Notes under the pieces: generated by a model
The model's input: only the letters and a program-made list of their open reading frames with translations
What the model was told of the DNA's origin: nothing
The model's database searches: none
Made by a program: the position numbers and the translations under genes
In this document: piece by piece, positions 1 through 32,000 of the stretch
Numbering within the stretch: position 1 is the first letter of the stretch
Layout of the letters: each line of letters opens with the position of its first letter
Origin: Bacillus subtilis subsp. subtilis str. 168
GTDB lineage: Bacteria; Bacillota; Bacilli; Bacillales; Bacillaceae
Reading direction: 5' to 3'
Assembly: GCF_000009045.1 (NCBI RefSeq)
Contig: NC_000964.3
Coordinates: 3,750,001-3,782,000 of the forward strand
Length of the DNA stretch: 32,000 nucleotides

Positions 1-677
1 CGCTGTTTATGGTTGCGGGCTTACTTGTTTCGTTCTTGATAAAAGTGCCGCAAAGTAAGGACAGCGGCACGACTGTATTCCGTTTTGCGTTCTCGGATAT
101 GTTTGAAAAGGGCGCACTCAAAATTGCGACGGTCGGTTTGTTTATTTCTTTCTGTTATTCAACAGTCACATCATATCTGTCTGTATTCGCCAAATCAGTT
201 GACCTTTCGGATATCAGCGGATATTTCTTTGTTTGTTTTGCGGTGACAATGATGATTGCACGCCCGTTCACAGGGAAATTGTTCGACAAAGTCGGACCGG
301 GCATTGTCATTTATCCATCAATCCTGATTTTCTCTGTCGGACTCTGCATGCTGTCCTTCACACATAGCGGCTTAATGCTTCTGCTTTCAGGGGCGGTTAT
401 CGGTCTTGGCTACGGATCAATCGTTCCTTGCATGCAAACATTGGCGATTCAGAAATCTCCGGCTCACCGCTCCGGTTTTGCGACGGCAACGTTCTTTACC
501 TTCTTTGACAGCGGAATTGCTGTAGGATCGTATGTATTCGGATTGTTTGTAGCATCTGCCGGCTTCTCTGCCATTTATTTAACAGCGGGGCTGTTCGTTT
601 TAATTGCTCTGCTTCTCTACACGTGGAGCCAGAAAAAACCTGCAGAGGCTGAAGGAAAAGTGTCTATTGCAGAATAA
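1..677 (+). CDS. ywoG: MFS-type transporter, C-terminal part (5' end outside the window)
   Basis: The frame is open from the window edge to the TAA at 675-677. The product is a series of hydrophobic helices typical of a major-facilitator protein, and a strong terminator follows. Confidence 0.85.
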
Positions 678-683
678 CTTGTC

Positions 684-715
684 AGACTGCCGGGAAATCC
701 CGGCAGTCTTTTTTC
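684..715 (+). terminator. Rho-independent terminator of ywoG
   Basis: Perfect 11-bp stem agactgccggg/cccggcagtct with loop aaat, followed by a T-run. Confidence 0.85.
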
Positions 716-767
716 CATTAAAACACGGCGCCCTCTCGGTTGAACGAGAGAACGCCGCTTATAGCAA

Positions 768-2174
768 TTATTCAATGACAGGCCGCGCAGGTGAATCAGG
801 ATCTAACGAAAAATCATAGGACGCTTCATCACGAAACATCGGATCGGCATATATGGATTGTTGATCGTTTTTTGTTGCTTTTCGATACGAAGAAAATGAA
901 TCATATTCTTTCTTTTTCCACATCCATATGCCGTCTTGATCCGCTTCCTTGTGGTACACGTTATGATTGACCGTATTACCTTCGTTTTCTGTAAAGTCGT
1001 TTCCGATAAATAATCTGGAATCACCGGCCGTCAATATATTCTTTTCAATTGTGTTGTTTTTCGTATCGTACTGCAGCAGCAGCTGTCCGCCGTACAGTCC
1101 CTTTGTGTCATTCCGGTACATAATATTGCGGGCAATCAGAGAATTGCTGGTGCCGCCCCGCTTTTTGTCATATCCTCCGATTGAAATACCGGTGTACGCA
1201 TTGTTGTACACTTTGTTGTCTGTGATCTGAATGGCATTTGCATACTTTCCTTTGTGTTCAGACGTTGCTTCAATCCCAATATCGTTATCGTAAACTGTGT
1301 TGTTCTTAATTTCGATATCGTGTCCTCCATCGACATAAATCCCGCCCGCTGAGTATTCATCTCCATAAGCAGGATTGCCGTAAGTCGAGTTTTGATAAAC
1401 TGTATTGTTTTCTACGACTCCGTTTCGCACGTAATCGTTTTTATCCGCGGTTCCCTCATAACCAATTAGATCAATCCCGATGTTATTATTGTTGCGGACC
1501 ACATTGCCTGCAACTGTGAAGCCGTCGATATTACCGTTCAGCACAACTGCTTCACTCGCTCCAAGCGTCAGTTTCTCAACTGTATTGTCCTCGATTCGGA
1601 TGTCTTTCATGCTGCCAGTCCCATAAACTGCGATTCCGTGAGCATTTCCTTCATCCGCTGTTGTCTTAATCCCCCGGATGTGATTATCCTTAATGGCGAT
1701 ATGACTGCTGGACCCTGATACATAAATCCCTATAGCAGTTGCTTCCTCAGATGAAACAGAAAGATCTTGAATTGTTAAACCGCTGATGGCAATGTCATGT
1801 TTATCGTGAATACGAATAAGCGGTGTTTCATATTCAGCGTTCGCAACGGATTCACCGCTAATCACGACGTTTTCATTTTCATAGTTTCGGAATGTGATAG
1901 GCTTTCCGTCCGTACCGCTGTGCTTTACATCAAGGGTCTCATGATACGTGCCCTCCCGAATCATGACAGTTGTGCCGGCAGCAGCCTTCTCAGATGCGTG
2001 TGCCAATGTACGAAACGGCTTTTCTTTTGTTCCTTCATTTTGATCACTGCCATTTGGCGAAACATACAGATAATCCCCAGATCCTTCCTCATTCGCTTTT
2101 GTCTTATCATAAACGAAAGCGAGGATGACAGACGTTAAAACACCCGCCAAAAGAATAAAATACCATTTTCTCAT
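768..2174 (-). CDS. ywoF: Signal-anchored/secreted right-handed parallel beta-helix (pectin-lyase-fold) protein
   Basis: Start moved to the ATG at 2174 (MRKWYFILLAG..., a hydrophobic signal-like N-terminus). The product has periodic NNxVYxN / IxIxxN beta-helix repeats. The ORF-track start at 2249 has no RBS. Confidence 0.8.
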   Translation of the reverse strand: MRKWYFILLAGVLTSVILAFVYDKTKANEEGSGDYLYVSPNGSDQNEGTKEKPFRTLAHASEKAAAGTTVMIREGTYHETLDVKHSGTDGKPITFRNYENENVVISGESVANAEYETPLIRIHDKHDIAISGLTIQDLSVSSEEATAIGIYVSGSSSHIAIKDNHIRGIKTTADEGNAHGIAVYGTGSMKDIRIEDNTVEKLTLGASEAVVLNGNIDGFTVAGNVVRNNNNIGIDLIGYEGTADKNDYVRNGVVENNTVYQNSTYGNPAYGDEYSAGGIYVDGGHDIEIKNNTVYDNDIGIEATSEHKGKYANAIQITDNKVYNNAYTGISIGGYDKKRGGTSNSLIARNIMYRNDTKGLYGGQLLLQYDTKNNTIEKNILTAGDSRLFIGNDFTENEGNTVNHNVYHKEADQDGIWMWKKKEYDSFSSYRKATKNDQQSIYADPMFRDEASYDFSLDPDSPARPVIE

Positions 2175-2279
2175 TTTCGATTCCCATTTCGTTTTAGAAT
2201 AGATTTCTAAAACCATTATAAATGTTCTATTTATGGAAAACCATTTCAAAAATATGAAAATATACCGTCTAAATAGATC

Positions 2280-3752
2280 TTATTCAGCCTGGCGGACCTG
2301 CGCATGTTCAACTGTTTCAATTGCCAATGATGCAGGCGGGTGAACACGCATCAGAACAATGTAGAAAAGAAAGGAAATCAGCACACCTACAAACCAAGAA
2401 ATATCGTATAAGCTCTTCAATACAGGAACATACATGCCAATCAGCGAAATCAGCGCTCCTAACATTGTGGCTGCAAACGCACGGTAATTGTAGCCCTTCC
2501 AATACACATACCGTCCTGTTTCGGAATACAGGTCATCTACCGAGAGCTCACGTTTGCGAATGATAAAATAGTCGGCCATCATCACGCCTGCCACCGGTCC
2601 AAGCATGCCGCCTATTAAGCCAAGAAACGCATACACGCTTGTCGCGCTCTCCATCAGCTTCCACGGAACCGTAAATAAAGCGAGCAACGCTGTGATAAAG
2701 CTGCCACGTTTGAAATTGATATATTTCGGCAGGGCATTCGCTATATCATAAGCGGGTGATACGATATTCGCCGCGACATTTACAGAGATCGTGGCGATGC
2801 AGAGTGTGATCACGGACAAGACGATGACATAAGGGTTATCAAACCGCGCCAAAATATCGACAACATCCCAAATCGGCTCTCCGAACGCGACCTGCGAGCC
2901 GGAGGTCACCGTAATACTTGCGAATGCGAACAGCGCAAACGTTCCCGGCAAACCGTAAAATTGTCCTTTGATTTGCTCTTTTTGTGTTTCAGCAAACCGT
3001 GTAAAATCAGGTATATTTAAGATCAATGTCGCCCAGATGCCGATGATGCCAGTAACTCCGGCAGCAAACGGCCAGAATGTTTCTGAAAACGTATGAAACT
3101 TTCCTGGTTGAGAGTATATCGGGCCCAATCCTCCAGCAATATCAACGGCCCACCATACCATGCCGCCAAATACCAGATACACTAAAGGCCCTGCCCACAC
3201 CTCAAAACGTTTAATCGACTCCATGCCGTGATGCAATACGAGTAAATGAATGGCCCAAAAGAATACAAAGGAAAGCAAACCGGACAAGTGAATGCCGAGA
3301 ATGTTCCACTCGCCGCCAATTTCTCCCCAACCTGGCCACATATTCAAAAGCAAAATGTTCAGTGCCGTGCTACCCGCAAAGGTCTGGATGCCAAGCCACA
3401 TGATAGCTGTAAACGCCCTTAGAAGCGCGGGGATATTCGCGCCGTATATCCCGTAAGAAGCCCGAATGATCACTGGAAACGGCAGCCCGTATTTTGTCCC
3501 CGCATGGCCGTTTAAGGCAAGAGCGCCAAATAGGATAAGTGATGCCGTAATAATGATCGCCAGCACCTGCCAAGGCGAAAGGCCGATCGCAATTAATCCT
3601 CCCACGGTCGCGTAGGTCGGTATGTTATGTATACATCCCATCCAAATGGAGGCAAAGTTCATTGCTTTCCACGTCCGTTTTTCCTGTCCCAAAGGCACCA
3701 GATCTTCATTGCTCAGCCTGTTGGATTGCTGCTGACTCTCTTTTAATTTCAT
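2280..3752 (-). CDS. pucI: Allantoin permease (NCS1 nucleobase-cation symporter family)
   Basis: 490-aa polytopic membrane protein recognised as B. subtilis PucI/YwoE. An RBS ggggag lies upstream of the ATG. Confidence 0.9.
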   Translation of the reverse strand: MKLKESQQQSNRLSNEDLVPLGQEKRTWKAMNFASIWMGCIHNIPTYATVGGLIAIGLSPWQVLAIIITASLILFGALALNGHAGTKYGLPFPVIIRASYGIYGANIPALLRAFTAIMWLGIQTFAGSTALNILLLNMWPGWGEIGGEWNILGIHLSGLLSFVFFWAIHLLVLHHGMESIKRFEVWAGPLVYLVFGGMVWWAVDIAGGLGPIYSQPGKFHTFSETFWPFAAGVTGIIGIWATLILNIPDFTRFAETQKEQIKGQFYGLPGTFALFAFASITVTSGSQVAFGEPIWDVVDILARFDNPYVIVLSVITLCIATISVNVAANIVSPAYDIANALPKYINFKRGSFITALLALFTVPWKLMESATSVYAFLGLIGGMLGPVAGVMMADYFIIRKRELSVDDLYSETGRYVYWKGYNYRAFAATMLGALISLIGMYVPVLKSLYDISWFVGVLISFLFYIVLMRVHPPASLAIETVEHAQVRQAE

Positions 3753-3896
3753 AGCCGGCTCCCCTTTCCATATTGTCTATATGTCGTCACACGTTATGTT
3801 TTTTGACATTAGATGTCACTTAATATAACTGAAGAGTCAGACAATAACACTGGCTATGATATACAATTTTCCCGTTTGTATTTGAACAGCTTAAAC

Positions 3897-3929
3897 AAGA
3901 AAAAGAGACAGACCTCAGAGCCCGTCTCT
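3897..3929 (-). terminator. Rho-independent terminator of ywoD
   Basis: On the minus strand the stem agagac...gtctct is followed by tttttc, directly after the ywoD stop codon. Confidence 0.65.
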
Positions 3930-3932
3930 TTC

Positions 3933-5294
3933 TTAAGATGCAGTTTTCATTAATGCAGCAAATCTCACAGCCATTAACAGGCTTGCTCCGCCCGCTATAA
4001 TCATAATGATTCCCATCATATCAAAATGGGCTGCCGTGATTTCTTTACCAAAAAGAATGCCAAGGATCACCGAAGACAAAATCGATCCTAGGTAACGGCA
4101 GGTTTGAAACAGGCCTGAAGTCGTTCCTACCATGTTGGAAGGACTCGTTTCCAGCATCGCTGCCTGAAGCGCGACATTGCCCAGTCCGTAGCCTATACCC
4201 AAGAGCGACAGAATGAGGCCTTTACCGATGGTCTGGACATTGATAAAAAAGATGGTTAAGAGCACGGCTCCAGCCGTCATCAAAAGCGCTCCCGCAAAGA
4301 TCGGCTTGACGACACCAGATCGGTCGATCCATTTGCCGGTTAGAGGTGACACAACGATGCTCATTCCAGACATAAACAGCATAAACAGGCCGCTCGTTTG
4401 AACAGAAAGATGCATTTCATCCTGAAAGTAACTTGGCAAACCAAAAAATAAACAATAGAAGAAAACATTCAATAAAATAAACTGAACATACACGGCTGAC
4501 AGGTTTCGCTGTGTTTTAAACAGACGGACATCAATAAACGGCTTATCCGTTTTCAGCTCGCGCCAGACAAACGCACAGAGCAGAAGCAAGCCAAGCACAC
4601 CTTCAACCGCATGCGGCGACGTGCTGAACGACAGCAAAAAGGATAGAAGGAAAATGATTCCCCCGGCAAATAAAACAATTCCAAGAATATCGAGCTGCCG
4701 AATAATGGTTTTGATTCCTGCCCCTTTTTTCTGATCTTTCGGGAACATATACAGGCCCAATAAGAAGCTGAGGATAATAAACGGCAAATTAACGATAAAG
4801 ATCGCCGGCCAGCCTCCCCATACAATCAAAAACCCGCCGGCTGTCGGCCCCAGCGCCGTCATGGCGGACGCAAAAATAGAGAGTACAGCCAAGGCTGAAG
4901 CTTGGCGCTCATGAATATGATTCCGAATCAAGCCGACACCTGACGGATAAATCGCACTGCTCCCCACCGATTGAAACAGCCGCATGACCAATAATGTCAT
5001 AAACGTCGGCGCAAACGGCGCCCCGATGGCAGAAACCGCAACAAGAATAAGCCCGAATAAAAACAAGCGTTTCCGCCCAATCAAATCACCGAGCTTTCCC
5101 GTTACGGGCTGCGCTACGGCACTCGCCAAGTAAAACGAGGAAATCAGCCAGGAAACCGTTGTAAACGAGAGGTGAAACTCATGCTGGATGCTATGGAGCG
5201 CAAGAGAGATCATAGACGAGTTCAGCGGATTCAGCATTGTTCCCGAAGCCACAGCTGTTAAAAAAACAGCTCGGCTTTTTTTCGATAACATCAT
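3933..5294 (-). CDS. ywoD: MFS transporter, drug:H+ antiporter-like
   Basis: 453-aa highly hydrophobic protein with an MFS motif region (GKLGDLIGRKR). Its start overlaps the ywoC stop by 4 nt. Confidence 0.85.
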   Translation of the reverse strand: MMLSKKSRAVFLTAVASGTMLNPLNSSMISLALHSIQHEFHLSFTTVSWLISSFYLASAVAQPVTGKLGDLIGRKRLFLFGLILVAVSAIGAPFAPTFMTLLVMRLFQSVGSSAIYPSGVGLIRNHIHERQASALAVLSIFASAMTALGPTAGGFLIVWGGWPAIFIVNLPFIILSFLLGLYMFPKDQKKGAGIKTIIRQLDILGIVLFAGGIIFLLSFLLSFSTSPHAVEGVLGLLLLCAFVWRELKTDKPFIDVRLFKTQRNLSAVYVQFILLNVFFYCLFFGLPSYFQDEMHLSVQTSGLFMLFMSGMSIVVSPLTGKWIDRSGVVKPIFAGALLMTAGAVLLTIFFINVQTIGKGLILSLLGIGYGLGNVALQAAMLETSPSNMVGTTSGLFQTCRYLGSILSSVILGILFGKEITAAHFDMMGIIMIIAGGASLLMAVRFAALMKTAS

Positions 5295-5860
5295 TTCACT
5301 TGTTCCAGAAACTCTTCCGTTGTCCGCGATTTACCGATTCTCGGGAAAATAAAGCGCAGTGTGGCTTCATGCTCTTCATCGCTAAATGTGGACATGGCAT
5401 CTGTAATAAAAATCTGCTGATAGCCAAGCTGAAATGCCTCCCGTGCTGTGCTTTCCACCCCGATATTCGTTGCGATGCCGCACAATACAATCGTATCAAT
5501 GCCGCGACGTCTCAGCTGCAAGTCTAAATCTGTGCCAAAAAAAGCACCCCATTGCCGTTTTGTCACAGTATAATCGCCATCCTGCACACCGATTTCCGGA
5601 ACAAATTCGGCCCAGTCCGCCGGCATTTCCCCTGAACCTCCCTGCGCAGGCTCATCCGTTTGCGGCTTCAGGGCGTCCGCTCCATCATGAAAGGCTACAT
5701 TTACAAAGCTGATGAACCCGTTATGTTTCCGAAATTCATCTACGAGCTTTTTCGCGTTCGGGACAACCTGGCCGCTTTGATCAATCGGCACAATTCCCTT
5801 TTGTAAATCAATGATAACCAATGCTGTTTTTTGAAAATCAATGTTGAGTGTATTCATCAT
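5291..5860 (-). CDS. ywoC: Isochorismatase-family (cysteine) hydrolase
   Basis: Start set at the ATG at 5860, preceded by aggagga. The product shows the family signature VLCGIATNIGVESTAR and an N-terminal ALVIIDLQ. The stop is coupled to the ywoD start. Confidence 0.85.
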   Translation of the reverse strand: MMNTLNIDFQKTALVIIDLQKGIVPIDQSGQVVPNAKKLVDEFRKHNGFISFVNVAFHDGADALKPQTDEPAQGGSGEMPADWAEFVPEIGVQDGDYTVTKRQWGAFFGTDLDLQLRRRGIDTIVLCGIATNIGVESTAREAFQLGYQQIFITDAMSTFSDEEHEATLRFIFPRIGKSRTTEEFLEQVK

Positions 5861-5966
5861 ACGTCTCCTCCTGATACTGTTAGTGTTTCTCACATTGCAT
5901 ATTTTACTCTTCACACTGCCTAAGTTCTTTTATGATGCTTGTGAAATTCTCAGAAGGAGCGTTTTC

Positions 5967-6047
5967 TCATGATTTTTCTTTTATGTAGTAGTAACAGGTT
6001 GTGCATACGAACAAACCGGCAAGCACTGTAATCATAAAGGGCGTCAT
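5967..6047 (-). CDS. Candidate 26-aa hydrophobic micro-protein (MTPFMITVLAGLFVCTTCYYYIKEKS)
   Basis: Its ATG overlaps the ywoB TGA (ATGA). aGGTGA lies 7 nt upstream and the product has one predicted TM helix. It is below the ORF-track length cutoff. See findings. Confidence 0.3.
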   Translation of the reverse strand: MTPFMITVLAGLFVCTTCYYYIKEKS

Positions 6048-6508
6048 CGCTTCATCACCTGCCTGCTGTCTATCGGTTCCTGCCTGAAAATGCCCATGAA
6101 TTTGCGGCGGTCCATCCAAAGCAGGATAAGACACATAACCATTAATATCGTGCTAAGATCCTGCACGCCAATATCAAAACAATAGTTAATCAAGACGATG
6201 TTCACAATAATGGGCATAAAAATAACCGCCCCTAATGCAGCCGTTCGCGGAATCAGTAATAAAACAGCTGCCAGGATTTCACCAAAACCTATAAACAGTT
6301 CATAGACATGAGAATAACCGAAAAATGTCCACGCGATCGTAAACCCCTTCCCGGCAGCCGCCTCGATTTCAGGCGTCACCTCGCCAAACTGGCCAATTAC
6401 CACTTTCGCCAGACCGTACACGAAAAAATTAAAGGCTAAAAACAATCGGAACGTCGCGGGAATCGACTTGCGTACCGCTTTCCTCAGCCTGCCGCCTTTA
6501 TTCATCAT
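6044..6508 (-). CDS. ywoB: Small integral membrane protein (about 4 TM helices)
   Basis: 154-aa hydrophobic ORF with RBS gaggggga upstream of the ATG at 6508. Confidence 0.8.
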   Translation of the reverse strand: MMNKGGRLRKAVRKSIPATFRLFLAFNFFVYGLAKVVIGQFGEVTPEIEAAAGKGFTIAWTFFGYSHVYELFIGFGEILAAVLLLIPRTAALGAVIFMPIIVNIVLINYCFDIGVQDLSTILMVMCLILLWMDRRKFMGIFRQEPIDSRQVMKR

Positions 6509-6687
6509 ACATCCCCCTCAGTGTATTATTTGATGTAGTACACTTAATACAGTATAGAGTATTCTAATTAATGTCAATTCCCTTTTCAGCTCATATGAAT
6601 AGTTTCTTTTATAGATACAAAGTCTTATATCGCAAAAAATGCCATTCTCCTTCCTTTCCATCCCTCGATAACATTTCTCAAAAACCA

Positions 6688-6738
6688 TGTCAGGAAATCT
6701 TACATGAAAATGTTTTATCATTCTTTTTTCTCTATAAT
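6688..6738 (+). promoter_or_regulatory. nrgAB promoter with TnrA box
   Basis: TGTCAGGAAATCTTACA (6688-6704) fits TGTNA-N7-TNACA exactly. A TATAAT lies at 6733-6738, so the box centre is about 49 nt upstream of the expected start site, the usual position for TnrA activation. Confidence 0.8.
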
Positions 6739-6789
6739 GAAGAAATATAATAATTGCTTTTTATTCTGAAAGATACGGAGGAATGAGAC

Positions 6790-8004
6790 ATGCAAATGGG
6801 CGATACAGTTTTTATGTTCTTTTGCGCTTTACTCGTGTGGCTGATGACCCCGGGATTAGCGTTATTTTATGGAGGAATGGTAAAGAGCAAAAATGTGCTG
6901 AGCACTGCCATGCACAGTTTCTCTTCCATTGCCATCGTTTCCATCGTTTGGGTGCTGTTCGGATATACACTTGCCTTCGCACCAGGCAATTCAATCATCG
7001 GCGGGCTGGAGTGGGCAGGCCTCAAAGGGGTCGGATTTGATCCGGGAGATTACAGCGATACCATCCCCCACTCGTTATTTATGATGTTCCAAATGACGTT
7101 CGCCGTTCTGACTACAGCGATTATTTCCGGGGCTTTCGCAGAGCGGATGCGATTCGGCGCTTTTCTTTTATTCTCGGTTTTATGGGCCTCTTTGGTTTAC
7201 ACACCCGTAGCGCACTGGGTATGGGGCGGCGGCTGGATCGGCCAGCTTGGAGCGCTCGATTTCGCTGGCGGCAATGTTGTTCATATTTCCTCCGGGGTGG
7301 CAGGACTTGTTCTTGCCATTGTGCTCGGCAAACGGAAAGACGGTACAGCGTCTTCTCCGCATAACCTCATTTACACCTTCTTAGGAGGAGCTTTGATTTG
7401 GTTCGGCTGGTTCGGCTTTAACGTCGGCAGCGCATTGACCTTAGATGGTGTGGCCATGTACGCGTTCATCAACACAAACACCGCGGCTGCAGCCGGGATC
7501 GCCGGCTGGATCTTAGTAGAATGGATCATTAACAAAAAACCGACAATGCTCGGAGCGGTATCTGGGGCAATCGCCGGGCTTGTCGCCATTACGCCGGCTG
7601 CCGGATTTGTCACACCGTTCGCTTCCATTATTATCGGCATCATCGGCGGAGCTGTTTGTTTCTGGGGAGTATTCTCGCTTAAAAAGAAATTCGGATACGA
7701 CGACGCGCTTGACGCCTTTGGCCTGCACGGGATCGGCGGCACATGGGGCGGAATCGCAACAGGATTATTCGCAACAACCTCTGTTAACTCAGCGGGCGCA
7801 GATGGGTTATTTTACGGTGATGCAAGCTTAATCTGGAAACAAATCGTCGCCATCGCCGCCACTTATGTTTTTGTATTTATTGTCACTTTCGTTATTATTA
7901 AAATTGTAAGCCTCTTCCTTCCCCTTCGCGCAACTGAAGAAGAAGAGTCACTTGGGCTTGACTTAACGATGCACGGGGAAAAAGCATATCAAGATTCTAT
8001 GTGA
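6790..8004 (+). CDS. nrgA: Ammonium transporter (Amt family)
   Basis: 404-aa Amt/AmtB protein (motifs AGGxVVHISSG, FGLHGIGG) with RBS ggagga upstream. Confidence 0.95.
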   Translation: MQMGDTVFMFFCALLVWLMTPGLALFYGGMVKSKNVLSTAMHSFSSIAIVSIVWVLFGYTLAFAPGNSIIGGLEWAGLKGVGFDPGDYSDTIPHSLFMMFQMTFAVLTTAIISGAFAERMRFGAFLLFSVLWASLVYTPVAHWVWGGGWIGQLGALDFAGGNVVHISSGVAGLVLAIVLGKRKDGTASSPHNLIYTFLGGALIWFGWFGFNVGSALTLDGVAMYAFINTNTAAAAGIAGWILVEWIINKKPTMLGAVSGAIAGLVAITPAAGFVTPFASIIIGIIGGAVCFWGVFSLKKKFGYDDALDAFGLHGIGGTWGGIATGLFATTSVNSAGADGLFYGDASLIWKQIVAIAATYVFVFIVTFVIIKIVSLFLPLRATEEEESLGLDLTMHGEKAYQDSM

Positions 8005-8015
8005 GGAGTGACGCT

Positions 8016-8366
8016 ATGAGCGGTCAAATGTTCAAGGTAGAAATTGTAACGCGTCCGGCAAATTTTGAAAAGCTGAAGCAGGAACTCGGAAAAATCGGAG
8101 TGACCTCTCTGACTTTCTCCAATGTACACGGCTGCGGCCTTCAAAAAGCACATACGGAGCTCTATCGAGGGGTAAAAATAGAAAGCAATGTATACGAGCG
8201 TTTAAAAATAGAAATTGTGGTCAGCAAGGTTCCTGTTGATCAAGTGACAGAGACCGCTAAAAGGGTGCTGAAAACGGGATCACCAGGTGACGGTAAAATA
8301 TTTGTCTATGAAATCAGCAATACGATCAACATCCGCACAGGCGAAGAAGGACCTGAAGCACTTTAA
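8016..8366 (+). CDS. nrgB: PII-family nitrogen regulatory protein (GlnK-like)
   Basis: The ATG at 8016 follows gaggag and gives MSGQMFKVEIV..., a 116-aa PII fold. The gene immediately follows nrgA. The ORF-track GTG at 8001 is rejected. Confidence 0.9.
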   Translation: MSGQMFKVEIVTRPANFEKLKQELGKIGVTSLTFSNVHGCGLQKAHTELYRGVKIESNVYERLKIEIVVSKVPVDQVTETAKRVLKTGSPGDGKIFVYEISNTINIRTGEEGPEAL

Positions 8367-8375
8367 TATCGGTAC

Positions 8376-8405
8376 GAGATTCGGACACTCCGGATCTCTT
8401 TTTTT
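8376..8405 (+). terminator. Rho-independent terminator of nrgAB
   Basis: 10-bp stem gagattcgga/tccggatctc (one G-U pair) with loop cac, followed by a T7 run. Confidence 0.8.
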
Positions 8406-8488
8406 GTGCACAGAATCCCCCCAGAAACCGCGATTCCTCTTCGAATTCTCTTCAAGCGCCGTTATTTCAGACAATCTCTATTTTTATT

Positions 8489-8517
8489 TGAAACTTTTCA
8501 TGAGTAAGATTAGTCTA
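8489..8517 (+). promoter_or_regulatory. ECF-sigma (sigM/sigX-type) promoter of bcrC
   Basis: TGAAAC, then 17 nt, then AGTCTA, against the ECF consensus TGAAAC-N16/17-CGTC(T)A. It lies about 30 nt upstream of the bcrC start. Confidence 0.65.
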
Positions 8518-8546
8518 CTAAATATAAAAATGTAAAAGGTGATTAT

Positions 8547-9128
8547 TTGAACTACGAAATTTTTAAAGCAATCCATGGACTATCTCATCACAATTCAGTT
8601 CTCGATTCCATTATGGTCTTCATCACGGAATATGCCATTGTCGCCTATGCCCTTATCCTATTGGCAATCTGGCTGTTTGGGAACACACAAAGCAGAAAAC
8701 ATGTGCTATACGCAGGCATCACAGGAATTGCAGGCCTTGTGATCAACTATTTGATTACGCTTGTTTATTTCGAACCGCGCCCGTTCGTTGCGCATACAGT
8801 GCATACACTGATTCCGCATGCTGCGGATGCTTCATTTCCAAGTGACCATACGACAGGTGCATTAGCGATTTCTATTGCGATGCTTTTCAGAAACCGCAAA
8901 ATCGGCTGGCCGCTTGTCATTTTTGGGCTTTTGACAGGCTTTTCGAGAATTTGGGTGGGACATCACTATCCGGTAGATGTATTGGGCAGCCTCGTTGTCG
9001 CCATCATTATCGGGTTCCTTTTCTTTAGATTTTCAGATCTGCTTCGCCCGTTCGTCGATTTGGTCGTGAGGATCTACGAAGCCATTATCAATAAACTGAC
9101 GAAAAAACCAACCGATCAAAATTTCTAA
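8547..9128 (+). CDS. bcrC: Undecaprenyl-pyrophosphate phosphatase (PAP2 family)
   Basis: TTG start after aaaggtga. The product carries the PAP2 motifs PSDHT and SRIWVGHHYPVDV in a 193-aa membrane protein. Confidence 0.9.
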   Translation: MNYEIFKAIHGLSHHNSVLDSIMVFITEYAIVAYALILLAIWLFGNTQSRKHVLYAGITGIAGLVINYLITLVYFEPRPFVAHTVHTLIPHAADASFPSDHTTGALAISIAMLFRNRKIGWPLVIFGLLTGFSRIWVGHHYPVDVLGSLVVAIIIGFLFFRFSDLLRPFVDLVVRIYEAIINKLTKKPTDQNF

Positions 9129-9136
9129 GAAAGACA

Positions 9137-9170
9137 AAAGCCGGCGTCTGAAATCAAGACAGCCGGCTTT
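9137..9170. terminator. Bidirectional terminator between convergent bcrC and ywnJ
   Basis: Stem aaagccggc...gccggcttt plus an inner gtct/agac pairing, with A/T runs on both sides. It overlaps the ywnJ stop codon. Confidence 0.75.
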
Positions 9171-9591
9171 AATATTTCTCATACATCTCTTGTTTTCTTC
9201 GCTTCGCCAACACATATAAACCATAAAACAACCCAATTCCAACAGCATCGATGAGCACATCCCGGATACAACCATTCCTGCTGAAGAAGAGCTGAAGAAC
9301 TTCTGTGAAAAAAGCAAACGCAAATGAGCCGGCTGCAGCTGATCTTATGCTGCCCCGCTGTTTCCACAGCAAATATGTCAGCACAAAGAAGGAAAACGCG
9401 TGTCCGATTTTTTGAATAAACGCTTCAGGTACAGTAAGCTCAGTAAAATCCATAACTAAAAATTGAGACAGATCAGGGTGCGGCTGAAAATGAAAAGCCA
9501 CCGTTTGCGATACGACCATGCCGCTGAAGCTTTCCGTACAGACAGAAAGCAGGATAAAAAAGATCCAGCCTGCGAGCAATAGGCGGTTCAT
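9169..9591 (-). CDS. ywnJ: VanZ-like membrane protein
   Basis: Start set at the ATG at 9591 after aaaggagg, giving a 140-aa membrane protein. The ORF-track extension to 9702 has no RBS and crosses the spoIIQ terminator. Confidence 0.8.
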   Translation of the reverse strand: MNRLLLAGWIFFILLSVCTESFSGMVVSQTVAFHFQPHPDLSQFLVMDFTELTVPEAFIQKIGHAFSFFVLTYLLWKQRGSIRSAAAGSFAFAFFTEVLQLFFSRNGCIRDVLIDAVGIGLFYGLYVLAKRRKQEMYEKY

Positions 9592-9634
9592 GACATAACC
9601 TCCTTTATAACGTACGTGCCTACATGTAACTACA

Positions 9635-9663
9635 TAGACGGTAAAACAAAGCAAAAAGTAACA
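9635..9663 (-). promoter_or_regulatory. Candidate ECF-sigma promoter of ywnJ
   Basis: On the minus strand TGTTAC, then 17 nt, then CGTCTA. It sits between the spoIIQ terminator and the ywnJ RBS. Confidence 0.45.
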
Positions 9664-9697
9664 GAAAAAAACGCCCATCACAAGGATAGACGTTTTC
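9664..9697 (-). terminator. Rho-independent terminator of spoIIQ
   Basis: On the minus strand the stem aaaacgtc/ggcgtttt (one G-U pair) is followed by a T7 run, just after the spoIIQ stop codon. Confidence 0.6.
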
Positions 9698-9701
9698 TTC
9701 A

Positions 9702-10553
9702 TTAAGACTGTTCAGTGTCTTCTGTTGTGCTGCTTTCTTTAGAACCAGATTTGTCAGTTGAATCATCCTTTTTCTCACCGGATTTTTCTTCTGTTCCTTT
9801 TTCAGTTGATCCGTCCTTTTTCTCGGAAGATTGCTGAATGGATTCTTCTGTTTCTTGGGTGGCAGCTTTTTCAATAGAAGAAACTGGTTTGTCCATAAAG
9901 TTTAACGGATTCATTGCAACCCCATCTTTACGGATTTCAAAGTGCACGTGGTTTCCGCTGTCTTCACTGTAAAGGTTCTTGCCAGATTTTCCGATCACTT
10001 GATTTTGTTTTACTTTGTCACCTTGCTCTACGCTTACTTCGGAAAGAGATTGATACACAGTCGATAAACCGTCGGCATGTTCTACTTCCACAACATATCC
10101 CAGCACTGGATCTTTTTCAGCTTTAACAACCGTACCGCTCAGAGAAGCAGAGACATCGAAATCTTTTCCGTCTTTCTCAGCTAAGTCAATTCCTTTGCTT
10201 AGGCTGTACGTGTTATTATAGGTAACGAGTGCTGCTTCTTTCTCTTCTTTTGCGGCATCGGTTTCATAGAACTTTTTCACAACAGAAACGTTTTCAGAAT
10301 CAACAACCGGCATTGCGACATTTTCCATTGACTTTCCTACTTCAACTGCATCGTCGTTGTTGTCATATGCGGAGTTTCCGCCGTTATCAGCCAACTGATC
10401 CTTTACCTCATCATTTGATACTGATTGATACCAAAGGACAGCTGTTAAAATGACGGCCGCACTGACTAAGTAAATTGCAGGGAACACCCAGCGTTTACGA
10501 AAAAACTGCTGAAGTTTTTTGACTTGAGAAGTTTTCTTTTCTTCCTCTCTCAT
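9702..10553 (-). CDS. spoIIQ: Forespore membrane protein SpoIIQ (degenerate LytM/M23 domain)
   Basis: 283 aa with an N-terminal TM segment. The LytM core reads SKGIDLA where HxGxD is expected, and HVHFEIR is retained. The tail is acidic and Ser/Lys-rich. RBS gaggtga. Confidence 0.9.
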   Translation of the reverse strand: MREEEKKTSQVKKLQQFFRKRWVFPAIYLVSAAVILTAVLWYQSVSNDEVKDQLADNGGNSAYDNNDDAVEVGKSMENVAMPVVDSENVSVVKKFYETDAAKEEKEAALVTYNNTYSLSKGIDLAEKDGKDFDVSASLSGTVVKAEKDPVLGYVVEVEHADGLSTVYQSLSEVSVEQGDKVKQNQVIGKSGKNLYSEDSGNHVHFEIRKDGVAMNPLNFMDKPVSSIEKAATQETEESIQQSSEKKDGSTEKGTEEKSGEKKDDSTDKSGSKESSTTEDTEQS

Positions 10554-10572
10554 TGTTTCATCACCTCAGCAA

Positions 10573-10602
10573 CATTCTGAACACTTTTCTGAAAATATAT
10601 AC
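10573..10602 (-). promoter_or_regulatory. Candidate sigmaF-type promoter of spoIIQ
   Basis: On the minus strand GTATA, then 15 nt, then GTTCAGAATG, resembling the forespore sigma consensus GYATA-N15-GGnnAnAnT. Confidence 0.45.
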
Positions 10603-10687
10603 AACCTATCCAAAAAAACTTTTTTAGATGTAGTTTGCACAGACTGAACGAAAATATGTATTTTTTTGAGAGGAGTGCCAAAAACGT

Positions 10688-11185
10688 ATGAACATGACAT
10701 TGCGTCTTGCTGAACATAGAGACTTGGAGGCTGTTGTGGCGATTTATAATTCAACGATTGCTTCTCGAATGGTAACAGCCGATACCGAACCGGTAACTCC
10801 TGAAGACCGGATGGAATGGTTTTCGGGACATACAGAGTCACGTCCGCTCTATGTGGCCGAGGATGAAAACGGAAACGTCGCTGCCTGGATCAGCTTTGAA
10901 ACATTTTATGGAAGGCCAGCCTATAATAAAACAGCGGAAGTCAGCATATACATTGACGAAGCATGCCGCGGCAAAGGTGTTGGATCATATTTGCTTCAAG
11001 AAGCGCTCCGCATTGCCCCGAATCTTGGCATCCGCTCACTTATGGCCTTCATTTTCGGGCATAATAAACCAAGCCTGAAGCTGTTTGAAAAGCACGGGTT
11101 TGCAGAATGGGGACTATTCCCCGGCATCGCCGAAATGGACGGGAAAAGATACGATTTAAAAATTTTAGGGAGAGAGCTTTCATGA
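10688..11185 (+). CDS. ywnH: GNAT N-acetyltransferase (phosphinothricin acetyltransferase-like)
   Basis: 165-aa GNAT fold (RGKGVGSYLL acetyl-CoA loop). aggag lies 12 nt upstream. An alternative start is the ATG at 10694. Confidence 0.85.
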   Translation: MNMTLRLAEHRDLEAVVAIYNSTIASRMVTADTEPVTPEDRMEWFSGHTESRPLYVAEDENGNVAAWISFETFYGRPAYNKTAEVSIYIDEACRGKGVGSYLLQEALRIAPNLGIRSLMAFIFGHNKPSLKLFEKHGFAEWGLFPGIAEMDGKRYDLKILGRELS

Positions 11186-11700
11186 TTAGTCTGGATAAAG
11201 ATGAAAACGAAATTGAACATCATAATGAAGAAAATAGCCTTGTTGAACAGGAGACTGCACCTGTTGGACAGGAGAGCCGCCAGCTGAGCGCCTCCGCTGT
11301 CAAGTCGCTATCCGACATTGCCAAGTGGGGCAAAATTTCTGGCATCTTGTTAATCATTATGGGATCGCTTGTCACTCTGTCTGTTTTGATGACAGTGATT
11401 GGCGCCATCCCGGGCGTACTGCTCATTATTTCAGGCGTATTTTTGATGCGCTCAGCAAAAGCAGCCGCGGAAGCCGAAGGAAATCTAACCGGCAGCGCTG
11501 GCGAAAGCATGCTTGAAAATTACGGGACATTTATAAAAATGCAGCTGTTTTATGCAGCATCCAGTATCGTTACTGTCCTGATCGGGATCATTGTAGCCAT
11601 TTTCGTGCTGGTGGTAATCGGCATTGCTGCTTTTGAGAACACGCCTTCGTATGATGATCCGGATTCTTATTATTATGAGGATGATCCGGTGTTTGAATAA
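11182..11700 (+). CDS. ywnG: Membrane protein with acidic N- and C-termini, paralog of YwnC
   Basis: The ATG at 11182 overlaps the ywnH TGA (ATGA). The 172-aa product has a core (KWGK...GAIPGVLLIISGVFLMRSA...MLENY..F.KMQ) shared with ywnC. Confidence 0.8.
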   Translation: MISLDKDENEIEHHNEENSLVEQETAPVGQESRQLSASAVKSLSDIAKWGKISGILLIIMGSLVTLSVLMTVIGAIPGVLLIISGVFLMRSAKAAAEAEGNLTGSAGESMLENYGTFIKMQLFYAASSIVTVLIGIIVAIFVLVVIGIAAFENTPSYDDPDSYYYEDDPVFE

Positions 11701-11716
11701 TGATGAGACAGGACAG

Positions 11717-11757
11717 GGCATGAGTTCCATATAAACGGAACCATGCCTATTTTATTT
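11717..11757 (+). terminator. Rho-independent terminator of ywnH-ywnG
   Basis: Stem ggcatgagttcc/ggaaccatgcc with one bulge, followed by tattttattt. Confidence 0.75.
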
Positions 11758-11930
11758 GACTATTCAAAGCAGGCCGGCGTAAACACCAAATCCTGAAGCA
11801 AGCATACAATAGACATCTCTAGTAGAGGAAATCAACAAAGCAACGCTGTTACCCAGAAATGAATATCAAAAAAACGGATGAAGTCGGAATCAATCCGAAA
11901 CCGCACTTTTTATTTCGGGTGTCTGCATGC

Positions 11931-11976
11931 AAAAAAACACACCCGGATCGTCTGGAAAATCTCAACAATCCGGGTG
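11931..11976 (-). terminator. Rho-independent terminator of ywnF
   Basis: On the minus strand the stem cacccggat...atccgggtg is followed by tgttttttt. Confidence 0.75.
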
Positions 11977-11986
11977 CAGATCTTCT

Positions 11987-12421
11987 TTAATACATTTTTT
12001 TGCGTCTGTCTTCCTCAGTCAAAAATTCAACAAAACTCCGCATCGCAAAAGGCTCTTCCTTTATTTGTCGTGCGTAGGAGCTTTTCCGCTCTTCTGAAAG
12101 GATTTCGCTCTTTTTGATCCTGTTCAGCATATAGATGTGAACCGTTTTTTGGATTTGTTTATGCTGATAGCCTGCCTCTTTAAAAAATGCGAGCCCGAGC
12201 GCCGCCAAAAGGGCGAATATGCCTGCGCTGATCAGGGACTCCCTGTCAGCTGAAGCATGAAATAGAAAAGCAGCTAAATTAAAGAGAGAGAATGCAGCAA
12301 GCGGAATAGCAAGAAAACGGTAAATGACGGTTTTTTTCATGAAAGGCTGTACGGCCTTTTGAATTTTTTGCATTTCTGTTTTGATGAACCCCGGCATTTG
12401 TTCGACTCTGTAAAAGTTCAT
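11987..12421 (-). CDS. ywnF: Small membrane protein of unknown function
   Basis: Start at the ATG at 12421 after agggggagga. The product is 144 aa with two hydrophobic helices. Confidence 0.75.
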   Translation of the reverse strand: MNFYRVEQMPGFIKTEMQKIQKAVQPFMKKTVIYRFLAIPLAAFSLFNLAAFLFHASADRESLISAGIFALLAALGLAFFKEAGYQHKQIQKTVHIYMLNRIKKSEILSEERKSSYARQIKEEPFAMRSFVEFLTEEDRRKKMY

Positions 12422-12552
12422 ATAATCCTCCCCCTTTATTTGATGTTTCAAGCTTCACGAACGTTATCATATGTGTTTATTTTAACGCAGGTGCAAGCTG
12501 GTTTTAAAGAAATCTGCCCGTATTTTTCACGAAGAATCTGGATCGCCGCTCT

Positions 12553-12581
12553 TTATTCTTTTAAAATGTGAGTGTTATAAT
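12553..12581 (+). promoter_or_regulatory. Candidate sigmaA promoter of clsA (extended -10)
   Basis: TGtTATAAT at 12573-12581 with a weak -35 (TTATTC) 17 nt upstream. Confidence 0.4.
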
Positions 12582-12663
12582 TTGTAATGGGAATCAGATC
12601 ACTGTTATTCATGGAATACTAATGGCAATCTTCTTGATAAATATGAATGAGCGGGGTTACAAA

Positions 12664-14112
12664 GTGAGTATTTCTTCCATCCTTTTATCACTTTTTTTCA
12701 TTTTAAATATTCTTTTGGCCATCATTGTCATCTTCAAAGAACGGCGCGATGCCAGTGCATCTTGGGCGTGGCTGCTTGTTCTTTTCTTTATTCCCGTTTT
12801 AGGCTTTATTTTATACTTATTATTCGGCCATAATCTCAGACGCAAGCATTTGTTTCAATGGGAAGACCGGAAAAAGATTGGAATTGAAAGGCTGCTGAAG
12901 CATCAGCTTGAAGATTTAGAAACCAAGCAATTTCAGTTTAACAACCGGGCAACCTTTGATAACAAAGATTTAATTTATATGCTGATTATGAATAACCATG
13001 CTGTGTTTACAGAGGATAATTCAGTTGACGTCATTACAGATGGACGGGATAAATTTCAGCGGCTGCTGAGTGACATTTCAAAGGCTAAGGATCATATCCA
13101 TTTACAGTATTATATTTATAAAGGCGATGAATTAGGCAAAAAATTGCGGGACGCTCTCATCCAAAAGGCGAAAGAAGGTGTTCAGGTCAGAGTGCTTTAT
13201 GATGAACTCGGGTCCAGAACGCTGAGAAAAAAGTTTTTTAAAGAGCTTCGCGAGGCTGGCGGGCATGTGGAGGTCTTTTTCCCGTCAAAGCTCAGGCCGA
13301 TTAACCTGCGGCTGAATTACCGGAACCATCGAAAGCTTGTGATCATAGACGGTATGACCGGTTATGTCGGAGGCTTTAACGTCGGAGATGAGTATCTAGG
13401 GCTTAATCCGAAATTCGGTTATTGGCGGGATACGCATATCCGGCTGCAAGGAACGGCCGTGCACGCCATCCAAACACGATTCATCCTTGACTGGAACCAA
13501 GCTTCTCATCACCATACGCTGACATATATTCCAAATCACTTTCCTGATTACGGCCCAAAAGGCAACGTCGGGATGCAGATTGTCACAAGCGGCCCTGATT
13601 CGGAATGGGAACAAATTAAAAATGGCTACATCAAAATGATTTCGAACGCCAAGCGTTCCATTTTGATACAAACACCTTATTTTATCCCAGATGCAAGCCT
13701 GCTGGATGCTTTAAGGATCGCTTGCCTTTCGGGCATTGACGTTAACATTATGATTCCGAACAAGCCCGATCACGCCTTTGTATACTGGGCGACACTTTCG
13801 TATATCGGCGATCTGCTGAAAGCCGGAGCCACTGTCTATATTTACGATAACGGCTTTATTCACGCGAAAACCATCGTGGTGGATGACGAAATCGCTTCAG
13901 TCGGCACAGCGAACATTGATGTCCGAAGCTTCAGGCTGAATTTTGAGGTTAATGCATTTATTTACGATATCACCATTGCTAAAAAACTGGTTTCAACTTT
14001 TAAAGAAGATTTGCTAGTATCCAGAAAATTCACCTATGAGGAGTATCTGCAGCGCCCGTTGTGGATTCGAATAAAAGAATCCGTCTCGCGGCTGTTGTCG
14101 CCGATCTTATAA
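12664..14112 (+). CDS. clsA: Cardiolipin synthase (PLD superfamily, two HKD motifs)
   Basis: A GTG start at 12664 gives 482 aa. The product has two N-terminal TM helices and HKD motifs HRKLVIIDG and HAKTIVVDD. The ORF-track extension from 12568 is rejected. Confidence 0.9.
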   Translation: MSISSILLSLFFILNILLAIIVIFKERRDASASWAWLLVLFFIPVLGFILYLLFGHNLRRKHLFQWEDRKKIGIERLLKHQLEDLETKQFQFNNRATFDNKDLIYMLIMNNHAVFTEDNSVDVITDGRDKFQRLLSDISKAKDHIHLQYYIYKGDELGKKLRDALIQKAKEGVQVRVLYDELGSRTLRKKFFKELREAGGHVEVFFPSKLRPINLRLNYRNHRKLVIIDGMTGYVGGFNVGDEYLGLNPKFGYWRDTHIRLQGTAVHAIQTRFILDWNQASHHHTLTYIPNHFPDYGPKGNVGMQIVTSGPDSEWEQIKNGYIKMISNAKRSILIQTPYFIPDASLLDALRIACLSGIDVNIMIPNKPDHAFVYWATLSYIGDLLKAGATVYIYDNGFIHAKTIVVDDEIASVGTANIDVRSFRLNFEVNAFIYDITIAKKLVSTFKEDLLVSRKFTYEEYLQRPLWIRIKESVSRLLSPIL

Positions 14113-14119
14113 GATGCGT

Positions 14120-14150
14120 AAACCCCCGGCCTTTACGGCCGGGGGTTTTC
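14120..14150. terminator. Bidirectional terminator shared by clsA and mta
   Basis: Perfect 9-bp GC stem cccccggcc/ggccggggg flanked by aaa and tttt. The mta stop codon lies in the loop. Confidence 0.85.
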
Positions 14151-14906
14151 CTGATGGTCACAGTAAATGATGATTGCCTCCCGCAAAAAAGCGGCAAGAC
14201 CTTCTCCATATTGATTGATTGAATCGGTAAATCGCTCGTCAGTGATATACACTTCCCCGAGTCCTCTGAAAATGTCGAGTGTGCAATCGTAATGATATTG
14301 GCAAATATGATCGCGAAATGCCCCCACAGCGGCCTGAATCTCTGCATCATCGGGCCCATGCTTCATTCGCGCCGCAATTCGTCTGTAAATCGAATCAAAT
14401 TCAGCCATGATCGTGCGCCAATCATCTGCCGAGTATGCAGATGTCCTTTTCTCTGTTTCTTCTGCGATTTCCTTTCCATACAGCTTTCTGACTTCATCAG
14501 CGTATGTCTGCTGGTGCTCTTCAATGTCTTTCATGCTTAATCCGGCAAATAAATCCCTCTTATTCATCGTTTCCCCTCCATCAACGGACAAAAGCGTCCT
14601 GTCAATTGTTTGAATCATCTCATCCATTCTTTGTTTTTTCTTCATCAATATCTCCTTTTGCGACTGAAGTGCCGCTTTCCGGTCAAAATTCGGATGATCC
14701 AGCATCTCTTTAATCTCATCCAGACGAAACCCGATTTCCTTGAAAAATAAAATCTGTTGCAGTCTTTCCAGGTCTGCGTCACTGTACAAACGATACCCAG
14801 CATCAGTAAGCGCTGAAGGATTCAGAAGCTCAATATTGTCATAGTGATGAAGCGTCCGAATGCTAACGCCTGATATCTCCGCCACTTGTTTAACTTGATA
14901 TTTCAT
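14133..14906 (-). CDS. mta: MerR-family multidrug-transporter activator
   Basis: The ATG at 14906 follows agaggaggtg. The product has a MerR wHTH (MKYQVKQVAEISGVSIRTLHHYD) and a TipAS-like C-domain, 257 aa in total. Confidence 0.9.
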   Translation of the reverse strand: MKYQVKQVAEISGVSIRTLHHYDNIELLNPSALTDAGYRLYSDADLERLQQILFFKEIGFRLDEIKEMLDHPNFDRKAALQSQKEILMKKKQRMDEMIQTIDRTLLSVDGGETMNKRDLFAGLSMKDIEEHQQTYADEVRKLYGKEIAEETEKRTSAYSADDWRTIMAEFDSIYRRIAARMKHGPDDAEIQAAVGAFRDHICQYHYDCTLDIFRGLGEVYITDERFTDSINQYGEGLAAFLREAIIIYCDHQENPRP

Positions 14907-14927
14907 ACATAACACCTCCTCTTTTTT

Positions 14928-14958
14928 ATCGTAAACAATCACGCAACGTTAGGGTCAA
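14928..14958 (-). promoter_or_regulatory. MerR-type promoter of mta with a 19-bp spacer
   Basis: On the minus strand TTGACC, then 19 nt (ctAACGTTgcgtgattgtt), then TACGAT. The overlong spacer and central AACGTT dyad are typical of MerR-activated promoters. Confidence 0.75.
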
Positions 14959-15050
14959 TCCCCAAAATGTTATTTTCTATATACAAAACTTCTCACAAAT
15001 AGTGTATAAAAGAAAAGTGAGTATTTTTTTGTAAAGGGGAGCCAGTATAC

Positions 15051-15434
15051 ATGAATCCTGAAACAATGAACAAAACCCTCATCAGCATTTCGAAATGGGG
15101 AAAAGCTACAGGCATTTTATTTATTATTATGGGCGCAATTACCGCGCTTTCAGGCGCGTTCTTTTTTCTAATCGGTGCCGTGCCAGGCGTACTGCAAATT
15201 ATTTCCGGTATCTTTTTGATGAGGTCAGCTAGGGAAGCAGGCCAAATGGCTGAACACAATAGCGGACAGTCTGAAGACTTAATGCTGGAGAATTACGCGA
15301 AATTCGTAAAGATGCAAGGGATTTATTTGATCGTAAGCATTGCTGTATCCATTCTTGCGATTATCGCCTTCTTCATCTTTTTAATGCTTGGGATTGCTGA
15401 CGGCCTTTTCAGCGATACGTACAGCACTTATTAA
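15051..15434 (+). CDS. ywnC: Small membrane protein, paralog of YwnG core
   Basis: 127 aa with RBS aagggga. It shares KWGK...GAVPGVLQIISGIFLMRSA...MLENY..F.KMQ with ywnG. Confidence 0.85.
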   Translation: MNPETMNKTLISISKWGKATGILFIIMGAITALSGAFFFLIGAVPGVLQIISGIFLMRSAREAGQMAEHNSGQSEDLMLENYAKFVKMQGIYLIVSIAVSILAIIAFFIFLMLGIADGLFSDTYSTY

Positions 15435-15438
15435 TGAG

Positions 15439-15467
15439 AAAAACCCGGAGCTGGCTCCGGGTTTTTT
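15439..15467. terminator. Bidirectional terminator between ywnC and ywnB
   Basis: Stem aaaaacccggagc/gctccgggttttt, with an A-run on one side and a T-run on the other. Confidence 0.85.
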
Positions 15468-15468
15468 A

Positions 15469-16110
15469 TTATTCCGCTTCGCTTACCACTGTGAAGCGTT
15501 CATTTTTGTGTTCGGGATGTTCAAGCTCGTCCAACACGGCAATGGCATAATCTGCATAGCTGATATAGCTGTCTCCTTTTGCATTTACGATGACATTGTC
15601 TTTTCCTTTTTGGTAAGAGCCAGTCCGTTTTCCTGCTGGATCAAAAAATGCCGCAGGACTGAGGAACGTCCAGGAAATGGAGTCTGTCTGCTGCAAATCT
15701 TTCAGGTTCTCGCCTTGATTTGATGCAGTTGGCAAATATTCTTTCGGAAATTCCGGCGTATCCATTAAACGGGTTGTTTTGGCTTCATCAACAAACAGGC
15801 TTCCCGCTCCGCCAACAACAAGCAATCTTGTGTGCTTCGCGTCCTTTAAAATGCTGATGAGTGCTCTTCCTGCTTCAACATGAAGATGTTCTTGGCCGGG
15901 TGCTGCTCCAAAAGCGTTTACGACCGCGTCGAAAGGCTTGATGTCTTCCGCAGTCAGTTCAAACACATCTTTTTCCAAAATCGCTACGTCTTGCTCCTGC
16001 ACTTTTGAAGCGTTTCTGACGATGGCTGTCACTTCATGGCCTCTTTTTTTCGCTTCTTTCAAAATCTCGTTTCCCGCTTTCCCGCTTGCGCCTATAATAC
16101 CAATTTTCAT
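15469..16110 (-). CDS. ywnB: NAD(P)-binding Rossmann protein (atypical SDR/NmrA-like)
   Basis: 213 aa with N-terminal MKIGIIGASGKAGN (GxxGxxG). RBS aaggagga. Confidence 0.9.
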   Translation of the reverse strand: MKIGIIGASGKAGNEILKEAKKRGHEVTAIVRNASKVQEQDVAILEKDVFELTAEDIKPFDAVVNAFGAAPGQEHLHVEAGRALISILKDAKHTRLLVVGGAGSLFVDEAKTTRLMDTPEFPKEYLPTASNQGENLKDLQQTDSISWTFLSPAAFFDPAGKRTGSYQKGKDNVIVNAKGDSYISYADYAIAVLDELEHPEHKNERFTVVSEAE

Positions 16111-16129
16111 TTTTCATTTCCTCCTTATT

Positions 16130-16148
16130 TGTAACAATTTTAGTTACA
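16130..16148. promoter_or_regulatory. Second copy of the candidate YwnA operator, in front of ywnB
   Basis: TGTAACaatTttaGTTACA has the same 19-nt length and outer arms as the ywnA-promoter palindrome. It lies 20 nt upstream of the ywnB ATG. Confidence 0.45.
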
Positions 16149-16177
16149 TGTTAGCGGTGAGAAGTCATCCCTTTTGA

Positions 16178-16579
16178 TTAAAAGAGATGATTCATAACAT
16201 CTTTTAATGACTTGCTTGCCAGTTCATTTTCCATCGCTCTTTGCACACTTTCAAACGTTTCATCCAGAGCGTTCTGAATTTTTTTCCCTACCGGACATTT
16301 CGGATTCGGGTTTTCATGAACCGCAAAGAGTTCTTCTTGCTTTTGGACAGCCCGGTACACTTCTAAAAGAGAAATATCAGCAGGATCTTTTTTGAGGCTT
16401 GCACCCGGCACCCCGGCGCGTGATGTGAGAATATCAGCTTTTTTCAGCAGGCTGATCATTCTTCGCACAACTACCGGATTCGTGTTGACACTGTCTGCAA
16501 TGATTTCTGAAGATGTTTTTTCATCCATCGAGATGAGGGATAAAATATGAATGGCAACAGCAAGACGGCTGTTAATCAT
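16178..16579 (-). CDS. ywnA: Rrf2-family transcriptional regulator
   Basis: 133 aa with an Rrf2 wHTH (SRLAVAIHILSLIS...SSEIIADSVNTNPVVVRRMISLLKKA). RBS ggtggtga. Confidence 0.9.
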   Translation of the reverse strand: MINSRLAVAIHILSLISMDEKTSSEIIADSVNTNPVVVRRMISLLKKADILTSRAGVPGASLKKDPADISLLEVYRAVQKQEELFAVHENPNPKCPVGKKIQNALDETFESVQRAMENELASKSLKDVMNHLF

Positions 16580-16595
16580 GTTTTTTCACCACCGT

Positions 16596-16631
16596 TGTAA
16601 CTATAATAGTTACATTTGATTCGTTTGTCAA
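16596..16631 (-). promoter_or_regulatory. sigmaA promoter of ywnA overlapped by a perfect 19-bp palindrome (candidate auto-operator)
   Basis: On the minus strand TTGACA (16626-16631), then 17 nt, then TATTAT (16603-16608). The palindrome TGTAACTAT-A-ATAGTTACA (16596-16614) covers the -10 hexamer and part of the spacer. Confidence 0.6.
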
Positions 16632-16684
16632 CATCTAATATACACTAAATACATGGGTTTTGTGCACCGTTTTTAGTCAATAGA

Positions 16685-16707
16685 ACGGCCGGATGCACTC
16701 CGGCCGC
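16685..16707 (-). terminator. Terminator hairpin after ureC
   Basis: 8-bp GC stem cggccgga/tccggccg with a weak T-tract (ttctatt). Confidence 0.55.
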
Positions 16708-16713
16708 GTCTTA

Positions 16714-18423
16714 TCAAAATAAGAAATATCTTTGTCCAAGTGGGACATAATCGACAGGCTGGCAAGACAATTCCTCCCCGTCAGCAAAGACCTGATAGGT
16801 TTTTGGATCAATCTCAATCTTCGGCAAAGCCGAATTCAGCTTCATATCCAGCTTGCTCAGCTTTCTGATATTTTTGACTGGAGAAATCCTTTTTTCCAGC
16901 CCTAAGCTTTCCGCCACACCACGCTCTATGCTTGCCTGAGACATAAATGTAATCGAGGTTGAGCGGTTGGCTTTTCCGTAAGACGCATACATTTGGCGCA
17001 TGAAAACCGGTTCAGGAGTCGGGATGGACGCGTTCGGATCTCCCATTTGCGCACGTGCAATCATGCCGCCCTTTAAGACCAGTTCCGGTTTCACGCCGAA
17101 AAATACCGGGTCCCACAGAACGAGATCAGCAAGCTTCCCTTTTTCCACCGAGCCGACCTCATGGCTGAGCCCGTGCGTAATTGCCGGATTAATCGTGTAT
17201 TTGGCAATGTACCGTTTTGCGCGCACATTGTCATTCCCGTTTTCACCGGCAAGAGCGCCGCGCTGTTTTTTCATTTTATCGGCTACCTGCCATGTTCGGA
17301 TGATCACTTCACCGACCCGCCCCATCGCTTGGGAATCCGATGATGTCATGCTGATCGCACCTATATCATGGAGAATATCCTCCGCGGCAATCGTCGCCGC
17401 CCTGATTCTGGAATGGCTGAATGCCACATCTTCAGGCACTTTCGCATCTAAATGGTGGCAGACCATCATCATGTCAAGATGCTCATCCATCGTATTAACG
17501 GTATAAGGAATGGTTGGCGTTGTAGATGACGGCAGAATGTTCGCGTAAGAGGCGAGCTTCATAATATCCGGAGCGTGACCGCCGCCTGCCCCTTCAATGT
17601 GATAAGTATGAATAACCCGGTCCCCGATCGCGTCGAGCGTGTTTTCCAAAAAGCCCGCTTCGTTAATCGTATCGGTATGGATGGCAACTTGAATATCAGC
17701 CTCGTCCACGACTTCCATACACGTTTTAATGGCGCTTGGCGTCGTTCCCCAGTCTTCATGGAGCTTAAGACCGATGGCGCCTGCTTCCACCTGCTCGATC
17801 AGCGGCGCTTTATCGGATGCATTCCCTTTTCCTAAGAAGCCGACATTGATCGGAAACTCCTCGGCCGCTTCCAGCATCCTCGCCATATACCACGCCCCGG
17901 ACGTACATGTTGTCGCTTTGCTTCCTGTAGCGGGTCCTGTTCCGCCTCCCAAAAGGGTCGTCACACCTGAAGAAAGCGCAACTTCCATCTGCTGAGGACA
18001 AATAAAATGAATGTGCGTGTCCACTCCCCCGGCTGTTAAAATTTTGCCTTCACCGGAAATCACCTCTGTCCCCGCTCCGATGACCATGTGCGGATCGACT
18101 CCATCCATGATATCAGGATTTCCGCTTTTTCCGACACCGACAATCCGGCCGTCTTTCACACCGACATCCGCTTTGACAATGCCTGTGTAATCCAATAGCA
18201 CGACGTTGGTGATAACCAAATCCAAAGCGCCGTCCTTCCCTGTGATTCTGCCGTTTTGGCCCATGCCGTCTCGGATAGTTTTTCCGCCGCCAAAGATCAT
18301 TTCTTCACCGTATACTGTGAAATCCTTTTCGACTTCGATCCATAAATCCGTGTCGCCCAATCTGATTTTATCGCCCGTTGTCGGGCCAAACAGTTCCGCA
18401 TATTCCTCCCGTGACATTTTCAT
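16714..18423 (-). CDS. ureC: Urease alpha (catalytic) subunit
   Basis: 569 aa with urease signatures ([30 protein letters not shown]). The start overlaps the ureB stop by 4 nt. Confidence 0.97.
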
Positions 18424-18794
18424 CGGATTACACCCTCCATCCAGCCGGCTTGTTTTAAGTTGGCCAACGTTTTTTCTTTGCCGCGTTCATCGATAAACGT
18501 GTCGGCCATTCCGTTCAGCCCTCTAATTGTCTTGCGTCCTCTGATTTCCACTAGTGAGACCGTTTTCTGCTCTCCCGGCTCAAAACGGACCGACGTGCCT
18601 GATGGAACATCAAGACGCATGCCGATCGCCAGCTCACGGTCAAATAATAAAGCCCCGTTGGCCTCCGCAAAATGAAAATGCGAACCGACTTGAATGGAGC
18701 GTGATCCGGTGTTTTTTACCGTTACCTCCCGTATCTCACGGCCTTCATTAATCGTAATGGTTCCCTCAGCAATTTGAAATGCTCCCGGCTTCAT
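18420..18794 (-). CDS. ureB: Urease beta subunit
   Basis: 124-aa UreB (MKPGAF...[10 protein letters not shown]), coupled to both ureA and ureC by 4-nt overlaps. Confidence 0.95.
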
Positions 18795-19108
18795 GACTTC
18801 ACCTCCGCAGAAATTGGCTGATGTACCGTAACAAGCTTTACACCATCCGGAAATGTGGCCTCCACCTGAATGCTGTCCAGCATCTCAGGCACACCCTCCA
18901 TCACATCTTTTTCCGTTAATACATGGCGGCCGGCTTCCATCAGCTCTGCTACTCCCTTCCCATCACGTGCGCCTTCCATAATAAAGCAGGTGATATAAGC
19001 AGCAGCCTCAGGATAGTTCAGCAGAACGCCCCGCGCCTTTCGCTGTTTGGCTAATTCCCCCGCTGCAAAAATGAGCAATTTCTCTTGTTCAACTGGTGTC
19101 AGTTTCAT
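18791..19108 (-). CDS. ureA: Urease gamma subunit
   Basis: The ATG at 19108 follows aaggagga and gives [14 protein letters not shown]..., 105 aa. The ORF-track start at 19132 is rejected. Confidence 0.93.
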
Positions 19109-19349
19109 CTGTAGTCCTCCTTCTTTTGTCATATAAAGCAGATGCGGCTACTACGAATTTGCGGAACAGTCAGGCGGGACATCACCTCCCTTTCTTCGAG
19201 AATGGGGGTCATACGGTAAGATGCCTTTCAAAGCGGCATGCCGTTTCTTCATCAGCCTTGCCATGGTCAACAACCGTTCCCCTGTCGATCACGGAAAGAT
19301 CAGATTAACGCGTTTTCCAGACTGCGCTCGACTAAGATAACAAATGTCT

Positions 19350-19364
19350 TTTTTTCTGGAAATT
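19350..19364 (-). promoter_or_regulatory. Candidate CodY box near ure P2
   Basis: On the minus strand AATTTCCAGAAAAAA differs from the consensus AATTTTCWGAAAATT at 3 positions. Confidence 0.35.
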
Positions 19365-19386
19365 TCTATAATAACTTGTCTGACTA

Positions 19387-19414
19387 GTTCGACAATTAAA
19401 ATCTGAATTCCTTC
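19387..19414 (-). promoter_or_regulatory. sigmaH-type promoter (ure P2)
   Basis: On the minus strand GAAGGAATT, then 12 nt, then GTCGAAC, against RNAGGAWWW-N11/12-RNNGAAT. The implied start is about 270 nt upstream of ureA, as I recall for the published P2. Confidence 0.55.
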
Positions 19415-19924
19415 CAATTGTTTATTAAGTAAAATATTTTTCAGATTTACCATCAGCGCTCTGGTGATTGCAAGCTGCTGCTGTTGACCGCCTTTTCGTT
19501 TTGAACAAACGTTTGATTAAAACAAATAGCCCCCTCTGTTTAGCCGGAGTCGGCCTAATACAGCGACAATCTGCCCCGGGCGAAGCTAAGGCTGTGCAAA
19601 ACCATCGATTGATCATAACCAGACGTTACATTCCTGATGGCAGCCCGTTGTTTTGCTCCGCAACCGGAAGCATGGCATGGAGGCCAGTCTGAGGCGCCGA
19701 CCTCCACGATACCGAGAACCCGACTATTGCCATTAACTCCGCATCATGGACGGTCACTTCGCTGATCGCCACCGTTCCTCTTAATGAGTGAAGAATTCCG
19801 GCCTTCACTGAATCCCCGCTTGTGTCGATATCAACTGTTTTCTCGCACTCCCGTGGCTTCCGACACTTTCTTCGGTGCAGTACATTCCGTCATCAAAACC
19901 CCTTTGTTTGATTTCTTCAAATGA

Positions 19925-19941
19925 TGTTATAAAAGTTTACA
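19925..19941. promoter_or_regulatory. GlnR/TnrA box just downstream of the ure P3 start site
   Basis: TGTTATAAAAGTTTACA is an exact fit to TGTNA-N7-TNACA, centred at about +14. Confidence 0.65.
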
Positions 19942-19953
19942 ACTTATGTCATC

Positions 19954-19981
19954 ATTATATAGAAGAGGCCTATTAATTCAA
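19954..19981 (-). promoter_or_regulatory. sigmaA promoter (ure P3)
   Basis: On the minus strand TTGAAT, then 16 nt, then TATAAT. The implied start near 19947 is about 839 nt upstream of the ureA ATG, matching my recollection of the mapped P3. Confidence 0.7.
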
Positions 19982-20029
19982 AGAATATTTAAAAAATTTA
20001 GTTACCTTGACCAAATCAGCTTCTTTTTT

Positions 20030-20046
20030 TGTTATATTTATTCACA
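20030..20046. promoter_or_regulatory. Upstream GlnR/TnrA box of ure P3
   Basis: On the minus strand TGTGAATAAATATAACA is an exact fit to TGTNA-N7-TNACA, centred about 91 nt upstream of the P3 start. Confidence 0.6.
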
Positions 20047-20059
20047 TCAGAAAAAGCGA

Positions 20060-20089
20060 AAAAAAAGACAAGAAACATTTCGTTTCCTG
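20060..20089 (-). terminator. Rho-independent terminator of csbD
   Basis: On the minus strand the stem caggaaac/gtttcttg (one G-U pair) is followed by tctttttttt. Confidence 0.65.
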
Positions 20090-20103
20090 CCTCTTCCGTA
20101 CGA

Positions 20104-20292
20104 TTAATCTTTATCTGAAAATTTATCCTTGGCTTTCCCGATATCCTTTTGGATTTCGCCTTTTGCCTTATCTTTTTTGCCTTCAGCCTGCATGTCCGTT
20201 CTGTCAGCCATATCTCCGACTTTATCCTTCACTTCTCCTTTGGCTTTATTGAAGCCGCCCTTCATTTTGTCTTTTACACTATCGTTACCCAT
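20104..20292 (-). CDS. csbD: General stress protein CsbD
   Basis: 62-aa Lys/Asp-rich CsbD-family protein (KGEVKDKVGD...KGEIQKDIGKAKDK). RBS gagaggggag. Confidence 0.9.
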   Translation of the reverse strand: MGNDSVKDKMKGGFNKAKGEVKDKVGDMADRTDMQAEGKKDKAKGEIQKDIGKAKDKFSDKD

Positions 20293-20330
20293 GTTAATTC
20301 TCCCCTCTCAATTATGTGTGTACTTGTTAA

Positions 20331-20355
20331 CTTCCCGATCTGAGAGGCAATAAAC
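20331..20355 (-). promoter_or_regulatory. sigmaB-type promoter of csbD
   Basis: On the minus strand GTTTAT, then 13 nt, then GGGAAG, against the consensus GTTTAA-N12-15-GGGWAW. Confidence 0.7.
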
Positions 20356-20364
20356 ATTCTAATG

Positions 20365-20844
20365 TTATTTATCGATTTCGTAGCGCTCTCCGTAACGGAG
20401 CACCTTGTATATCGCCAGCCCGTCTGATGACTTTTTCTCCGAATATCGGACCGGCAGCAGGGCAAAAAACACATAATACGTAGAAAAATAGACAAACTGA
20501 TAGAAAAACACATTCGGCTTTAATACACTGTGTATAATCAGCAGATTGATTGCAAAAATCGTGATGAGGTTAAACAAGCAGCCCCCTGCATACACGAGTG
20601 CATTTGAGAATCGATTGTCAATTTTCAACTCCCCGTACCGGCAAAAAGAATCGATAAAATAAATCGTTCTGAACCGTATGGGTCCAATTTTAAGCAGCGT
20701 TTTTCCCATGCCTATATCCAACGATCCCTTTCCGCCAAAAATAAAAGCCATAAAGCTGTGCCCTGAAACATGTATAATCTGTACAAGCGGCAGAACAATG
20801 AGGAAAGACCACAGAAACTTCACCATATCATTAAAACCAAACAT
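20365..20844 (-). CDS. ywmF: Polytopic membrane protein of unknown function
   Basis: The ATG at 20844 follows gaggggga and gives 159 aa. The ORF-track extension to 21003 runs through the rapB terminator and is rejected. Confidence 0.75.
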   Translation of the reverse strand: MFGFNDMVKFLWSFLIVLPLVQIIHVSGHSFMAFIFGGKGSLDIGMGKTLLKIGPIRFRTIYFIDSFCRYGELKIDNRFSNALVYAGGCLFNLITIFAINLLIIHSVLKPNVFFYQFVYFSTYYVFFALLPVRYSEKKSSDGLAIYKVLRYGERYEIDK

Positions 20845-20961
20845 TGAATTCCCCCTCACATGCATATCTGCATCCCAAAACGGCTTTTGTTCAAAAAACA
20901 GTGCTGTAGCGATTTTTCCTGTTCTCCCCGGAAATAAACGTTCCGATGCTCCCCTTTTTTT

Positions 20962-20996
20962 GCATAAAAAAAAACCATCTGCCAGCAGATGGTTTT
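20962..20996 (-). terminator. Rho-independent terminator of rapB
   Basis: On the minus strand the stem aaaaccatctg/cagatggtttt is followed by a T-run, immediately after the rapB TGA. Confidence 0.8.
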
Positions 20997-20999
20997 GTC

Positions 21000-22205
<1,206 letters not shown>

Positions 22206-22282
22206 TTACAATGATTCCTTCTTTATGCCTATCCTTATATATTTCGGTTTTTCTACGTATTTTTTGCACTCGGATTCTAATA

Positions 22283-22315
22283 AAAAAGCTTACCGGACAG
22301 TGCCGATAAGCTTTT
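22283..22315 (-). terminator. Rho-independent terminator of fdhD-moaA
   Basis: On the minus strand the stem aaaagcttatcgg/ccggtaagctttt is followed by ttatt. Confidence 0.8.
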
Positions 22316-22324
22316 GACTTCAAA

Positions 22325-23350
22325 TTAACCGCCAATATAAGACATTTCCACTTTCTTTTTGCCAGATGCTTTTGATAGCGTACGATCGACTGAATACTGA
22401 TCGATCCGATTTTTCCATACTGTCCCGATCATTTCTGATAGTTCGTCATCACTTAATTCCTGGCGAACCGGAGCTCTGAGGTCAAATCCGCTTGAAGCGA
22501 ATAAGCAGGTAAACAGCTCTCCTCTCGCAGAAAGACGGGCTCTGTTGCAAGATCCGCAGAATGCATCAGATACAGATGATATGACGCCAATTTCTCCGGA
22601 GCCGTCCAAGTAGCGGAATCTGGAAGCCACTTCGCCTATATAATTAGGCGCTATCGGCTCAACCGGCATGTGTTTATTGATCAAATCTATGATTTCCGCC
22701 TTTGTCATGACGTCTTTCTTTTCCCATTGGTTGGTGTTGCCTACGTCCATAAATTCAATGAATCTCAGGATATGCCCTTTTTCTTTAAAATAACGGGCCA
22801 TAGGCAGTATATCTTTTTCATTGACGCCCTTTTGAACGACCATATTGATTTTAACACCGAGCCCCGCTTGCTTCGCCGCTTCAATGCCTTCCAGCACCTT
22901 GCTGACAGAAACACCGCGCCCGTTTATCTTCTTAAAACGCTCGTCTTCTAAAGAATCAAGGCTGATCGTAACCCTTTTCAGCCCAGCCTCCTTGAGCCTC
23001 TTAGCATAAACAGGCAGCAGTGATCCGTTTGTCGTCATCGCGATGTCACGAATACCCGGTATGCGGGCCAGTTTTTTGATTAATTCCGGCATATCCTTTC
23101 TCATGAGGGGCTCTCCGCCGGTCAAGCGGATTTTTTCAACGCCAAATCTTGTGACAAACAATGTCGCAAGCCGTTCCAGCTCCTCAAATGAAAGCAGCTC
23201 CTCTTTCTTTAAAAAAGGATAATCCGGGCCGAATAATTCGGCGGGCATACAGTACGTGCATCGGAAGTTGCAGCGGTCTGTAACAGAAATGCGAAGGTCT
23301 CTCAGCGGTCTGTTTCTTTTATCCAACATCTGACGCGACTCTGTAATCAT
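22325..23350 (-). CDS. moaA: GTP 3',8-cyclase (radical-SAM molybdenum cofactor biosynthesis protein A)
   Basis: 341 aa with the CNFRCTYC radical-SAM cluster motif, a C-terminal CGSCNRARL cluster, and a GG tail. Confidence 0.95.
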
Positions 23351-23365
23351 AGCTACAGCCCCTTC

Positions 23366-24154
23366 CTACTCCCTGATTCTCTCAGGGTGTGTATATACAT
23401 TAAATGATCCGTTTCTGACAAATCCAATCGCTGTGATATTCAATTCTTCAGCCATTTGAATCGCAAGCTCCGTCGGGGCCGATTTGGAAATGACAATCGA
23501 CACGCCGATTTTGGCCGCTTTTAACAGGACCTCTGATGAGATTCTGCCGCTGAACACAATCAGTTTGTCGCGTACGGACATCCCGTTTAGAAGGCAGTGT
23601 CCGTATAGTTTATCAAGTGCGTTGTGCCGACCGATATCTGTGCGCATCAACAGAAGCTTCTCTGTGTCGCAAAGCGCCGCATTATGGACGCCTCCCGTAT
23701 CCTGAAACGTCCCGCTCCCTTGCTGCATGTCTTTCATAAGCGCCAGACATGCCTCAGGCGATATCTTGATTTGGCTGACAGCCGTCTTGGCTGTTTTGAC
23801 ATCCTGCTGAAAATAAAAATGACGGCCCTTTCCGCAGCATGAGCCGATCACCCGTTTCGTATAATCCTTTTGATCCAATGTCTCAGGGTGAACGAGGTCG
23901 ACATATACAAAACCGAGACTTTCATCTATTGTAAACCTTTTAATTTCTTTTTGAAATCGTATAACACCCTCTGATGCGAGAAATCCGATGACAAGCTCTT
24001 CGATATGCTCAGGCGTACAAACGAGCGTCACAAATTCACTGCCATTCAGTATCACTGTCAAAGGGAATTCCGTCACCATCCGGTCTTCTACTTTGCTTAT
24101 TTCCCCTTGTTCATAGCGCCATACATCCCTGACCGCAGTTACTTTATCGTTCAA
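23366..24154 (-). CDS. fdhD: Formate dehydrogenase accessory sulfurtransferase FdhD
   Basis: 262 aa with a TTG start after ggagggga. The product shows FdhD motifs (SCCGKGR, GGVHNAAL, DIGRHNALDK). It lies 15 nt upstream of moaA. Confidence 0.9.
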   Translation of the reverse strand: MNDKVTAVRDVWRYEQGEISKVEDRMVTEFPLTVILNGSEFVTLVCTPEHIEELVIGFLASEGVIRFQKEIKRFTIDESLGFVYVDLVHPETLDQKDYTKRVIGSCCGKGRHFYFQQDVKTAKTAVSQIKISPEACLALMKDMQQGSGTFQDTGGVHNAALCDTEKLLLMRTDIGRHNALDKLYGHCLLNGMSVRDKLIVFSGRISSEVLLKAAKIGVSIVISKSAPTELAIQMAEELNITAIGFVRNGSFNVYTHPERIRE

Positions 24155-24209
24155 TGTCTCTTCCCCTCCGCAATGTTCCTGCCTTTATATTTTTTCACAC
24201 TCCTCGGAT

Positions 24210-24229
24210 TTTGTCGAATTCTGAGACAC
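24210..24229. repeat. Bipartite repeat copy B (TTTGTCGA-att-CTGAGACAC)
   Basis: It shares both half-elements with the copy at 24363-24383 and contains TTTGTCGAA, a Spo0A-box-like string. Confidence 0.6.
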
Positions 24230-24230
24230 A

Positions 24231-24255
24231 AAAAGAGCCCTCTATATAAAGGGCT
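24231..24255 (-). terminator. Probable terminator downstream of ywmE
   Basis: On the minus strand the stem agccct/agggct with loop ttatatag is followed by ctttttgtg. Confidence 0.5.
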
Positions 24256-24362
24256 TTTACAGGATGTGATGACGGCGGTGTTTAGGCAGGACGCCTAAGC
24301 ATTTAGCCGCCGTTCCTTTTATAACACGTGAGCACCAATGTGCATTGACAACGAACGCGGGG

Positions 24363-24383
24363 TTTGTCGACACGCTGAGACAC
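24363..24383. repeat. Bipartite repeat copy A (TTTGTCGA-cacg-CTGAGACAC)
   Basis: 17 of 17 core nucleotides are identical to copy B, with a spacer one nt longer. Confidence 0.6.
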
Positions 24384-24399
24384 CTCTGTATAAAGGACT

Positions 24400-24561
24400 C
24401 TATGTTTGATTATGCTGATTCTTTTTCAGAACCGTAAACAGCACAATAGCTGCGATCAAGGTGAGAATGCTGACAAAAAAGAAGGCTGCCAGTTTTAGAA
24501 GAACACCAAGCAATATAAATGCAACGGTGGCTATAAGAAAAATCATTCCGAATAATTTCAT
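24400..24561 (-). CDS. ywmE: 53-aa two-helix membrane micro-protein
   Basis: The ATG at 24561 follows aaagggg and gives MKLFGMIFLIATVAFILLGVLLKLAAFFFVSILTLIAAIVLFTVLKKNQHNQT. It is below the ORF-track cutoff, and its position matches ywmE. Confidence 0.65.
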   Translation of the reverse strand: MKLFGMIFLIATVAFILLGVLLKLAAFFFVSILTLIAAIVLFTVLKKNQHNQT

Positions 24562-24613
24562 ATGTTCAACCCCTTTTTAGGGTATCATTCCCGCCCAAAC
24601 TGTTTTTAAACCA

Positions 24614-24640
24614 ATAAAAAAGGCGCCTGGGGGAGCGCCT
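24614..24640 (-). terminator. Rho-independent terminator of ywmD
   Basis: On the minus strand the stem aggcgc/gcgcct is followed by a T6 run. Confidence 0.6.
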
Positions 24641-24654
24641 GATCTTTAGGTTCC

Positions 24655-25329
24655 TTACTCAGTAAATTTTTGTGCTTCTTTTTCCCAAGCCTGTTCGAAC
24701 TCATCCGCACTGTTCGCTGAAATATATTCTCCGCCGCCAGCGACAGCTGCTTGTTTCATCTCTTCATTACCCTTGACATCAAAGTTGAAGCCAATGATGT
24801 TTACAATCGTATCCACATTTGATGCACGGAGCTTTTCGATTTCCGCCGCAGGGTCTCCGCCGCACGTTTCTTCACCGTCAGTGATTAAATACACCACGTT
24901 TTTCCCGTCTGCGTCAAATGCTTCAAATTCTTTTCTTGTGTCTGCAAGTGCTTTGGCAATCGGTGTCCATCCAGTCGGCTTGAGCTCACTCAATGAATTG
25001 TCAAACAGAGACCCTTCATATGGATGAAGGCCGTAAATGGTTTCCGTCGTACTGCACGAAAGGGCTTTACCGGACAGTTTATTGTTCCCTGCATGCCCGA
25101 AAACGCGAAGCATAAGATTTGTATCCTTTGGAAGAAGTTCGGCAAAAGATTTTACTGATTTTTTGGCAATGTCTATTTTGCGCTCTCCTCCTGTTTTTTG
25201 AACCATGCTTCCGCTTCCGTCAAACAAAACAGCTACATTTGTATCAGCCTGTTTCTCAGCGGCAAAAGACGGGGAGGCAATGGAAACAGTCAACAATCCA
25301 ATGATACCGGCAGCCAGCAATTTTTTCAT
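24655..25329 (-). CDS. ywmD: Secreted von Willebrand factor A (vWA) domain protein
   Basis: The ATG at 25329 follows aaaggaag, giving 224 aa. The product has a signal peptide ending SFAAEK, the MIDAS motif DGSGSM, and TDGEETCGGDP. Confidence 0.85.
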   Translation of the reverse strand: MKKLLAAGIIGLLTVSIASPSFAAEKQADTNVAVLFDGSGSMVQKTGGERKIDIAKKSVKSFAELLPKDTNLMLRVFGHAGNNKLSGKALSCSTTETIYGLHPYEGSLFDNSLSELKPTGWTPIAKALADTRKEFEAFDADGKNVVYLITDGEETCGGDPAAEIEKLRASNVDTIVNIIGFNFDVKGNEEMKQAAVAGGGEYISANSADEFEQAWEKEAQKFTE

Positions 25330-25618
25330 ATGATTACTTCCTTTCTTTTTCATATTTTCCAACTATATGTTGGATTCTTCTTTATGCTAGAATACGAAAA
25401 TGCAAAAAGATATAGGACATGCTGCCTTTTGTGCTGCTTTCACGATCTGTCCAAAATCGCTTGAAATGCCGTTCATTTTTAGCCATTTCCGCCCAGAAAG
25501 CATAAACAGCTTGTGTGATCATTCATTCTTTTTTCGCCTTGATTATGACAGAAAAACGGAAATCTGCTACTATGCTACAGGCAGACAGCTAATTAGTTTT
25601 GAAGTTTTTGTTACATAC

Positions 25619-25650
25619 AAAAAGAGGCTGACCATCACCAGCCTCTTTTT
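25619..25650. terminator. Terminator of ywmC (symmetrical A/T flanks)
   Basis: 10-bp stem aaagaggctg/cagcctcttt with T-runs on both strands. Confidence 0.8.
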
Positions 25651-25652
25651 TC

Positions 25653-26336
25653 TTATTTAGATAACATTAGTGATTGCTGAGTGAAAATTTTCTCAACATC
25701 TTTTTGGGTATAAGCCGGGAAGTATTCACCGCCGCCTACTTTCGCAATTGCGTTCAGCTGGCCTTTGTATCCCTCTTTATAATCAAAGCCGATCACATTA
25801 ACAGTGATATTGTCTTTTTGCAGTTCCTTTGCTGTTTTAATCGGGTTTCCTCCGCACGTTTCCTCACCGTCTGTCAACAGATACACCACTTTTTCCCCTT
25901 TTGCATCAAGCTGGTCAAAAGAAGATTTCGCCTCGTTCAGCGCTTTGGCAATTGGCGTCCAGCCAGTCGGCCCAATTGTATTGAGAGAATTGAGGAAGCT
26001 TTGCTCGTTAAAGCTTTGGAAGCCGTATACGTTGCGAATGGCTTCACATGACTGAACTTTTCCGGAATTTTTATTGTTTCCTTCAGAGCCAAACACGCTC
26101 ATTTTCACCTGAGTTCCTTCTGGCAATGAGCTCGCAAACTTTGAAATTTCTTTTTTGGCTGAATTAAATTTAGATACACCATCTATTCTTTTCGCCATAC
26201 TTCCGCTGGCATCAAGCAAGACCGCCACGTTCGCCGGCGCTTTAGCCTCCGTTTCTGTCTTTTCAGCTGCAAAAGCAGGTGAAGTTAATCCAAAAAGCAA
26301 TCCTGTCATCATGATCAGTGAAAATCTTTTCTTCAT
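25653..26336 (-). CDS. ywmC: Secreted vWA domain protein, paralog of YwmD
   Basis: 227 aa with a signal peptide ending AFAAEK, the MIDAS motif DASGSM, and the shared strings PTGWTPIAKAL and TDGEETCGGNP. Confidence 0.85.
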   Translation of the reverse strand: MKKRFSLIMMTGLLFGLTSPAFAAEKTETEAKAPANVAVLLDASGSMAKRIDGVSKFNSAKKEISKFASSLPEGTQVKMSVFGSEGNNKNSGKVQSCEAIRNVYGFQSFNEQSFLNSLNTIGPTGWTPIAKALNEAKSSFDQLDAKGEKVVYLLTDGEETCGGNPIKTAKELQKDNITVNVIGFDYKEGYKGQLNAIAKVGGGEYFPAYTQKDVEKIFTQQSLMLSK

Positions 26337-26548
26337 GTTCGTACCCCTTTACCAATTTGTTTCTGCGTGCAGATGTTCAACGCTGAACATAATCTATCGT
26401 AATCAACAAAAACCGAGAAATAAATAGGGCGGGCTTCCCCATTGCTGTTGTTTACTTTTGCATAGAAACCTATGTTTTTATTAGTGATTTCCACCTAACG
26501 CCCCTATGAAAAGAGAAGATTGTCCGCCTTTCGGCTTTCGTTATATGA

Positions 26549-26568
26549 GTCTGTCGAAGTCTGTCGAC
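26549..26568 (+). repeat. Tandem 10-nt repeat gtctgtcgaa/gtctgtcgac (two Spo0A-box-like TGTCGAA/TGTCGAC motifs one helical turn apart)
   Basis: Read directly from the sequence. The two units share 9 of 10 nt, and the repeat lies in the 385-nt gap between the spoIID terminator and the ywmC start. Confidence 0.6.
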
Positions 26569-26694
26569 AAATGTGGATGACTTTACCACAATCTCAAAGC
26601 CTGAAATCAGGAAAAAAGGACTGATCCTTAAAGACGGTCAGAAGCTCCTCTAAACCGTTTCAGCTACTCTTAGATAAAAGATATTCAGGAACAG

Positions 26695-26721
26695 AAAAAG
26701 ACGCCCAATGAGCGTCTTTTT
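26695..26721. terminator. Terminator of spoIID (symmetrical)
   Basis: Stem aaaagacgc/gcgtctttt with loop ccaatga, immediately after the spoIID stop codon. Confidence 0.8.
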
Positions 26722-27753
26722 CTACTTTTTCGCCATATATTTATTCAAAAACGCATCTGCCTCAGAAATTTGTGTGCCTTGGTAATAGTACTTTACAATG
26801 TCATCAACCGTTTTGCCTTCTTTGGCCATAAAATTCGCTCCGTATTGGCTCATCCCCACACCGTGGCCAAATCCTCTCGTCGTGACTGTAATTGTGTCTC
26901 CATTTCGCTTCCATTCAAAATCGGCGGAGTTGAGACCCAACTTTTCACGTATGTCTCTTCCTTTCAGCGTCTTGCCGTTAATGACGGCAGTTGCGACCTG
27001 GTGGCCCGGTGTCTCGCCGGTAATCTTCCCTACTGCGCTAGATCCATCCAGCTTGACGCCAAGCTTTTGCTGAAATTCTGCCGCTGTAAAGGTTTTCGTT
27101 GCCTTATATTTCGGAGACTTTTTATCCCATGGGCTTTTGACGCTTTTTAAATATGGGATAGCACTTGTCCAATAAGCTTCTGCATTCTCTGTGTAGCCGT
27201 TGCTTGTGGAGAAAAAGGATGCTTCAATCGGCTGGTTGTTGTACGTTAAGATTTTGCCTTGCGTACTGGCTACCGCATCTGTGATTTTCTTCAGTTTTGT
27301 CTCATAGCTTGTGCCCCACTGTTTTTTCAGCTCCGCTTTGCTTTTATACACCTGGAACATCTGTGTATCATCCACCAGTGAGCCTTTAGGAGCTTCTACC
27401 GCTGAATTTGACACCATCAGTCTGACAATAAATGTTCTGGCGGCAAGCGCCTGGGCTTTCAGCGCTTCAGGTTTAAAGGTTGCCGGCATTTCGGAGGCGA
27501 CGACTCCAATCACATACTCTTCAAGCGGAATGTTTTCTACGGATTGATTTGCGGTTCGATAGACGGGAATAGAAACAGGTGATGCTTTCAATGTTTCTGC
27601 TCCTTTCGATGCTGGTTTCGTGCTGACTGCTGTCTTTTCTGATTCTACGCTGGCCCCCGCTTCCTTATTATGCTGGAATGGTATAACCAAGAGTGTGGGA
27701 ACCAAGAGAATCAATGCACATAGTACGGATAGTGTGATTGCGAATTGTTTCAT
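26722..27753 (-). CDS. spoIID: Stage II sporulation protein D (lytic transglycosylase for engulfment)
   Basis: 343 aa with an N-terminal TM anchor and the SpoIID/LytB domain (FFSTSNGYTE, GHGVGMSQYGA). Confidence 0.93.
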   Translation of the reverse strand: MKQFAITLSVLCALILLVPTLLVIPFQHNKEAGASVESEKTAVSTKPASKGAETLKASPVSIPVYRTANQSVENIPLEEYVIGVVASEMPATFKPEALKAQALAARTFIVRLMVSNSAVEAPKGSLVDDTQMFQVYKSKAELKKQWGTSYETKLKKITDAVASTQGKILTYNNQPIEASFFSTSNGYTENAEAYWTSAIPYLKSVKSPWDKKSPKYKATKTFTAAEFQQKLGVKLDGSSAVGKITGETPGHQVATAVINGKTLKGRDIREKLGLNSADFEWKRNGDTITVTTRGFGHGVGMSQYGANFMAKEGKTVDDIVKYYYQGTQISEADAFLNKYMAKK

Positions 27754-27790
27754 ATTCAGCTGCCTCCTGCTCGGGATTCGACTCTAGTCT

Positions 27791-27819
27791 AGTCTATGGG
27801 CAGGGACAAGCTAATATGA
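27791..27819 (-). promoter_or_regulatory. sigmaE-type promoter of spoIID
   Basis: On the minus strand TCATATT, then 14 nt, then CATAGACT, against the sigmaE consensus (-35 ATATT-like, -10 CATACA-T). Confidence 0.6.
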
Positions 27820-27903
27820 CTCTCGTTTTGGACAGAAACTTTATTTGTCATTTACGTATTCTTTTTTGCTATTTTGCGCATAATGATGATAATACACAAA
27901 AAA

Positions 27904-27935
27904 TAAAAAACCAGTATGCCAGAGTGACATACTGA
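27904..27935 (-). terminator. Rho-independent terminator of murAA
   Basis: On the minus strand the stem cagtatg/catactg is followed by gttttttatttttt. Confidence 0.8.
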
Positions 27936-27948
27936 TTTTCAAGTAAGT

Positions 27949-29259
27949 TTATGCATTTAAGTCAGAAACGACTTCTTTATTCTCTTGCTCAGAAGCAGAC
28001 TCATCATTTACACGTTCGATGTCTGCGCCCAGAGCGGCAAGCTTCTGATGGAAATCAACGTAACCGCGGTCTAAGTGCTTCAATTCAGTAACACGTGTGT
28101 GACCTTCAGCCACTAACCCCGCAAGAATCAGCGCTGCACCTGCACGCAAATCAGTCGCTGCAACTTCAGCTCCCTGAAGCTGTACAGGACCGTTAATGAT
28201 GACAGAACGTCCTTCAATCTTGATATCACCATTCATACGGCGGAATTCTTCCGCATGCATAAAACGGTTTTCAAAAACGGTTTCTGTAATCATGCTTGTG
28301 CCGCTTGCACGAAGCAGAAGCGCCATCATTTGTGACTGCATATCAGTCGGGAAGCCCGGGTGAGGCATTGTTTTGATGTCAATCGGTTTAAGCTCTTTCG
28401 GGCCGATGACACGCAGACCTTCACCTTCATCCTTAATTGTTACACCCATCTCTTCCATTTTTGCAATTAAAGAGGTGAGGTGCTCAGGAACCGCTCCTTT
28501 TACTAATACGTTTCCTTCAGTGATTGCAGCAGCAACCATAAATGTGCCCGCTTCAATACGGTCAGGAATAATATGGTGTTTTACGCCGTGAAGCTTTTCG
28601 ACTCCTTCAATTTTGATGGTGCCGGTGCCAGCTCCGCGGATTTTTCCGCCCATGCCGTTGATATAGTTTGCTAAATCAACGATTTCGGGTTCTTTTGCCA
28701 CGTTTTCCAGCGTTGTTGTTCCTTCAGCTAGAGCGGCTGCCATAATCAGGTTCTCTGTAGCTCCTACACTTGGGAAGTCCAGATAAATTTTTGCGCCTTG
28801 CAGTCGGCCTTTTACTTCAGCTTCAATGAAGCCATTACCGACTTTGATTTCTGCGCCCATTGCTTCAAAACCTTTTAAATGCTGATCAATCGGTCTGGAA
28901 CCAATTGCGCATCCGCCCGGAAGTGCAACTCTTGCATGACCTGTACGCGCAAGAAGCGGCCCCATGACAAGCACAGACGCACGCATTTTACGAACATATT
29001 CAAAAGGTGCTTCAGTTTGCAAAGCGTATGAAGCATTTACAGTCACTTCATTATTTTCAAAATGCACATCTGCTCCTAAATGACGCAACACTTCGTTAAT
29101 TGTATATACATCGGAGAGCGTAGGTACATCACAAATTACGCTTTTTTCTTCACTTGCTAATAAAGATGCAGCGATAACAGGTAAAACGGCATTTTTAGCG
29201 CCTTCAACTTTGACTGTGCCGTTTAACTTCTGACCGCCGCGGACGATGATTTTTTCCAA
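27949..29259 (-). CDS. murAA: UDP-N-acetylglucosamine 1-carboxyvinyltransferase
   Basis: 436-aa MurA ([20 protein letters not shown], active-site loop [12 protein letters not shown]). Confidence 0.97.
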
Positions 29260-29292
29260 GGTATTCCCCTCCGCGTCCCTAAATTCTCTATA

Positions 29293-30033
29293 TTAATATT
29301 CAGTCGTAACGATTGGTGTGCCAACCGTAACGGTATGTTTTCCGCCCATTCCTGCACTTCTAAGTGCAATTTGCAAATTCATTTTATGTTTCGAGGTCAT
29401 AATGTACTCTTCCCACTCATCTGTAAACGCAGAAATAGAAACGAAATTTGGCTCAACTACATGTTCTACTGATCTTGCTTGAAATTCATTTAATAACTGA
29501 TTTGCTTTTTTTTGCAAAACAATATTCATATTATCATCTAAGTGACCATTTAGACAAGTAAAAATAACTACTTTTTCTTGGAATATCCCAAGTGTCTCCC
29601 GTTCAAACTGTTCATATGTATCATTCCAGCTATCCGGTGTCTCTAGACTCATTTGCTCATATAATAAATACGAAGTTGGATTGTGTTTTTTGAGGGTTGT
29701 GACAAGCTGCAGTCTAAAAGAAGTACGATTTTTTTTGTCAGTATATGTGCCAATTGCCTTTATCATTTTATCTTCCCGTGCAATCACCCAATCATATTGA
29801 CGATACTCTTGTTTTAAACGTTGCACTTTTTGATAAAATTCTTTTTCGGTCAGTGACAAGTTTTGTTTTGCATGCAATGTCCACTTATCTATTGACACAT
29901 CTTGACGTTCCATCCCCTCTGCCATCTGTGCTAACGGCGTTAATTCACTCGCATGAATGGTATGGAAAACAGCAATGACGAAGCTTAACATGACGGAAAT
30001 GATAATAGCGTGGCTTACTTGTTTTTTCTTCAT
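29293..30033 (-). CDS. spoIIT: Membrane-anchored sporulation protein SpoIIT (YwmB)
   Basis: ORF with an N-terminal hydrophobic anchor, 33 nt upstream of murAA. The RBS gggggag is too close to the ATG at 30039, so the ATG at 30033 is preferred. The start is uncertain by 2 codons. Confidence 0.8.
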   Translation of the reverse strand: MKKKQVSHAIIISVMLSFVIAVFHTIHASELTPLAQMAEGMERQDVSIDKWTLHAKQNLSLTEKEFYQKVQRLKQEYRQYDWVIAREDKMIKAIGTYTDKKNRTSFRLQLVTTLKKHNPTSYLLYEQMSLETPDSWNDTYEQFERETLGIFQEKVVIFTCLNGHLDDNMNIVLQKKANQLLNEFQARSVEHVVEPNFVSISAFTDEWEEYIMTSKHKMNLQIALRSAGMGGKHTVTVGTPIVTTEY

Positions 30034-30161
30034 GTTCATCTCTCCCCCTTATCCCCAGTTTTACCGGAGGCAAGAGGCGCCATACGTAAAAATCTTCGTC
30101 AAAACTCGAGCTATTCGCTTCAACCCGCTTCTCCCAACCATTTAATAATGTTCAAAACCTA

Positions 30162-30392
30162 TTAAAATAGATAGGGAAGCTGCTGTGAATAATTGAGGTA
30201 ATCTAAAAAGAAATTGGCAACGGCCGTTCCAATGGCGATTGTCAGCAAAATCATCAGGAGTCTTGCCTGCACGACTTTGCCTTTTTTGATTAACGGATCT
30301 ATATTGACGGCTTGCAACGCCCACCAAGTCACTGCTATAAAAATCAGGTGAACGACAATGCCGATTGCAGCCTGCTGTCCCAATACACTCAT
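30162..30392 (-). CDS. ywzB: Small two-TM membrane protein (DUF1146-like)
   Basis: 76 aa with RBS aaaggag 6 nt upstream. It is preferred over the overlapping 150-aa ORF in another frame. Confidence 0.8.
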   Translation of the reverse strand: MSVLGQQAAIGIVVHLIFIAVTWWALQAVNIDPLIKKGKVVQARLLMILLTIAIGTAVANFFLDYLNYSQQLPYLF

Positions 30393-30561
30393 CTATTACA
30401 CTCCTTTCTCTGCGTTCATACCCTTTCTTATTATATAAGAAGCACAGATAAAGATGATACATTTTATACAGAACGGAATAATCAGCCAAATCTAGGGCTA
30501 ATCCCCGCTTAAAGTGCGATTCTTTTACATGGTATACTTTATTGGAAAGGAGCTGGCAAAT

Positions 30562-31035
30562 GTGAATCATTCTTTTTTTCAGCCTGAAAAGCAATATGGT
30601 GAGGACCTGCCAATTTTTGATCAGGAATGGGAAGCAATTGCATTCTATTATGATTATAGACAGTCACAGATTGAAGAACTGAATGAATTGTGTCAGTTTT
30701 TTAACATTTCTCTTACCTATACGAGAGAAAGCCTTGAAGAGCTTGAAAACCTCTATTTTCAAAGTATACAAGAACTTTTGCTTGCTGATTGGAATCTTCC
30801 TATTGAAGAATTCGAGAAAATGATCAGTGTTTATCTTATAGATTGTGTGATTGCCCGCCATGAAGATGCTGAATGGGTTGTAAAACCTTATCCCTATAAA
30901 GACGGCGCTTATACACTTGGCTTTAGAAGACATCGCAAATCGTGGCATACAATGAATGCCTGTGATGGTTTATACCTGCGTCCAAAAGAGGATCGCCCGT
31001 TGCTGTCGCTGTTTGATTCTCTTGTGCGTTCATAA
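30562..31035 (+). CDS. ywmA: Cytoplasmic protein of unknown function
   Basis: A GTG at 30562 lies 9 nt after aaaggag and gives 157 aa. The ORF-track start at 30514 has no RBS. Confidence 0.75.
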   Translation: MNHSFFQPEKQYGEDLPIFDQEWEAIAFYYDYRQSQIEELNELCQFFNISLTYTRESLEELENLYFQSIQELLLADWNLPIEEFEKMISVYLIDCVIARHEDAEWVVKPYPYKDGAYTLGFRRHRKSWHTMNACDGLYLRPKEDRPLLSLFDSLVRS

Positions 31036-31068
31036 AAAAATCCTTCTCATAAAGAGAAGGATTTTTTC
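31034..31068. terminator. Bidirectional terminator between ywmA and atpC
   Basis: Perfect 14-bp stem aaaaaatccttctc/gagaaggatttttt. Confidence 0.85.
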
Positions 31069-31479
<411 letters not shown>

Positions 31480-31490
31480 CTAGGACCAGA

Positions 31491-32000
<510 letters not shown>

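Follow-up and report, generated by a model that had tools for sequence, protein, structure and literature searches.

In addition to P3, the promoters P1 and P2 have been reported for the urease operon ureABC of Bacillus subtilis. P3 and the long leader that follows it were described by Wray et al. 1997 and Brandenburg et al. 2002, as cited in PMC4475385, where two predicted TnrA sites at P3 are also cited, TnrA binding is detected at the ‘ywzF promoter region’, and ywzF is the gene whose promoter region overlaps P3. In the texts found, which convey the 1997 and 2002 work by citation, the leader is treated as untranslated or as the ‘ywzF’ region and a decayed-operon origin goes unmentioned. The urea ABC transporter UrtABCDE is discussed solely as a system of other bacteria in PMC8600894, according to which ureolysis engineering in B. 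subtilis gained activity when a urea transporter was added. The ATPases UrtD and UrtE belong to the same ABC ATPase subfamily as LivG and LivF. A full-text literature search, with the 1997 and 2002 originals on P3 outside its reach, returned no paper identifying the leader as a decayed urt operon and none contrasting B. subtilis with its sister species on the loss of urt; for ‘ywzF’ a single relevant paper was returned.

A total of 32,000 nt of the B. subtilis subsp. subtilis str. 168 chromosome (NC_000964.3, positions 3,750,001 to 3,782,000; hereafter the window) was analysed in the present study, and we conclude that the ~840-nt P3 leader of ureABC is very probably the eroded remnant of a urtABCDE urea ABC-transporter operon. 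The minus-strand gene order in the window is fdhD, moaA, rapB, ywmF, csbD, a gap of ~1 kb, ureA, ureB, ureC, ywnA and ywnB. The ureA gene occupies 18794-19108, with its ATG at 19108 on the minus strand, and the UreC encoded in the window matches URE1_BACSU (UniProt) residue for residue. The locus agrees with the published P3 and long leader in its sigma-A hexamers, its two TnrA-type boxes and its spacing, the P3 start lying ~839 nt before the ureA ATG, in agreement with the distance quoted in PMC4475385. As a preliminary description of this DNA had noted, the stretch from P3 (19981-19954) to ureA lacks any long intact ORF, and the central leader is GC-richer (0.50-0.56 at 19450-19850) than the promoter DNA (0.25-0.33 at 19850-20100). 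The features of the locus are as follows, in window coordinates:

20061-20097, minus strand: intrinsic terminator of csbD, bounding the unit on its upstream side (terminator scan)
20030-20046, unstranded: upstream TnrA/GlnR box TGTNAN7TNACA (exact pattern match)
19954-19981, minus strand: ure P3, putatively the former urtA promoter, TTGAAT-16-TATAAT (promoter scan and alignment)
19925-19941, unstranded: downstream TnrA/GlnR box, overlapping the transcription start region (exact pattern match)
19643-19896, minus strand: urtA remnant, codons ~20-76, 82-89, 94-105 and 132-143 of 418 (DNA alignment, tblastn and TIGR03407)
19831-19893, minus strand: 20-codon relic ORF, its ATG being urtA Met21 and its Cys the lipobox Cys (alignment to urtA)
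19626-19808, minus strand: 60-aa ORF, a frame-restricted piece of the urtA remnant that continues into urtE DNA
19642-19643, minus strand: point at which the ~3572-nt deletion joins urtA codon 143 to urtE codon 2 (alignment; TGC microhomology)
19209-19642, minus strand: urtE remnant, codons 2-35, 51-71 and ~137-233 of 233 (alignment, tblastn and TIGR03410)
19289-19453, minus strand: 54-aa ORF, a UrtE fragment beginning past the signature motif and extending across the mutated Walker B region
19109-19208, minus strand: original urtE-ureA spacer with the ureA ribosome-binding site (89% identical to the B. stercoris spacer)
16714-19108, minus strand: ureABC, the surviving distal genes of a putative former eight-gene operon (ORF list)

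Relatives were examined by a UreA-seeded contig scan with one genome per species, and several members of the B. subtilis group were among the matches listed. The preliminary description had raised the question of whether relatives never carry transporter genes between csbD and ureA; intact urtABCDE was found at that position, an outcome in favour of its proposal. The csbD-ureA interval of B. tequilensis (L001) and B. halotolerans (L002) holds five ORFs of 418, 300, 356, ~250 and 233 aa, and B. stercoris (L083/L084) and a further genome (L081) show the order spoIID...fdhD-moaA-rapB-ywmF-csbD-urtABCDE-ureABC-ywnA-ywnB, which is that of the window plus five genes. The genes flanking the intact operon in B. 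stercoris, B. tequilensis and B. halotolerans are those of the window, and all five B. stercoris proteins score above the NCBIfam cut-offs for UrtA to UrtE. L081 is labelled ‘B. subtilis’ and its ureC is 93.6% identical to that of the window, so it was not counted as B. subtilis sensu stricto. A UrtA search found full-length proteins of 91-96% identity annotated in B. spizizenii, B. stercoris, B. inaquosorum, B. mojavensis, B. halotolerans and others, and the order urtABCDE-ureA is also present in the distant Aquibacillus. The relic in the window is orthologous to the intact urtABCDE (TIGR03407-TIGR03411) of B. stercoris, B. tequilensis and B. halotolerans, with which it shares the flanking genes, the promoter with its two TnrA boxes and the urtE-ureA spacer. 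Unlike these 4.7-kb operons it keeps only about 15% of the sequence, with urtB, urtC and urtD absent, and cannot encode a transporter.

Boxes of the form TGTNAN7TNACA occur four times in the whole window against 0.5 expected, and together with the hexamers they identify P3 as a TnrA/GlnR-regulated sigma-A promoter, with binding and regulation taken from PMC4475385. Ahead of intact urtA, B. tequilensis, B. halotolerans and B. stercoris all preserve the P3 hexamers along with both boxes. In the last of these the identical hexamer pair lies at L084 6920-6947, 54 nt before the urtA ATG, and the csbD terminator hairpin likewise precedes the promoter (L084 6800-6836). A scan of the window and the B. 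stercoris loci found no terminator-like hairpin between urtE and ureA. On the simplest reading of this layout, an ancestral operon of eight genes, urtABCDE-ureABC, would have had P3 as its promoter. The intact relatives and the conserved P3 and TnrA boxes thus lend strong support to the earlier proposal that the leader is a gene fossil and that P3 once drove a urt-like importer together with urease, co-transcription being the presumptive part of it.

A deletion map of the relic was built from blastn and global alignments of the leader against intact operons, with coordinates relative to B. stercoris; separate alignments parse several of the small deletions differently, so that their exact breakpoints are ambiguous. 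At the syntenic position between csbD and ureA, the leader is colinear with the intact operon in ordered blocks of 80-98% DNA identity, and ~690 of 4696 nt survive (window 19209-19896, minus strand). Alignment of the promoter region extends to the urtA ribosome-binding site. The native urtA start codon and signal-peptide core are absent, through either one 63-nt gap or gaps of 16-24 nt and 39 nt (the parse is ambiguous). At the DNA level the urtA remnant is 84-94% identical to urtA of B. stercoris, B. tequilensis and B. halotolerans. Single nucleotides are missing from it at two or three sites (codons 34 and 38, possibly 85), and it further has deletions of roughly 15-18 nt and 80 nt. It ends at the ~3.57-kb deletion, whose junction sequence is GGGCTGCCATCAGGAATG and whose 3572 nt took out the remaining urtA and all of urtB, urtC and urtD.

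Within the urtE remnant, deletions of 7, 46-47 (Walker A) and ~197-202 nt (Q-loop region) are followed by others of 2 and 8 nt. The Walker A codons GRNGVGKST fall inside the 46-47-nt deletion, in which the lost codons encode NGVGKSTLLKTI(I/V)GL. The signature GGQQQQLAI is kept, the Walker B motif is changed from LLDEP to LLNKQ (D159N, E160K), and the H-loop His is replaced by Arg (H193R). The preliminary description had attributed the short distance from Walker A to the signature to internal deletions; such deletions exist, and the distance is short because 46 nt and ~200 nt have been lost. None of the transporter components would be functional. The UrtA fragment reaches 33.5 bits where TIGR03407, the model of the ~418-aa protein, requires 492.75, UrtB and UrtC permeases have no tblastn match above the shuffle range and both their genes lie inside the 3572-nt deletion, the gene for the ATPase UrtD is deleted and its matches of 15.8-20 bits are noise, and UrtE, in addition to its frameshifts, has Walker A and the Q-loop deleted and carries the Walker B (DE to NK) and H-loop (H to R) replacements.

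Protein-level similarity was assessed by tblastn of intact B. stercoris proteins against the leader, with the best match to each of 200 leader shuffles as control (mean 18.8 bits, maximum 25.8). UrtA matched at 70.1 bits and UrtE at 54.3, 70.9 and 53.5 bits, so that the comparison with shuffled sequence suggested in the preliminary description places the similarity far above chance. No remnants of UrtB, UrtC or UrtD were found in the leader, their best tblastn matches of 16-20 bits falling within the shuffle range. The four peptide pieces listed in the preliminary description, numbered (i) to (iv) from the promoter end, are all present in the frames given there. Piece (i) corresponds to the first 28 positions of TIGR03407, the model for the UrtA substrate-binding protein (E=2e-8). 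The ORF containing piece (iii) matches the UrtE model TIGR03410 at E=1.8e-12 (47.2 bits) and LivF at E=1.4e-4 (21.4 bits), and a frame-stitched pseudo-UrtE matches TIGR03410 at E=1.4e-22 (80.3 bits) and LivF at 2.7e-9 (36.9 bits), the next family after UrtE scoring 46 bits in NCBIfam. The LivF model therefore does match the fragments, but the UrtE model scores higher by >25 bits for the piece (iii) ORF and by >40 bits for the stitched sequence. Among NCBIfam families, UrtA and UrtE rank first for the leader fragments, ahead of LivF and LivG; the intact orthologue passes the UrtE cut-off (304.5 vs 285.8) and fails that of LivF (156.7 vs 441). Pfam agreed weakly, ABC_tran being matched by the stitched sequence only (25.1 bits) and Peripla_BP_5 remaining below its cut-off. 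Pfam was nearly blind on single fragments, for which NCBIfam was much more informative.

The mode of decay was examined at sites where the window departs from a state common to four intact species. The 34 window-specific substitutions are spread over codon positions as 10/14/10, and 25 of them are nonsynonymous and nine synonymous. Variation among the intact species at the same sites is distributed as 20/6/70 (chi-square vs uniform p=4e-16), and the two distributions differ (codon-position contingency p=7e-7). Selection on the relic is accordingly relaxed relative to the intact orthologues, as its strain-specific indels also indicate, and the even codon-position spread marks it as a dead gene.

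Three further B. subtilis strains were identified via variants of the relic ORFs; their ureC is 97-99% identical to that of the window. All three have the 63-nt, ~3.57-kb and ~200-nt deletions with the same junctions. They are without the 7-, 33-, 2- and 8-nt deletions of the window and keep the corresponding sequence, namely ATGGAGG, a 33-nt part of Walker A (already damaged), TC and TGCTGACT. Since these small deletions are present in the window and absent from the other strains, erosion has been stepwise and is continuing. Among strains of the species, identity is 96.6-96.7% in the relic, with an additional 56-58 gap columns, compared with 98.6-98.7% in the promoter and 97.2-98.6% in ureC; the relic is about equally long in all four B. 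subtilis strains examined. Beyond the species, B. atrophaeus shows frame-shifted urtE codons 11-160 starting 20 nt after a P3-like promoter, with no urtA, and B. nakamurai retains only a ~30-nt trace of urt at the locus. In both, urease is left without a transporter at the same locus and the breakpoints differ from those of the window, hence decay took separate courses in separate lineages. Genomes of the licheniformis clade have a different upstream context.

The relic also accounts for the short ORFs of the leader. The 20-codon ORF is present in the sequence as the preliminary description quoted it; it begins at a Met found at the end of the signal peptide in intact UrtA (...VLMTGC..., with B. 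tequilensis UrtA reading ...VLMTGCTGPKKVSEASG) and terminates through the 1-nt deletion at urtA codon 34, and its ‘good RBS’ is leftover urtA 5' sequence. The 60-aa ORF is labelled ‘transporter substrate-binding protein’ in public records, and from PMC4475385 it is probably ywzF. The 54-aa ORF is labelled ‘hypothetical protein’, and for a 52-aa protein of the same 90%-identity cluster the name ‘ABC-type branched-subunit amino acid transport system ATPase component’ is given by one source. Both ORFs are annotated across hundreds of genomes; with both deposited, and with ywzF named in PMC4475385, the earlier statement that no gene or pseudogene is annotated here was mistaken as regards public records. 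The length of the 60-aa ORF differs by strain (60, 70 or 87 aa), and counterparts of the 54-aa ORF have 40, 41, 52 or 54 aa through strain-specific indels. We regard the short leader ORFs, including the two annotated ones, as accidental frames of the relic that are presumably inert.

Two alternative histories for this DNA were weighed against the loss of a urtABCDE operon. The preliminary description read the leader as two consecutive ABC ATPase remnants (LivG/LivF or UrtD/UrtE), each with a decayed Walker A, and pieces (ii) to (iv) are indeed ATPase-derived; a beta-strand leading into a P-loop is suggested, superficially, by piece (i) and by the region that comes after piece (ii). This is nevertheless highly unlikely, given that piece (i), taken there for an ATPase strand with a decayed Walker A, belongs to the UrtA model at the E-value given above and to a region aligning with urtA codons 38-143 at 70 bits and 88-90% DNA identity. 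The ‘ADSG-stop-T’ taken for a Walker A with a mutated Lys is likewise something else, its TAA being an out-of-frame reading of LPAKQ codons, and the true UrtE N-terminus comprises LRPGQIVAVLG and an upstream 16-residue stretch in the third frame that had been overlooked. Pieces (iii) and (iv) do represent a signature region and a C-terminus, but those of UrtE and not of LivF. As for the proposed UrtD-UrtE order, UrtE is there and the other remnant is UrtA; the best UrtD matches do not leave the shuffle range, the one at 20 bits falls on the UrtE signature region, and the whole of urtD lies inside the 3572-nt deletion. As aligned, the relic holds one ATPase remnant, UrtE, and not two, and the central hypothesis of the preliminary description is right while its anatomical reading is wrong. 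A gain in place of a loss, in which the short state of B. subtilis would be ancestral and the sister species acquired urtABCDE by insertion, could draw on the patchy presence and absence of the operon across the group. An insertion, however, cannot leave its own decayed halves in genomes that never had the insert, and the window has frame-shifted, internally deleted pieces of both operon ends in the right order and orientation, evolving neutrally. The remnants in B. atrophaeus with other breakpoints and the urtABCDE-ureA arrangement shared by more distant Bacillaceae point the same way, and we consider such a gain close to impossible.

A different matter is whether the urt relic, once formed, was put to use. 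Co-option, with the leader or one of its small ORFs (the 20-codon lipobox ORF, the 60-aa YwzF-like ORF or the 54-aa ORF) acting in a regulatory or coding capacity, would explain why ~700 nt have been kept, and it could claim the occurrence of the relic in every B. subtilis strain examined, the annotation of its ORFs in hundreds of genomes and the TnrA binding at the ‘ywzF promoter region’ (PMC4475385). A folding signal is also present, though weak (z=-1.9, from 20 shuffles only), and an Rfam scan of 18900-20300 at E<=1 returned no match, so that a cis-regulatory leader RNA (riboswitch, T-box or similar) is not indicated. A CodY-box-like site with three mismatches lies within the relic at 19350-19364 and another lies near the P3 -35, but such matches are not enriched in the window (7 vs 4.4 expected), and neither site is counted as evidence. 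Against co-option stand further the even spread of substitutions over codon positions, the strain-specific indels that alter the ORFs to 60/70/87 and 40/41/52/54 aa, the conservation of the relic within the species, which is lower than that of the promoter and slightly lower than that of ureC, and the ability of B. nakamurai to manage with almost no relic. The relic is best regarded as a presumably inert passenger sequence, with co-option improbable and a modest residual chance left to a secondary role. About equally doubtful is a combined proposal, that the long leader is kept as a platform for post-initiation control of urease and that selection against high-affinity urea import explains the repeated loss of urt. 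Candidate means for the former are a CodY or other roadblock, RNase targeting, or translation of the lipobox peptide or YwzF-like ORF coupled to mRNA stability. With regard to the latter, urt has decayed repeatedly and separately in the B. subtilis group with urease always kept, in urease systems that are without accessory genes.

Homology, colinearity, synteny, the deletion map, the neutral substitution pattern and promoter conservation underlie the following proposed history of the urtABCDE relic. An ancestor of the B. subtilis group would have had the nitrogen-regulated sigma-A promoter P3 and its two TnrA/GlnR boxes ~54 nt upstream of urtA. From P3, urtABCDE-ureABC would have been transcribed as one unit for the uptake and hydrolysis of urea, as may still be the case in the intact species. 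In the lineage to B. subtilis sensu stricto, the ~3.57-kb deletion then joined urtA codon 143 to urtE codon 2, and other deletions took away the start and the signal peptide of urtA as well as about 200 nt within urtE. The remaining ~690 nt have drifted neutrally since, with small strain-specific deletions still shrinking them, and at present the relic would merely be transcribed as the 5' leader of the P3-ureABC mRNA. On this account P3 stands ~840 nt from ureA as the promoter of a urea importer that has been lost.

The P3 leader is the relic of a known operon; it is real and statistically unambiguous and not mechanistically new. It offers a simple historical account of an oddity of a textbook nitrogen-regulated operon, the distance of P3 from ureA, and the strain series shows cleanly, on a small scale, how a pseudogene within a transcribed leader erodes step by step. 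By implication, the ywzF-like 60-aa ORF and the 54-aa ORF are pseudogene fragments, and their annotation should be re-labelled. B. subtilis sensu stricto is predicted to have lost the high-affinity uptake of urea and B. stercoris, B. spizizenii, B. inaquosorum, B. tequilensis, B. mojavensis and B. halotolerans to possess it, a difference that would matter for ureolysis engineering in B. subtilis.

Decay of the urtABCDE urea-transporter operon has also taken place in Bacillus atrophaeus, at the same locus as the B. subtilis relic and in a separate form (L003 9380–9851). There, frame-shifted urtE codons 11–160 come almost directly after a P3-like promoter (TTGAAT...TATAAT, at 9380); urtE lacks its 3' end and urtA is gone. 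Between csbD-side sequence and ureA of B. nakamurai, a urtE trace of ~30 nt is all that survives (L004 9792–9987). In B. glycinifermentans, where the gene context otherwise differs, ~80 nt immediately 5' of ureA match the P3 region (L006 9817–9897). One B. subtilis strain (L087, ~2770–2790, aligned to window ~20062–20071) has lost 10 nt from the T-tract and downstream stem of the csbD terminator, a short way upstream of where the distal TnrA box lies.

Two further exact matches to the TnrA/GlnR box pattern were located in the window, each beside or within an open reading frame (ORF):

6688–6704, TnrA/GlnR box (TGTCAGGAAATCTTACA), ~90 nt ahead of the 404-aa ORF listed next
6790–8004, plus strand, the 404-aa ORF, a pass for the ammonium-transporter model TIGR00836 of NCBIfam (486 bits)
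5878–5894, TnrA-type box within the 5' end of the ORF at 5291–5914
5291–5914, minus strand, 207-aa isochorismatase-like hydrolase ORF (NF008517, 195.6 bits versus a cut-off of 195)

The first box and the 404-aa ORF presumably correspond to the known TnrA-activated amtB/nrgA promoter, and would thus make up a second nitrogen-regulated unit in the window. The box at 5878–5894 may be part of a divergent or internal promoter.

An intact urtABCDE operon is present in a genome labelled Bacillus subtilis (L081, GCA_046588065.1). Its ureC is 93.6% identical to that of the window, making it more distant than B. stercoris (94.5%), and the genome is probably either mislabelled at the species level or a separate lineage. 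Beyond Bacillus, the urt operon of Thalassorhabdus alkalitolerans adjoins ureA on the opposite strand (L007 5100–9541); the urt-ure linkage persists there even though the divergent layout makes co-transcription impossible. In the window (16178–18423), ureC is followed directly by ywnA, encoding an Rrf2 regulator, as it is in species with intact urtABCDE (12481–14725 in B. stercoris L084 and in L081). Lack of the ureEFGD accessory genes is therefore a trait of the group as a whole, not one that came about along with the loss of urt.
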